A model generated the notes under the pieces. The model was not told the DNA's origin. It made no database searches and worked only from the letters and a program-made list of their open reading frames with translations. Below, in pieces: positions 1 through 64,000 of a DNA stretch of 64,000 nucleotides. The stretch lies in assembly GCF_054482595.1 (NCBI RefSeq), contig NZ_CM137008.1; one strand, written 5' to 3'. The position numbers were made by a program, and so were the translations under genes. How positions within the stretch are numbered: position 1 is the stretch's first letter; the number at the start of each line of letters is the position of its first letter.

Positions 1-439
<439 letters not shown>

Positions 440-508
440 TTAAATGGGAGATGTGGCCACAGCCTGCGACCACAGGGATACAGTAACAACATTACCGCAA
501 CGATAACA

Positions 509-1852
509 TTAACGGTAGCGTTTTATGGGGCTATTTTGATCCTGTTCAGCCAGCCAGGCGAGCTTTTCGCCAATCTTGCCTTCAAGGCCCCTGTTTGTCG
601 GGAAATAATAGCGTGTTTGTGCTATTTCCGGCGGGAAGTAAACCTCACCGGCAGCATAAGCGTTTGCTTCATCATGAGCGTAACGATATTCCTGCCCGTA
701 GCCCATTTCCTTCATTAATTTCGTCGGCGCATTACGCAAATGAACCGGCACGTCATAATCCGGGCGTTCGCGAGCATCGGCCAGCGCGGCTTTAAACGCA
801 GTGTAGACAGCGTTGCTTTTTGGCGCGCAGGCCAGGTAAACAATCGCCTGAGCAATGGCGCGTTCACCTTCCGCCGGGCCAACGCGAGTAAAGCAATCCC
901 AGGCCGCAATTGCCACCTGCATCGCCCGTGGATCGGCATTACCGACGTCTTCAGACGCAATCGCCAGACAGCGACGCGCGACATATAACGGATCGCCACC
1001 AGCGGTAATAATTCGCGCATACCAGTACAGCGCCGCATCGGGTGCGCTACCACGTACCGACTTATGCAGTGCGGAAATCAGATCGTAAAAGCGATCGCCT
1101 TTGTTATCAAAGCGGGCGCTACGTTCACCGGCGATTTCGGTCAGTAATTCAGGCTTCAGGACCCGCTTACCGCTATCATCGACTTCGGCCATATCCGCCA
1201 TCATTTCCAGCGTATTTAACGCCCGGCGCGCGTCGCCATTCACCAGTTCAGCAATGGCGCGTCGTGTTTCATCTGGCAGAATAATATCCTGACCACCATA
1301 GCCACGGGTTTTGTCTTCCATCGCCTGAGTTAGTACTTGCTCAATATCCTCTGTACTCAGGGATTTCAACAGATAAACACGGGCACGGGAAAGCAGTGCC
1401 GAATTAAGCTCAAACGACGGGTTTTCAGTGGTTGCGCCAATAAAAGTGATGGTGCCGTCTTCAATATGTGGCAGAAATGCATCCTGCTGGCTTTTGTTGA
1501 AACGGTGAACTTCGTCAACAAAAAGAATAGTGCGGCGACCTGCATTGCGGTTTTGCCGGGCGCACTCGATCGCCTCGCGAATCTCTTTCACACCAGAGGT
1601 GACGGCAGAAATACGTTCCACATCAGCGTTCGCATAGCGGGCAATCACTTCAGCGAGGGTTGTTTTGCCGGTACCCGGTGGCCCCCAGAGGATCATAGAA
1701 TGTAAATGCCCGGCTTCGATAGCGCGCGGCAACGGCTTCCCCGCAGCCAGCAAATGTTGCTGACCGATATACTGTGCTAAATTTTCTGGCCGCATACGCG
1801 CGGCCAGAGGTTGAAAAGTATTATCCGAAAAATCGAGCGACAGATTGCTCAC
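509..1852 (-). CDS. rarA: Recombination-associated AAA+ ATPase RarA/MgsA
   Basis: 447-aa ORF with Walker [12 protein letters not shown] and overall RarA sequence; conserved position between serS and lolA. Confidence 0.95.
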
Positions 1853-1862
1853 TCAGGTGCCT

Positions 1863-2474
1863 CTACTTACGTTGATCATCTACCGTGACGCCTTGCGGCG
1901 GGGTGAAGGTAAATTTCGCTGCATCCACAGCCCCATTTTGCTGGGATTTCAGTTGATAACTGCTGCGCTGATCGTCCTGCTCCACCGCGCTAAACTGATG
2001 GATTGTGCCATCACGTCCCACGTTAATGGTGAACTGCTTCAGATTGCCATTGCTGGCTTTCGGCGTCAGGACAAAGTCATCGCCATTCTGTTTGATATTG
2101 TACTGCTGCCAGTCGCTGGACTGGTTGCGGGCAATCAGCATAAACGGTGTATTACCGGTGACATCTTTCAGCCAGGTTGCCGTAGCTTGCTCAACGAACG
2201 GGTTATAGAACCACAGTGTTTTACCGTCAGAAACCAGAATGCTTTCATCAGGTTGAGTCATATGCCAGTTGAATAAGTTTGGACGTTTCACCCACAGATC
2301 GCCCTGACCTTCCTGCACCGCCGCGCCGCTACCGTCAGTCACTTTTTGTGTAAAGCTGGCGTGGAAGCTGCTGACTTTATCCAGGCGACTTTTCAGATCG
2401 CTTGCGGCATCAGCCCAAACGCTGCTTGCTACTAAGCTTGAGAGTAATGCACAGGTGATGGCAATTTTTTTCAT
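1863..2474 (-). CDS. lolA: Outer-membrane lipoprotein carrier LolA
   Basis: ORF matches LolA with signal peptide ([21 protein letters not shown]); ORF track starts one Met earlier at 2477. Confidence 0.93.
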
Positions 2475-2586
2475 CATTATTCCTCAAATTACGTCACTCC
2501 CGACCGGGAGTTCCCTCTACTCTCTATTCCAGGCTAATAATCAGCTTGAGGAAAGAAGAAAATACTGAATTTTCAGTTGATAGAGT

Positions 2587-2618
2587 GCCGGATGCGACGC
2601 TACCGCGCCTTATCCGGC
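2587..2618. repeat. REP (repetitive extragenic palindrome) element
   Basis: gccggatgcgacgctaccgcgccttatccggc: typical GC-rich imperfect palindrome of the E. coli REP family, in the lolA-ftsK intergenic space. Confidence 0.7.
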
Positions 2619-2628
2619 AATGCATTAA

Positions 2629-5600
2629 TTAGTCGAACGGCGGTGGGGCCAGCACTTCACGATTACCGTTGTGCCCCTGTTCGCTGACAATCCCCTGCGC
2701 TTCCATCTGTTCGATAATACGCGCTGCACGGTTATAACCAATGCGGAACTGACGCTGTACGCCAGAAATTGACGCTTTGCGTTTTTCAGTGACAAACTGC
2801 ACCGCCTGATCGAACAACGGATCCAGTTCTTCAGCGCCATCGAAACCACCCGCACCACCTTCGCTTTCGCTGTCGGAGGTGATGCCATCAACATACTGTG
2901 GGCGACCACGCGCTTTCCAGTCCTGCACCACGGCATGAACTTCCTGATCGCGAACAAAAGCACCATGGACACGTACCGGCAACGTGGAGTTCGGCCCAGA
3001 GTAGAGCATATCCCCCATACCCAGCAGTGATTCCGCGCCAGCCTGATCAAGAATGGTACGTGAGTCAATCTTACTGGATACGGTAAAGGCGATACGGGTC
3101 GGAATATTCGCTTTAATCAGACCAGTAATAACATCAACCGATGGACGCTGAGTTGCCAGTACGAGGTGGATACCCGCGGCACGGGCTTTTTGCGCCAGAC
3201 GTGCTATCAGCTCTTCCACTTTTTTACCTACTGTCATCATCAGGTCGGCAAATTCGTCCACCAACACCACAATGTATGGTTCTTTTTTCAGCACCGGATG
3301 CTGGGCATCCATACTGTCACCCGGCTTCCAGTACGGGTCTGGAATCGGACGCATCATGCGATCGGCTTCAGCAATTTTTTCGTTATAACCCGCCAGATTA
3401 CGCACACCCAGCGCAGACATCAGTTTATACCGACGCTCCATCTCGTTAACACACCAGCGCAGCGCGTTGGCGGCATCTTTCATATCAGTAACGACTTCCG
3501 TTAACAGGTGCGGAATGCCTTCATAAACCGAAAGCTCCAGCATTTTCGGGTCGATCATGATGAAACGCACATCTTCTGGCTGTGCTTTATAAAGCATGCT
3601 CAGGATCATCGCGTTCACACCGACAGATTTACCGGAACCGGTAGTCCCCGCAACCAACAAGTGCGGCATTTTCGCCAGATCGGCAACCACCGGCTCACCG
3701 GCGATATCTTTACCCAGCACCACGGTTAATGGCGACGGATTATCGCGGAATTTGGCGTTATCCAAAACTTCGCGCAGATAAACGGTTTGTCGTTTTTTAT
3801 TTGGTAACTCCAGACCTACATAGGGTTTGCCAGGAATAACTTCAACGACACGCACCGCCACCGTCGAAAGTGAACGGGCAAGGTCCCGTGACAAGTTAGA
3901 AATGCGCGCCGCTTTTACGCCAGGAGCCAGGTTAAGTTCAAAGCGAGTGATAACTGGCCCCGGAGAGTAATTGACGACATCGGCTTTAATACGGAAATCA
4001 GCCAGACGCGCTTCCACCAGACGCGCCATTTGTTCAAGCGCAAAGGTATCTACCGGCTCCACTTCGCTCGGCGGCGGTGTCAGCAAATCCAGAGAAGGCA
4101 GCGGCGTCGTCGGTTTGTGCAACGGACGGCTGTCGCCATTACGCATCAACAGCGGATGAAGCAGGGTATCCTGCGGCTGTGGCGCAACTGGCTGTTGTGG
4201 CTGCTGATACTGCGGCTGCGGTGCAACCGGTTGTTGCGGCTGTTGATACTGCGGCTGCGGCGCAACTGGTTGTTGCGGCTGTTGATACTGCGGCTGCGGT
4301 GCAACCGGCTGTTGCGGCTGCTGATATTGCTGCTGTGGCGCAACCGGCTGTTGTGGCTGCTGATACTGCTGCTGCGGTGCAACCGGCTGTTGCGGCTGCT
4401 GATACTGCGGCTGCGGTGCAACCGGTTGTTGCGGCTGCTGTACAGGTTCAACAATTGGCGTAAACAACGGTTCGTGTGGACCATCATCCAGCAACGCTTT
4501 CATTGGCGAAAATTCAAAATCATCCAGCGAGAACGGATTCGCCCCAGCCGGTTGTTCGCCGGAATAACGTTGTTGTTGAGTTTGCGCAAACTGACGAGCC
4601 AGTTCAGCCTCTGCCGCAGCATCTGCATCTTCTGCGTTTACGGGCACATCATGTTGATACTGTTCGCCATAGCGTTGCTGCTGTGTCTGGGCGAACTGAC
4701 GTGCCAGTTCATCCTGCTGCATCGCATCGATTTCATCATCGTTGTACTGATCGCCAGAATCGTACTGATTGCGCTGGGCTTCACGGGCTTTTTCTTCCGC
4801 CGCACGCTGTGAGGGCAGCTTAATACCGTAAGACGCCAATTCACGACGAGTTGGCACGCGGATACGTTTCGGTCGTGGCAACTGCGGGCCAATCCCCTCT
4901 TTGACCTGCGGACGCGGTCCACCGCTATTTGCCAGACTGAAGACTGGCGCGGCAACGGTTGCGGCAGCCCCCGTCGCCAGTGTCGCTTTTTTCACGCCAG
5001 ATGCCAGCGGAGAAACAGCGGCAGCGGCTTCTACTGGAGGTACTGCTGCAACAGAAGGTGCTTTCAGCGAAGATTTGATCGGTTCTGGTTCTTTAACCGG
5101 TTCTGGAATCGGTTGATACCAGGCCGCAAGTTGTTCACGTTCACGGGCTCGCTTCTCTTCCACTTCTTCAAAGTAGTAAAGCGGCGGACGCGCGGGTTTT
5201 GTCTCTTCTACAACGGGTTCAGGCTCCACAACAGGCTGCTGTTCAACAGGTTGCGGCTGTTGGTACAACGGCTCCTGAGCGGCTGGCTGCTGATAAGTTT
5301 GCTCAGTCTGGTATGTAGACTGTGGAGCAAAAGTGGATTGCTGCTCTTCGGCTTGCCAGGCGTTACCTGCCACCGGTTGTTCTGGCGCAGGGGCATAATA
5401 CGGCTGTTGCGCAGGCTGTTCCGGCGCAGTTGCGTAATACGGTTGCTGAACAGGTTGTTCCGCCGCAGGAGCGTAGTAAGGTTGTTGCGCAGGTTGTTCA
5501 GCTGCAGGTGCATAATACGGCTGCTGCGGCTGTACTGGTTGTTGCAGCGGCTCATTATATTGCACTGCAGGCTGCGCATATTGTGACTGCTGTGGGTAAC

Positions 5601-6735
5601 CTTCCGGTGCAGGAGCAATAACCGGCTCTCCCGTTTGTGGACCCGGTACAGGCTGCCAGGCTACTGTAGGTTGCGAAGGTGGAACATCAACAGAGGCAAC
5701 AGGCGGCGTCTGAGTCACAGGTTCAACCGGCGCAGCCCAGCTTTGTGTCGCCGTGGTAGCAGCAGCTGCTACAGCGACAGGTTCGGTAATTGGCGCACCA
5801 TTTAATAATGGATCGTATTCGTCATATTCTGGCTGCGTTGCACGATTGCCCGAAAATAGGACGTCGTCAGGGTCGGCAGCCACACCGCGTGCAGTGTAGG
5901 TAATATCTTCTTCATCATCCATCCGCTTACCGGAGAACAGCGCAGCATCTGTTTGCCGCCCCATCGGATTAATGAATTTTTCCGCCAACCGTTTACGACG
6001 CGCTAGCGCGCCGCGAAGAATACGGGCACGGCGTGATTCATGCTGTTTGCCGTGGTTTTCATCTTCATACTCTTCGTCATCTTCATATTCATCTTCATCG
6101 ACCCAGGTATCATCGCGACGGGTACGATTACTGGCGAAGGTGAGAATGTTTAAAATCCAGCCGCCGAGTTTTTCAGCAATGGTCACCCATGACCAACCGG
6201 TGAACAACGTCAGGCCCGCTGCCCAAACGCAGAGCAGCGCAATAGTTCCCCCGCTACTGTGTAGCAGTGGTTGTAGCGTAGTGCTTAGTAAGCTGCCAAT
6301 GACGCCACCGGAGGCAAAATACCAGATATCGTCAGCGTTGATTGCCGCCAGACCACAGGAGGTAAGGATGAGCGCCAAAACGCCAATGATGCGTAGCGAA
6401 ACGGCAAAATAATCAATGTATTCGTCGCTGGACTGATGACGCCAGGCAAACCAACAACCGCCGACAATAATGACGGGAATGGTGTAAGCCATCACGCCAA
6501 AAATAAAGAACAGCGTATCTGCCAACCACGCACCGGGCATCCCACCTAAATTATGGATAGGTTCATGCCAGGCCGTTTGCGACCAGCTGGGGTCCGAAGG
6601 GTTAAAGCTTAGTAAGGCAGCCATCAACCAGACGGCAAACAGGACAATAAGGATCAGCAACGCCTCCAGAAGGCGGCGGCCGCTACTTAACTTTGTCAAT
6701 GTGACTTCTTTGTCTTCAGTGTATTCCTGGCTCAA
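2629..6735 (-). CDS. ftsK: DNA translocase FtsK (1368 aa)
   Basis: N-terminus [23 protein letters not shown], membrane domain, long Pro/Gln-rich linker, C-terminal motor with Walker A GTTGSGKS and winged-helix gamma domain. Confidence 0.96.
4171..4443 (-). repeat. In-frame 39-bp tandem repeat (about 7 units) in ftsK linker, encoding [13 protein letters not shown] units
   Basis: Direct reading: ctgcggctgcggtgcaaccggttgttgcggctgttgata repeated head-to-tail with minor variants. Confidence 0.85.
5375..5530 (-). repeat. Second in-frame 39-bp tandem repeat (about 4 units) in ftsK linker, encoding [13 protein letters not shown]-like units
   Basis: Repeated ggctgttgcgcaggctgttccggcgcagttgcgtaatac-like units visible in sequence and in the translated protein. 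Confidence 0.75.
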
Positions 6736-6869
6736 GAAAGGCTCTCCAGGTTACAGGCTTTTCCTGCCCGATGCTAAAACGGACAACAGTACCAGGTTAC
6801 CCCAGTACTGTTGCTGTATGGATTAACAGGAGTGTAATCAAAATACGCCGATTTTGCACCTGTTCCGTG

Positions 6870-7364
6870 TTAGCGCGTCTTAATAACCAGACGATTACTC
6901 TGCTTGACTTCTTCCATAACAACGTATGTCCGTGTGTCATTGACGCCAGGCAGACGCAGCAGGGTTTCCCCCAGCAACTTACGGTAGGCTGACATATCCG
7001 GCACGCGTGTTTTCAACAGGTAGTCGAAATCACCGGATACTAAATGACACTCCTGAATTTCTTCAAGTTTTTGTACAGCGGTATTGAATTGTTCAAACAC
7101 ATCCGGTGCGCCACGATTCAGAGTAATCTCAACGAATACCAGAAGTGATGCATCCAGATAATGGGGGTTCAGCAGCGCCGTATAGCCCTGAATAAACCCT
7201 TGTCTTTCCAGCCGACGCACACGCTCAAGGCACGGCGTTGGGGAAAGTCCCACACGTTTAGAAAGCTCGACGTTAGAAATACGCCCATCCTTTTGCAACT
7301 CATTAAGAATGTTACGATCGATACGGTCGAGATCTTTGCCAGGGCGCTTCTTGCTATCTACCAT
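6870..7364 (-). CDS. lrp: Leucine-responsive regulatory protein Lrp (164 aa)
   Basis: ORF contains MVDSKKRPGKDLDRIDRNILNELQKDGRISNVELSKRVGLSPTPCLERVRRLE...; start trimmed from the ORF-track extension to the known Lrp N-terminus. Confidence 0.95.
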   Translation of the reverse strand: MVDSKKRPGKDLDRIDRNILNELQKDGRISNVELSKRVGLSPTPCLERVRRLERQGFIQGYTALLNPHYLDASLLVFVEITLNRGAPDVFEQFNTAVQKLEEIQECHLVSGDFDYLLKTRVPDMSAYRKLLGETLLRLPGVNDTRTYVVMEEVKQSNRLVIKTR

Positions 7365-7791
7365 TATTATTGTCTCTCTGTATTCCTTCCCTACTCCTGT
7401 CTGACCCTGAAACATCACTGTTCAGAGTCGCTACCCGTCACGATAGACCGAAATCATGAAGATTCACGGCGCGCAATGCCTGGGTCTACGGTGAGAAGAC
7501 CGTTGCCTTGTGGCAGCTATCGACATCACGAATGGCGTCTGTCCACGCCATACGTAGATTTCACTAGCACGGTAAACATGGTATTTACATGCATGGTTAT
7601 GCGCATATAAGAATACTGTTTTTTTTCTTCCTCGAATGTTTTCGCAAAACACCAGGGGATTGTCAAAGCAAAACATCGATTTTTAGTACAACATGCCAGA
7701 TATTCATTAACAGGGGCGTTTATTCATCATTTAATCGGCTTATAAAGCGGGAAATTTAAGTAGCAGAGGTGATAATGACGGGAGAATTTGA

Positions 7792-8874
<1,083 letters not shown>

Positions 8875-8902
8875 TTTTACAAATCAGTAACAAAAGTAAA
8901 GA

Positions 8903-8940
8903 AGGCGACACCTTGCGACTATGGGTCGCCTTTATTTTTT
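8903..8940 (+). terminator. Rho-independent terminator downstream of trxB
   Basis: Stem aggcgac...gtcgcct followed by a T-run (tttatttttt). Confidence 0.65.
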
Positions 8941-8996
8941 CCCCGTTGTAACATTGCTCTGCAAATAATTCTGATAACTCACCTGCTAAGCGTGCA

Positions 8997-10763
8997 ATGA
9001 ATAAATCTCGTCAAAAAGAGTTAACCCGCTGGTTAAAACAGCAAAGCGTCATCTCCCAACGTTGGCTGAATATTTCTCGTCTGCTGGGCTTTGTAAGCGG
9101 CATATTGATCATTGCCCAGGCCTGGTTCATGGCGCGAATTCTGCAACATATGATTATGGAGAATATTCCCCGTGAAGCCCTGCTGCTTCCCTTTACGTTA
9201 CTGGTTCTGACCTTTGTACTGCGAGCATGGGTGGTCTGGTTACGCGAACGGGTGGGTTATCACGCCGGGCAGCATATCCGCTTTGCCATCCGCCGTCAGG
9301 TTCTCGACCGTCTGCAACAAGCAGGGCCAGCGTGGATTCAGGGTAAACCTGCGGGGAGCTGGGCGACGCTGGTACTCGAGCAAATTGACGATATGCATGA
9401 TTACTATGCACGCTACCTGCCGCAAATGGCGCTGGCAGTGTCGGTGCCGTTGCTGATTGTGGTGGCGATCTTCCCCTCTAACTGGGCTGCGGCGCTCATT
9501 CTGCTGGGCACTGCACCGTTAATTCCGTTGTTTATGGCGCTGGTTGGGATGGGGGCTGCCGATGCTAACCGACGTAACTTTCTCGCTCTTGCTCGCTTAA
9601 GTGGGCATTTCCTCGATCGCCTGCGCGGCATGGAAACATTGCGTATTTTTGGTCGTGGTGAAGCTGAAATTGAAAGTATTCGTTCTGCTTCGGAAGATTT
9701 CCGCCAACGGACAATGGAAGTGCTACGACTGGCGTTTTTATCCTCCGGCATTCTCGAATTTTTTACCTCGCTGTCAATTGCTCTGGTGGCGGTCTACTTT
9801 GGTTTTTCCTATCTCGGCGAGCTGGATTTTGGTCACTACGATACTGGCGTGACGCTGGCTGCGGGTTTTCTGGCCCTGATCCTTGCGCCAGAGTTTTTCC
9901 AGCCATTACGCGATCTCGGTACGTTTTATCATGCTAAAGCCCAGGCTGTTGGTGCAGCTGATAGTCTGAAAACGTTTATGGAAACCCCGCTCGCCCATCC
10001 GCAGCGCGGTGAGGCGGAATTAGCATTGACCGATCCGCTGACCATTGAGGCCGAGGATCTGTTTATCACGTCGCCGGAAGGTAAAACGCTGGCCGGACCG
10101 CTGAACTTTACTTTGCCAGCAGGCCAACGTGCAGTGTTGGTTGGTCGCAGCGGTTCAGGTAAAAGCTCACTGCTGAACGCGCTTTCTGGTTTTCTCTCAT
10201 ATCAGGGATCATTACGAATCAACGGGATAGAATTACGCGATTTATCACCAGAATCATGGCGTAAACATCTCTCCTGGGTTGGGCAAAACCCACAATTACC
10301 GGCAGCAACATTGCGGGATAACGTACTACTGGCGCGACCTGATGCCAGCGAACAAGAATTACAAGCAGCGCTGGATAACGCCTGGGTCAGCGAGTTTCTA
10401 CCGCTCCTGCCACAAGGCGTTGATACGCCTGTTGGCGACCAGGCTGCCCGCCTTTCCGTGGGGCAGGCGCAGCGCGTGGCGGTGGCCCGTGCGTTACTAA
10501 ATCCCTGTTCGCTATTACTGTTGGATGAACCCGCTGCCAGCCTTGATGCTCACAGTGAACAGCGCGTAATGGAGGCGCTGAATGCCACCTCTCTGCGCCA
10601 GACAACGTTAATGGTCACCCACCAGTTAGAAGATCTTGCTGACTGGGATGTCATTTGGGTTATGCAGGATGGCCGGATTATTGAGCAAGGACGTTACGCG
10701 GAATTAAGTGTGGCTGGTGGCCCATTCGCCACATTACTGGCCCATCGTCAGGAGGAGATTTAA
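8997..10763 (+). CDS. cydD: Cysteine/glutathione ABC exporter CydD (cytochrome bd assembly)
   Basis: 588-aa ORF, ABC transmembrane domain plus NBD (GRSGSGKSSLL, LSVGQAQR signature); abuts cydC. Confidence 0.95.
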   Translation: MNKSRQKELTRWLKQQSVISQRWLNISRLLGFVSGILIIAQAWFMARILQHMIMENIPREALLLPFTLLVLTFVLRAWVVWLRERVGYHAGQHIRFAIRRQVLDRLQQAGPAWIQGKPAGSWATLVLEQIDDMHDYYARYLPQMALAVSVPLLIVVAIFPSNWAAALILLGTAPLIPLFMALVGMGAADANRRNFLALARLSGHFLDRLRGMETLRIFGRGEAEIESIRSASEDFRQRTMEVLRLAFLSSGILEFFTSLSIALVAVYFGFSYLGELDFGHYDTGVTLAAGFLALILAPEFFQPLRDLGTFYHAKAQAVGAADSLKTFMETPLAHPQRGEAELALTDPLTIEAEDLFITSPEGKTLAGPLNFTLPAGQRAVLVGRSGSGKSSLLNALSGFLSYQGSLRINGIELRDLSPESWRKHLSWVGQNPQLPAATLRDNVLLARPDASEQELQAALDNAWVSEFLPLLPQGVDTPVGDQAARLSVGQAQRVAVARALLNPCSLLLLDEPAASLDAHSEQRVMEALNATSLRQTTLMVTHQLEDLADWDVIWVMQDGRIIEQGRYAELSVAGGPFATLLAHRQEEI

Positions 10764-12485
10764 ATGCGCGCTTTGCTACCCTATCTGGCACTGTATAAAC
10801 GTCATAAATGGATGTTAAGTCTTGGTATTGTGCTGGCAATTGTGACGCTGCTCGCCAGTATCGGTCTGTTGACACTTTCCGGCTGGTTCCTCTCGGCCTC
10901 AGCGGTTGCGGGGGTTGCCGGACTGTACAGCTTCAACTATATGCTACCCGCTGCGGGCGTGCGTGGTGCAGCAATCACCCGTACTGCCGGGCGTTATTTT
11001 GAACGTCTGGTAAGTCACGACGCGACTTTCCGCGTGTTGCAGCATCTGCGCATTTACACCTTCAGCAAATTGTTGCCCCTCTCCCCTGCCGGACTGGCGC
11101 GCTATCGTCAGGGCGAATTGCTCAATCGCGTGGTGGCGGATGTTGATACGCTCGATCATCTTTACCTGCGCGTTATCTCGCCGCTGGTGGGCGCTTTTGT
11201 GGTGATTATGGTGGTGACAATCGGGTTAAGTTTCCTTGATTTCACCCTCGCCTTTACGCTGGGCGGCATTATGTTACTGACGCTTTTCCTGATGCCACCG
11301 CTGTTTTATCGTGCGGGAAAAAGCACCGGGCAAAATCTGACTCATCTTCGCGGACAGTATCGCCAACAACTGACGGCCTGGCTGCAAGGGCAAGCTGAGC
11401 TGACCATTTTTGGTGCCAGCGATCGTTATCGCACGCAACTAGAGAATACAGAAATTCAATGGCTGGAAGCGCAACGCCGTCAATCTGAACTGACCGCATT
11501 GTCGCAAGCGATAATGCTGCTCATTGGCGCGTTAGCGGTGATCCTGATGCTGTGGATGGCGTCTGGCGGCGTTGGCGGCAATGCTCAACCTGGCGCGTTA
11601 ATTGCCCTGTTTGTCTTCTGCGCGTTAGCCGCGTTTGAAGCACTGGCACCAGTAACAGGTGCATTTCAGCATCTGGGGCAAGTCATTGCCTCTGCCGTTC
11701 GGATCACTGACTTAACGGATCAAAAACCGGAGGTCACCTTCCCTGATACCCAAACTCGTGTTGCCGATCGCGTTTCGCTGACGTTACGGGATGTTCAGTT
11801 CACTTATCCGGAGCAATCCCAACAGGCACTTAAAGGGATTTCTCTTCAGGTAAACACCGGAGAACATATTGCGATTCTCGGGCGAACCGGATGCGGCAAA
11901 TCAACACTGTTACAACTGCTGACCCGCGCATGGGACCCGCAACAGGGCGAGATTTTGCTTAACGATAGCCCCATAGCCAGCCTGAATGAAGCGGCTCTAC
12001 GACAGACCATCAGCGTTGTTCCTCAGCGAGTGCATCTGTTTAGCGCCACGCTGCGTGATAATCTGTTACTCGCCTCGCCTGGCAGTAGTGATGAGGCTCT
12101 GGCGGTGATCTTGCGTCGCGTTGGTCTGGAGAAGCTGCTCGAGGATGCAGGTCTCAACAGTTGGTTAGGTGAAGGCGGACGCCAGCTCTCCGGTGGTGAA
12201 CTGCGCCGTCTGGCTATCGCCCGTGCGCTGTTACATGATGCGCCACTGGTGTTGCTGGATGAACCTACCGAAGGCTTAGATGCCACAACCGAAAGCCAGA
12301 TCCTTGAATTGCTTGCAGAAATGATGCGTGAGAAAACGGTGTTAATGGTCACCCATCGACTTCGCGGGCTCTCTCGTTTCCAACAAATAATAGTGATGGA
12401 CAACGGGCAAATTATTGAGCAAGGTACTCACGCAGAACTGCTTGCCAGACAGGGGCGTTATTACCAGTTCAAGCAGGGTTTGTAA
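10764..12485 (+). CDS. cydC: Cysteine/glutathione ABC exporter CydC
   Basis: 573-aa ORF with ABC TMD and NBD (GRTGCGKSTLL, LSGGELRR); start codon immediately after cydD stop. Confidence 0.95.
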   Translation: MRALLPYLALYKRHKWMLSLGIVLAIVTLLASIGLLTLSGWFLSASAVAGVAGLYSFNYMLPAAGVRGAAITRTAGRYFERLVSHDATFRVLQHLRIYTFSKLLPLSPAGLARYRQGELLNRVVADVDTLDHLYLRVISPLVGAFVVIMVVTIGLSFLDFTLAFTLGGIMLLTLFLMPPLFYRAGKSTGQNLTHLRGQYRQQLTAWLQGQAELTIFGASDRYRTQLENTEIQWLEAQRRQSELTALSQAIMLLIGALAVILMLWMASGGVGGNAQPGALIALFVFCALAAFEALAPVTGAFQHLGQVIASAVRITDLTDQKPEVTFPDTQTRVADRVSLTLRDVQFTYPEQSQQALKGISLQVNTGEHIAILGRTGCGKSTLLQLLTRAWDPQQGEILLNDSPIASLNEAALRQTISVVPQRVHLFSATLRDNLLLASPGSSDEALAVILRRVGLEKLLEDAGLNSWLGEGGRQLSGGELRRLAIARALLHDAPLVLLDEPTEGLDATTESQILELLAEMMREKTVLMVTHRLRGLSRFQQIIVMDNGQIIEQGTHAELLARQGRYYQFKQGL

Positions 12486-12526
12486 GCTATTATTGAACGA
12501 TCCGACTTGCGTGGAGTTTTGCGGTC

Positions 12527-13231
12527 ATGCGCCTGGTTCAGCTTTCTCGCCATTCAATAGCCTTCCCTTCCCCGGAAGGCGCATTACGTGAGCCTAACGG
12601 CCTGCTGGCACTTGGGGGCGATCTTAGCCCTGCGCGCCTGTTAATGGCTTACCAGCGTGGTATTTTTCCGTGGTTTTCTCCGGGCGACCCCATCCTCTGG
12701 TGGTCGCCCGATCCCCGCGCGGTGCTATGGCCAGAATCACTGCATATCAGCCGTAGTATGAAGCGATTTCATAAACGCTCGCCCTATCGTGTCACGATGA
12801 ATTACGCTTTTGGTCAGGTCATTGAAGGCTGTGCCAGCGATCGCGAAGAAGGAACCTGGATCACGCGTGGCGTGGTCGAAGCCTACCATCGCCTTCACGA
12901 ACTCGGTCATGCCCACTCCATTGAAGTCTGGCGTGAAGATGAGCTTGTCGGCGGTATGTACGGCGTGGCCCAGGGAACGCTATTTTGTGGCGAGTCCATG
13001 TTCAGCCGGATGGAAAATGCGTCTAAAACGGCGCTTCTGGTATTCTGTGAGGAATTTATCGGTCATGGCGGTAAGCTTATCGACTGCCAGGTCCTTAACG
13101 ATCACACAGCATCGCTTGGTGCCTGCGAAATTCCCCGTCGGGATTATCTGAATTATCTCAATCAAATGCGCCTCGGACGATTGCCGAATAATTTCTGGGT
13201 ACCACGATGCTTGTTTTCACCACAAGAATGA
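12527..13231 (+). CDS. aat: Leucyl/phenylalanyl-tRNA--protein transferase
   Basis: 234-aa ORF matching Aat; conserved position between cydC and infA. Confidence 0.93.
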
Positions 13232-13512
13232 ATGTTTTCGGCACATTTCTCCCCAGAGTGTTATAATTGCGGTCGCAGAGTTGGTTACGCTCATTACCCC
13301 GCTGCCGATAAGGAATTTTTCGCGTCAGGTAACGCCCATCGTTTATCTCACCGCTCCCTTATACGTTGCGCTTTTGGTGCGGCTTAGCCGTGTGTTTTCG
13401 GGGTAATGTGCCGAACCTGTTTGTTGCGATTTAGCGCGCAAATCTTTACTTATTTACAGAACTTCGGCATTATCTTGCCGGTTCAAATTACGGTAGTGAT
13501 ACCCCAGAGGAT

Positions 13513-13734
<222 letters not shown>

Positions 13735-13773
13735 TTGTTTTACCGCCTGATGGGCGAAGAGAAAGAACGAGTA

Positions 13774-13803
13774 AAAGGTCGGTTTAACCGGCCTTTTTAT
13801 TTT
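13774..13803 (+). terminator. Rho-independent terminator after infA
   Basis: Hairpin aaggtcggtt/aaccggcctt followed by a T-run. Confidence 0.6.
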
Positions 13804-13987
13804 GTGATATGTATGAAGTACTTTGGAAGTATAAGTCCGTAACTTGTCTCGATGTAGATATACTGCACAACTTGTTTACAGTATGAGCAAACAATAATTA
13901 TCATTAAAATTCTTCTTGACCGTTTTACTCCAACTCCCTATAGTAGCGCCCCGTTGCCCCCCATGAGGTCAGGCAACAAAACAATTT

Positions 13988-14075
13988 GGTGAGGTGTCCG
14001 AGTGGCTGAAGGAGCACGCCTGGAAAGTGTGTATACGGCAACGTATCGGGGGTTCGAATCCCCCCCTCACCGCCA
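13988..14075 (+). tRNA. serW: tRNA-Ser (anticodon GGA)
   Basis: GGTGAGGTGTCCGAGTGGCTGAAGGAGCACGCCTGGAAAGTGTG...GGTTCGAATCCCCCCCTCACCGCCA: class II tRNA with long variable arm, GGA anticodon, 3' CCA encoded. Confidence 0.95.
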
Positions 14076-14084
14076 TATTTAAAG

Positions 14085-14117
14085 AAGAGCTCGTACGAAA
14101 GTGCGAGCTTTTTTTTT
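14085..14117 (+). terminator. Rho-independent terminator after serW
   Basis: gagctcgtacgaaagtgcgagc hairpin followed by nine T. Confidence 0.75.
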
Positions 14118-14119
14118 CG

Positions 14120-14268
14120 CATTTTATCTGCCTGTACGGCAGTGAACATGGTGGGCGGGTGGAGTATGTTACCAGTGAATTTCTAAGCTGCCTGTACGGC
14201 AGTGAACGTTCGCTGCAACCGCTAGCCAAGACGGTAGGTTTTTCTAAGCTGCCTGTACGGCAGTGAAC
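14120..14268 (-). CRISPR. Orphan type I-F CRISPR array remnant (3 repeats, 2 spacers of 32-33 bp); no cas genes nearby
   Basis: Three copies of tttctaagctgcctgtacggcagtgaac (reverse complement of the I-F repeat GTTCACTGCCGTACAGGCAGCTTAGAAA) at about 14120-14147 (degenerate 5' part), 14180-14207 and 14241-14268, separated by unique spacers; sits between serW and clpA where the E. coli I-F locus is known to reside. Confidence 0.9.
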
Positions 14269-14420
14269 TCAAATACTACACGTTTAGCCCGTTGTTAATA
14301 AAGCAAAACCATCCCATTCTCCTGCAGCACCCTTTTTTATCCTTACCTTCCAGCAGCACTAATTATCAACAACTTACCTTCACCTCCAAAAATAGGGTTT
14401 TCACCGTTCCACCCCATAAA

Positions 14421-14454
14421 TAAAAAGTCCGTAACCCCTGACGAGATTACGGAC
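14421..14454 (-). terminator. Rho-independent terminator of clpA
   Basis: On the minus strand, hairpin gtccgtaatctcgtcaggggttacggac followed by a T-run, immediately 3' of the clpA stop. Confidence 0.7.
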
Positions 14455-14479
14455 TTCACCAACCTACCTGACAATCAGA

Positions 14480-16756
14480 TTAATGCGCTGCTTCCGCCTT
14501 GTGCTTTTGTGCACTCTGGAATCCGTAAGTCAGCTCATTTTTCTCTTTATCCAGCGCGACGGTGACCTGACCGCCGTCCACCAGCGAACCAAACAGCAGT
14601 TCGTTGGCAAGCGGTTTTTTCAGGTTGTCCTGGATGACACGCGCCATCGGACGTGCGCCCATTGCCCGGTCGTAACCTTTCTCGGCCAGCCAGTTACGCG
14701 CTTCCTGGCTCACTTCCAGAGAAACACCTTTCTGATCCAGCTGAACCTGCAACTCGACGATGAATTTATCCACCACCTGATGGATCACGTCAGTTGACAG
14801 ATGATCGAACCAGATAATGTTGTCGAGACGGTTACGGAATTCCGGTGTAAAGATCTTCTTGATCTCTTCCATCGCATCGGTGCTGTTATCCTGGTGGATA
14901 AGACCAATGGATTTGCGCTCAGTTTCCCGTACCCCGGCGTTAGTGGTCATCACCAGCACCACGTTACGGAAGTCCGCTTTGCGTCCGTTGTTATCGGTCA
15001 GCGTACCGTTGTCCATCACCTGCAACAGAATATTGAACACGTCTGGATGCGCTTTCTCGATTTCGTCCAGCAGCAGCACCGCATGTGGATGCTTGATTAC
15101 CGCATCGGTCAGCAAACCGCCCTGATCAAAACCAACGTATCCCGGAGGCGCACCAATCAGACGGCTGACGGTATGGCGTTCCATATACTCGGACATATCA
15201 AAGCGCAGAAGCTCAATGCCCAACGCTTTCGAAAGCTGTACCGTCACCTCTGTTTTCCCGACCCCGGTAGGACCGGCAAACAGGAACGAACCGACCGGTT
15301 TATGTTCGTGACCTAAACCTGCACGCGCCATCTTAATGGCTTCAGTCAGCGCCTCAATGGCTTTATCCTGACCGAAGACCAGCATTTTCAGGCGATCGCC
15401 GAGGTTTTTCAGGGTATCACGATCACTCTGAGAAACACTCTTCTCTGGAATGCGTGCAATACGGGCCACCACGGACTCAATATCCGCCACATTAACGGTT
15501 TTCTTGCGTTTGCTTACCGGCATCAGGCGTGCGCGAGCGCCCGCTTCGTCGATAACATCAATCGCTTTATCCGGCAGATGACGATCGTTAATGTATTTCA
15601 CCGCCAGCTCTACCGCCGCACGCACCGCTTTTGCGGTATAACGCACGTCGTGGTGCGCTTCATACTTCGGTTTCAGGCCATTGATGATTTGAACAGTTTC
15701 TTCGATCGACGGTTCAGTAATATCAATTTTCTGGAAGCGACGCGCCAGAGCACGGTCTTTCTCGAAAATGTTGCTGAACTCCTGATAGGTTGTCGAACCA
15801 ATTACGCGAATTTTACCGCTGGAGAGCAACGGTTTGATTAGGTTAGCCGCATCGACCTGACCACCAGACGCTGCACCCGCACCGATAATGGTGTGGATCT
15901 CATCAATAAACAGGATGCTGTTAGTGTCCTGCTCCAGCTGCTTGAGCAACGCTTTAAAACGTTTTTCAAAGTCGCCGCGATATTTTGTGCCCGCTAACAG
16001 AGAACCGATATCGAGAGAGTAAATCGTACAGTCAGCCATCACTTCCGGCACATCACCCTGAACAATTCGCCAGGCAAGACCTTCCGCAATCGCAGTTTTA
16101 CCAACACCAGATTCCCCCACCAGCAGCGGGTTGTTTTTACGGCGACGGCAGAGAACCTGAATAGCACGCTCAAGCTCCTTCTCACGACCAATCAGTGGGT
16201 CGATTCCGCCCACACGCGCAAGCTGATTCAGGTTCGTCGTGAAATTCTCCATACGTTCCTCCCCACCAGCTTGTTCTTCGCTGTTTGGCTGGCTGCCAGG
16301 ATCAGAAGACTGTGTCGGCTCGTCTTTACGCGTGCCATGAGAGATAAAGTTCACCACATCGAGACGGCTGACTTCATGTTTACGCAACAGATATGCCGCC
16401 TGCGACTCCTGTTCGCTAAAGATAGCGACCAGAACGTTTGCACCGGTAACCTCATTGCGACCGGAGGACTGGACATGGAAGACCGCACGTTGCAGTACAC
16501 GCTGAAAACTCAGCGTCGGCTGTGTGTCGCGCTCCTCTTCACTGGCAGGCAGAACGGGTGTGGTTTGTTCAATAAAGGCTTCCAGTTCCTGACGGAGCGC
16601 AACCAAATCCACAGAACACGCTTCCAGCGCCTCCCGGGCAGATGGGTTACTGAGCAGCGCCAGTAACAAGTGCTCGACGGTCATAAACTCATGACGGTGC
16701 TCGCGCGCTCTGGCGAAAGCCATATTTAAACTGAGTTCCAGTTCTTGATTGAGCAT
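14480..16756 (-). CDS. clpA: ATP-dependent Clp protease ATP-binding subunit ClpA
   Basis: [24 protein letters not shown]... with two AAA+ modules ([16 protein letters not shown]); ORF-track start trimmed by 5 codons. Confidence 0.96.
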
Positions 16757-16786
16757 AGGCACCTCCCCCAATTTTTATGCCTGCAT

Positions 16787-17107
16787 TCAGGCTTTTTCTA
16801 GCGTACACAGCAATGGATGCTCATTCTCCCTCGCGTACTTGTTCACCATCGCCACTTTGGTTTCTGCAACCTCGGCGGTAAAGACTCCGCAAATGGCCTT
16901 CCCCTGGTAGTGAACAGCGAGCATCAATTGCGTTGCACGTTCTACATCATAAGAAAAGAATTTTTGTAACACGTCAATAACAAACTCCATCGGAGTGTAA
17001 TCATCATTGACTAATATCACTTTATACATAGATGGCGGTTTTAGCGCGTCGCGAACTTTTTCTTCCGCCAGTTGATCAAAGTCCAGCCAGTCGTTCGTTT
17101 TACCCAT
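16787..17107 (-). CDS. clpS: ClpA adaptor protein ClpS
   Basis: 106-aa [46 protein letters not shown]...; directly upstream of clpA. Confidence 0.96.
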
Positions 17108-17429
17108 TGTCAGTTATCATCTTCGGTTACGGTTATCGGCAGAACGCCCTGCCGCTGACAAGAGCTTATTTGCCTGACCAATCTACTCCACATGATAGAT
17201 AACTATCATCTATCGTTGGCATCAGCGACATCTGTCACATTCCTGTCAATAGCGTTAACTGCTTCAAATTTTTGATTCATACCTGCCCCTTGTCCCCTGT
17301 CAAATGCTTGACGGCTCGCCCTAATTCTCTAAATTGTATTTCTAGAGTTGGCGAGGTTTTGAACAGCCCCCTCTCTGACCCCGGTTTATTCCATCTTACT
17401 TGTATAAGATTTGCGAAGGATGTCGAAGC

Positions 17430-17654
17430 ATGGAAAAGGGTACTGTTAAGTGGTTCAACAATGCCAAAGGGTTTGGTTTCATCTGCCCTGAAGGCGGCGG
17501 CGAAGATATTTTCGCTCATTATTCCACCATTCAGATGGATGGTTACAGAACGCTAAAAGCTGGACAATCCGTTCAGTTTGATGTCCACCAGGGGCCAAAA
17601 GGCAATCACGCCAGTGTTATTGTGCCCGTCGAAGTAGAAGCGGCAGTCGCATAG
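17430..17654 (+). CDS. cspD: Cold-shock-domain protein CspD (74 aa)
   Basis: MEKGTVKWFNNAKGFGFICPEGGGEDIFAHYSTIQMDGYRTLKAGQSVQFDV...; RNP motifs of the CSD family. Confidence 0.95.
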   Translation: MEKGTVKWFNNAKGFGFICPEGGGEDIFAHYSTIQMDGYRTLKAGQSVQFDVHQGPKGNHASVIVPVEVEAAVA

Positions 17655-17726
17655 CTCTTCTGTCTCATTGTGTACATCCTAAAGGCAAAATGCCAGCCCG
17701 ATCGGCTGGCATTTTTATCTCAAAAA

Positions 17727-19673
17727 TTACTCTCGTGCCAGAGCATCTACTGGATCCAGTCGTGCCGCATTTCGTGCGGGTAACCAGCCAAATAAAATCC
17801 CGGTGGCCGTCGAGCAGAGAAACGCCAGCAGCAGTGCCAACGGTGAAAAACCAATCTCCCAACCGGGTAAGAAAAGCTGCAAGGTGAAAGCAATTAACAG
17901 TGACAGTGTTATTCCCAACGCGCCACCGACCAGGCAAACCAGTACGGCTTCGATCAGGAACTGTTGCAAAACATCGCTTGCTCGCGCACCTACAGCCATG
18001 CGAATGCCAATTTCCCGCGTCCGCTCGGTCACTGACACCAGCATAATATTCATTACACCAATACCGCCCACCACCAGCGAAATCACCGCCACCAGCGTCA
18101 GAAACAGTTGTAAAGTACGTGTGGTCTTTTCAACGGTTTTCAAGACGCCGTCCATGTTCCAGGTAAAGAAATCCTTCTTACCGTGGCGCAGTGAAAGTAA
18201 ACGCGTGAGTTGCTGTTCCGCCTCGGCGCTGTCAAATCCTTCTTTCACCCTGACAGTAATGGAGTTCAGCCACGACTGGCCCATAACTCGCCCGGACATC
18301 GTGCTGTAAGGTAGCCAGACACGCAGCACTTTACTGCTACCAAACATCGACTGTTTTTCTTCCGCCACACCAATGACTCTGGCGGGCATATTGCCGACCA
18401 GAATCACCTCGCCAACCACATCTGCTTTATGGGGGAAAAGCTGGCGGCGAGTATTACTGTCGAGAACCACGACCTGCGCACGACCGTTCAGCTGTTCCTG
18501 GTTAAAGGTGTTTCCTTCACTGAAGGTCATGCCATAGACATTAAAATAATCGCCGCTCACGCCATTGGCACTGGCAGCAACATCAACATTATTGTAACGC
18601 AGGCGCAGGTTTTGCGAGACGGCAGGTGTGGCTGAAGCGACCCACGGTTGTTTTTGGATGGCGATTAAGTCGTCGTACTTCAGCGCCTGCTGATATTGCG
18701 GATCGTCATCGCCAAAATCTTTCCCGGGGTAGACGTCAATAGTATTCGTACCAATAGAACGAATATCCGCCAGCACCATTTGTTTGGCGGCGTCACCTAC
18801 TACGACAATGGAAACCACCGACGCAATACCGATAATAATCCCCAGCATGGTCAGTAAAGTACGCATTTTATTCGCTGCCAGCGCCCGCCATGCCATCGTC
18901 AGCGCCTCGTTAAAACCGCTGGCAAACTGACGCCAGCCAGACGCCATGTTGACAACAGGTACCGTCCCGCCAGCAACATTCACTTTTTCAATGGCGGGAG
19001 GATTGCGCACAATTTCGCCGTCGCGAATTTCGATCACCCGCTCGGCCTGAGCAGCGACCTGCGGATCGTGGGTGACGATAATCACTGTATGCCCGCGGTC
19101 GCGCAGCTGATGCAGGATCGCCATCACCTCTTCGCCAGAATGGCTGTCCAGTGCGCCGGTCGGTTCATCGGCAAGAATTACCTGACCGCCGTTCATCAAT
19201 GCCCGCGCGATGCTGACGCGCTGTTGCTGACCACCCGAAAGCTGTGCCGGATAATACTCTGTACGGTCTTCCAGCCCCAGTCGTTGCAGCAACTCCTGGG
19301 CGCGAAGCAACCGCTGTTTCCGCTCAAGACCAGCATAGACGGCGGGTACTTCAACGTTCTGCTCGGCGGTTAAATGCGAAAGCAAATGGTAACGCTGGAA
19401 AATAAAGCCGAAATGCTCGCGGCGCAGTTGCGCCAGCGCATCGGCGTCCAGCGTGGCAACATCCTGACCGGCGACGCGATAGGTGCCGCTGGTGGCCTTA
19501 TCCAGACAGCCGAGAATATTCATCAGGGTCGATTTACCGGAACCCGAAGCGCCAACAATCGCCACCATCTCACCAGCATAAATATCGAGGGTGATGCCCT
19601 TCAACACCTCAACCTGCTCATCACCGGCAGGATAGCTGCGACGAATATCCTTTAATTCGAGCAAAGGCGTCAT
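17727..19673 (-). CDS. macB: Macrolide/peptide ABC exporter MacB (ATPase plus permease)
   Basis: 648-aa ORF, N-terminal NBD ([19 protein letters not shown]) fused to FtsX-like permease; overlaps macA stop by 4 bp. Confidence 0.95.
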
Positions 19674-20785
19674 TGTGCAGCTCCTGGTTTGGCCTCACCA
19701 ATCACCACTTCATCGCCCGCTTCCAGCCCTTTGACAATCTCAACATCGGTATCGTTACGTGCGCCAATCGTCACTTCACGCTCGCGTGTTTCACCATTAC
19801 GCAACAATTTGACTTTATAACGATTATCGCCAACCGGATCGCCTAACGCCGACAGAGGGATCGTCAGCACATTTTTCACATCGGTGAGCTGAATATGCAC
19901 TTGCGCAGTCATATCCAGCCGCAGTAAACCATTGGGGTTGGGGACTTCAAAACGGGCGTAATAGAAAATAGCGTCGTTAACCTTTTCCGGCGTCGGTAGT
20001 ACATCCTTGATTTGCCCCTCGTAGCGCGTCAGTGGATCGCCAAGTACCGTAAACCAGGCTTTTTGCCCCGGCTTCAGGTGGATTACATCCGCTTCAGAAA
20101 CCTGCGCTTTTACCAGCATGGTGCTCATATCTGCCAGCGTCAGAATGTTCGGTGCTTGTTGTGCGGCAATCACCGTCTGGCCTTGCAGAGTGGTGATTTG
20201 CGTGACTTCCCCGGCCATCGGGGCAACGATGCGAGTGTAATCGAGATTGGTTTTAGCCGTATCGAGAGAAGCCTGATTGCGCTTGATTTGCGCGTCAATG
20301 GTGCCAATTTGCGCCTGTTTCACAGCCATCTCCGTCGCGGCGGTGTCGAGATCCTGCTGTGAAACCGCCTGCGTTTGTGCCAGACGTTGCTGACGGGAAT
20401 ACGTCACCCGCGCCAGTTTCAGCTCCGCTTCCGCCTGCTGCCGCTGCGCGCGTAGCTCCATCAGCGTTGCTTCGACCTCCTTGATCTGGTTTTCAGCCTG
20501 TTCAGGATCAATGACCCCTAAAAGCTGGTCTTTTTTTACTTTATCGCCAATCGCCACCGACAGTGTTTTCAACTGACCGCTGACCTGCGCGCCCACATCA
20601 ACCTTACGCAGCGCGTCCAGCTTTCCGGTCGCCAGCACGCTTTGCTGTAAATCACCGGGGCGCACAATCAGTGTCTGATAAGTCGGCACGGGTGCGTTAA
20701 GAATTCTCCATAACGTAATCAGTCCGGCGATGGCTATCACCAGCGCAATAACGTAACGCTTCTTCACGGTTTTCCGCTTTTTCAT
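19670..20785 (-). CDS. macA: Membrane fusion protein MacA
   Basis: ORF matches MacA ([26 protein letters not shown]...); start trimmed from the ORF-track extension. Confidence 0.93.
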
Positions 20786-20899
20786 AAATATTCTGAATAC
20801 TCCATATGCCAATCCGGGTCATTAACTTCAACGAAATATCAACAAAACCCTAAAATTTACGTTAGTAATCACACTATTGATGTTTGGTTAAGATACGCA

Positions 20900-21892
20900 A
20901 TGGTGAAATCGACGTCATGTATAACCATTGATTTCATGAATATGTCGCAGCTAACTGAACGGACCTTTACGCCATCTGAATCTCTCAGCAGCCTGTCACT
21001 TTTTCTTAGTCTGGCACGTGGACAGTGTCGGCCGGGTAAATTCTGGCATCGCCGTAGTTTTCGCCAGAAATTTTTGCTGCGCTCGTTGATTATGCCGCGT
21101 TTAAGCGTTGAGTGGATGAACGAACTTTCCCACTGGCCTAATCTCAATGTATTGTTAACGCGCCAGCCGCGACTGCCTGTACGTCTGCATCGCCCTTACC
21201 TTGCGGCGAATCTTAGCCGTAAGCAATTGCTGGAGGCGTTACGTTACCATTATGCGTTACTCCGCGGGTGTATGTCGGCGGAAGAATTCAGCTTATATTT
21301 GAATACCCCCGGGCTGCAACTGGCGAAGCTGGAAGGCAAAAACGGCGAGCAGTTCACGCTTGAGCTGACCATGATGATCTCAATGGATAAAGAAGGTGAC
21401 AGCACAATCCTGTTCCGCAACAGCGAAGGTATTCCTCTGGCAGAGATCACGTTTACCCTGTGTGAATATCAGGGGAAAAGAACGATGTTTATTGGCGGAC
21501 TGCAAGGCGCAAAATGGGAAATCCCACATCAGGAAATCCAGAATGCGACGAAAGCCTGCCACGGGCTATTTCCCAAACGCCTCGTGATGGAAGCGGCCTG
21601 TCTGTTTGCCCAACGTTTGCAGGTAGAGCAGATTATTGCCGTCAGCAATGAAACGCATATTTACCGCAGCCTGCGTTATCGCGATAAAGAAGGCAAGATC
21701 CATGCCGATTACAACGCTTTCTGGGAATCGGTTGGCGGCGTATGTGATGCTGAACGCCATTACCGCCTTCCAGCACAGATAGCACGAAAAGAGATTGCCG
21801 AAATCGCCAGTAAAAAACGGGCTGAATACCGTCGGCGCTATGAGATGCTCGACGCTATTCAGCCACAAATGGCCACGATGTTTCGCGGTTAA
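20900..21892 (+). CDS. ybjX: VirK/YbjX family protein (DUF535)
   Basis: 330-aa ORF at the conserved ybjX position, divergent from macAB; exact start uncertain (alternative ATG at 20942). Confidence 0.85.
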   Translation: MVKSTSCITIDFMNMSQLTERTFTPSESLSSLSLFLSLARGQCRPGKFWHRRSFRQKFLLRSLIMPRLSVEWMNELSHWPNLNVLLTRQPRLPVRLHRPYLAANLSRKQLLEALRYHYALLRGCMSAEEFSLYLNTPGLQLAKLEGKNGEQFTLELTMMISMDKEGDSTILFRNSEGIPLAEITFTLCEYQGKRTMFIGGLQGAKWEIPHQEIQNATKACHGLFPKRLVMEAACLFAQRLQVEQIIAVSNETHIYRSLRYRDKEGKIHADYNAFWESVGGVCDAERHYRLPAQIARKEIAEIASKKRAEYRRRYEMLDAIQPQMATMFRG

Positions 21893-23547
21893 TCCGCGCG
21901 ACCGCGCGCCAGCCACAGCACGCGTGAGAACATTTTTTTCAGCAGCGTCGGTACGGAGTCCACACCACGACGTCCGGCCTCCATTGCCACTTCAATGGCA
22001 AGATCGGGTTTGGAAGAGCGATGGATCGCTTTCGAGATAATTTTGCGCAGATTCATCGGTACATTTTCCGGGATTTGCGCCACGCGGTGGAACACATCGG
22101 AAAATCCCTGGCGATACATAAAATGTTCCATATCCAGCGCCGGTAACGCCGTTAAATGTTCTCGTTCGGCTTCCCGATCATTATTCAACAGGCTGCGTAC
22201 CGTAGCGGCATATTTCTTCCCTGCTTCATCGCCATCGACCAGCACATGCCATTCAATCCCCATTCGGCGGGCAAATTTAACCAGTGGCTTTAGCCCGGAC
22301 TGGGCAAACTCAATGACCTTGATCCCTTCGGCATCAAAATGATGTCCGCACTGACACGCCAGTTCATTGATAACCCAGGTTTCCGTTTCCCCTTCCACCA
22401 GCAACCAGCAGCGAGCAAACAGCGATGACGGACGATTAAAACGAATGTGAAAAGAGATGCGGCGGCTGTCTTCGGTGCTCAAGCCACTTGGCCCCAGACG
22501 CCAGGCGGCAACACGAGAAGATTCACGCACCAGGCGGCAAACATGTTCCACTGGAGTTAACGAAAGCAGCTCGCCAGAGTTGGTGGTAGCAATACGTTGT
22601 AAAGGCAAAAGATTCAACAGATGCCAGGCAACTGAAAGCATAATGGGGTGTAAACGCGTTTCTGGATCTTCGATCAGCAACAATGGACGGGCGTCTTTAT
22701 CCAGTCGCAATGTGCCTTTTGCCTGCAATAAAGTAGCAAACAGGCCGAGCAAAATAACCCGATACGAGCGCCCTCCAGGTCGGTCAATCATCCGGTTGAT
22801 GATGTCCAGATAGCGCCAGCTTCGTTGCTCATTGCTGGCCCGCCGCCGCATTAAACGATATCGCGCCTGTCCAGCCCCCTGCTCAGAGAAATAATGCTCA
22901 AGCAGCTGCACCATTGCGGAAAGTCCCTGACGAATCTGTCCATCAGAGAGATTTTGCGGATGTGAGGACAACTCACGGGCGAGGAAATCGAGCTGGCGCG
23001 CGGTGACTTCCACATTGGGGACATTTGGCACCGTGCCGTTACGAATACGGCGCATAAAACGGGCATCACGCAAGCGCAGCACCGGCATTAAACGCACCAG
23101 ATGGCGTGCCTGATCGTTAATATCCTCAACATCAATCGGATGTCCGTCTTTATCGAGAAAACTGCGCAGTGTCATCACGCTGCCGTCTTCCGCACTCTCC
23201 CCTTCCAGACGATAAAAAATACGGTGATAGCCATCGGCGCATGGCGTCCAGCACGCTTCCAGCGGCCGATAACGGCGAACCCGATGTCGGCCTGGCAGCG
23301 ATTCGCGGAAGGTCAAAATAATATGCAGATGATGTTCTCGCCCGTTGATATCTCCCGGCGGGAACCAGAAATCGTCGCGCTCAAAATGGTAGAGATCTGA
23401 TTCTGGCGATAGCAGCAGGGTTAAGGCGTCCAGCAAGCTGGATTTACCCCACGCGTTCTCCCCAATCAGGACGTTGTTTTGTTCCAGCATCAACGACAAA
23501 CGGTTGATACCGCGAAAACCCACAATTTCAACGCGCTCAAGAATCAT
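21889..23547 (-). CDS. ybjD: OLD-family ATP-dependent endonuclease-like protein (AAA ATPase plus Toprim)
   Basis: 552-aa ORF, N-terminal Walker A (GENAWGKSSLLDAL), matches YbjD; convergent 4-bp overlap with ybjX. Confidence 0.92.
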   Translation of the reverse strand: MILERVEIVGFRGINRLSLMLEQNNVLIGENAWGKSSLLDALTLLLSPESDLYHFERDDFWFPPGDINGREHHLHIILTFRESLPGRHRVRRYRPLEACWTPCADGYHRIFYRLEGESAEDGSVMTLRSFLDKDGHPIDVEDINDQARHLVRLMPVLRLRDARFMRRIRNGTVPNVPNVEVTARQLDFLARELSSHPQNLSDGQIRQGLSAMVQLLEHYFSEQGAGQARYRLMRRRASNEQRSWRYLDIINRMIDRPGGRSYRVILLGLFATLLQAKGTLRLDKDARPLLLIEDPETRLHPIMLSVAWHLLNLLPLQRIATTNSGELLSLTPVEHVCRLVRESSRVAAWRLGPSGLSTEDSRRISFHIRFNRPSSLFARCWLLVEGETETWVINELACQCGHHFDAEGIKVIEFAQSGLKPLVKFARRMGIEWHVLVDGDEAGKKYAATVRSLLNNDREAEREHLTALPALDMEHFMYRQGFSDVFHRVAQIPENVPMNLRKIISKAIHRSSKPDLAIEVAMEAGRRGVDSVPTLLKKMFSRVLWLARGRAD

Positions 23548-23972
23548 ATCCCCTCCAGAAATATGTGACTTATCCTTTACGCTGGCAGTATAACGGGAAA
23601 GGCCTTGCTAATACGTGATGACATCACATTTAAGCATGGCAAATGTCTGAAAAATGAGCGAATAATCGCGTTATACTCCCTCTTGCTGATAAGTCTGCAA
23701 AAACAACAAAATCAAATAATTAGCATGATAAATTATTTTTTATTACGCCTAAAGGATTAAATCTTTTGCTTGCACTACACTGTCAATCAGACAAATGACT
23801 ATATGGGGCAACCCGCTGTTGCCCTAAATCAAATTTACTGGATTTATTTATCTGGTGAATGACTCGCCTTCGTTTTTAAAATAGCCGCGCATTATTTCCG
23901 TCGTCACTTTTTTACGACGACCCTATAAAACGACCATATTTTTCACAGGGTCAATTTTTAATTGAGGTGGAT

Positions 23973-24668
23973 ATGTTCAGAAAATTAGCAGCTGAATGTT
24001 TTGGTACTTTCTGGCTTGTTTTTGGTGGCTGTGGTAGTGCTGTACTGGCCGCAGGCTTCCCGGAATTAGGCATTGGTTTTGCCGGCGTGGCGCTGGCATT
24101 CGGTTTGACCGTTCTGACGATGGCCTTCGCTGTTGGTCATATTTCTGGTGGTCATTTTAACCCGGCGGTCACTATTGGTTTATGGGCTGGCGGACGTTTT
24201 CCGGCAAAAGAAGTCGTTGGCTACGTAATTGCCCAGGTTGTCGGCGGTATTGTTGCAGCGGCGCTGCTGTATTTAATTGCCAGTGGTAAAACGGGTTTTG
24301 ACGCGGCAGCCAGCGGTTTTGCTTCTAACGGTTATGGCGAGCATTCACCAGGCGGTTATTCCATGCTTTCCGCGCTGGTAGTTGAACTGGTATTGAGTGC
24401 AGGTTTCCTGTTGGTGATCCACGGCGCAACCGACAAATTCGCTCCGGCAGGTTTTGCGCCGATCGCTATTGGTCTGGCCTTAACCCTGATTCACTTAATC
24501 AGTATTCCGGTGACTAACACTTCTGTTAACCCGGCGCGCAGCACCGCGGTTGCCATCTTCCAGGGCGGCTGGGCATTAGAACAACTGTGGTTCTTCTGGG
24601 TGGTGCCAATTGTCGGCGGCATTATCGGTGGTCTGATTTACCGGACCCTGCTGGAAAAACGTAATTAA
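23973..24668 (+). CDS. aqpZ: Aquaporin Z
   Basis: [27 protein letters not shown]..., two NPA motifs (HFNPAVT, NPARS); ORF-track start 23967 is an upstream GTG. Confidence 0.96.
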
Positions 24669-24677
24669 TTAACGCAG

Positions 24678-24706
24678 AAGGCCTGGCGCAATGTCAGGCC
24701 TTTTTT
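24678..24706 (+). terminator. Rho-independent terminator after aqpZ
   Basis: ggcctggcgcaatgtcaggcc hairpin followed by tttttt. Confidence 0.75.
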
Positions 24707-25152
24707 AAATATATTGATTCATCTTCCTGTTGCGCTCCTTGATGTGTTAAGCCACATATAGTCACTGGCGCAGGGAGCGCGCAGGGGGCGGCCAATCGCC
24801 GCCGCCCCCTGCACCCCCGGGCTCTGGCGAACAAAATCGCCGCTGCGCGGTACCCTCAGCTTATCCCTTGCGGCTACCGGGTCGGGCGCGAGGTAACATC
24901 CCTGTAAAACGCGCCCTCAGCCCACATCCATGTGGGCTGCCCCGGCCTTCAGGGAACGCCTCGGCGATTTTGACGCCACCAACACCGGTGCGGTTTGTAA
25001 TTAAAGAGCAAGAATATCTTTAAATGAAAATGAATACCCTACCGATCCTTATGCATAACATTTCCTTTTAATTGCAACTTTACTCGTCCTTCCGCTTTCA
25101 GTAGTGTGTCATCGCGCATTTCGACTTCTTTCTTTGCAAGGGCTGGGTTTTC

Positions 25153-47350: not shown

Positions 47351-47839
47351 TTATTGCAACTGGAAGAACCGCCGACTGGTCGAGGGAACGAACAGCAGCA
47401 TCAGGATGAGCATATCCGGCAGCTTCTGCAGCATCAGGCTATGGAAGATTTCACGTTTTGATTCACCGGGAATGCTGAACAGCTCCGGATAACCATACCC
47501 CAGCGAAGCTGCCCACAAGTAACTTGCGGCGGTGATTTGTGTCAGCAGATATAGCCATCGAGCCCAGCGACGCCCTTTCACCAGTGAAAACGCACACCAG
47601 ATCTCAATGAAAACCAGCACCAGACTGCTTAAAAAGACCAGCGTTAAACTCCAGGTTTGTACGCTGCGATGAATGAACTCGCCAATACCGCGCACGCCCA
47701 GCGTATTGAAAATCATCAGCACGTCGAGGCCACGGATCATAATAATGGCGAGCGCCGCCACCTGCACCAGTGCAGGCACATTCAGGCGAGCATGAGATGA
47801 AGATGTTTTCTTAAAAAATCCCAACGTTTCGTCTTCCAT
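47351..47839 (-). CDS. ybjO: Inner-membrane protein YbjO
   Basis: 162-aa membrane ORF at the conserved position. Confidence 0.9.
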   Translation of the reverse strand: MEDETLGFFKKTSSSHARLNVPALVQVAALAIIMIRGLDVLMIFNTLGVRGIGEFIHRSVQTWSLTLVFLSSLVLVFIEIWCAFSLVKGRRWARWLYLLTQITAASYLWAASLGYGYPELFSIPGESKREIFHSLMLQKLPDMLILMLLFVPSTSRRFFQLQ

Positions 47840-47898
47840 GAAAACAATGCCGCGACATGCGCGGCATTATGTAGCCAGGTTGGCAAATTTTAGTGTCT

Positions 47899-48744
47899 TC
47901 AGCCACGTCTTGCACGCTGGATGTCGCGTATCCGCTGTTTTTCTGCGCGAGCCATCAGATACCAGGCGATAAATCCGACAATTCCGACCGCACCAAGGAT
48001 CAATGTTGCCAGGGCGTTGATTTCCGGATTCACCCCCATCCGCACGCTGGAAAAGACCAGCATCGGTAACGTGGTGGCTCCCGGCCCGGATACAAAGCTG
48101 GCGATCACCAGATCATCAAGCGACAAAGTAAAAGCCAGTAACCAGCCAGAAATGATCGCGGGCATGATCATCGGTAGCGTAATGACGAAAAACACTTTCA
48201 GCGGCGTCGCACCGAGATCCATCGCTGCTTCTTCTATCGAGCGATCCAGTTCCCGCAATCTTGAAGAAATAACGACCGCCACATAAGCCGTACAAAAAGT
48301 GACATGCGCCAGCCAGATGGTGAGCATACCGCGGTCCGCAGGCCAGCCAATGGCATGAGCAAGCGCGACGAATAATAACAACAGCGACAAGCCCGTGATG
48401 ACATCTGGCATTACCAGCGGCGCGGTGATCATAAAGGCAAAGCCATTTGATCCGCGAAACCTGCCAAAGCGCACCAGCACCACCGCCGCAATAGTCCCGA
48501 GGATCGCCGCCGCCGTTGCCGCACAGGCAGCAATTGTCAGGCTTAAACCAACCGCACTCATCATCGCGTCATCGCGCAATAACTCACCATACCAGCGCGT
48601 TGACCAGCCGGCCCACACCGTCACCAGCTTCGAGCTGTTAAACGAATAGATAACCAGCATCAGCATTGGCGCGTAGAGAAAGGTAAAGCCCAGCAGCAAA
48701 ATCACAATCCGCCAGGGCGAACGAACTACCGGTAAATTATTCAT
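47899..48744 (-). CDS. potI: Putrescine ABC transporter permease PotI
   Basis: MNNLPVVRSPWRIVILLLGF...; 281 aa; overlaps potH stop. Confidence 0.94.
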   Translation of the reverse strand: MNNLPVVRSPWRIVILLLGFTFLYAPMLMLVIYSFNSSKLVTVWAGWSTRWYGELLRDDAMMSAVGLSLTIAACAATAAAILGTIAAVVLVRFGRFRGSNGFAFMITAPLVMPDVITGLSLLLLFVALAHAIGWPADRGMLTIWLAHVTFCTAYVAVVISSRLRELDRSIEEAAMDLGATPLKVFFVITLPMIMPAIISGWLLAFTLSLDDLVIASFVSGPGATTLPMLVFSSVRMGVNPEINALATLILGAVGIVGFIAWYLMARAEKQRIRDIQRARRG

Positions 48745-49694
48745 CCGTGTTCTCCCACGCTTTTTTGCTGGTGTTTGTGGAACCACATTATCGGCACAAT
48801 TAGCAGCAGCAACATGATGATCGCTACCGCCGAGGCCACCGGCCAGTCGCGGTTGTTAAAGAACTCCTGCCACAGCACGCGCCCGATCATGATGCTGTCC
48901 GGGCCACCGAGCAGTTCCGGGATCACAAACTCGCCCACAGCCGGGATAAACACCAGCATCGATCCGGCAATAATCCCACCTTTAGTCAGCGGCACGATCA
49001 CAGTAAAGAACGTTTTCAGCGGTCGTGCACCGAGATCCAGCGCTGCTTCCACCAGCGAATAATCAATACGAATCAACGCAGTATAAATCGGCAGTACCAT
49101 AAACGGCACGTAAGCGTAAACAATGCCAATATAAACTGCCAGATTGGTATGAAGAATGGTCAGCGGTTGATCGATAACCCCCAGCCACAGCAGAAAATTA
49201 TTCAGCACACCGTTGTTTTTTAATATTCCCATCCAGGCGTAGACACGAATCAGAAACGAGGTCCACGACGGCAGGATCACCAGTAGTAATAAGATATTAC
49301 GGGTCGAAGGCTTACTGTGCGCCACCGCCCACGCCAGCGGATAGCCGATCAGTAAACAGCAAATAGTCGAAATCGCCGCCACCTGTAACGACTGGAGATA
49401 AGCATCAAAATAGAGCGGATCGTCGGTCAGTTGCAGAAAATTACCGAGATTAAGAGTGATGGAAAGTTGCCCCTCAGCCCACTCCATCAGTTCGGTATAA
49501 GGTGGAATAGCGCGCGCCATCTCTGCCAGGCTTATTTTAAAGACAATCAGAAATGGCAGCAGAAACAGCAAGATCAACCAGATATACGGCAACGCAATGA
49601 CCAGTTTGCGCCCATGCTTCATTTGCAACTGCGACAACCACAGCTTAAATCCGCCCGGCGGTTTCGACTGGGCAGCAGGTTCAAGTGTACTCAT
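48741..49694 (-). CDS. potH: Putrescine ABC transporter permease PotH
   Basis: 317-aa membrane ORF in the potFGHI operon. Confidence 0.94.
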   Translation of the reverse strand: MSTLEPAAQSKPPGGFKLWLSQLQMKHGRKLVIALPYIWLILLFLLPFLIVFKISLAEMARAIPPYTELMEWAEGQLSITLNLGNFLQLTDDPLYFDAYLQSLQVAAISTICCLLIGYPLAWAVAHSKPSTRNILLLLVILPSWTSFLIRVYAWMGILKNNGVLNNFLLWLGVIDQPLTILHTNLAVYIGIVYAYVPFMVLPIYTALIRIDYSLVEAALDLGARPLKTFFTVIVPLTKGGIIAGSMLVFIPAVGEFVIPELLGGPDSIMIGRVLWQEFFNNRDWPVASAVAIIMLLLLIVPIMWFHKHQQKSVGEHG

Positions 49695-49703
49695 CTTTGC
49701 TCC

Positions 49704-50837
49704 TTAAACCGTAAGCACCACACAGCTGTCCACTTCCCAGCACAAGCGCACTTCGTCGCCCCAGGTCGGTAACCCTTTACGATGACGATGGGCGTTTTGT
49801 AGCTGGGCGCTGATCATCTGCCCACTTTTCAGACGAACGTGATACACCGAAAGATCGCCGAGATAGGCAATGTGTATCACCTCCCCCACCGCGAAGTTAC
49901 AACCATTGGCGGGCGGCTCTTCGCAAAGCATGATTTTTTCCGGACGCAGCGCTACGTGTACCGGCACGTTATCGACTACTGAAGCATCCGCATCGACTTT
50001 CAGTGGATGCACCAGCCCCGGCGAATAAAGCACCAGACCATCTTCCTGACGCTCTTTGAGTACACCTTCAAAGACATTAACCGAACCGATAAATTCAGCG
50101 CTATAGCGGGTGGTCGGATGCTCGTAGATCTCTTCTGGTTCGCCAATCTGGACAAATTTCCCACGATTCATAATGGCGATGCGCCCCGCCATGGTCATCG
50201 CCTCTTCCTGATCGTGGGTGACCATCACACAAGTCACACCGACGCGCTCCAGAATATCCACCACTTCAAGCTGCATCCGGTCACGCAGCTTTTTATCCAG
50301 CGCGCCCATCGGCTCGTCGAGCAGTAATAGTTTCGGGCGCTTGGCAAGGCTTCGGGCCAGTGCCACACGCTGTCGCTGACCACCGGAAAGCTGATGCGGT
50401 TTGCGTTTGGCGAACTCCTGCATATGCACCAGGCCGAGCATCTCATTGACCCGACTGGCAATTTCCGCTTTCGGTAGTTTGTCCTGTTTCAGGCCAAAAG
50501 CGATGTTCTGTTCCACGGTCATATGCGGAAACAGCGCGTAAGACTGAAACATCATATTGATGGGGCGCAGGTAAGGCGGAACCTGTGACAAATCGACGCC
50601 ATCAAGCATTATCTGTCCGGCAGAAGGTTGTTCGAAACCTGCCAGCATACGCAGCAGCGTGGACTTGCCACAGCCGGATGCGCCCAGCAGCGCGAAGATT
50701 TCACCTTTGTAGATGGTCAGGCTGACATCATCCACCGCATGTTGACCATCGTAGGATTTGGTCAGGTTGCGGATTTCTAATAGCGGCGTCAGCGCCTTAC
50801 GGGTTTTCGCCTGCGGGCGAGGGATAGCGTCATTCAC
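49704..50837 (-). CDS. potG: Putrescine ABC transporter ATP-binding protein PotG
   Basis: NBD motifs GASGCGKSTLL and LSGGQRQR; start placed at the GTG that gives the known 377-aa protein (ORF track extends upstream). Confidence 0.92.
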   Translation of the reverse strand: MNDAIPRPQAKTRKALTPLLEIRNLTKSYDGQHAVDDVSLTIYKGEIFALLGASGCGKSTLLRMLAGFEQPSAGQIMLDGVDLSQVPPYLRPINMMFQSYALFPHMTVEQNIAFGLKQDKLPKAEIASRVNEMLGLVHMQEFAKRKPHQLSGGQRQRVALARSLAKRPKLLLLDEPMGALDKKLRDRMQLEVVDILERVGVTCVMVTHDQEEAMTMAGRIAIMNRGKFVQIGEPEEIYEHPTTRYSAEFIGSVNVFEGVLKERQEDGLVLYSPGLVHPLKVDADASVVDNVPVHVALRPEKIMLCEEPPANGCNFAVGEVIHIAYLGDLSVYHVRLKSGQMISAQLQNAHRHRKGLPTWGDEVRLCWEVDSCVVLTV

Positions 50838-50931
50838 GGCTGCTCTCCGGCATTGAATGTGTGCAAGCGCACCATGATGGTGCGAATTGCCGGCGGGTGT
50901 GGTGCGCCCGTCCGGCATCTACGACTGCGGA

Positions 50932-52044
50932 TTATTTTCCGCTCTTCACTTTGGTCCACGCGCGGGTGCGCACACGGTCGATTTTCGGATCCTGTACTTT
51001 CAGAGTGAACAACTTCGCGCGGACATCCGCAGGCGGATAAATACCCGGGTTATCACGGACTTCCGCACTTACCAGCGGCGTGGCTGCTTTATTGGCGTTA
51101 GCATAGAACACATGGTCAGAGATATGTGCCACCACATCAGGACGCAGCAGGTAATTCAGGAACTGATAGGCTTCGTCTTTATTTTTGGCATCCGCAGGCA
51201 TGGCGAATACATCAAAGAACGCCATCGCCCCTTCTTTTGGAATCGAGAACGAGACATTCACGCCATTCTTCGCTTCCTTCGCGCGGTTTGACGCCTGCCA
51301 GACATCACCTGCCCAGCCGATAGCGACGCAAATATCGCCGTTTGCCAGGTCGTTAATGTATTGAGATGAATGGAAATAACGAATGTTCGGGCGCAGCTTT
51401 AACAGCAGATCGGTAGCCGGTCCGGTGTAATCATCCGCTTTAGTGCTGTTGGGATCTTTGCCGAGATAATTCAGCACGGTAGCAAAAACTTCTTCTGGCG
51501 CATCGAGGAAAGATACACCGCAGCTTTTCAGTTTTTCCAGATTTTCAGGCTTGAGGATCAAGTCCCAGCTATCGACGGGCGCGTTTTCGCCCAGCACCGC
51601 TTTGACTTTATCGACGTTATAGCCAATCCCGGTCGTCGCCCACATATAGGGCATAGCAAATTTATTGTCGGGATCGTGTTTGGCGACCAACTTCAGCAGT
51701 TCCGGGTCGAGATTCTTCCACTCCGGCAATTTGCTTTTATCCAGCGGCTGGAAAACTCCCGCTGTCAGCTGGCGTTCAAGAAAGCTTGCTGACGGCACCA
51801 CCAGGTCAAAGCCGGTGCTCCCGGCCATTAATTTGCCTTCCAGTACTTCGTTAGAGTCGAAAACATCGTAGACGACTTTAATACCGGTTTCTTTTTCAAA
51901 GTTAGCCACCGTGTCGGGGGCGATATAATCAGACCAGTTATAAATGTGGAGTGTTTTTTGTTCAGCCGCGAGCGTGCCGACAGAGACGGCCATCAGAGCA
52001 CCCGCAACCAGACCCGAAAGCCATTTTTTATTTAAGGCGGTCAT
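50932..52044 (-). CDS. potF: Putrescine-binding periplasmic protein PotF
   Basis: MTALNKKWLSGLVAGALMAVSVGTLAAEQKTLHIYNW...; 370 aa after trimming the ORF-track extension. Confidence 0.95.
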   Translation of the reverse strand: MTALNKKWLSGLVAGALMAVSVGTLAAEQKTLHIYNWSDYIAPDTVANFEKETGIKVVYDVFDSNEVLEGKLMAGSTGFDLVVPSASFLERQLTAGVFQPLDKSKLPEWKNLDPELLKLVAKHDPDNKFAMPYMWATTGIGYNVDKVKAVLGENAPVDSWDLILKPENLEKLKSCGVSFLDAPEEVFATVLNYLGKDPNSTKADDYTGPATDLLLKLRPNIRYFHSSQYINDLANGDICVAIGWAGDVWQASNRAKEAKNGVNVSFSIPKEGAMAFFDVFAMPADAKNKDEAYQFLNYLLRPDVVAHISDHVFYANANKAATPLVSAEVRDNPGIYPPADVRAKLFTLKVQDPKIDRVRTRAWTKVKSGK

Positions 52045-52394
52045 ATCTCTTTCCTTCTGAAAGTTCGTTAACAAACGAACAAAAGTTGTCACACTGAAAG
52101 ATATGCAATAAACGTGCATATTTTTTATCGGCGCGGTGTAAGAAAAGAGAACTCTCTCCCGGCCAGCACTGCTCGCTATATAAAAGCATCGCAAGAATAA
52201 CTTTAGCCAGGGTTTGAGACTATAGCTCGGATTAAAAAACGGTATTTAACAAATTTTTATGCGTATTTGCTCTATGTGATAAAGCCAAATCGACACAAGA
52301 TAAGTGAAATAATCTTTAAGAAAAGGTTAAAAACAGCAGATAATTTTGCAGCGCGCAGTCACTGCGGCAGCGACTGCGTGCTCGAAAGGAGTTA

Positions 52395-52871
52395 TCAGTG
52401 GAGGAAATAGTTTTCAGTAACGTTGTTTTGCCCTTCATCGTCAGTCGGTAACAGCAGTTGATGGGCATTAGCTTCAAGAATGACCATCGAAATCTGCTCT
52501 TCGCTCTGACGCACGAACCATGCAAACTGCTCATAGGTTACGCCCTGCATAACGGATAAAGACTGGCAAACCACCAGCTTTGGCAGATTATCATCCTGCA
52601 TATCAAGAAATGCCTTCACGGTCAGCGAACTGGCATTGATGGCAGATAAATCCGCCGCCAGCGGCAATACGGCTGAAGGTCGGACTTCCGCCATGGCAGA
52701 AAACAGGATCGTGTTATCGATCAGATCGATTTTGGCATCAAAGACACCGTCGAAATTCTGCATATGGGGCAGATGCAGAGCCTGACAGTTATCACATTCA
52801 AAAAAACTCATCCCCAGGTCATCGAGCCATTGACGCAGCGTATCCAGACCAGGAACGACCAGCGATGTCAT
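52395..52871 (-). CDS. ybjN: YbjN (putative sensory transduction regulator family)
   Basis: MTSLVVPGLDTLRQWLDDLGMSFFECDNCQALHLPHMQNF...; 158 aa. Confidence 0.92.
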   Translation of the reverse strand: MTSLVVPGLDTLRQWLDDLGMSFFECDNCQALHLPHMQNFDGVFDAKIDLIDNTILFSAMAEVRPSAVLPLAADLSAINASSLTVKAFLDMQDDNLPKLVVCQSLSVMQGVTYEQFAWFVRQSEEQISMVILEANAHQLLLPTDDEGQNNVTENYFLH

Positions 52872-52958
52872 AATTTTGTACAACCTCTTTCGATAAAAAG
52901 ACCGACACAGCTTACGCAAAAAGCGCAGGCAAAACTATGATCAGTAATGTGATTGCGA

Positions 52959-53861
52959 CTAACCACCCGTTTTCAGGCAATATTCCGTCGTAGCGTGGCG
53001 TTCGATCCAGCGGATCATTTTACCCGCGATGTCGATACCGGTGGTTTTTTCTATTCCTTCCAGTCCCGGCGACGCATTCACCTCCATCACCAATGGCCCG
53101 CGATTAGCACGCAAAATATCCACACCAGCAACGTCCAGCGCCATCGTTCGCGCGGCTTTTATCGCGATTTCACGCTCCTGTGGTGTGATACTGGCGACGC
53201 TTGCCGCGCCGCCACGATGCAAATTGGAACGAAAATCGCCCTCTTTCGCCCGCCGTTCAATCGCAGCGACCACTTCATCGCCAACAACCAGACAGCGGAT
53301 ATCGCACCCTTGCGCCTCTTTGATATATTCCTGCACCAGAATATGCGCGTTCAGACCGCGGAAAGCGTCAATCACGCTTTCCGCCGCCTGACGCGTCTCC
53401 GCCAGCACGACGCCAATTCCCTGCGTGCCTTCAACCAACTTGACCACCAGCGGCGCACCACCGACCATGTCGATTAAATCGCTGGTATCATCCGGCGAAT
53501 GCGCAATGCCCGTGACAGGCAGGTCGATGCCCTGACGCGCCAGCAGTTGCATGGAACGCAATTTGTCACGCGCCCGGGCAATGGCGACCGACTCATTGAG
53601 CGGATAGCTCCCCAGCATCTCGAACTGGCGCAGTGCCGCCGTCCCATAAAAGGTAATGGCGGTGCCAATACGCGGGATCACTGCGTCAAAATGGGGTAAC
53701 TTGCGGCCTTTGTAGTGAATAGAAGACGCCGCAGGATTTATGTTCATGTAGCAAGAAAGCGGATCAAGAATTTCAACCAGGTGACCGCGCTGTATAGCGG
53801 CTTCACGCAGCCGCTTACACGAATAGAGCGTTCCATCCCGGGACAATATGGCAATTTTCAC
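52959..53861 (-). CDS. rimK: Ribosomal protein S6 glutamyl ligase RimK (ATP-grasp)
   Basis: 300-aa [38 protein letters not shown]... Confidence 0.95.
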
Positions 53862-53921
53862 CCTGCACCTCTCTGTCAGACCTGGTCAAAAGCCCGCGTA
53901 TCATACATCGACGTGGCGGTT

Positions 53922-54644
53922 TTAGCGCGTCGCCCAACCCTGTTTGTGCAAATAATCCAGAATAAATGGGCGGCTTTCTTTAATGATTGTTCGGCGGATA
54001 TGATCGCTCCAGGTATCCCGGCGATTATTGCTGCCACGGGTGAGGTAATATTCCGCCAGTTGCTCGTCATACTGCGCCAGTGCGTCTTTATCCAGCGGTT
54101 GATAGCTGTTTTCATGCACCAAAATGGAGGCCGGTAAACGCGGCTTGAGATCCGGATTATCCGCAGGCCAGCCAAGGCACAGCCCAAACAGCGGCAGAAC
54201 ATGCTGCGGTAATTTCAGCAGTTTCGTCACCGCTTCAATATTATTGCGCAGGCCGCCGATATATACGCCGCCCAATCCCAGCGATTCCGCTGCGGTTAAT
54301 GCATTCTGCGCCATCATTGCCGTATCAACGACACCGAGCAACAGCTGTTCCGCCAGGCCGAGCTGAGCATCCGGACAGATCTGTAAATGGCGGTTAAAGT
54401 CGGCACAGAACACCCAGAACTCCGCCGCTTGCGCTACGTGTTTTTGCCCGCCGGTCAGCGTCACCAGTTCTTCACGTAATGCTTTGTCGGTAATGCGAAT
54501 AATGCTACTACACTGCAAAAAACTGGAACTGGACGTCGCACGGGCGCTGTTAATAATCGCCTCACGCTGCGCTTCGGAAATGGGTTCATCAGTGAAATGG
54601 CGAATGGAGCGATGGCCACAAATAAGTTCAATGGTTGGCGTCAT
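53922..54644 (-). CDS. nfsA: Oxygen-insensitive NADPH nitroreductase NfsA
   Basis: 240-aa ORF MTPTIELICGHRSIRHFTDEPISEAQREAIINSARATSSSS... Confidence 0.95.
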   Translation of the reverse strand: MTPTIELICGHRSIRHFTDEPISEAQREAIINSARATSSSSFLQCSSIIRITDKALREELVTLTGGQKHVAQAAEFWVFCADFNRHLQICPDAQLGLAEQLLLGVVDTAMMAQNALTAAESLGLGGVYIGGLRNNIEAVTKLLKLPQHVLPLFGLCLGWPADNPDLKPRLPASILVHENSYQPLDKDALAQYDEQLAEYYLTRGSNNRRDTWSDHIRRTIIKESRPFILDYLHKQGWATR

Positions 54645-54897
54645 TATCTTTTTCTCTTTCTGAACGTGAATATTGCGGTGGACGGTTCATCAGCTGTGGG
54701 GCAAGACGTTTTGCCACCTGAAGAATAACCACCACCGCAGCGGGAAGCATGAGCAAAACACCGAGAAAAATCATCAGAATCTGCACTTCTGGCCGAGAAA
54801 ATGGCTCAGGCAGCGACAGCAGCGCCACCGCCAGCAACATCATTCCGATAAATTCCAGTATCAACACGCTTTTAGGCAATTTACCGATCGCGCGCAT
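54628..54897 (-). CDS. ybjC: Small membrane protein YbjC
   Basis: 89-aa ORF upstream of and overlapping nfsA; true start may lie a few codons upstream at a non-ATG codon. Confidence 0.75.
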   Translation of the reverse strand: MRAIGKLPKSVLILEFIGMMLLAVALLSLPEPFSRPEVQILMIFLGVLLMLPAAVVVILQVAKRLAPQLMNRPPQYSRSEREKDNDANH

Positions 54898-55056
54898 ACG
54901 CTTCCCTCTGCAAAGTGAGCCTTCAGTCTAAAACTTTTCACTGTATTGTGTTTAACAGTTATAGCTTTTAGCAATTAATGCAACAGGTTAAACCTACTTT
55001 CAGCGAATACATTTTAGCGTGATCATTACAGGCATAAATCTATGAGGAGAGAAATA

Positions 55057-55314
55057 ATGCAAACCGTTATTTTTGGTCGTCCGGGTTGCCCTTACTGTGT
55101 GCGTGCAAAAGATCTGGCTGAGAAATTGAGCAATGAACGCGATGATTTTCAGTATCAGTATGTAGATATTCGTGCGGAAGGGATCACTAAAGAAGATCTA
55201 CAACAAAAGGCAGGTAAACCCGTAGAAACCGTGCCGCAGATTTTTGTCGATCAGCAACATATCGGCGGCTATACCGATTTTGCTGCATGGGTGAAAGAAA
55301 ATCTGGACGCCTGA
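55057..55314 (+). CDS. grxA: Glutaredoxin 1
   Basis: MQTVIFGRPGCPYCVRAKDLAEKL... CPYC active site; 85 aa. Confidence 0.96.
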   Translation: MQTVIFGRPGCPYCVRAKDLAEKLSNERDDFQYQYVDIRAEGITKEDLQQKAGKPVETVPQIFVDQQHIGGYTDFAAWVKENLDA

Positions 55315-55343
55315 TCGTCTGACAAGCCCTCGCGTTGAGGGCT

Positions 55344-55721
55344 TTACTGATTTTTTCTGTGCTGTGGTTTAAACAAACTACTGATAAATAAGAAACACAG
55401 TGCCCCCAGCGCACACCAGAACACCGCGCTTAGTAACCATGCCAGCTCTTGCCAGAATGAGCGGGTCGGTGAAAAAAACAGCCGCATAATAAGCATTGAA
55501 CAGGGTGCCGCCAGCATTGCGCCAAATAGAGGTTTCAGGACTTCTCTACGCTGTGAAAAGAAACTGGCAACTGCTCCAGGAAGAATGAAAAACAGCAAGC
55601 CGATTTCAGGATGCCCGGCAGCCCGAAAAGCGCCTTTCATGTGCGTCGCCAGAAAAAGGCACACCACAATGAAGAGGACAAAACAGCAGATTGCCCCCGC
55701 CCAACGTTGTTTATGTTTCAC
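55344..55721 (-). CDS. ybjM: Inner-membrane protein YbjM
   Basis: 125-aa membrane ORF at the conserved position. Confidence 0.9.
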   Translation of the reverse strand: MKHKQRWAGAICCFVLFIVVCLFLATHMKGAFRAAGHPEIGLLFFILPGAVASFFSQRREVLKPLFGAMLAAPCSMLIMRLFFSPTRSFWQELAWLLSAVFWCALGALCFLFISSLFKPQHRKNQ

Positions 55722-55990
55722 TCGTTCCTCCTGACACTGCGTCTATCGAACACATTTTTCGCCAGTGTGGCGTTCAGTAAGATAAAGCCGCTTCGCATTC
55801 CATGCTAATATAGGCCAACGCAATTCATATAGCCGTTGATACCTAATGTGATTACACTAGTAAAATATATTGTTACTTTACTATCGTTTAGGTGCGCTGA
55901 ATGAATCTGCGCCCTGAATTCTGGTAAAAAACATTATCGTAAATTACCATTTCTTTCAACAGCTTACTAGTAAACAAGAAGTTAGCCTCC

Positions 55991-57676
55991 GTGAATATAA
56001 ACGTCGCCGAATTGTTAAATGGGAATTACATTCTGTTATTATTTGTGGTCCTCGCGCTTGGGCTATGTCTCGGAAAGTTACGACTTGGTTCGATCCAACT
56101 GGGTAATTCCATTGGCGTTTTAGTCGTATCGCTGTTATTAGGCCAACAACATTTCAGCATTAACACCGATGCGCTTAATCTTGGCTTTATGCTGTTTATT
56201 TTCTGCGTCGGGGTCGAAGCCGGACCGAACTTTTTTTCCATTTTTTTTCGCGATGGGAAAAATTACCTAATGTTAGCACTGGTGATGGTTGGCAGTGCGC
56301 TGGTGATCGCCTTAGGGTTAGGTAAGCTGTTTGGCTGGGATATTGGCCTGACGGCCGGTATGTTAGCAGGCTCTATGACGTCGACACCGGTTCTGGTCGG
56401 TGCTGGCGATACACTGCGTCATTCCGGCATGGAAAGCAGGCAGCTCTCACTGGCACTGGATAATCTGAGCCTCGGATATGCCTTAACCTATTTAATCGGT
56501 CTGGTGAGTTTGATTGTTGGTGCGCGTTACTTGCCGAAATTGCAGCATCAGGACTTACAGACCAGCGCCCAGCAAATCGCCCGCGAACGTGGCCTGGACA
56601 CTGATGCCAACCGTAAGGTTTATTTACCGGTGATCCGCGCCTATCGCGTCGGCCCGGAGCTGGTGGCCTGGACCGACGGCAAAAATCTGCGTGAACTGGG
56701 TATTTATCGACAAACCGGCTGCTACATTGAACGTATTCGACGTAACGGGATTCTGGCAAATCCAGACGGTGATGCCGTGCTACAAATGGGCGATGAAATA
56801 GCGTTGGTAGGCTATCCCGACGCCCATGCCCGACTCGATCCCAGCTTCCGTAACGGCAAAGAAGTTTTCGATCGTGACCTTCTCGACATGCGTATCGTCA
56901 CTGAAGAAGTGGTCGTTAAAAACCATAACGCCGTTGGCAAACGTCTCGCACAACTGAAGTTGACCGATCACGGTTGCTTCCTTAACCGCGTTATTCGTAG
57001 CCAGATTGAGATGCCGATAGATGACAACGTCGTGCTTAACAAAGGTGACGTTTTACAAGTCAGCGGCGATGCCCGCCGCGTAAAAACCATCGCCGATCGC
57101 ATCGGCTTTATCTCGATTCACAGCCAGGTCACTGACTTGCTGGCATTCTGCGCCTTCTTTGTTATTGGGCTGATGATCGGGATGATCACATTCCAGTTCA
57201 GCACATTCAGTTTCGGCATGGGGAACGCTGCCGGGTTGTTATTCGCCGGAATTATGCTGGGCTTTATGCGTGCTAACCACCCGACCTTCGGTTACATTCC
57301 GCAGGGTGCATTAAGCATGGTGAAAGAGTTCGGCTTAATGGTGTTTATGGCAGGCGTTGGTCTGAGCGCCGGTAGCGGTATTAATAACGGTCTGGGCGCG
57401 ATTGGCGGTCAGATGTTGATTGCCGGATTGATTGTCAGTCTTGTGCCCGTGGTTATCTGTTTCTTGTTCGGTGCTTATGTATTGCGAATGAACCGCGCAC
57501 TGTTGTTCGGCGCAATGATGGGCGCACGCACCTGCGCGCCGGCAATGGAGATCATCAGTGATACAGCTCGCAGTAACATCCCGGCGCTGGGCTATGCGGG
57601 CACCTACGCAATCGCCAACGTCCTGCTGACGCTGGCAGGGACAATCATCGTCATGGTATGGCCAGGATTAGGATAA
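55991..57676 (+). CDS. ybjL: Putative AAE-family transporter YbjL (with TrkA-C domains)
   Basis: 561-aa [41 protein letters not shown]... Confidence 0.93.
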
Positions 57677-57718
57677 AACTGAAGTTGCCCTGAAAATGAA
57701 ATTTTTTTGCACAACCGC

Positions 57719-57752
57719 AGAACTTTTCCGCAGGGCATCAGTCTTAATTAGT
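57719..57752 (+). promoter_or_regulatory. Sigma-E-type promoter of rybB
   Basis: -35-like aGAACTT and -10-like TCTTA with about 16-bp spacing, ending 6-7 nt before the RybB 5' end; RybB is a known sigma-E regulon member. Confidence 0.6.
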
Positions 57753-57831
57753 GCCACTGCTTTTCTTTGATGTCCCCATTTTGTGGAGCCCATCAACCCC
57801 GCCATTTCGGTTCAAGGTTGGTGGGTTTTTT
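57753..57831 (+). ncRNA. rybB: Hfq-dependent small RNA RybB
   Basis: GCCACTGCTTTTCTTTGATGTCCCCATTTTGTGGAGCCCATCAACCCCGCCATTTCGGTTCAAGGTTGGTGGGTTTTTT: recalled RybB sequence with 5' seed GCCACUGC and terminal hairpin plus U-tail; located beside ybjL as in K-12. Confidence 0.9.
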
Positions 57832-58008
57832 GTTATCTAAATCCCCAAAATCTCCATTCTCTCCCCTGTCCAAAGCCTTATCTGACTGTCCTCTCTTCCA
57901 GAAAATCATTCTTTTTCGTACAAAGAACAAATAGTTATTGAGAAGCTTATTTAAAAACCTGAACAAAATCGGTAATATTCCTGGCTTTGCAATACACAGA
58001 TTTTTTAT

Positions 58009-58560
58009 ATGGATATTAACGAGCTAAAAGAGTGCCTTCATCTGGAAGTCATTGGTAAAAGTAGGAAATTCACATGGCGTAAAGTCATTGTAAGGGCGAT
58101 GAAACATCGGCGCGTTCGTTACTTATTCTGGTGGCGTATCGCTAAATACGGCCATGAGAAAGGTGGTTACTGGCGGAAAATTGCTGGCAAAATTGAGCGA
58201 AAAATCCTTGATAGTTATGACGTTAAAATCCCATTAGTCGTTGATATAGGCAAAGGGTTGGATATTTCATACTTAACGGGAGTTGTTATCGGTCATAACG
58301 TAAAAATTGGTGAGAATTGTTCCATCAAACCCGGCGTAACCATCGGCCTACGTGGCCATTTTGACGAAATGGATATACAGATTGGCAACAATGTCACCAT
58401 TGGTTGCAACGCCTCCATTCTGGGCGGCAAAGTCTATATTGGAGATAACGTCACGATAGGTGCACATGCATTGGTTTTGCATGATATCCCAGAAAACTCC
58501 ATTTTTATCAATAAAATAGAATACGAGATTATCCCGAAAAAAGTTATAGCCGAAATGTGA
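58009..58560 (+). CDS. Hexapeptide-repeat (left-handed beta-helix) O-acetyltransferase, WcaB/CysE-like
   Basis: 183-aa ORF with tandem hexapeptide motifs (IGHNVKIGENCSI, VTIGLRG, IQIGNNVTIGCNASILGGKVYIGDNVTIGAHALV) after a basic helical N-terminus; visibly AT-rich; not expected between rybB and rcdA in K-12. Weak ribosome-binding site, so start uncertain. Confidence 0.7.
   Translation: MDINELKECLHLEVIGKSRKFTWRKVIVRAMKHRRVRYLFWWRIAKYGHEKGGYWRKIAGKIERKILDSYDVKIPLVVDIGKGLDISYLTGVVIGHNVKIGENCSIKPGVTIGLRGHFDEMDIQIGNNVTIGCNASILGGKVYIGDNVTIGAHALVLHDIPENSIFINKIEYEIIPKKVIAEM

Positions 58561-64000: not shown

Follow-up and report, generated by a model that had tools for sequence, protein, structure and literature searches.

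Two in-frame 39-bp repeat arrays in the ftsK linker of Escherichia coli correspond to the known MLVA loci CVN001/ms07 and ms06 and vary in copy number between strains

Introduction

The cell division protein FtsK, a DNA translocase, carries a linker (FtsKL) that is unstructured, rich in proline and glutamine, variable in length between species and required for normal division (PMC5357621; PMC3870252). As relayed by the reviews that cite Bigot 2004 and Dubarry 2010, FtsKL comprises about 650 amino acids (aa) and connects the membrane domain to the motor (PMC5357621; PMC3870252), and parts of the linker are reviewed as interacting with FtsQ, FtsL, FtsI and FtsZ (PMC5357621). When the literature was searched for what the PQ repeats specifically do, general statements on the linker alone were returned.

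Repeats in this gene are well known from strain typing. The ftsK gene of Salmonella contains a "variable PQ repeat region" with the 39-bp VNTR STTR7/SENTR2 (PMC2430564; PMC8627665). For E. coli, the loci ms06 and ms07 belong to a Shigella/E. coli MLVA panel (primers given in PMC8215070); the published alleles of ms06 are 2, 3 and 4, with sizes of 301-379 bp (PMC8215070), while alleles 5 and 6 of locus CVN001 account for 40% each in published data (PMC5217547).

The window analyzed here, i.e., the whole stretch of 64,000 nucleotides of contig NZ_CM137008.1 (assembly GCF_054482595.1), encodes an FtsK protein whose linker resembles FtsKL, as the reviews portray it, in being a P/Q-rich, unstructured segment linking membrane domain and motor. 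The FtsKL papers, to the extent that these reviews present them, treat the linker as a whole, whereas our focus is on the within-species variation of two discrete arrays. Taken together, the analyses described below make it highly probable that the arrays are two in-frame 39-bp minisatellites of the unstructured linker, already known as MLVA loci, which would change by misalignment of units, provide alleles that mark lineages and form part of a length-tolerant tether.

Identity and domain organization of ftsK

The gene was originally predicted to be ftsK, and this was confirmed by the presence of four Pfam domains, a K-12-like gene order and 100% identity over 4107 nt to the annotated ftsK gene of E. 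coli XH990, found when the whole gene was searched by megablast against 5,426 E. coli genomes. The annotated feature under all the matches listed in that search was ftsK. The following features were distinguished:

2629-6735, minus strand: ftsK CDS, 1368 aa, TTG start (ORF list, Pfam, identity to XH990, end-to-end alignment with K-12 b0890)
6163-6678, minus strand: FtsK_4TM membrane domain, the N-terminal anchor of the linker, aa 20-191 (PF13491, E 5e-42)
3799-4101, minus strand: FtsK_alpha domain, with which the motor begins 23 aa downstream of block 1, aa 879-979 (PF17854, E 1e-29)
3136-3777, minus strand: FtsK/SpoIIIE ATPase domain, aa 987-1200 (PF01580, E 9e-88)
2647-2829, minus strand: FtsK gamma domain, aa 1303-1363 (PF09397, E 3e-28)

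The TTG start is that of the annotated K-12 gene, and the translation contains the Walker A sequence GTTGSGKS. The order lrp-ftsK-lolA, read from the ORF list, agrees with the K-12 order trxB-lrp-ftsK-lolA. The protein thus shows every trait expected of an FtsK orthologue: the N-terminal 4-TM domain, the C-terminal motor composed of alpha, ATPase and gamma domains, and the position between lrp and lolA. Other-frame and opposite-strand ORFs that cross the repeats (e.g., 4030-4812 plus, 4077-4463 plus and 4146-4487 minus) were rejected as genes and regarded as repetitive, out-of-frame read-throughs.

Structure of the two arrays

Both arrays are in frame within the single 1368-aa ORF and, according to the Pfam assignments, are located between FtsK_4TM and FtsK_alpha:

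4171-4440, minus strand: block 1, a 39-bp array of six full units and one 36-nt last unit, encoding 13-residue units that end in (P/Q)QY, aa 766-855; MLVA locus CVN001 = ms07
5375-5528, minus strand: block 2, a 39-bp array of about four units, each encoding a 13-residue peptide, aa 406-457; MLVA locus ms06

Tandem Repeats Finder (TRF) reported a period of 39, 6.9 copies, 90% matches, no indels and a score of 421 for block 1, and a period of 39, 3.9 copies, 77% matches and a score of 175 for block 2 (206 at a 78-bp period). The prediction of two in-frame 39-bp arrays of about seven and four units was thereby upheld, with one correction: block 1, read on the minus strand, starts at 4440, not at 4443. 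In the peptide register, the units of block 2 run from 5520 down to 5365 and are led by a degenerate unit (5521-5559). When the codons of the linker were shuffled 200 times, the best TRF score (period of at least 12) averaged 7.7 and reached at most 59, which is far below the scores of the arrays; the P/Q-rich composition therefore does not account for either array.

All seven units of block 1 are distinct at the nucleotide level, and they encode just two peptide variants. The description of the 13-aa units as PQ-rich suits block 1 (49% Q, 29% P) and has to be amended for block 2, which is rich in P (25%), A (25%), Q (19%) and Y (15%).

Length difference from K-12 FtsK

FtsK of the window (1368 aa) exceeds K-12 FtsK (1329 aa) by 39 aa. 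When the two proteins are aligned, they differ in length at just two points: K-12 has gaps of 26 aa in block 2 and of 13 aa in block 1, i.e., the window has two additional units in block 2 and one in block 1. Since these sole gaps fall within the arrays, the extra residues come from the repeats and from nowhere else. This bears out the proposal that the protein is longer than that of K-12 by virtue of its repeats; a length difference arising elsewhere, which would have contradicted it, was not seen in the alignment.

The arrays as MLVA loci

CVN001 is said to belong to the generic E. coli MLVA of Lindstedt et al. 2007. On either side of the two arrays there are exact matches to the primers published for CVN001, ms07 and ms06:

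4535-4553, minus strand: CVN001 forward primer site, exact single match, none expected by chance (primer from PMC8143711, Table 1)
4070-4089, plus strand: CVN001 reverse primer site, exact single match (primer from PMC8143711)
4681-4700, minus strand: ms07 forward primer site, exact single match, within the first copy of a 14-residue motif (primer from PMC8215070, Table 1)
4075-4094, plus strand: ms07 reverse primer site, exact single match
5617-5636, minus strand: ms06 forward primer site, exact match (primer from PMC8215070)
5258-5277, plus strand: ms06 reverse primer site, exact match

The in silico amplicons of the window and of K-12 are 484 (4070-4553) and 445 bp for CVN001, 626 and 587 bp for ms07, and 379 (four units, allele 4) and 301 bp for ms06, respectively. 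These sizes agree with the published classes, and the ms06 product of the window lies at the upper end of the published range. With the published formula (PMC8143711), the CVN001 allele of the window is a whole number, (484-250)/39 = 6. CVN001 and ms07 are thus one locus, identical with block 1: both primer pairs flank the array exactly, the repeat unit spans 39 bp, and the frequencies published for the alleles agree with the genome census presented below. Likewise, ms06 and block 2 are one locus and no difference between them was found: the primers match exactly, the repeat unit again spans 39 bp, and the census recovers the same three alleles (2, 3 and 4).

The arrays and their copy-number variation are therefore already known as standard typing markers, and the suggestion that they might be useful for strain typing describes established practice. 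Their practical value is that of routine markers, under which the window types as CVN001 allele 6, ms07 626 bp and ms06 allele 4 (379 bp). Both alleles, seven nominal units in block 1 and four in block 2, are common.

Copy-number variation among E. coli strains

The whole-gene megablast revealed several gene-length classes, and in nearly half of the matches listed the alignments were split by the repeats. As array length is unreadable in split alignments, we used synthetic queries composed of the unique flanks only, for which the span per record gives the array length directly, and applied them to a sample of 60 genomes, drawn at regular intervals from the 5,426 complete E. coli genomes.

In this census the length of block 1 ranged from 168 to 348 bp, equal to about 4.3 to 8.9 units; the 270-bp allele of the window and the 231-bp allele of K-12 made up 40% each. 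The underlying flank-query spans were 591 bp (window type, n=24), 552 bp (K-12 type, n=24), 513 bp (n=2), 630 bp (n=3) and 669 bp (n=1), to which are added spans that depart from the multiple of 39, namely 567 bp (n=2) and 528, 537 and 489 bp (one each), and one partial match. For block 2, the genomes were distributed almost evenly among two (n=21), three (n=19) and four units (n=20). The predicted variation in copy number between strains is hence established for both arrays by the census together with the unit maps described below, and an identical repeat number in all strains, the outcome that would speak against it, was found at neither array.

The variants differ by 15, 24, 39 and 78 nt and by sums of these values. 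Because the unit has 39 nt and all differences are multiples of 3, the reading frame is never lost. Consistently, each of 12 additional ftsK genes of E. coli, retrieved via the BLAST matches, is annotated as an intact CDS (3951-4146 nt). The encoded proteins have 1316-1381 aa; among them, FtsK varies in length by up to about 65 residues, a spread that E. coli tolerates in a linker of approximately 650-690 aa.

Two caveats for in silico MLVA follow from these data. Gene length hides the allele combination, as an ftsK gene of 4107 nt consists of seven and four units in the window and of eight and three in strain GN02270. Moreover, non-integer or null alleles result from the 15- or 24-nt sub-unit deletions and from one flank deletion, a natural one in strain Z1323HEC0300, which eliminates the forward primer site of CVN001. 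The CVN001/ms07 typing literature examined mentions neither the sub-unit deletions nor the loss of this primer site.

Minisatellites are prone to mis-assembly from short reads, which could in principle have created the extra units of the window. We give this explanation almost no weight, as the identical gene is present in the complete genome of XH990, the array lengths of the window recur in the sampled complete genomes at frequencies of about 40% for block 1 and 33% for block 2, each of the two arrays (154-270 bp) has units that can be told apart by sequence, and the allele sizes agree with the PCR-based literature.

Unit maps and the origin of copy-number changes

Unit maps drawn for 13 strains, in which each letter denotes a unit, revealed gains and losses of whole units as well as deletions of 15 and 24 nt between sub-repeats of 9 nt within the units. 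Strain CUPS04 (ISTUV) differs from K-12 (ISTQUV) by the loss of one unit, BCE049 (HHAln) from FDAARGOS_1292 (HHAlmJn) by the loss of two units, and isolate 162 (NYNY...) carries a tandem duplication of two units. Sub-repeats of the form CAGCC(G/A)CAA, spaced 24 and 15 nt apart, are joined in the 15-nt unit QQPQY and likewise in the 15-nt deletion of KFu019.

These events fit slipped-strand mispairing, which had been proposed as an origin consistent with the variation; the maps agree with that proposal, although unequal recombination is inseparable from slippage by sequence alone. Indeed, replication slippage, RecA-dependent unequal exchange and the import of alleles by homologous recombination between lineages would all leave similar traces in such comparisons. 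In the mechanism we envisage, neighboring units would misalign during replication (slipped-strand mispairing) or in unequal sister-strand exchange and so alter the copy number, while the 9-nt sub-repeats inside the unit would give rise to the smaller deletions of 15 and 24 nt. With 13 residues per unit, the linker would become longer or shorter without a frameshift. The resulting alleles would then be kept as lineage markers, and it is this persistence that would allow the arrays to serve as MLVA typing loci.

A possible though less likely reading is that most of the copy-number differences are old alleles, spread between lineages by homologous recombination with little ongoing slippage, which would make the arrays slowly changing markers of lineages and not active VNTRs. 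The array types are indeed lineage-like: unit H, with a GTA valine codon, comes first in FDAARGOS_1292, BCE049, ST1193 and Ecol_745, and unit I or N in K-12, O157 and others. All K-12-derived records in the megablast sample share an ftsK gene of 3990 nt, and the identity between units, just about 90% in block 1 and 77% in block 2, should lower slippage rates. The two routes to a 4107-nt gene, in the window and in GN02270, also suit this reading. However, otherwise identical arrays that lie one clean unit event apart (K-12 and CUPS04, FDAARGOS_1292 and BCE049, and the NYNY duplication) are what recent slippage or unequal exchange in situ predicts, and such changes and the transfer of old alleles are not mutually exclusive.

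Repeats at the same position in other Enterobacteriaceae

Arrays with a 39-bp period were also found at the block 1 position in Citrobacter, Kluyvera and Pseudescherichia. More generally, the period at this position depends on the genus (36, 39, 42, 45 or 57 nt). Xenorhabdus and Photorhabdus carry a bare (QQP)n, in E. albertii part of the array has given way to 11 consecutive alanines, and several Enterobacteriaceae have just an irregular P/Q-rich sequence. The theme Y-Q-Q-P...Q-P-V-x-P-Q recurs at the same position in five genera (Citrobacter, Enterobacter, Siccibacter, Superficieibacter and Pseudescherichia), directly before the conserved motif (D/E)(S/T)L(I/L)HP(L/F)LMRNGD. Across Enterobacteriaceae, in-frame repeats have thus expanded repeatedly, and in a lineage-specific manner, in the stretch just upstream of the FtsK motor.

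The STTR7/SENTR2 locus of Salmonella enterica resembles the E. coli arrays in its gene, its 39-bp period and its in-frame variation used in MLVA (PMC2430564; PMC8627665; PMC6137255), and differs from them in occurring in another genus and in having more copies (9.3 in S. Enteritidis). Judging by the 39-bp arrays of Citrobacter, Kluyvera and Pseudescherichia, it is probably positionally orthologous to block 1. This assignment takes Salmonella from literature statements, as the 79 loci retrieved by our contig scan included no ftsK locus of this genus.

Possible roles of the arrays

The arrays most likely act as an extended, flexible tether that tolerates changes in length. The length tolerance of E. 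coli FtsK and the recurrent expansion of repeats just upstream of the motor agree with the accepted picture of FtsKL as a flexible tether and raise no new question. It was also suggested that copy number could modulate linker length between anchor and motor; such changes may or may not affect how the linker works.

Among the seven block 1 units of the window, pS is 0.41 and pN 0.016; the respective values for the block 2 units are 0.69 and 0.10. The peptide is thus strongly conserved among units whose synonymous sites differ, and the peptide sequence itself could matter. The 13-residue units might accordingly be specific, multivalent short linear motifs for a partner (a divisome protein or the FtsK motor), with copy number tuning avidity beyond the length of the tether. 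Besides the low pN relative to pS in both blocks, the theme recurring at a fixed position in five genera and the reported contacts of linker parts with FtsQ, FtsL, FtsI and FtsZ (PMC5357621) favor such motifs. Between species, however, dN/dS of the arrays is about 0.1, slightly above that of the non-repeat linker (0.07-0.08), and the constraint on the peptide is therefore not exceptional. The genus-dependent period, the bare (QQP)n, the alanine run of E. albertii and the merely irregular sequence of several Enterobacteriaceae also speak against a binding motif, as does the tolerance of natural E. coli strains for block 1 lengths of between 4.3 and 8.9 units. As the arrays evolve no slower than the surrounding linker, we retain the motif idea as a minor and rather improbable rival of the flexible tether. 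A little more doubtful still is its stronger form, which would draw on the low pN/pS and the recurrent theme: the two conserved 13-residue units would be multivalent short linear binding motifs and no passive spacer, and natural copy-number alleles would tune the coupling of the motor to a divisome or envelope partner.

Intragenic tandem repeats are the usual substrate of contingency loci, and a Salmonella strain with altered survival in egg white had a deletion in the ftsK repeats (PMC6137255). It is nevertheless very improbable that the arrays act as a contingency (phase-variation-like) locus by which FtsK expression or activity is adaptively switched or tuned. Such a locus would work through shifts of frame or promoter spacing, and all variants proved to be in frame, the unit and every difference being multiples of 3 nt, with all 12 of the fetched genes annotated as intact; this candidate was rejected. 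In addition, the literature describes ftsK as essential for division, and its alleles are stable within laboratory lineages.

Structure of the ftsK linker arrays

Two in-frame 39-bp tandem arrays, block 1 and block 2, lie in the linker of one gene. This gene is E. coli ftsK, as established by (i) the Pfam domains of its product, (ii) the adjoining lolA, lrp and trxB ORFs, whose gene order is that of K-12 MG1655, (iii) 100% identity (4107/4107 nt) to ftsK as annotated in E. coli XH990, and (iv) the ftsK annotation under each match among the whole-gene BLAST matches listed. The start codon is TTG, as in the K-12 annotation. According to the Pfam coordinates, the membrane domain and the motor bracket both arrays:

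2629-6735, minus strand: ftsK, a single long ORF (1368 aa) containing both arrays
aa 20-191: FtsK_4TM (Pfam)
aa 879-979: FtsK_alpha (Pfam)
aa 987-1200: FtsK/SpoIIIE ATPase (Pfam)
aa 1303-1363: FtsK_gamma (Pfam)
4171-4440: block 1 (Tandem Repeats Finder, TRF: 39 bp, 6.9 copies, 90% matches, no indels, score 421)
5375-5528: block 2 (TRF: 39 bp, 3.9 copies, 77% matches, no indels, score 175)

In gene orientation, block 1 is composed of six units of 39 nt and a last unit of 36 nt (aa 766-855); its peptide unit ends with (P/Q)QY, and 23 residues separate it from the alpha domain. Block 2 comprises four units (aa 406-457) with one degenerate unit ahead, and reaches a TRF score of 206 when read with a 78-bp period. 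P/Q-rich composition by itself does not explain the arrays, since the TRF score stayed at or below 59 in 200 codon shuffles of the linker. Five further ORFs overlapping the arrays (4030-4812, plus; 4077-4463, plus; 4146-4487, minus; 5113-5586, plus; and 5208-5618, minus) were rejected as genes; their translations are repetitive, and these long ORFs result from the absence of stop codons from the repeats in the frames concerned.

The original prediction that the repeats make this FtsK longer than the K-12 protein (1329 aa) was borne out by the alignment of the two (99% identity). The alignment is interrupted just twice, by a 26-aa gap within block 2 and a 13-aa gap within block 1, and thus the 39-aa excess consists solely of two block 2 units and one block 1 unit.

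Two other elements were observed between the membrane domain and the motor. A short acidic repeat (6058-6099, minus strand; aa 213-226; TRF periods 6, 9 and 18, with 2-7 copies) is placed just past the membrane domain, a position at which TRF reports similar 15-24-nt repeats in many other Enterobacteriaceae. Moreover, a 14-residue motif occurs twice in the linker, its copies lying 35 residues apart:

4669-4710, minus strand: first copy (aa 676-689), holding the forward primer of typing locus ms07
4564-4605, minus strand: second copy (aa 711-724)

Both copies are kept across Enterobacteriaceae as ELARQFAxxQQxRY, with stronger conservation than the PQ arrays, and may represent a functional linear motif. 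A related sequence, QALAAQFAAQQQAxYAE, is located in a 105-nt × 3 tandem array in Pantoea sp. 1.19 (ORF nt 1690-2015).

Copy number variation and typing loci

The whole-gene BLAST matches listed had gene lengths of 3990, 4020, 4029, 4044, 4068, 4083 and 4107 nt. The full-length match of E. coli 2013C-3277 (NZ_CP027331.1, 341761-345866) spans 4106 nt, one base fewer than 4107, a shortfall due to a frameshift or to faulty sequencing in this record. Many whole-gene alignments were split by the repeats, and therefore queries built of the unique flanks alone were used, their span in a genome being the measure of array length. Sixty genomes were sampled at even steps down a ranking of 5,426 E. coli genomes.

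Block 1 alleles in the 60 sampled genomes (span; array; genomes)
591 bp (window type); 270 bp; 24
552 bp (K-12 type); 231 bp; 24
513 bp; 192 bp; 2
630 bp; 309 bp; 3
669 bp; 348 bp; 1
567 bp; 246 bp; 2
528 bp; 207 bp; 1
537 bp; 216 bp; 1
489 bp; 168 bp; 1
504 bp; partial match (67% of query), array length not measurable; 1

Block 2 had two units (K-12 type) in 21 genomes, three in 19 and four (window type) in 20. The window thus has one of the two most frequent alleles at block 1 and the longest allele seen at block 2. The postulated copy number variation among strains is therefore real at both blocks. All length differences in the sample were multiples of 3, and 12 of 12 further E. coli ftsK genes taken from the BLAST matches were annotated as intact (3951-4146 nt, 1316-1381 aa). 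Gene or protein length alone is insufficient to identify an allele, since 4107 nt corresponds to 7 + 4 units (block 1 + block 2) in the window and to 8 + 3 in strain GN02270.

The flank-only queries also matched eight places on records classed as plasmids, while one of the 5,426 genomes gave no match, despite the reported essentiality of ftsK (PMC3870252). These cases could stem from wrongly typed replicons, from F-prime-like elements, or from an assembly that is divergent or incomplete.

The predicted usefulness for strain typing is already realized, as primers of three published 39-bp loci match the array flanks and give in-silico amplicons that fit the published sizes:

4535-4553 (minus) and 4070-4089 (plus): CVN001 primer sites around block 1, exact match
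4681-4700 (minus) and 4075-4094 (plus): ms07 primer sites on either side of block 1
5617-5636 (minus) and 5258-5277 (plus): ms06 primer sites on either side of block 2

CVN001 belongs to a generic E. coli MLVA scheme, in which the allele equals (size - 250)/39 (PMC8143711); the amplicons of 484 bp (window) and 445 bp (K-12) are thus alleles 6 and 5. In a Swedish survey each of these two alleles was found in 40% of isolates, with 4, 7 and 8 being rarer (PMC5217547), frequencies matching those of our 60-genome sample. Loci ms06 and ms07 are part of a Shigella/E. coli panel (PMC8215070). The ms07 amplicon of the window (626 bp) lies within the published range of 392-821 bp, and the ms06 amplicons of the window (379 bp) and K-12 (301 bp) coincide exactly with both ends of the range published for alleles 2, 3 and 4 (301-379 bp). 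Salmonella likewise has a 39-bp VNTR in ftsK, STTR7/SENTR2 (PMC2430564), and an in-frame loss of two of nine linker repeats has been described there (PMC6137255). Overall, the original prediction was confirmed as an observation and supported in its interpretation, and all that it raised about the feature had been known before; our additions (the sub-unit deletion mechanism, length homoplasy, a natural null allele at the CVN001 forward primer, and the cross-genus survey) are all small.

Origin of the alleles

Block 1 of 13 E. coli alleles was split into units, with one letter for each distinct nucleotide unit. These maps revealed a one-unit loss (ISTQUV in K-12 vs. ISTUV in CUPS04), a two-unit tandem duplication (NYNYZPaRb in isolate 162) and a two-unit difference (HHAlmJn in FDAARGOS_1292 vs. 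HHAln in BCE049). A 15-nt unit (QQPQY) is present in the alleles that deviate in length from a multiple of 39; it is the remnant of a 24-nt deletion between two intra-unit CAGCCGCAA sub-repeats. In KFu019 the complementary deletion, of 15 nt, joins sub-repeats of neighbouring units. In Z1323HEC0300 (NZ_CP148366.1, approximately nt 1500-1850 of the locus), an in-frame deletion from SGEQP to the first VAPQ of the array takes out the conserved segment directly 5' of block 1; the gene (3981 nt) is still annotated as intact. Read from the corresponding window sites, the junction appears to lie at a 9-nt AACAACCGG microhomology. With this deletion the forward primer site of CVN001 is lost, and the strain is therefore predicted to give a null allele.

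Repeats of 9 nt are far too short for RecA-dependent exchange to be efficient, and so the sub-unit deletions between them point to slipped-strand mispairing. Replication slippage, proposed originally for the copy number changes, is thus favoured for the sub-unit events, while whole-unit events would look the same in sequence under slippage or unequal exchange and are compatible with both. Given the lineage-like array types and the single allele common to all K-12 derivatives among the matches listed, both loci act as lineage markers that change fairly slowly, which fits the identity of only 77-90% between units.

Selection on the linker

According to reviews, the FtsK linker (FtsKL) is an unstructured, P/Q-rich region of approximately 650 aa on which normal division depends; it makes contact with FtsQ, FtsL, FtsI and FtsZ, and its length differs between species (PMC5357621; PMC3870252). 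Most differences between units within the window are at synonymous sites (block 1: pS 0.41, pN 0.016; block 2: pS 0.69, pN 0.10), and thus the E. coli arrays are old, with purifying selection acting on their peptide. In comparisons between species, however, the dN/dS of the arrays (~0.1) far exceeds that of the motor (0.013-0.024) and is slightly higher than that of the non-repeat linker (0.07-0.08). The simplest reading is an extended tether tolerant of composition and length; a specific motif function of the arrays is a minor and rather improbable alternative.

Linker arrays in other species

In a comparison set of 79 related loci from other species, the block 1 interval is bounded by the conserved motif FSPMKxLVDDGPxEPLFTP and by one beginning with (D/E). 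It is P/Q/Y-rich in all Enterobacteriaceae retrieved, with a lineage-dependent repeat structure:

Escherichia, Citrobacter, Kluyvera, Pseudescherichia: 39-nt arrays (C. werkmanii: 5.1 copies, 97% matches)
Siccibacter: 36-nt repeat
Enterobacter sp. Bisph1: 42-nt repeat
Superficieibacter: 45-nt repeat
Enterobacter sp. ENT03: 57-nt repeat
Xenorhabdus ehlersii (ORF nt 1685-1872): perfect 9-bp microsatellite, (QQP)21, 100% identity
Photorhabdus cinerea (ORF nt 1773-1877): perfect 9-bp microsatellite, (QQP)12, 100% identity
E. albertii NBRC 107761: run of 11 alanines in place of part of the array, then ~2 PQ units
several other lineages: irregular P/Q-rich sequence

The (QQP)n microsatellites are likely much more mutable than the 39-bp array of E. 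coli. At the block 2 position, E. albertii NBRC 107761 retains a 39-bp × 3.3 array; among the 79 loci, tandem arrays at this position were confined to Escherichia, with Superficieibacter having an analogous, different one. An unrelated 48-nt × 9.2 linker array (92% matches) with PQAYVAPVEQAAPYVE-like units was found in Photobacterium piscicola (ORF nt 1018-1457), and thus linker minisatellites also exist beyond Enterobacterales.

Follow-up and report, generated by a model that had tools for sequence, protein, structure and literature searches.

The short CRISPR array located between serW and clpA in the 64,000-nt stretch of Escherichia coli DNA analyzed here (hereafter the window) is the cas-less E. 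coli array already known as "anti-CRISPR CRISPR3" or orphan CRISPR4. It belongs to this class by its locus, its repeat, its terminal repeat, the lack of cas genes and two spacers that match cas genes of the type I-F system next to the correct protospacer adjacent motif (PAM). Spacer A corresponds to cas1f and spacer B to cas3f. According to the published explanation, such an array constitutes a poised trap against an incoming I-F cas operon, and we infer, with good confidence, that the array plays this role in the present strain as well.

A repeat search of the sequence yielded three type I-F repeats of 28 nt with a regular start-to-start spacing of 60 and 61 nt, interspersed by two mutually unrelated spacers of 32 nt (A) and 33 nt (B; Table 1). 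This result confirmed the coordinates and the spacer sequences of a first-pass annotation, in which the element had been read as an orphan I-F array with three repeats and 32-33-bp spacers between serW and clpA. Repeats 1 and 2, which read GTTCACTGCCGTACAGGCAGCTTAGAAA on the minus strand, are 100% identical to the reference, and the terminal repeat is 82% identical. With up to nine substitutions allowed, no further I-F repeat was detected in the 64 kb. A 5-bp stem-loop (CUGCC/GGCAG) was predicted in each of the three repeats, in both the MFE and the centroid folds. The first-pass annotation had also described the terminal repeat as degenerate in its first 8 positions, which is accurate for the plus strand; read as transcribed, the repeat has diverged in its final 8 nt (ATAAAATG versus CTTAGAAA in the full repeat), and nucleotides 1-20, with the hairpin and the position at which Cas6f cleaves, are intact. 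During I-F crRNA processing, Cas6f cleaves within the segment corresponding to these 20 nt, which the maturation of the crRNA of spacer A requires. The diverged 8 nt would provide only the 5′ handle of a next crRNA that does not exist, and therefore both crRNAs could mature. Terminal repeats of the orphan type end in …GGCAGATAAAATG, and those of I-F-positive strains in …GGCAGTATTCACA or …TATTCACA. A G-to-A change in the stem of the terminal repeat is present in the copies from K-12, from strain EC190486 (L003) and from a database fragment described below (L008), and is absent from the window.

Table 1 Features of the orphan I-F array and its surroundings (positions in the window)
Feature	Position	Strand	Basis or remark
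tRNA-Ser(GGA), flanking gene	13988..14075	+	ARAGORN
serW terminator hairpin, directly abuts the terminal repeat	14089..14119	.	sequence
Terminal repeat, GTTCACTGCCGTACAGGCAG followed by ATAAAATG	14120..14147	-	29.7 bits; predicted hairpin
Spacer A, 32 nt, TTCACTGGTAACATACTCCACCCGCCCACCAT, anti-cas1f	14148..14179	-	matches cas1f codons 33-43
Repeat 2, same sequence as repeat 1	14180..14207	-	CRISPR-DR4; predicted hairpin
Spacer B, 33 nt, AACCTACCGTCTTGGCTAGCGGTTGCAGCGAAC, anti-cas3f	14208..14240	-	matches cas3f codons 201-212
Repeat 1, leader-proximal, GTTCACTGCCGTACAGGCAGCTTAGAAA	14241..14268	-	CRISPR-DR4, 50.1 bits, E = 8e-11; predicted hairpin
Leader / clpA-array intergenic region, 211 nt	14269..14479	-	leader homology with I-F-positive strains
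IHF-consensus match TATCAACAACTTA in the conserved leader core	14364..14376	+	motif scan; leader alignment
clpA terminator inside the leader region	14424-14457		terminator search
clpA, flanking gene, co-directional with the array	14480..16756	-	annotation of a near-identical genome

All three repeats were matched on the minus strand by the Rfam family CRISPR-DR4 (RF01317), the two full repeats agreeing with the consensus at 27 of 28 positions and the terminal repeat matching with E = 1.5e-4, its score lying below the gathering score of the family (35). The alignment to the I-F consensus, on which the earlier reading had staked its proposal, hence came out in its favor. A chance repeat, or another element resembling a CRISPR (e.g., a REP-like one), might be suspected from the small number of copies, only three, with the third under the gathering score; we consider this idea refuted by the consensus matches, two of them at E = 8e-11, by the homology of the locus to arrays of 3 to 14 spacers in I-F-positive strains and by spacers that match cas genes with the correct PAM.

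The array has clpA on one side and tRNA-Ser/infA on the other, and the orientation of the repeats places its leader on the clpA side. In the alignment, the leader shares homology with the one beside the cas1f-proximal array of the I-F-positive E. coli genomes FDAARGOS_1284 (L001) and 2015C-3905 (L002) and of the more divergent Escherichia genome E69 (L007, CP089930.1), with the 25 nt adjoining the first repeat being nearly invariant. In a simple scan of the leader's minus strand, no match to the sigma-70 consensus came up, which does not imply that a promoter is absent. An exact match to the IHF consensus (WATCAANNNNTTR) is located ~100 nt upstream of the first repeat, is conserved in the leader alignment and gives a hint that the leader may have retained an integration signal; the 64 kb contain seven such matches versus 2.9 expected for this low-information motif, so the IHF evidence is weak.

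On the serW side, the homology with FDAARGOS_1284 and 2015C-3905 ends at the serW terminator. This terminator marks the boundary beyond which the I-F-positive strains carry the genes cas6f-csy3-csy2-csy1-cas3f-cas1f, which in both genomes fill the space from the serW terminator to the array. Three further observations were made in these I-F-positive loci. The second array of the I-F-positive strains, located between infA and tRNA-Ser (L001 2915-3243 in FDAARGOS_1284), has the variant repeat end TCTTCAAA instead of CTTAGAAA, and the tRNA-Ser gene stands between it and cas6f. The 90 nt at 13799-13888 of the window correspond to 618 nt in FDAARGOS_1284. Moreover, a repeat-like element (GTAAACTGCCGTACAGGCAG…) with a complete I-F hairpin lies at L001 7885-7912 and L002 9368-9395, in the 330-bp gap between cas3f and csy1 that separates two cas transcription units, on the strand opposite the cas genes; it may serve as a hairpin for Cas6f binding or for regulation, or as a terminator.

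The first-pass annotation had reported that cas genes are missing from the window, and this was borne out in two ways. When the six I-F Cas proteins of an I-F-positive strain were compared with the 64 kb by tblastn, only weak, chance-level matches were obtained (E >= 0.09). The array itself accounts for two of them, at 14210-14242 (cas3f residues 202-212) and at 14147-14242 (cas1f residues 33-60). The corresponding stretch of E. coli XH990 (NZ_CP019359.1 3082816-3146815), identical to the window except at 3 of 64,000 positions, extends from serS to deoR, and all genes annotated in it are housekeeping genes. Elsewhere in this core region, there are two candidate accessory insertions, namely a truncated pentapeptide-repeat pseudogene in the ybjQ/ybjP interval (window ~36192-37427, corresponding to L005 4192-5427) and a sulfatase plus PTS IIB/IIC cluster in the artJ/rlmC interval (42725-45903, corresponding to L005 10725-13903). 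The locus as such is nearly ubiquitous: the 1-kb region 13700-14700 was matched in 5,425 of 5,426 complete E. coli genomes and the 181-nt array region, in some form, in 5,407 of them, while its exact 181-nt version occurs in fewer than about 140 of the 5,426 as judged from the ranking of the matches.

The identity of the spacers emerged from a BLASTN comparison, as proposed in the first-pass annotation, with the same 5,426 complete E. coli genomes (28 Gb serving as the basis for the E-values). Spacer A matched cas1f at 31 of 32 positions at best (E = 6e-6), its other matches being copies of the array, and spacer B matched cas3f equally at 31 of 32 positions (E = 8e-6), which bears out the earlier suggestion of anti-cas spacers. 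The alleles differ in how closely they are matched. For spacer A, there is a single mismatch at position 4 to the cas1f of the FDAARGOS_1284 type and two, at positions 4 and 10 (30/32), to that of the 2015C-3905 type. For spacer B, the best allele is the 2015C-3905 type, with one mismatch at position 11, whereas the FDAARGOS_1284 type is matched at 28 of 32 positions, with mismatches at positions 2, 11, 19 and 20. A 5′-CC PAM at the leader-proximal end, in crRNA orientation, flanks every one of these cas1f and cas3f protospacers; the PAM of the E. coli I-F system has been defined as GG at the leader-proximal end (PMC3506596). All seven of the seven mismatches are synonymous in the cas reading frames, from which it follows that the spacers are genuinely cas-derived and that chance similarity is ruled out. 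Synonymous differences are the pattern expected if the spacers were copied from a slightly different cas allele. A perfect 32/32 target of spacer A was encountered when species-representative genomes were searched for the PAM plus the spacer with every sixth base left free: it lies, with a CC PAM, in the cas1f gene of E69 (L007 924-955), which shares ~92% DNA identity with the E. coli alleles. No perfect target of spacer B appeared in a metagenome scan with the PAM and every sixth base free; the available E69 locus sequence ends at cas3f codon 24.

No plasmid or phage target came to light in the collections searched. Both spacers, joined by Ns into one query that worked in a local control, gave no match at E <= 10 in PLSDB and INPHARED by BLASTN. 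Exact and every-sixth-base-degenerate scans of IMG/VR returned no match for spacer B. For spacer A, they returned a single one, which we rejected as a viral target because the record is an E. coli clpA-array-serW fragment. This 4,064-nt record (IMGVR_UViG_2534682060_000012, L008), although filed as viral, consists of E. coli chromosome with clpS/clpA, an orphan array and serW. It shares 97.5% identity with window 14076-17213, and the first spacer of its array has a 32/32 match, with a CC PAM, in the cas3f of 2015C-3905. A tblastn search for an Escherichia-type cas1f on plasmids was likewise unproductive, the best candidate being a Photobacterium protein of 64.6% identity, and the spacer sequences were not found in published full texts.

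To describe the distribution of array and cas genes, counts were taken from chimeric queries in which the exact spacer is embedded between the cas flanks on either side. Both cas1f and cas3f are carried by 241 of the 5,426 complete genomes (4.4%). None of the 241 I-F-positive genomes has a perfect target for spacer A, as the number of exact matches was 545 with and without the cas flanks. With regard to cas3f, 40 genomes have an allele one mismatch away from spacer B and 201 a more divergent one (28/32). The spacer-A/cas1f query matched in 786 genomes, at one place in each, and consequently cas1f occurs in none of the 545 genomes with the exact spacer A. The intact I-F operon that could have spoken against an orphan array according to the first-pass annotation is thus found neither at the locus nor in the genomes that carry the exact spacer A. 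Spacer B was matched at two places in 20 genomes. The one of these 20 that was inspected, EC190486, was rejected as a case of co-occurrence with cas3f, since the second place is a tandem-duplicated spacer. Its orphan array (L003 3912-4177) has four spacers, with spacer B in tandem duplicate and spacer A truncated to 28 nt, and shows that both duplication and decay occur within orphan arrays. For three further orphan-array spacers, namely the single spacer of K-12, the third spacer of EC190486 and the first spacer of L008, at least one allele of cas1f or cas3f likewise offers a matching target with a CC PAM. In the I-F operon of FDAARGOS_1284, csy1 is annotated as a pseudogene with an internal stop (L001 6279-7586), and some of the 241 I-F-positive genomes therefore carry inactivated systems.

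These counts also bear on the idea that the array is an ordinary defence array working for an I-F effector, or a compatible one, whose genes lie at another site of the genome or on a plasmid. Plasmid-labelled records within complete E. coli assemblies do contain one match of spacer A and 5 of the 5,839 places at which the array region was matched; PLSDB itself contained none. We nevertheless regard a trans-acting effector as highly improbable, given that a single place was matched in each genome with exact spacer A, which thus lacks an Escherichia-type cas1f, that neither the 64-kb window nor its counterpart in the near-identical genome contains a cas gene, and that both spacers are directed at cas genes and not at phages or plasmids. 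A matching I-F system residing in the same cell would, moreover, target itself.

The comparison with described systems leaves little to distinguish. The array class known as CRISPR3 from Touchon and Rocha and as orphan CRISPR4 from Almendros, Guzman, Garcia-Martinez and Mojica (2016, Nat Microbiol 1:16081) shares with the present array the locus, the repeat, a short array devoid of I-F cas genes, the degenerate terminal repeat, one cas1 spacer and one cas3 spacer, and the CC/GG PAM at the targets; there is no substantive difference. In the study of Touchon and Rocha, spacers 1 and 2 of CRISPR3 were reported to match Ypest Cas1 and Cas3 and to occur where those cas genes are absent (PMC2886076, Touchon & Rocha 2010). 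Native orphan arrays have been described as constitutively expressed, as interfering with plasmids bearing I-F cas genes and as eliciting priming (PMC8616872, summarising Almendros et al. 2016). The statement of the first-pass annotation on orphan arrays with anti-cas spacers agrees with this literature (PMC8616872, PMC2886076). Compared with K-12 MG1655, which has only the cas1f spacer, with an extra change at position 6 and a mutated terminal hairpin, the present strain has both the cas3f and the cas1f spacer, and its array is a relatively well-preserved two-spacer variant. The complete E. coli I-F locus, as in LF82 (PMC3506596), FDAARGOS_1284 and 2015C-3905, has an identical repeat, a homologous leader on the clpA side, the same site and the same PAM. 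It differs by the presence of cas1f, cas3f, csy1-3, cas6f and the second array between infA and tRNA-Ser, all of which are missing from the window, and by spacers directed against plasmids, whereas those of the present array are directed against the system's own genes. Mini-arrays on mobile elements and self-targeting spacers likewise have a spacer against a gene of a defence system and need Cas proteins supplied in trans; the present array differs by its place on the chromosome, its near-universal presence in the species and its aim at its own cognate cas genes.

How the array might act can be outlined as follows. It would be transcribed on the minus strand from the clpA-side leader, and the resident cell would make the pre-crRNA but have no I-F Cas proteins, so that the array would remain silent and do no harm. 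If the DNA of an I-F cas operon entered, newly made Cas6f would cut the pre-crRNA at the three intact repeat hairpins, and the Csy complex would load the two crRNAs and recognize the CC-flanked protospacers in the incoming cas1f and cas3f genes. Cas2-3 would then degrade the incoming DNA, by which the I-F system could not establish itself, and priming might add spacers. This scheme builds on the anatomy and orientation of the array, the homology of its leader, the cas targets with their PAMs, the mutual exclusion with cas1f and the kept processing signals, all of which the sequence analysis shows; from these we infer activity against particular alleles in the present strain.

The position of the mismatches modulates what may be expected of such activity. 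In I-F interference, positions 1-5, 7 and 8 constitute the critical part of the seed, and every sixth base is unpaired. Spacer A has a seed mismatch (position 4) to the target in all 241 I-F-positive complete E. coli genomes, and spacer B has one (position 2), in addition to three others, to the commoner cas3f allele; the lone mismatch of spacer B to the 2015C-3905-type allele (position 11) lies outside the seed. Owing to the seed mismatches, direct interference may be weak against most extant E. coli operons. By the seed rules, interference should be best against operons of the 2015C-3905 type via spacer B and of the E69 type via spacer A, and the effect on the commoner FDAARGOS_1284-type operon would be weaker, perhaps confined to priming. 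If an I-F system arrived by homologous replacement of the clpA-serW locus, this very event would eliminate the array, and protection would then have to rest on residual crRNA. Plasmids or phages with a matching target were not found in PLSDB, INPHARED or IMG/VR.

Part of this evidence would also suit an inert relic, in which the array is the scar left after acquisition of self-targeting spacers and loss of the I-F cas genes, inherited vertically and without present function. The strict exclusion between spacer A and cas1f is compatible with a relic and with an anti-cas trap alike. The absent cas operon would lie precisely at the junction of the terminal repeat and the serW terminator, as expected after a deletion; the spacers have drifted from the extant targets by one to four mismatches, some of them in the seed; decay is visible in several lineages, with the 28-nt spacer A of EC190486, the position-6 change of K-12 and the G-to-A change in the stem in K-12, EC190486 and L008; and neither a consensus promoter in the leader (minus strand) nor a target-bearing mobile element was found. 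On the other hand, the array region is still matched in 5,407 of 5,426 genomes, the leader core and the hairpins are conserved, and experimental interference by native orphan arrays has been reported (PMC8616872). We therefore give the relic a minor but appreciable share of the probability and prefer the anti-cas trap.

The mismatch at position 4 of spacer A deserves separate mention, as this synonymous change is present in the cas1f of all 241 I-F-positive E. coli genomes while E69 retains the perfect target. It is conceivable, albeit improbable in our estimate, that it represents a fixed escape mutation; if so, the mutation would have let the I-F operon spread in E. coli despite the anti-cas arrays, and mobile cas operons would be in an arms race with the orphan arrays. 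Otherwise, the change would reflect simple drift since an acquisition long ago. An accelerated escape evolution of the cas1f protospacer was rejected, with 1-2 differences per 34-nt window compared with a gene-wide mean of 1.3-2.8.

For the present strain, the idea of anti-cas spacers now stands verified by the array coordinates, the target genes with their PAMs and the positions of the mismatches, and the window can be annotated with confidence. Known from a computational description of 2010 and an experimental test of 2016, the phenomenon is by now a curiosity at textbook level, real but ordinary. Its essence is that a bacterium retains a tiny CRISPR array that targets nothing but the cas genes belonging to its own subtype and that would thereby block the re-acquisition of the system.

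Follow-up and report, generated by a model that had tools for sequence, protein, structure and literature searches.

The short spacer between macA and ybjX raises the question of whether PhoP acts there and, if it does, on which of the two divergent genes. The initial annotation described it as a divergent control region in which macAB and ybjX might share a PhoP box. We conclude that the spacer very probably is a PhoP-activated promoter of ybjX, lying back-to-back with a macA promoter.

The window (the whole 64-kb stretch of DNA analysed) is E. coli chromosome: over 901 bp around the macA–ybjX spacer, many E. coli chromosomes carry exactly the same sequence (100% identity), and in the annotation of these strains a macrolide transporter subunit (macA) and a VirK/YbjX family protein (ybjX) are encoded divergently.

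19670–20785, minus strand: macA coding sequence, ATG at 20783–20785 (ORF list, RefSeq annotation of identical strains, Pfam)
20936–21892, plus strand: ybjX coding sequence, 318 aa, DUF535/VirK family (Pfam PF04393 and annotation)

The macA ATG at 20785 on the minus strand, which both the ORF list and the RefSeq annotation have, agrees with the spacer bound given initially. MacA carries HlyD-type domains (HlyD_D23/HlyD_3 in Pfam). The description of ybjX as virK-like is correct with respect to the family (PF04393, E = 2.9e-102, 342 bits for a gathering cutoff of 27), but its start at 20900 is a legacy codon and not the real one, as discussed below. The old name vboR may have been used for this gene in a paper on the E. 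coli Mg2+ stimulon.

PhoP boxes in the macA–ybjX spacer

A position weight matrix (PWM) of 19 columns was built from 36 DNase-footprinted Salmonella PhoP boxes (Table 1 of PMC3335776); the two Salmonella ybjX boxes were excluded from the training set against circularity. Both strands of the whole 64-kb window were scanned (127,964 positions). A scan of this kind had been suggested in the initial annotation as a check, and it returned matches above background in the macA–ybjX spacer, listed here together with the only candidate that had been picked by eye.

20828–20844, minus strand: distal PhoP box (predicted), TGTTGA-tattt-CGTTGA; 17.55 bits, rank 1; conserved in 11/11 loci
20875–20891, plus strand: proximal PhoP box (predicted), TATTGA-tgttt-GGTTAA; 13.62 bits, rank 7; conserved in 11/11 loci
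20881–20892, plus strand: 12-mer tgtttggttaag of the initial annotation, made up of the proximal box spacer TGTTT, the second half-site GGTTAA and one extra base

The best match among the 127,964 positions is TTGTTGATATTTCGTTGAA (20827–20845, minus strand), and the seventh is CTATTGATGTTTGGTTAAG (20874–20892, plus strand). Both are direct repeats of hexamers with a 5-nt gap, and both scores lie within the training range of 2.69–22.31 bits (median of the 36 training boxes, 14.19 bits). The Salmonella ybjX boxes, which the matrix had not been trained on, reach 17.90 and 13.16 bits. The distal box is reversed relative to ybjX and points to macA; a gap of 30 nt separates it from the proximal box. 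Dinucleotide shuffles of 20786–20935 rarely reproduce these values: among 5000 shuffled sequences, nine attain the top score and six hold two sites of at least 13.62 bits.

Each box has exactly three mismatches to the consensus (T/G)GTTTA-N5-(T/G)GTTTA. At this stringency (KGTTTA-N5-KGTTTA with up to three mismatches) the consensus is non-discriminating, with 202 matches in the window against 135 expected, which is why the boxes could not be recognised by eye. The 12-mer offered as a weak direct-repeat candidate is present, but it is out of register, its true partner half-site being TATTGA at 20875–20880, and the stronger box on the macA-oriented strand was overlooked. The earlier negative call on a convincing PhoP site has to be given up, as the spacer holds two sites ranking first and seventh in the 64-kb window that shuffled sequences seldom match. 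The E. coli ybjX sites also escape the general PhoP matrix (Harari et al. 2010). Non-canonical PhoP boxes of this kind are missed by eye with the consensus and easily found with a weight matrix combined with conservation.

Conservation was assessed with the help of a scan of species-representative genomes for YbjX, which returned 13 loci, Salmonella not among them; for Salmonella, the comparison used solely the boxes as given in PMC3335776. After exclusion of two Massilia loci of 30% identity, 11 usable Enterobacteriaceae loci remained, from Escherichia species, from Citrobacter and from two distant genomes of the family (YbjX identity 48%). In all 11 of them, the two top PWM matches ahead of ybjX agree in orientation and in their start-to-start offset of 47 nt, although the proximal site is weak (8.8 bits) in one of the two distant loci. 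A MAFFT alignment of the Escherichia and Citrobacter sequences keeps ATTGAT-TTT-GTTAAG and TGGTGAAATC, while the flanks diverge. In a fixed-register alignment of 12 sequences, 22 of the 32 half-site and −10 columns are invariant versus 1 of the 66 other columns (Fisher p = 3e-13). Since PWM matches served as anchors for the two most distant loci, the box conservation there is partly circular, but the constant offset and the conserved −10 are not. With Escherichia and Citrobacter alone, the corresponding figures are 27/32 and 23/66 (p = 3e-6). Of 5426 complete E. coli genomes, 5424 carry the 83-bp core (20827–20909), 3266 of them in identical form; the core of K-12 is identical as well. The two boxes, their significance, geometry and conservation, and the absence of a −35 element described below are results computed here.

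The spacer is AT-rich (33% GC), and AT-rich DNA elsewhere in the window also attracts matches, for example at 36204–36367 within an island of 28–37% GC; together with the 202 hits of the plain consensus, this could suggest that the PhoP-like sites are chance products of base composition with no regulatory function. We give this explanation next to no credence. The shuffles that preserve dinucleotide composition rarely reach the observed scores (9/5000 for the top score, 6/5000 for two sites); the sequence, orientation and 47-nt offset are kept across genera while the flanks diverge; and published mutagenesis of the boxes alters expression, by which a chance origin is effectively refuted.

The ybjX promoter and its start codon

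The following features lie downstream of the proximal box. The Shigella flexneri data on ybjX and macA come from PMC12562796, published in 2025.

20901–20909, plus strand: extended −10 of the ybjX promoter, TG-g-TGAAAT (hexamer 20904–20909, TG 20901–20902), overlapping the legacy ATG at 20900–20902
20917–20918, plus strand: ybjX transcription start, transferred from Shigella (PMC12562796), where the published statements differ by one base
20936–20944, plus strand: functional ybjX start codons ATG-AAT-ATG, Met13/Met15 of the legacy protein (Shigella mutant, primer match, PGAP)

Between the end of the proximal box (20891) and the start of the −10 hexamer (20904) there are 12 nt, and the box occupies the −35 position. 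The motif TG-n-TG(A/T)AAT is kept in 12/12 aligned sequences, and the best −35 candidate of this promoter agrees with the consensus at only 2 of 6 positions. A sigma-70 consensus scan of 20600–21100 found no promoter in that interval, a result that fits activator-dependent promoters and is uninformative on its own. A direct box placed 12 nt from the −10 instead of a −35 element, with a reverse box 30 nt upstream, corresponds to architecture II, which has been assigned to Salmonella ybjX, where both boxes were footprinted (Zwir et al. 2012, PMC3335776). Mutation of the Salmonella proximal box, GTATTGACGATTGGTTAAT, abolished ybjX expression, and mutation of the distal box, TTGTTTAGATACGGTTTAC, which is reverse and lies 30 nt upstream, decreased it more than 8-fold (PMC3335776).

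The Salmonella enterica gene (also named somA) is the orthologous locus and resembles the E. coli one closely: it has a (T/C)ATTxA-N5-GGTTAA direct box 12 nt upstream of the −10, a second, reverse box 30 nt further upstream, and nearly identical PWM scores (E. coli 13.6 versus 13.2 bits and 17.6 versus 17.9 bits). It differs in the half-sites of the distal box (TGTTTA/GGTTTA versus TGTTGA/CGTTGA in E. coli) and in the −10 (TTCAAT versus TGAAAT with an upstream TG in E. coli); in addition, the Salmonella boxes are footprinted, whereas those of E. coli are predicted from sequence.

In Shigella flexneri the correspondence extends to the DNA itself, since the primers given in PMC12562796 agree with the window everywhere except at the designed changes. 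The same paper describes the box TATTGA-N5-GGTTAA, the −10, a transcription start past the legacy ATG, two start codons and an overlapping macA promoter, all as seen here. The passages considered here describe the proximal box alone, whereas the distal box at 20828–20844 is added by the PWM and conservation, in line with the two-site descriptions from Salmonella and Reg-Seq. According to the same source, low Mg2+ induces Shigella ybjX, but not in phoP or phoQ mutants; mutation of the TATTGA-N5-GGTTAA box lowers expression; and changing TGAAAT to CGAATT abolishes promoter activity (PMC12562796). The primer used for this −10 mutagenesis equals window positions 20892–20921 apart from two designed changes. 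In an array of a Shigella phoPQ deletion, ybjX stood at 0.04-fold (a 25-fold drop). Salmonella ybjX, too, has been shown to need PhoP and low Mg2+ for its transcription. For E. coli K-12, Reg-Seq placed two PhoP activator sites at ybjX by motif comparison (TOMTOM E = 0.01) and identified H-NS and StpA at this promoter by mass spectrometry (PMC7567609). The dependence on PhoP and Mg2+, the effects of box and −10 mutations, the transcription start and the start codons were obtained by others on matching or orthologous DNA, and would hold for this locus by analogy.

The pull-down of H-NS and StpA suggests another reading, namely that the sites are chiefly nucleation DNA for these two proteins and that PhoP acts only as a counter-silencer, not as an activator recruiting polymerase. 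The AT-rich spacer would suit it, H-NS occupancy at Salmonella ybjX varies with conditions, and the paralogous virK promoter overcomes H-NS silencing through its upstream box (PMC3335776). A promoter without any −35 and a proximal box at the class II position speak for direct activation instead, as does the loss of expression on mutation of the Salmonella proximal box (PMC3335776); counter-silencing may add to direct activation rather than replace it. We therefore consider a purely counter-silencing role unlikely and retain direct activation of ybjX by PhoP.

In the mechanism that we propose, PhoQ would sense low Mg2+, acid pH or antimicrobial peptides, and phosphorylated PhoP would bind both direct-repeat boxes. 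At the proximal box (20875–20891) it would recruit sigma-70 RNA polymerase to the −35-less promoter with its extended −10, and the distal box (20828–20844), opposite in orientation and 30 nt upstream, would boost the activation. The ybjX transcript would begin at 20917/20918 and would be translated from the ATG at 20936 or 20942.

These start codons change the bounds of the spacer. The 114 bp initially assigned to it (20786–20899) match the bounds of the K-12 RefSeq record, and the ORF list contains the corresponding plus-strand frame from the ATG at 20900 to 21892, which equals the 330-aa ybjX of K-12 MG1655 in RefSeq. The ATG at 20900 is, however, part of the extended −10 (aTGgTGAAAT), inside the promoter, and is not the ybjX start codon. 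As the functional gene starts at 20936/20942, the non-coding region is 20786–20935, or 150 bp instead of 114 bp. Shigella ybjX transcription starts 18 bp past the annotated ATG, at a T, with ATGs 19 and 25 nt further downstream; only Met13/Met15 support translation, and an M13L/M15L double mutant loses YbjX (PMC12562796). The primer for this double mutant matches window positions 20921–20959 apart from the designed changes, and the PGAP annotation of a strain with identical sequence begins ybjX at 20936 (318 aa).

Comparison of the loci points the same way. The ATG at 20942 is invariant among the Escherichia and Citrobacter loci, and 20936 reads TTG in Citrobacter. The position of the ATG at 20900 reads ATA in E. 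albertii, and in the two distant loci the reading frame from this position meets stop codons after 2–3 codons. The stretch from the 20900 ATG to the downstream ATG diverges freely (E. coli MVKSTSCITIDF versus Citrobacter MVKSMRHLFIGW). The K-12 MG1655 RefSeq record still places the ybjX start within the −10 element (window 20900–20935). The 330-aa K-12 RefSeq entry should become the 318-aa or the 316-aa form; PGAP already has the 318-aa one.

The macA side of the spacer

On the opposite strand, transcription of Shigella macA starts at an A that precedes the macA ATG by 73 bp; 58 bp separate the macA and ybjX starts (PMC12562796). In the window this gives one further feature.

20858, minus strand: macA transcription start, transferred from Shigella primer extension (PMC12562796)

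Base 20858 is a T on the plus strand, that is, an A on the minus strand. The Shigella macA and ybjX promoters are described in the same paper as divergent, with partly overlapping −35 regions. If the Shigella start applies, the proximal box would cover approximately −17 to −33 of the macA promoter, overlapping its −35 region, and the distal box approximately +14 to +30. Because of these positions, PhoP occupancy is expected to hinder the macA promoter starting at 20858. This expectation agrees with an earlier Salmonella report, as cited in later papers, of macAB repression by PhoP bound to a PhoP box ahead of macA. In a later Salmonella study PhoP promotes macAB, and the macA start is placed within ybjX, 504 nt upstream. 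The literature disagrees on what PhoP does to macAB, with effects of opposite sign. Of the PhoP-controlled divergent region proposed at the outset, the PhoP control is borne out by the PWM, conservation and published experiments, and the boxes are possibly shared with macAB.

On the macA strand inside ybjX there is one sigma-70-like match, CCGACA-18-CATAAT (21278–21249), which is weak (9/12 positions). It lies roughly where the far-upstream Salmonella macA start would fall, and matches of this quality are no more numerous than chance predicts.

We tentatively suggest that the E. coli boxes may form a single bidirectional switch, in which phosphorylated PhoP (PhoP-P) turns ybjX on and shuts the sigma-70 macA promoter (20858) off, since the two promoters lie back-to-back with overlapping −35 regions. 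PhoP occupancy hindering macA would make the spacer a reciprocal switch and not a shared activator site. A comparable arrangement is present at E. coli mgtA/treR, whose divergently overlapping promoters are reportedly controlled by PhoP (Yamamoto et al. 2002). PhoP boxes lie there in a short spacer, and one regulator can activate one promoter and interfere with the other; it is another locus, however, and reciprocal control of macA/ybjX in E. coli is a proposal.

It is also possible, if doubtful, that the boxes mainly serve macAB, with PhoP repressing or activating the efflux operon, and that ybjX activation is secondary. The distal box, which is the stronger one, points to macA, and the macA −35 overlaps the proximal box (PMC12562796). 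Both Salmonella accounts could be cited in favor, the earlier one for a PhoP box upstream of macA with macAB repression and the other for PhoP-promoted macAB expression, but they contradict each other on the sign of the effect. The geometry, moreover, is exactly that of an activated ybjX promoter, with the −10 at 12 nt and 30 nt between the boxes as in Salmonella, and the array paper in which ybjX falls 25-fold in the Shigella phoPQ deletion leaves macAB unmentioned. Activation of ybjX remains the reading that we prefer.

A heat-shock promoter is a further candidate for the main control of macAB or ybjX. The consensus used for sigma-32 was CTTGAAA-N13-15-CCCCATNT; its best matches in the spacer agree at 9–10 of the 14 specified positions and are not sensibly placed, so that the spacer holds no convincing sigma-32 motif. 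Genomic SELEX with the sigma-32 holoenzyme has a peak of intensity 6.3 between ybjX and macA, and a weak sigma-32 ChIP signal is reported at ybjX, but published data show that ybjX is not induced by sigma-32 overproduction. We find it improbable that sigma-32 is the main regulator here; its control could coexist with that by PhoP.

Related promoters and other features of the window

The virK genes of Salmonella and Shigella encode a PhoP-activated DUF535 paralogue and share with ybjX the protein family, the two-box architecture II and a box at −35. They differ in the upstream box, which is direct, lies 26 nt away and counters H-NS silencing, and in being horizontally acquired or plasmid-borne and unpaired with macAB. 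Klebsiella virK is a paralogue of ~34% similarity, described in a paper without mention of macA, and was set aside as not directly relevant.

The second-best PhoP-matrix match of the window, TCTTTA-agttt-TATTTA (14.41 bits, plus strand), lies in the mdfA–ybjG spacer within 63030–63064. It is exactly 12 nt upstream of a −10-like TACAAT (63059–63064), ~130 nt before the ybjG ATG. The PmrA/BasR box has the consensus YTTAAK-N5-YTTAAK. Shifted by one base, the ybjG match reads TTTAAG-N5-TTTAAC and agrees with this consensus at 11/12 positions. In Salmonella, ybjG (mig-13) is PmrA-regulated, and according to a 2006 paper E. coli ybjG has not kept the PmrA motif.

Two other stretches of the window stand out. 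Between ybjQ and ybjP (~35420–38050), ~2.6 kb of AT-rich DNA (28–37% GC) looks like a horizontally acquired remnant and contains a pentapeptide-repeat pseudogene (36192–37427, minus strand); the three PhoP-matrix matches clustering there at 36204–36367 probably reflect base composition. Between artJ and rlmC, the minus strand carries sulfatase and PTS IIB/IIC genes (42725–45903, from the annotation of the matching strain). These genes are presumably outside the K-12 gene order between artJ and rlmC, and the stretch may be a strain-variable insertion.

The ybjX promoter has already been published, and everything reported here reproduces known work. The gene is an ancestral member of the PhoP regulon, and its promoter has been dissected in Salmonella and Shigella and, for E. 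coli, with Reg-Seq, so that little more can be gained here. If the tentative bidirectional switch is true, a segment of 64 bp would place envelope remodelling and MacAB efflux under reciprocal control.

Follow-up and report, generated by a model that had tools for sequence, protein, structure and literature searches.

An intact OLD-family enzyme fixed in the Escherichia coli core genome, with purifying selection strongest on its Toprim core

OLD proteins are nowadays read almost wholly as phage-defence effectors. What, then, is one of them doing at a fixed position in the E. coli chromosome? To our knowledge, ybjD has so far ranked among the wholly uncharacterized genes of E. coli, and no other OLD-family gene is fixed in its core genome. 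In the window (the whole 64,000-nt stretch analysed, from contig NZ_CM137008.1 of assembly GCF_054482595.1), the minus-strand open reading frame 21889..23547 encodes a 552-aa YbjD with the N-terminus MILERVEIVGFRGINRLSLMLEQNNVLIGENAWGKSSLLDAL, and RefSeq labels the gene 'ybjD: ATP-dependent endonuclease'. The features of the locus are the following.

21889..23547, minus strand: ybjD (oldB) coding sequence, 552 codons plus stop (open reading frame list and translation, RefSeq, Pfam)
23550..23557, minus strand: putative Shine-Dalgarno-like TGGAGGGG, GGAGG-type, 2–4 nt 5' of the ATG (reverse complement of cccctcca, by eye from the sequence)
22423..23547, minus strand: N-terminal ABC-type ATPase region, residues 1–375, Pfam DUF2813 (Pfam, AF2 model, family profile)
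23440..23463, minus strand: Walker A (P-loop), G29-ENAWGK35-S36 (sequence)
22660..22683, minus strand: Walker B region, L289-LLIE293-D-P-E296 (profile alignment to 6p74)
22576..22587, minus strand: H-loop position, T321-T-N323-S324 (alignments to Ts OLD and GajA)
22147..22422, minus strand: Toprim core, residues 376–467 (Pfam OLD-like_TOPRIM, alignment to Bp OLD)
21892..22146, minus strand: C-terminal helical domain, residues 468–552, with the putative active-site residues D472, E474 and K513
21889..21892, no strand: TTAA common to the convergent stops of ybjD (minus) and ybjX (plus)

The 4-bp convergent overlap with ybjX reported in the earlier note is confirmed: the stop codons of ybjD (21889–21891) and ybjX (21890–21892) share the TTAA, the RefSeq annotation of strain XH990 has the same overlap, and the pair has been entered as a convergent excludon (PMC12288877). 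SOS regulation was rejected as a candidate, a search for CTGT-N8-ACAG with at most one mismatch being empty in the ybjD–aqpZ intergenic region; the sole perfect LexA box, at 6814–6829, lies far from ybjD, with none near its promoter region. A sigma-70 consensus scan of 21500–24100 returned 0 sites against 2.9 expected by chance, leaving the ybjD promoter not assignable, and an Rfam scan of 20500–25200 gave a single sub-threshold match outside ybjD and no structured RNA.

The gene itself is already known, and our additions are its distribution, synteny, selection and family-wide residue conservation. The OLD classification of 2019 was seeded with it, and in May 2026 a micropublication gave it the name oldB and described phenotypes, so that the 'no known function' of the earlier note is out of date (PMC13261556). 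The same study partly answers the question of a defence role, which that note had left open: ybjD is expressed and non-essential, its Keio deletion shows no difference against 68 BASEL phages, and inhibition of a few BASEL phages appears only under pBAD expression (PMC13261556). With the inducer kept at a level that is not toxic, Bas18 and Bas20 plaque less well and Bas64–68 form smaller plaques, a weak phenotype that requires the ATPase domain and for which the Toprim domain is dispensable; the K35A variant keeps it with higher toxicity, and YbjD toxicity is RecBC-independent (PMC13261556). These anti-phage effects, for which the nuclease is not needed, are the sole experimental phenotypes of YbjD; the literature searched describes no effect of the deletion on repair or growth, and no biochemistry of the protein.

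Assignment to the OLD family, as an ABC ATPase joined to a Toprim domain, is upheld by Pfam, PADLOC, a PDB profile search and fold comparison. The Pfam matches are far beyond chance, with DUF2813 at residues 1–375 (E 2.6e-160), OLD-like_TOPRIM (PF20469) at residues 376–440 (E 1.5e-15) and AAA_15, AAA_21 and SMC_N P-loop matches at the N-terminus. PADLOC matches YbjD with both GajA and Old models, the GajA models most strongly, and a YbjD family profile run against the PDB aligns with residues 1–433 of Thermus scotoductus (Ts) OLD (1.9e-21) and residues 1–384 of GajA (2e-19). The AF2 model (pLDDT 85) matches GajA, Ts OLD and Eco8 OLD in fold comparison and has an ABC fold with inserted helices at 177–195, 202–220, 241–255 and 260–277; this helical insertion in the ATPase region, at about residues 160–280, is a probable dimerization domain. 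The ATPase carries GENAWGKS at residues 29–36, the Walker A motif that the earlier note had placed in this domain, and LLLIEDPE at 289–296, and the acidic metal-binding Glu and DxD motif of OLD Toprim domains appear as E385 and D438-G-D440. Judged from its sequence, ybjD/oldB is a genuine, intact OLD-family enzyme with an ABC-type ATPase and a predicted Toprim nuclease fold. Helicase fusion in long DUF2813 proteins (800–1867 aa) was considered and rejected, as Pfam finds no helicase domain in them; their extra length lies in insertions within the ATPase region and in C-terminal extensions that carry no annotation.

Residue conservation was counted over 67 YbjD family members at 27–91% identity. 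Loss of the catalytic Toprim residues, the refutation that the earlier note had set for its proposal, is not what we find: E385, E389, D440, E474 and K513 are invariant (67/67), D438 and D472 are kept in 66/67, and the invariant columns lie nearly all within residues 362–514. Residue alignment pairs E385/E389 with E400/E404 of B. pseudomallei (Bp) OLD and D438/D440 with D455/D457, and position and invariance suggest that D472, E474 and K513 are equivalents of Bp T506, E508 and K562. From these pairings we infer metal-A ligands E385, D438 and D440, metal-B ligands E389, D472 and E474, and a catalytic-type lysine, K513. The ATPase site, read from the same alignment, is relaxed across the family. 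In Walker A, G29 and G34 are kept in 66/67 and K35 in 60/67; in Walker B, E296 is kept in 63/67 and E293, which pairs in the profile alignment to 6p74 with the catalytic E276 of Ts OLD (PMC7049728), in 60/67. At the H-loop, YbjD has Asn at 323 where Ts OLD and GajA ('STHSP' in both) have the catalytic His, and the family shows N40, Q10, H10 and Y6 at this position, with His in only 10/67.

By gene context, YbjD has been placed in Class 1 (PMC6755086, PMC13261556), and no UvrD/PcrA/Rep-like helicase, retron RT or separate AriB adjoins it. The structural definition of Class 1 from Ts OLD, with no Insert-3 helix and no C-terminal helical domain, does not describe the YbjD model, in which three long helices lie at the C-terminus and a further helix at 458–464; the modelled architecture is that of Class 2 OLD, as in a GajA-type protein. 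The modelled C-terminal region belongs to the Class 2 (GajA/Bp OLD) type, without a helicase partner, and YbjD is not simply a counterpart of P2 Old, a family member that the earlier note named. Calling a protein 'Class 1' from its gene context can mask an architecture of Class 2 type, and this affects defence-finder counts of single-gene OLD systems.

As the earlier note proposed, ybjD is a conserved single-gene core locus; its synteny is fixed. It is present in 5424 of 5426 complete E. coli genomes, nearly always in single copy (median one, maximum two places per genome); the order hcp-lysO-aqpZ-ybjD-ybjX-macAB is kept out to Serratia and Hafnia, and YbjD identity follows phylogeny over 80 Enterobacterales species. 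The neighbours, annotated as aqpZ and ybjX/macA, are all housekeeping genes, and distant homologs (34–45% identity) are also solitary, with housekeeping neighbours where contigs are long enough. RefSeq annotation shows no helicase gene within 9 kb either side of ybjD, and no neighbouring helicase was found in the 80 Enterobacterales loci or the distant-homolog contexts examined. A mobile origin was rejected on phage and plasmid searches: tblastn found no phage copies, its single match being a 2-kb host-DNA fragment, and full-length matches in the plasmid collection were mislabelled chromosomes or chromids, with no full-length relatives on true plasmids. Inheritance is strictly vertical, at one chromosomal position across Enterobacterales. 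Over the whole gene, dN/dS is 0.018–0.054, not above that of the housekeeping neighbours, and it is lowest in the Toprim core (0.003–0.02); purifying selection on ybjD equals or exceeds that on the adjacent housekeeping genes and peaks in the Toprim core. The hallmarks of defence genes (patchy spread, defence-island or mobile location, rapid evolution) are absent from ybjD.

The strongest constraint falls on the nuclease site, yet the nuclease is dispensable for the one phenotype published so far. We put at about even odds (roughly 0.5) a reading in which YbjD is an OLD enzyme working as a nucleotide-gated nuclease, selected for a nuclease-dependent host function, with the anti-phage effect as a side activity. 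ATP at the degenerate ABC site (Asn for the H-loop His) would favour a restrained state rather than power turnover; once the restraint is lifted, the Toprim site would cut or nick nucleic acid, with DNA as the likeliest substrate. Such a mechanism would fit the published K35A variant, more toxic and still active, and, by analogy, the precedent of ATP-inhibited GajA. The function kept by selection may be genome maintenance or constitutive nucleic-acid surveillance, and the weak, Toprim-independent effect of overexpression may come from the ATPase/DNA-binding half as a side activity, not the selected function. The conserved host function of YbjD is probably not what its overexpression against phages reveals. 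If the tension holds, YbjD would allow an immune-type nuclease that serves a host function, or has been recruited to one, to be studied readily in a model organism. More tentatively, at somewhat worse than even odds, the whole YbjD/DUF2813 clade may be a domesticated Class 2 (Gabija-type) OLD, its helicase lost, that now serves Gamma- and Betaproteobacteria as a vertically inherited housekeeping enzyme, with a Toprim-dependent selected function other than immunity, such as processing aberrant DNA structures in replication, repair or chromosome maintenance.

We regard it as unlikely that YbjD is instead a dedicated single-gene (Class 1) anti-phage protein, which would sense infection and halt phage growth, possibly through abortive toxicity, with the ATPase half as effector and the nuclease auxiliary or specific to other phages. 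The ATPase-dependent pBAD effect on Bas18, Bas20 and Bas64–68 argues for it (PMC13261556), as do the PADLOC matches, strongest to GajA models, and the defensive role of every characterized bacterial OLD class in the literature searched (P2 Old, Vibrio cholerae (Vc) OLD, GajA, retron Eco8, PARIS); core chromosomal position by itself does not exclude an immune role. However, deleting ybjD makes no difference to 68 phages (PMC13261556), and the gene, universal, single-copy, syntenic and absent from phages and, at full length, from true plasmids, is unlike known defence genes. The dN/dS of 0.018–0.054 gives no sign of diversifying selection, and the Toprim part that the phenotype can dispense with is the part best conserved by evolution.

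Cleavage of tRNA by P2 Old, in the anticodon arm (PMC12445682), and by AriB (PMC12409363), together with an OLD active site that mirrors RNase M5 (PMC6755086), would suit an RNA-directed Toprim nuclease, cutting tRNA or other RNA like P2 Old and PARIS AriB or processing it like RNase M5, in stress translation shutdown or RNA maturation. We think this improbable: the closest structural match, Bp OLD, is characterized as a DNA nuclease (PMC6755086), YbjD toxicity is RecBC-independent, unlike that of P2 Old (PMC13261556), and nothing in our analysis points directly to RNA. The selection data effectively refute a reading of ybjD as a relic in decay, left over from an ancient Gabija-like system, with its helicase lost and no function selected. 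Such a remnant would account for a Class 2-type C-terminal region without a helicase, for the deletion without phenotype (PMC13261556) and for ATPase motifs degenerate in part of the family, but dN/dS is 0.018–0.054, the frame is intact in 5424/5426 E. coli genomes and in all 80 orthologs retrieved from Enterobacterales, the nuclease residues stay invariant even at 27–45% overall identity, and the gene is expressed (PMC13261556).

Among known systems, the closest structural match of YbjD is Bp OLD, within Class 2 OLD and Gabija GajA (Bp OLD 6NK8, B. cereus GajA 8SM3 and 8X5I), although YbjD shares only 13–21% sequence identity with the GajA and Bp OLD proteins of known structure. Unlike Gabija, no UvrD/PcrA-like GajB gene lies beside ybjD or the examined homologs, and unlike Class 2 OLD/GajA, ybjD is chromosomally fixed, not patchy or mobile. 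Reading ybjD as a Gabija system was rejected because no gajB UvrD-like helicase follows it in RefSeq annotation or adjoins its homologs in any of the contexts examined. Class 1 OLD genes (P2 Old, Ts OLD 6P74, Vc OLD) are likewise solitary and share the domain order of YbjD, but YbjD is neither phage-borne nor strain-variable, and recBC cells are killed by P2 Old and not by YbjD (PMC13261556). The N-terminal P-loop region also matches models and structures of the genome-maintenance ABC ATPases SMC_N, RecF, Rad50 and RecN; these matches are mostly limited to the first ~60 residues or the general ABC fold, and those proteins have no Toprim domain. A precedent for a non-immune OLD protein is Cran1, an OLD-family ATPase of archaea that PMC12796447 reports to act in the cell cycle, in host housekeeping and not antiviral defence. 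Cran1 is an essential protein of archaea; ybjD is non-essential. If the YbjD/DUF2813 clade is indeed domesticated, YbjD would give bacteria their first equivalent of Cran1, the non-immune OLD protein of archaea.

Two convergent genes are at issue: ybjD, identified as E. coli ybjD (b0876), and its neighbour ybjX.

21889..23547, minus strand: ybjD ORF, 552-aa product by ORF translation
20936-21892, plus strand: ybjX, VirK/YbjX family

The ybjD ORF, as picked out in the earlier note, is real: it translates into 552 aa, and its ATG is preceded, 4 nt upstream, by a GGAGG-type ribosome-binding site read from the sequence. TTAA at 21889-21892 belongs to the stop codons of both ybjD and ybjX, which confirms the 4-bp convergent overlap claimed there; the RefSeq annotation of strain XH990 has this overlap too. 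The Walker A string was likewise read correctly, with GENAWGKSSLLDAL at residues 29-42. Pfam assigned residues 1-375 to DUF2813 (E 2.6e-160) and residues 376-440 to OLD-like_TOPRIM (E 1.5e-15), the top PADLOC models were GajA (the Gabija nuclease; 3.4e-79) and Old (8e-24), and NCBIfam gave sub-threshold P-loop matches only. These assignments and the structural matches to GajA and Ts OLD (Thermus scotoductus) bear out the proposed family, and the identity of YbjD as an OLD-family protein is not in doubt.

An AF2 model built from a 67-sequence alignment (mean pLDDT 85, pTM 0.83) predicts an ABC ATPase interrupted by helices, in part of low confidence (about residues 160-280), a Toprim domain of four beta strands (380-384, 409-413, 432-437 and 465-467) plus an additional helix (458-464), and three long C-terminal helices (473-490, 500-527 and 534-549). 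Foldseek against the PDB ranked GajA first (E 8e-19, TM up to 0.59) and Ts OLD second (2.6e-17, TM 0.45), with retron Eco8 OLD, PtuA and Rad50/SMC lower. By profile alignment, VEGETE and DGD of YbjD fall on VEGDAE (E400, E404) and DLD (D455, D457) of Bp OLD (B. pseudomallei). D472-x-E474 directly follows beta4, like T506-x-E508 in Bp OLD, and K513 lies within a long helix, like K562; from position and invariance we infer that D472, E474 and K513 are equivalent to T506, E508 and K562.

Compared with orthologs from Escherichia, Citrobacter, Intestinirhabdus and Silvania, ybjD had a Nei-Gojobori dN/dS of 0.018-0.054, equalled or exceeded by macA, macB, aqpZ, lysO and hcp in almost every comparison and well exceeded by ybjX in each. 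Within ybjD, most comparisons put the lowest ratio in the Toprim core (residues 376-450; 0.003-0.02), and the helical centre of the ATPase region ranked among the highest (up to 0.11). Across 67 sequences at 27-91% identity, all 17 invariant columns fall within residues 362-514, and the catalytic Toprim residues, whose loss would have spoken against the earlier note, are retained.

Conservation of nuclease and ATPase residues in the 67-sequence alignment
E385, nuclease: 67/67
E389, nuclease: 67/67
D438, nuclease: 66/67
D440, nuclease: 67/67
D472, nuclease: 66/67
E474, nuclease: 67/67
K513, nuclease: 67/67
K35, ATPase Walker A: 60/67 (R in 6, S in 1)
E293, ATPase Walker B: 60/67
Position 323, ATPase H-loop: His in 10/67 (N 40, Q 10, Y 6)

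In Ts OLD, the counterparts of these three ATPase positions, K34, E276 and H310, are each needed for ATP hydrolysis, and some OLD homologs have Asn at the H-loop (Schiltz et al. 2020, PMC7049728). Given these roles and the residue counts, the nuclease site is under tighter evolutionary guard than the ATP-hydrolysis site.

The locus is a conserved single-gene backbone locus, as described: ybjD is present at >=80% of length, nearly always in single copy, in 5424 of 5426 complete E. coli genomes, and its RefSeq-annotated flanks, 9 kb each side, hold only housekeeping genes (ybjT, ltaE, poxB, hcr, hcp, lysO, aqpZ, ybjX, macAB, cspD, clpSA and infA), and neither flank encodes a helicase, an integrase or a defence protein. 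When GTDB was scanned with one genome for each species, at least 494 relatives came up; the best 80 of them belong without exception to Enterobacterales, and their identity follows phylogeny (Escherichia 97-98%, Citrobacter about 90%, Klebsiella and Enterobacter 84-86%, Pectobacterium, Serratia and Hafnia 64-68%). Using tblastn with the window's neighbour genes against these 80 Enterobacterales loci, we found the order hcp-lysO(ybjE)-(aqpZ)-ybjD-(ybjX)-macA-macB kept as far as Serratia and Hafnia; aqpZ, absent in Pectobacterium and Serratia, and ybjX are less stable than ybjD. Homologs at 34-45% identity (Vibrio, Motilimonas, Chitinilyticum and metagenomes) are solitary among genes such as hslUV/argS, cysS/nrdAB or macAB-OEP/tig-clpPX where contigs are long enough, and two further contexts on short contigs likewise hold no helicase. 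By tblastn there was no phage copy, the sole match being a 2-kb host fragment; full-length matches in the plasmid collection were confined to records that are really chromosomes or chromids, and true plasmids gave only partial OLD matches (24-31% identity). A few 'plasmid'-labelled records from the E. coli and plasmid collections (0.07-4.9 Mb; H13-H15) carry ybjD-ybjX at >99% identity and look like mislabelled chromosomal contigs, not mobilised copies.

Several side observations concern the neighbours and relatives. ybjX evolves far faster than its neighbours (dN/dS 0.27 versus C. sedlakii) and is patchy: identity in most Citrobacter and Enterobacter is only 46-66%, against 84-91% for YbjD, and the gene is missing in Klebsiella, Raoultella and a number of further genera. 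In the window (17727-23547), ybjD, macA and macB are co-directional, with ybjX between them on the opposite strand; in Enterobacterales loci lacking ybjX (L017, L034, L061; Klebsiella/Raoultella), macA-macB follows about 80-250 bp after ybjD on the same strand. At a metagenomic locus with a 34%-identical homolog (L089/L090, positions 332-6644), macA-like, macB-like and OEP genes precede the DUF2813 gene, which starts 1 nt past the OEP stop. DUF2813 and MacAB genes are therefore repeatedly adjacent, in two different arrangements, which could reflect old synteny or a functional link. Long DUF2813/OLD proteins (815-1867 aa; P0148, P0161, P0163, P0164, P0175, P0165) have large insertions within the ATPase region and long unannotated C-terminal extensions, with no helicase domain; in one example, the Walker A segment occupies residues 1-54 and the domain resumes after residue 630. 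One such gene (L084/L085, positions 392-4360) adjoins an unannotated 1020-aa gene and polA. Every gene of locus L004, labelled Escherichia coli SCPM-O-B-8794, shows a synonymous divergence of 0.25-0.49 from the window, much more than is usual within E. coli; the strain, a GTDB 'species representative', probably represents a cryptic Escherichia clade, not E. coli proper. Two putative non-coding elements also lie in the window.

6814-6829, plus strand: perfect LexA-box-like palindrome CTGTATGGATTAACAG
24834-24973, minus strand: sub-threshold Rfam TwoAYGGAY RNA match, aqpZ-lysO/ybjE intergenic

The palindrome, the window's only zero-mismatch CTGT-N8-ACAG match, is by map position presumably the SOS (dinH) promoter of ftsK. 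The TwoAYGGAY match (31.5 bits versus a gathering score of 43, E 0.042) may instead be a repetitive extragenic element.

The published overexpression phenotypes depend on the ATPase half of the protein. The May 2026 micropublication that renamed ybjD oldB (PMC13261556) reported its expression and found susceptibility to 68 BASEL phages unchanged in the Keio deletion, whereas pBAD expression (0.001% arabinose) lowered plaquing of Bas18 and Bas20 and gave smaller plaques of Bas64-68. These phenotypes persist when the three acidic Toprim residues are point-mutated or residues 378-552 are deleted, and are abolished by loss of the ATPase half; K35A keeps the phenotype with higher toxicity (PMC13261556). 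The overexpression phenotype shows the reverse pattern to conservation, needing the half whose catalytic site is guarded less tightly.

We infer, at a probability of about 0.5, that selection maintains a nuclease-dependent host function and that the Toprim-independent anti-phage effect of overexpression stems incidentally from the ATPase/DNA-binding half, because ybjD is universally present in fixed synteny, is absent from phages and, at full length, from true plasmids, is under housekeeping-level purifying selection and has an invariant nuclease site. That YbjD is a domesticated, non-immune OLD nuclease is a tentative reading, less likely than not. The main rival, a genuine single-gene defence protein acting via its ATPase half, is backed by the only experimental phenotypes available and seems somewhat unlikely. 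As to mechanism, we favour a nucleotide-gated two-metal nuclease: ATP bound at a hydrolysis-impaired ABC site would restrain YbjD, and the active site of the Toprim and helical domains would cleave nucleic acid. DNA is the most likely substrate, since Bp OLD, which YbjD resembles most in structure, is a DNA nuclease. Such restraint fits the higher toxicity and retained activity of K35A, the H-loop Asn and the GajA precedent cited in PMC13261556. An RNA target, for which tRNA cleavage by P2 Old (PMC12445682) and AriB (PMC12409363) gives precedent, is improbable. The selection data rule out that ybjD is a decaying relic.

The earlier note was a correct reading of a known gene whose family and first phenotypes are already published, and the role it left open is partly addressed by that work; ybjD-ybjX also figures in a list of convergent 'excludons' (PMC12288877). 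What we add sharpens the question: the C-terminus is of Class 2 type with no helicase alongside, inheritance is vertical across the order, nuclease and ATPase sites are unequally conserved, and ybjD is absent from phages and, at full length, from true plasmids. P2 Old kills recBC(ts) cells, whereas YbjD does not (PMC13261556). Schiltz et al. 2019 used ybjD as the seed for their OLD homolog survey, in which Class 1 (isolated genes) includes E. coli and Salmonella YbjD (PMC6755086); structurally, Class 1 lacks Insert 3 and the helical domain (PMC7049728). YbjD is Class 1 by gene context and, in its predicted structure, Class 2-like.

Follow-up and report, generated by a model that had tools for sequence, protein, structure and literature searches.

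The GC-rich hairpin element between aqpZ and lysO of Escherichia coli corresponds by sequence to TRIP1a/RRS-lysO and has a covarying fold that resembles TwoAYGGAY

The aqpZ-lysO intergenic region

The DNA analysed here (the window) is a stretch of 64,000 nucleotides from E. coli, in which the gene order around the aqpZ-lysO spacer agrees with the K-12 annotation of the homologous region. The coordinates of the features discussed are collected in Table 1. The spacer opens with a terminator-like hairpin and T run that lie upstream of the repeat and outside it, as in the preliminary description, where the structured segment was placed downstream of the aqpZ terminator. A simple terminator scanner did not call this hairpin, whose loop is 9 nt.

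The repeat that follows has a G+C content of 65.5%, compared with 38% for the remaining spacer, and its core reaches 69%. In windows of 100 nt the G+C fraction is 0.63-0.72 over 24750-24999 and 0.33-0.45 in the flanks. The segment had been described as GC-rich, strongly structured, set in AT-rich intergenic DNA and spanning 24780-24940, or ~200 bp. Its composition and structure stand, but the span was drawn too short, as the repeat unit occupies about 24729-24995. Both of the hairpins that had been noted are present. The first is a perfect 12-bp inverted repeat with arms at 24781-24792 and 24801-24812 and 8 nt between them. The second is a 10-bp inverted repeat (24918-24927 and 24930-24939) that can sterically form a stem of 9 bp with a loop of 4 nt. 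Dinucleotide shuffles of the 64 kb yield, on average, 0.03 perfect stems of at least 12 bp with a loop of 3-10 nt. The window contains a single copy of the element.

Several familiar classes of intergenic element were considered and rejected. Neither hairpin is followed by a T run on either strand, which argues against an intrinsic terminator. The ends of the unit (GTTGCGCTCC... and ...CCGGTGCGGTT) do not form an inverted repeat, and no duplication is seen in the flanks, which argues against derivation from a MITE or insertion sequence. The view that this is not a standard REP is upheld by the lack of any naRNA4 match in 24500-25300 at E values up to 10, whereas a genuine REP at another position in the window reaches 72 bits. 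The element resembles REP/BIME sequences in being intergenic, GC-rich, palindromic, located 3' of genes and tied to chromosome topology, but it has no REP consensus, is much longer and occurs in far fewer copies. The literature on RSA, Box C and BEE95 repeats gave no lead to the element.

Other features were also seen in the window. Two CRISPR-DR4 repeats, spaced 61 nt apart (14180-14207 and 14241-14268, minus strand, 50.1 bits each), neighbour a tRNA at 13988-14072 (plus strand) and presumably represent a small residual type I-F-like array near clpA/infA of E. coli. The RybB sRNA gene is found at 57756-57834 (plus strand, 104 bits), and the REP/naRNA4 element mentioned above at 41685-41765 (minus strand). 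Four further perfect hairpins have stems of 11-14 bp (17687-17715, 41792-41822, 42682-42715 and 53358-53384). Runs of A or T border at least three of them, which makes terminators, either intrinsic or bidirectional, the probable explanation.

Table 1. Features of the aqpZ-lysO region and of inverted alleles at the same locus. Positions are those of the window unless another sequence (L number) is named.
Feature	Position	Strand	Remarks
aqpZ	23967-24668	+	Open reading frame; K-12 annotation of homologous region
Intrinsic-terminator-like hairpin and T run of aqpZ	24678-24708	+	Arms 24678-24685 and 24695-24702
Full repeat unit, TRIP1a, containing RRS-lysO	24729-24995		K-12 BLAST; ends set by 25-copy alignment
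Helix 11	24731-24780		8-bp stem, 24731-24738 with 24773-24780; variable 34-nt loop; 97.5% of cells paired
GC-rich core of ~222 bp, RRS of Pham et al.	24766-24988		Alignable by BLAST between E. coli and Klebsiella (query 38-260)
Helix 10	24781-24812		Perfect 12-bp G/C hairpin, 8-nt loop; 99.7% of cells paired
Published RRS G-quadruplex 20-mer, GGGGGTGCAGGGGGCGGCGG	24799-24818	-	Exact match; overlaps one arm of the 12-bp hairpin
Multi-branch core, TwoAYGGAY-like	24823-24980	-	Long outer stem around two adjacent GGA-loop hairpins and further arms
Helix 1, outer stem, 5' arm	24825-24847		Plus-strand numbering; pairs with 24957-24978
Helices 7 and 8, hairpin	24884-24916		Minus-strand loop AGGGAU (ACAGGGAUGU)
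Helix 6, hairpin	24918-24939		9 pairs; minus-strand loop AUGGAU (ACAUGGAUGU)
Helix 1, outer stem, 3' arm	24957-24978		
lysO (ybjE)	25153-26052	+	Open reading frame; K-12 annotation
Inverted allele, E. coli E69	L018 3886-4153		Same locus as window 24669-25152
Inverted allele, E. coli O158:H23 CFIAFB20140388 (NZ_CP076709.1)	L029 1597-1875		Same locus as window 24669-25152

Identity of the element

Judged by its sequence, the GC-rich hairpin segment of the aqpZ-lysO spacer is the TRIP1a of Rudd (1999), also called RRS-lysO (Pham et al. 2023, 2024). The element has already been named, mapped and studied experimentally, and does not constitute a new entity at this locus. TRIP1 was named by Rudd (1999) and surveyed by Li et al. 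2024 (PMC10888264), who list five sites: TRIP1a (aqpZ-ybjE), TRIP1b (putP, with an internal deletion of 125 bp), TRIP1c (yohI/dusC), TRIP1d (alx-sstT) and TRIP1e (copA-ybaP). In that survey TRIP1a is 266 bp long and lies 70 bp 3' of the aqpZ stop codon and 158 bp 5' of the ybjE/lysO start. Pham, Cox, Goodman and colleagues (PMC10287960, PMC11194060) have described the copies at lysO and dusC under the name 'replication risk sequences' (RRS), with a reported length of 222 bp and with GGGGGTGCAGGGGGCGGCGG as the sequence that forms a G-quadruplex (G4) (PMC11194060). In the family as published, the dusC copy is inverted relative to the lysO copy, lies ~1.3 Mb from it and is placed symmetrically to it about dif.

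Comparison with the K-12 aqpZ-ybjE spacer, which the preliminary description had called for, returned the same element: the window copy and the K-12 copy (NC_000913.3) are 94.8% identical over 268 nt by BLAST. The window allele is ~5% diverged from that of K-12, but the locus, the G4 20-mer, the orientation to the flanking genes and the inferred orientation to replication are all the same. Other sequenced strains, XH990 among them, carry an allele with 100% identity to that of the window. The 20-mer occurs exactly once in the window, against a chance expectation of 0. Three of the features that define membership in RRS/TRIP1, namely identity to K-12, a location between aqpZ and lysO after the aqpZ terminator, and GGGGGTGCAGGGGGCGGCGG on one strand, are present.

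Two related copies, each read in another E. coli genome, were also compared. One is a full-length sister copy directly 3' of dusC and 5' of yohP. The other, at putP, keeps both ends and lacks the middle. These correspond to what has been described for TRIP1c and TRIP1b, respectively, and so support the identification as TRIP1a. The dusC copy (RRS-dusC/TRIP1c) shares 91% identity with the window copy and differs in its locus and in two compensated changes in the 12-bp hairpin. The putP copy (TRIP1b) belongs to the same family but is found at another locus and is missing the whole two-hairpin core. Klebsiella copies have 80-87% identity and the same fold, but they occupy other loci and are followed by a REP.

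Predicted fold and covariation

When folded as single-stranded DNA (ssDNA), the minus strand of the 267-nt element reaches -83.0 kcal/mol (z -6.05) and its plus strand -79.1 kcal/mol (z -6.62), and none of 200 shuffles was equally stable. The fold was examined in an alignment of 25 full-length copies from E. coli, other Escherichia, K. pneumoniae, K. aerogenes, uncultured Klebsiella, Pseudocitrobacter and two metagenome-bin contigs. The last two are labelled Proteobacteria and Sporobacter and probably represent contamination by enterobacterial sequence.

The consensus fold of the G strand consists of 77 pairs in 11 helices, with standard pairs in 99.3% of alignment cells. Compensatory changes are found at 14 pairs (88 cells), whereas slid controls gave 0-3 pairs. 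None of 500 shuffles reached the observed values for percent paired, compensated pairs, compensated cells or covariation score. Several compensations cut across the split between Escherichia and Klebsiella, including one in the outer stem and those at four pairs of the 12-bp hairpin. The z-scores of about -6 on both strands, together with 14 compensated pairs against 0-3 in the controls, indicate that single-strand folding is under selection. The claim of strong structure, made originally from a single sequence, is borne out by these results.

Support is spread over several helices. The outer stem (helix 1) has three compensated pairs, including a change from A-U to C-G in 5 Klebsiella copies. 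Helix 11 has one compensated pair (C-G to U-A in 5 copies), and the 12-bp hairpin (helix 10) shows compensatory double changes at 4 of its 12 pairs across copies. In the hairpin formed by helices 7 and 8 the inner closing pair changes from G-C to A-U while the GGA of the loop is invariant in the 25 copies. Helix 6 has one compensated pair, A-U to G-C between Escherichia and Klebsiella, and its AUGGAU loop is invariant. In one of the inverted alleles described below (L029), the ACAGGGAUGU-type loop is 1 nt shorter and keeps GGA. The G run is broken in two copies (GGGGG to GAGGG, a natural variant of K. aerogenes), where a matching change in the other arm (CCCCC to CCCTC) preserves the 12-bp hairpin. 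That the hairpin is restored despite a broken G run indicates selection on the hairpin, and possibly on the G4 as well. Taken with the invariant GGA loops, this pattern of substitution suggests constraints beyond 'any stable fold' or 'a G4'.

The alignment also bears on the proposal that the segment is the remnant of a degraded protein-coding gene. Short open reading frames of 31-51 codons do overlap the element, as a gene remnant might leave. However, there is no Pfam match at E values up to 1, indels of 1 nt between the Escherichia and Klebsiella copies disrupt every reading frame, and substitutions track base-pairing rather than codon positions. An origin of this kind can practically be dismissed.

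The plus and minus strands can form nearly the same helices, with 79 pairs in common. Within the shared pairs there are 20 G-U cells on the G strand and 10 on the C strand, and the consensus fold of each strand gains G-U pairs of its own. Given the extent of the shared pairing and the weak wobble asymmetry, neither strand, nor DNA as against RNA, is singled out as the selected form. The G strand is the more stable in 25 of 25 copies (mean -145.7 versus -133.2 kcal/mol with RNA parameters), as expected of a G-rich strand.

Copies, orientation and natural variation

Of 5426 complete E. coli genomes searched by megablast, 5425 contain the repeat, and the median genome carries it at three places. 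The suggestion that the segment belongs to a dispersed repeat family other than REP was therefore correct, the family being TRIP1/RRS. The number of places ranges from 1 up to 8-10 per E. coli genome and is 13 in one chromosome-sized K. pneumoniae record. Such copy numbers fit poorly with a pure role as one pair flanking Ter. RRS have been stated to be widespread in enterobacteria. Among species-representative genomes, the exact pattern around the AUGGAU hairpin occurs only in Escherichia, Klebsiella, Pseudocitrobacter and a few metagenome bins, in addition to one chance match. Three bins, labelled Desulfacinum (L008), Proteobacteria (L009) and Sporobacter termitidis (L017), carry RRS copies of Escherichia or Klebsiella type with 82-96% identity. 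Their presence there is most likely the result of binning contamination.

Two arrangements occur at the lysO locus among the 5426 complete genomes of E. coli: 4030 match that of the window over 80% or more of a 481-nt probe, and in 896 the element is inverted between the same two genes. The junction sequences of the inverted allele are unrelated to those of the window, and the aqpZ terminator hairpin is missing. If the replichore layout of K-12 holds, which is assumed from synteny and coordinates, the G4 strand of the inverted allele would run with aqpZ and lysO and be the leading-strand template.

Orientation varies in Klebsiella as well. Six copies on a scaffold of K. pneumoniae ATCC 13883 read +,-,-,+,+,+ between 0.84 and 4.25 Mb. 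This pattern cannot represent one orientation to replication unless one replichore were only a few hundred kb long, which is implausible. Klebsiella copies are typically followed by a REP ~45 nt later. In one Klebsiella sequence (L004), two full-length copies (1564-1785 and 2001-2222) lie ~440 bp apart in a single spacer.

The distribution could also reflect a mainly selfish or neutral dispersed repeat, similar to a small mobile element, whose fold serves its own spread or persistence and for which replication gaps are a by-product. The variable copy number would be explained in this way, as would the limitation of some insertion sites to certain strains, the internally deleted derivative 3' of putP, the tandem second copy in L004, the REP regularly found after Klebsiella copies, and a diverged second subfamily (see below). 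The occurrence of both orientations at lysO with unrelated junctions is what independent insertions would give. However, the ends have neither terminal inverted repeats nor target-site duplications, a known associated transposase is lacking, and almost every E. coli carries the lysO copy. The phage genomes searched contain no match, and matches in the plasmid database are chromosome-sized, chromosome-derived or mislabelled records, none of them a real mobile plasmid. Several PLSDB 'plasmid' records are 4.8-5.4 Mb long, the size of a chromosome, and the 243-kb E. coli plasmid pEC16-AU-EG1 (NZ_CP194962.1) carries a chromosomal segment, putA-putP-TRIP1b-efeUOB. Because of this, the plasmid matches are no evidence of mobility of the element. 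A mainly selfish or neutral repeat is considered unlikely on balance.

The position of the repeat relative to genes bears on another alternative, a transcript-end element of the REP/BIME type that stabilises or insulates the 3' end of the upstream mRNA or acts as a supercoiling barrier. All five E. coli sites start 38-96 bp past a stop codon (Li et al., PMC10888264), and deletion of RRS shifts genome-wide supercoiling (PMC11194060). The C strand is co-directional with the upstream gene at aqpZ, dusC, putP, probably copA, and four annotated Klebsiella sites. Against this, the aqpZ terminator already precedes the element in the window allele, and the 896 genomes with the inverted allele depart from the orientation rule. 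In Klebsiella the neighbouring genes are convergent at most sites, which makes orientation uninformative there, and orientation calls based on open reading frames are noisy, especially in GC-rich Klebsiella, and yield no statistic. A transcript-end function is very unlikely to be the main explanation. The E. coli TRIP1 copies examined directly (window 24729, L002 2487, L003 2463 and L009 686) begin 38-70 bp past the stop codon of a co-directional gene. These upstream genes are aqpZ, dusC, putP and probably copA, with the inverted lysO allele as the exception, and they are too few for a statistic.

Relationship to TwoAYGGAY

TwoAYGGAY (Rfam RF01731; Weinberg et al. 2010) is a motif known from gut metagenomes, gamma-proteobacteria and Clostridiales, for which a link to CsrA has been proposed (PMC4333381). 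The Rfam scan recommended at the outset gave a partial answer. An end-to-end alignment of RF01731 with the minus strand of 24834-24973 scores 31.5 bits (E 0.007), which indicates a TwoAYGGAY-like element but is under the gathering cut-off of 43. Further RRS copies score 30.6-31.0 bits, and the remainder of this permissive scan of the region was noise (cow-rumen-3, MIR1437 and others). By Rfam's own criterion RRS is not a member of TwoAYGGAY.

The two share an outer stem around two adjacent hairpins with loops of the form A-N-GGA-Y. RRS differs in its second loop, AGGGAU, in its extra arms and in its flanking GC hairpins. Across copies, the minus-strand loop AUGGAU fits AYGGAY, while the loops AGGGAU, AAGGAC or AGGGAC have a purine at the second position. 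TwoAYGGAY is catalogued as an RNA, whereas the activity of RRS has been demonstrated at the DNA level.

A covariance model (R1, alignment A4) was built from RRS cores only, and scores the core of the window copy at 179 bits. Pseudocitrobacter vendiensis has, 80 nt away from its RRS copy and on the other strand, a second structured element that BLAST does not detect. This second element scores 49.2 bits with RF01731 (L028 5670-5733), above the cut-off, and R1 matches it over its full length (L028 5631-5788, plus strand) at 61.7 bits, compared with at most 17 bits for the best unrelated sequence in the 237 kb searched. G-rich GC hairpins come after this element. K. variicola contains a relative (L030 1499-1655) in which one loop has lost the GGA; its scores are 50 bits for R1 and 32.6 bits for RF01731. 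This second, diverged subfamily is essentially absent from E. coli. Based on these cross-matches of models and sequences, we conclude that the RRS core and sequences on the margin of the TwoAYGGAY family are related. The RRS, TRIP1 and TwoAYGGAY literature searched makes no link between the two, and a term search of the 2024 RRS paper found no mention of Rfam or hairpins.

This relationship raises the alternative that the element encodes, solely or additionally, a structured RNA of the TwoAYGGAY kind from the minus strand, the GGA loops of which would bind a protein such as CsrA. The end-to-end alignment to RF01731, the recovery by the RRS-core model of a Pseudocitrobacter sequence above the TwoAYGGAY cut-off, and the invariance of GGA in both loops of the 25 aligned copies are all consistent with an RNA. 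The inverted allele, moreover, puts the G strand right after aqpZ with no terminator between. We also take the loops ACAUGGAUGU and ACAGGGAUGU to resemble high-affinity CsrA sites (SELEX consensus).

However, in addition to the sub-threshold score, a scan of both strands found neither a sigma-70-like promoter nor a terminator-like site at the element. The sole promoter-like site of the scanned stretch, at 24529-24501 on the minus strand, lies within aqpZ and is directed away from the element. The G strand of the window allele runs antisense to aqpZ and lysO alike, and the wobble test picks no clear strand. The G strand contains four GGA, far below the number in sponges of the CsrB/CsrC type, and GGA is lost from one loop of the K. 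variicola relative. Support from transcripts or CLIP is absent from the searchable literature, and a literature search on CsrA with aqpZ or lysO returned nothing relevant. These points make an RNA product quite unlikely. A CsrB/CsrC-type sRNA in particular was rejected on the basis of the four GGA, the lack of promoter- and terminator-like sites, and the lack of a match to the CsrB and CsrC models.

A broader reading, put forward with more doubt than confidence, is that the RRS/TRIP1 core and TwoAYGGAY form one structural class of single-strand-folding genome elements. If this is true, many 'TwoAYGGAY RNAs' would be replication-gap elements acting at the DNA level, well beyond enterobacteria. 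Alternatively, the conditional essentiality of RRS would come in part from an RNA or protein-recognition function at the invariant GGA loops.

Replication-gap function

Published experiments on K-12 show that the folded G strand, when it serves as lagging-strand template, halts Okazaki synthesis and causes gaps. RecA and SSB accumulate on the lagging strand over 1.4-2.5 kb beside each RRS, and deletion of that RRS abolishes the peak (PMC10287960). The G strand of RRS blocks Pol I, II and IV in vitro, an RRS moved elsewhere produces gaps at its new location, and removal or inversion of RRS alters supercoiling genome-wide (PMC11194060). Both copies could not be cleanly deleted, and conditional essentiality was reported (PMC11194060). 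In the native K-12 orientation the G4 strand is the lagging-strand template (PMC11194060), and gaps are up to 2 kb in size. In single-molecule experiments, almost all encounters produce a gap if the G strand serves as lagging-strand template, compared with about two thirds if the C strand does (bioRxiv 10.64898/2026.06.16.732529). The purpose offered by the RRS authors, either a topological relief valve or a mark of the Ter macrodomain boundary, is a hypothesis. According to these authors, the only other bacterial sequence to program gaps through a folded G-rich strand is the pilE G4 of Neisseria gonorrhoeae (PMC11194060, bioRxiv 10.64898/2026.06.16.732529). It has no sequence relation to RRS, and is a short G4 motif serving antigenic variation, in contrast to a multi-helix repeat of 220-270 bp.

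The GC skew of the plus strand of the window is -0.030 over 64 kb, with six of eight bins negative. Judged by this weak signal, the minus (G) strand would have the sequence of the leading strand and hence serve as lagging-strand template, an orientation that fits the native one reported for K-12.

Given the identity of the element and the selection on its fold, the element is very probably RRS-lysO/TRIP1a acting in cis as DNA, in which the folded lagging-strand template leaves an ssDNA gap. On unwinding by the fork, the lagging-strand template, which in the window is the minus strand with its G-rich tract, would be exposed and fold at once into a very stable structure. This structure would combine the G-quadruplex tract, the hairpins supported by covariation and the multi-branch core. 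The lagging-strand polymerase would stall at the fold and the Okazaki fragment would be abandoned, leaving a transient gap of up to about 2 kb that would then be coated with SSB and RecA. From its sequence identity, the window allele would be expected to form gaps as the K-12 copy does. Several of the observations above count against this account in its simple form: the copy numbers, the inverted lysO allele, the mixed orientations in K. pneumoniae, and the signs of constraint on the 12-bp hairpin and the GGA loops.

Implications

Besides RRS, a single other bacterial sequence has been reported to program ssDNA gaps in replication. RRS flanks the Ter macrodomain and is reportedly conditionally essential, all of which has been published. 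New here are the covariation in 25 copies, the link to TwoAYGGAY, the inverted allele and the 13 places in a Klebsiella record.

These observations provide three leads for work on RRS. Selection has kept a specific fold of 77 pairs, including a hairpin that overlaps the G4 tract, beyond mere runs of G. The core is related to the TwoAYGGAY motif. The rules of orientation and pairing drawn from K-12 are not general, as about one-sixth of complete E. coli genomes carry an inverted lysO copy, and Klebsiella has about a dozen copies in mixed orientations.

Follow-up and report, generated by a model that had tools for sequence, protein, structure and literature searches.

The window analysed here, a 64,000-nt stretch of Escherichia coli DNA (contig NZ_CM137008.1 of RefSeq assembly GCF_054482595.1), carries the gene of the small RNA RybB with a putative acetyltransferase gene close behind it, and the question that this locus raises is whether the two are functionally connected. 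An earlier note, made from the letters of the sequence, had described RybB with a sigma-E-type promoter directly abutting an accessory insertion and had proposed that read-through of the RybB terminator could couple envelope-stress signalling to the inserted gene. The analysis below leads us to a simpler account: a canonical rybB gene and a horizontally acquired single-gene islet very probably stand side by side as two independent things.

The identity of the small RNA was examined by cmscan, which matched Rfam family RF00110 at 57756-57834 on the plus strand with 104.1 bits (E 5e-21; gathering score 40 bits) over model positions 1-79 of 79, and RybB is thus where the earlier note had placed it. 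A permissive Rfam scan of 57600-58700 gave no credible family besides RybB. The first base of the RNA is G57753, 3 nt upstream of the start of the Rfam model, and the RNA begins GCCACTGC. Alignment to K-12 rybB, the check that the earlier note had suggested, gave 81 identical nucleotides out of 82, and from the -35 element through the U-tract the sequence equals that of a K-12-type genome with A57821G as the sole change. The seed GCCACUGC is intact, as had been claimed, and GCCACUGCUUUUCUUUGA at 57753-57770 follows K-12 letter for letter. A pattern search among species representatives found the first 26 nt of RybB as an exact match in at least 120 Enterobacterales genomes. The synteny ybjL - rybB - rcdA is also present in the window. 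By its sequence 57753-57834 is the canonical, already known rybB gene of E. coli, its identity, structure and synteny being shown at that level.

The whole RNA is predicted to fold with -24.6 kcal/mol and a 13-bp terminal stem. Its terminator, a G+C-rich stem of 13 bp followed by U6GUU, has a predicted energy of -21.8 kcal/mol (z -4.4) vs -22.4 kcal/mol in K-12. The difference of 0.6 kcal/mol is the cost of A57821G, which lies in the 3' arm and turns the pair of U57793 with A into a U.G wobble. From this fold the 3' end is a putative Hfq-binding intrinsic terminator with a U-tail. One genome that carries the islet, the IS1-rich, 4.37-Mb CP026786.1, has the extra change G57825T, disrupting one C-G pair in the stem of RybB.

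The range 57719-57831 under study runs from the -35 element up to the final U of the U6 run. The promoter consensus for sigma-E has been given as GGAACTTTT (-35) and GTCAAA (-10), and Salmonella rybB was found by experiment to be strictly sigma-E dependent (PMC1804206). The elements of the window agree with this consensus at 8 of 9 and 4 of 6 positions, respectively; they are spaced 16 nt apart, the -35 being taken as the 7-mer, and G57753 follows the -10 element after 6 nt. We then compared those loci retrieved by the 26-nt RybB 5' pattern (at least 120) that had enough upstream sequence. Across these 114 species-representative Enterobacterales loci GAACTTT and AGTC..AA reach at least 90% conservation and the neighbouring bases are variable, which is good comparative evidence that the promoter is functional. 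Motif match, spacing and conservation together bear out the sigma-E-like -35/-10 of the earlier note. By analogy with the near-identical genes of K-12 and Salmonella, whose published sigma-E dependence and targets we adopt here, rybB of the window strain would be sigma-E dependent too: its promoter would drive an Hfq-binding sRNA of about 80 nt, the 5' end of which would pair with outer-membrane-protein mRNAs and which would end at the strong intrinsic terminator.

Table 1. Features of the rybB locus, in coordinates of the window.
Feature	Position	Strand	Basis
ybjL, aspartate:alanine antiporter family, 561 aa	55991..57676	+	Pfam Asp-Al_Ex, TrkA_C; RefSeq annotation
Sigma-E-type -35, aGAACTTTT	57719..57727	+	8/9 vs consensus GGAACTTTT
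Sigma-E-type -10, GTCTTA	57741..57746	+	4/6 vs consensus GTCAAA
RybB sRNA	57753..57834	+	Rfam RF00110, predicted fold
RybB 5' seed GCCACUGCUUUUCUUUGA	57753-57770	+	Read from sequence
RybB terminator stem	57786-57828	+	Predicted fold
attB core TGGGTTTTTTGTT, unoccupied, 13 nt	57822..57834	+	Duplicated at CX08 prophage junctions; attR of 100181
RybB U-tail	57826-57834	+	Predicted fold
ATCTAAA host spacer between att core and islet	57835..57841	+	Alignment; also in K-12 and O103:H2-type genomes
Accessory islet, 778 bp	57842..58619		Comparison with K-12-type genomes
Hexapeptide-repeat acetyltransferase, 183 aa (WP_000353913.1)	58009..58560	+	Pfam Hexapep, phrog_2154
rcdA, TetR-family regulator, convergent with rybB	58620..59156	-	Pfam TetR_N, TetR_C_31; RefSeq annotation

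The gene order in the window is ybjL, rybB, the 183-aa ORF, rcdA, ybjJ and ybjI (Table 1; the RefSeq annotation of ybjL and rcdA was taken from the identical locus in strain XH990). In K-12-type genomes the RybB terminator and the stop codon of rcdA are about 20 nt apart, the sequence reading GTTATCTAAAACTTATCTA and then directly CTA, and the islet substitutes for about 9 bp of this compact spacer. On the right the islet ends precisely at the rcdA stop codon, and its left edge lies 10 nt past the U6 run. Since the insert starts 7 nt after the 3' end of RybB, as defined by Rfam, the word abutting in the earlier note is accurate, and the whole of 57842-58619 is absent from K-12-type genomes. When the surroundings of the islet were searched for repeats that could be att-like or target-site duplications, only short ones at chance level turned up, and the stretch 3' of the ORF, folded on both strands, was no more structured than shuffled controls (z about 0). 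The left end of the islet (57841-57858) resembles the last codons of rcdA (58642-58659) in 14 of 18 nt; read on the minus strand it gives ...E-I-L-G-I-stop, to be compared with ...E-E-I-L-R-M... in RcdA. This similarity is probably due to chance, and it could be the trace of a duplicated rcdA end.

The islet was found in 70 of 5426 complete E. coli genomes (1.3%), with 99.5-100% identity, and many of the carriers are O145:H28 STEC. All 70 share the identical left junction, and ybjL-rybB-islet-rcdA are contiguous in 67 of them. The index of a public assembly collection lists the exact acetyltransferase protein in more than 10,000 blocks, and at the ten places inspected there, two small IS-rich genomes included, the context was unchanged every time. 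K-12, E. albertii, E. whittamii, Salmonella arizonae (with the compact spacer) and more than 5350 E. coli genomes lack the islet. Its GC content is 0.41 vs 0.51 in the flanks. Absence from the outgroups, GC contrast and distribution together identify the islet as a derived insertion that was acquired horizontally, as far as such comparisons can tell.

The opposite polarity, an islet ancestral to E. coli and deleted in most lineages, would find some backing in the motif CTTATC, present near 57878 and near 58603 at the two ends of the islet as well as in K-12-type spacers, and in the other genes that occupy the rybB-rcdA spacer of Citrobacter, Kluyvera and Enterobacter. Against it, however, stand the compact spacer of E. 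albertii, E. whittamii and S. arizonae, the low GC, the near identity of the copies among carriers and their small share of the complete genomes. We regard ancestral presence as extremely unlikely and keep to a derived insertion.

The origin of the islet can be narrowed further by the alleles that accompany it. G57821 was present in all 11 islet loci checked; it occurs in about 536 E. coli records (about 10%), some 470 of them without the islet (for example O103:H2 12009 and 118UI), and was not seen among 75 scorable loci of other species. The non-coding ends of the islet had no match in E. coli genomes beyond the 70 carriers, in 50,697 phage records, in IMG/VR (exact 30-mer) or in 120 rybB loci of other species. 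Most likely the islet arose once, on a haplotype with ATCTAAA and the G57821 allele, by insertion 7 bp past the 3' end of RybB into a spacer that is variable among Enterobacterales and adjoins the att site of P2-like phages. It would have spread by descent and by homologous recombination in the flanks.

What the islet encodes was examined with profile and structure searches. The Pfam Hexapep match (PF00132, 53.5 bits against a gathering score of 27) agrees with the putative acetyltransferase gene of the earlier note, and residues 2-177 of the protein matched positions 5-181 of 185 of phrog_2154 (5e-69), a phage protein family of unknown function. The protein fell below every NCBIfam cutoff, with 71.5 bits for cysE TIGR01172 (cutoff 210.65), 44.6 for PRK11132 (cutoff 397) and 81.5 for EpsC (cutoff 150). 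Among solved structures the best matches were CysE proteins (E about 1e-12 over residues 57-165), and in the alignment the Asp-His pair of CysE, which we take to be its catalytic residues, stands opposite Ser-Tyr. Because of these scores and this alignment the RefSeq name "serine acetyltransferase" must be read as generic and not functional. CysE identity was rejected on the same two counts, 71.5 bits against 210.65 and Asp-His replaced by Ser-Tyr. The PADLOC models of defence proteins gave no family at E up to 0.01. An AlphaFold model of the enzyme reached a pLDDT of 69 with a poor LbH part, and a Foldseek search of the PDB with this model returned nothing below E = 2. From the profile matches the 183-aa protein is a soluble hexapeptide-repeat (LbH) acetyltransferase of a phage-associated family.

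The relatives of this protein are found in quite different places. Phage vB_EcoM-613R2 and many phage-plasmids of about 47 kb have copies of 76% identity that adjoin tail-fibre assembly genes. At 54% identity there is a copy within a P2-like tail module, and a 49% identical one immediately follows int in the P2-like phage ESSI2_ev015. Lone genes of about 50% identity occupy chromosomal spacers of Citrobacter and Pseudocitrobacter, the Citrobacter copy (on a metagenome scaffold) being flanked by copA-like and cueR-like genes. Outside the islet cluster no relative exceeded about 80% identity. To judge by these contexts the family behaves as a wandering single-gene unit. Members of it were noticed in Escherichia sp. 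E4930, within a P2-like tail-fibre module, and in Pseudocitrobacter, where one adjoins a fimbrial cluster at which an integrase island inserts. In Intestinirhabdus alba an acetyltransferase of 48% identity lies downstream of rybB (region +280 to +2057), preceded by a 368-aa ORF with long hydrophobic stretches that by eye is likely a membrane protein, and no rcdA homologue was detected there between rybB and ybjJ. The Intestinirhabdus copy may have been acquired independently at the same hotspot, or it may derive from a shared phage source.

Phage-borne hexapeptide-repeat acetyltransferases take part in surface modification, an example being NeuO of prophage CUS-3. From family and context the islet protein most likely serves as an O-acetyltransferase that depends on acetyl-CoA and has a sugar or surface-polysaccharide precursor as its substrate. 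The gene would be an accessory gene of the kind that phages carry ("moron" or conversion genes) and not a serine acetyltransferase of the cysteine pathway. A literature search gave no mention of WP_000353913, or of rybB together with rcdA and an acetyltransferase.

The 3' end of RybB is already published as an att site of P2/186-like (Felsduovirus) phages: such prophages sit in rybB in 109 genomes (hotspot #29; PMC10121019), and an island Kpn38RybB has been described in Klebsiella (PMC4048246). We found the same in strain CX08, where a prophage of about 34 kb separates rybB from rcdA with TGGGTTTTTTGTT at both junctions, and in strain 100181, where TGGGTTTTTTGTT is again present at attR. A search for the E. 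coli locus matched about 1,100 more places than records, an excess that would fit a sizeable minority of genomes in which the locus is split by a large insert. Elsewhere in Enterobacteriaceae the space between rybB and rcdA is taken up by P2-like prophages or, judging by eye from the ORF sequences, by a gene for a short-chain dehydrogenase, an ars operon or an MFS transporter, and this variety across genera makes variability of the flank a general feature. The dehydrogenase-like gene seems to be cut short in C. gillenii and Kluyvera genomosp. 3, the ars operon is an arsRBC-like one in Enterobacter, and the MFS-like transporter belongs to Cedecea.

Such a setting raises the possibility that the islet is what was left of a P2-like (Felsduovirus) prophage once integrated in rybB, which carried the acetyltransferase in a cargo slot between int and att and later lost everything else by deletion. 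Besides the att site itself, this history would be in keeping with the variable cargo that these phages carry between int and the rcdA-side junction, with the family member directly behind int in ESSI2_ev015 and the one downstream of rybB in Intestinirhabdus alba, with the AT-richness of the islet, and with strain 100181, where the islet gene comes right after int and attR in unchanged orientation; a phage attP arm reading ...GTTATCTAAATCCCCAAAATC... would support it. Yet the islet is on the bacterial side of the att core, with the core and the host-type ATCTAAA coming first. The islet holds one ORF only; integrase and phage structural genes are absent, and TGGGTTTTTTGTT does not recur behind it. 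Its non-coding ends occur in no phage or viral contig, and the closest phage homologues, at 76% protein identity, lie in tail-fibre modules away from int. A prophage past of this kind seems rather unlikely to us. Since the islet is located outside the att core, we did not take a simple prophage remnant as the main explanation and retain the single-gene insertion next to an empty att site.

Several observations on the att region stand apart from this choice. The 11 nt 3' of the att core (57835-57845) are unusually polymorphic in E. coli: GCCTGAAATTT, which is also the phage attP arm, is found in ST131, O157:H7, E. albertii, E. whittamii and Citrobacter, ATCTAAAA[C/T]TT in K-12, O103:H2 and the window, and GCCTATAATTT in 118UI. 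These spacer alleles differ by 2-4 changes in 11 nt, whereas the adjacent flanks are about 99% identical. One possible source of the polymorphism is exchange with the integrating phage, or escape from it. A57821G adjoins the att core. On the phage side of attR the equivalent base is G in strain 100181 (position 4000) and A in CX08 (position 34456), so that the alleles of host and phage may co-vary. That side of attR (CX08 34441-34466; 100181 3984-4009) has a 9-bp hairpin of its own in which the shared core supplies the 3' arm and the U-tail, so that a terminator stands at the prophage end as well as at RybB. The CX08 prophage encodes a TIR-domain protein in its tail region (12515-13315) and, between int and attR (33113-34341), a Panacea-domain protein and a hypothetical gene; all of these are likely defence or toxin-antitoxin cargo. 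The record NZ_JBRERE010000002.1 ("plasmid pE100181_149") contains the chromosomal genes rcdA, ybjJ, ybjI and mdfA together with the P2-like prophage, and is probably a misassigned chromosomal contig.

We now turn to the coupling itself. Its premise is a leaky RybB terminator, from which a sigma-E-driven read-through mRNA would carry the acetyltransferase ORF and envelope stress would switch the gene on. The layout lends itself to this idea: the ATG of the ORF lies 174 nt past the terminator in the orientation of rybB, a sigma-70 consensus scan of 57500-58900 found no promoter-like site, upstream of the ORF or elsewhere in that range, and the wobble A57821G is linked to the islet at all loci checked. 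Read-through is documented at the terminators of other Hfq-binding sRNAs (SgrS, RyhB; PMC4509938), but the same paper reports that termination at such terminators is enhanced and not relaxed under stress. Moreover, the wobble costs little and leaves the 13-bp stem and the U6 tail in place, and the G allele is carried by the some 470 records that have no islet. No Shine-Dalgarno sequence can be recognised before the ATG when the sequence is read directly. A terminator scan of 57500-58900 gave a single weak terminator-like site, on the minus strand inside the ORF.

Two further observations bear on the same point. In strain 100181 a complete P2/186-like prophage (more than 25 kb read) and a second hairpin-plus-U terminator separate rybB from the islet, showing that the islet is kept without adjacency to rybB, and homologues of the ORF sit at unrelated loci. 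The points against read-through are stronger than the points for it, and we consider sigma-E-driven read-through very unlikely as the way in which the gene is expressed. Its most specific form, that in islet lineages (O145:H28 STEC) some sigma-E-driven transcription passes the wobble-weakened terminator and expresses a surface-polysaccharide-modifying acetyltransferase, strikes us as highly improbable. If it were true, a foreign gene would have come under envelope-stress control without a promoter of its own, a neat case of borrowing the promoter of an sRNA; the sequence evidence leans the other way. Judging from the 100181 prophage and from the homologues elsewhere, any expression of the islet gene is probably independent of rybB.

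Taken together our results point to an islet that is real but ordinary, next to a textbook RybB and its promoter, and the idea of regulatory coupling is unsupported. With P2-like integration at the RybB 3' end already published, the finding in itself matters little. What is useful are the exact junctions, the frequency of 1.3% with enrichment in O145:H28, the origin of the gene in a phage family and the recognition that its label "serine acetyltransferase" is misleading.

The locus can finally be set against the systems that it most resembles. With the Felsduovirus hotspot it shares the intact 13-nt core TGGGTTTTTTGTT, but the site in the window is empty and the islet begins 7 bp outside the core. 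Like CysE, the islet protein has an N-terminal helical domain followed by an LbH domain, but it is about 90 residues shorter. It differs from NeuO and NeuO-like enzymes in that NeuO was not among its solved-structure hits and in that the islet copy is chromosomal with no prophage attached, whereas the likeness lies in a small soluble LbH acetyltransferase whose family members are lone accessory genes in or near prophage tail and att regions. The RybB gene differs from that of K-12 by the wobble SNP and by the spacer that the islet has expanded, and it shares with RybB of K-12 and Salmonella the seed, the terminator architecture, the promoter motifs and its place after ybjL and convergent with rcdA.
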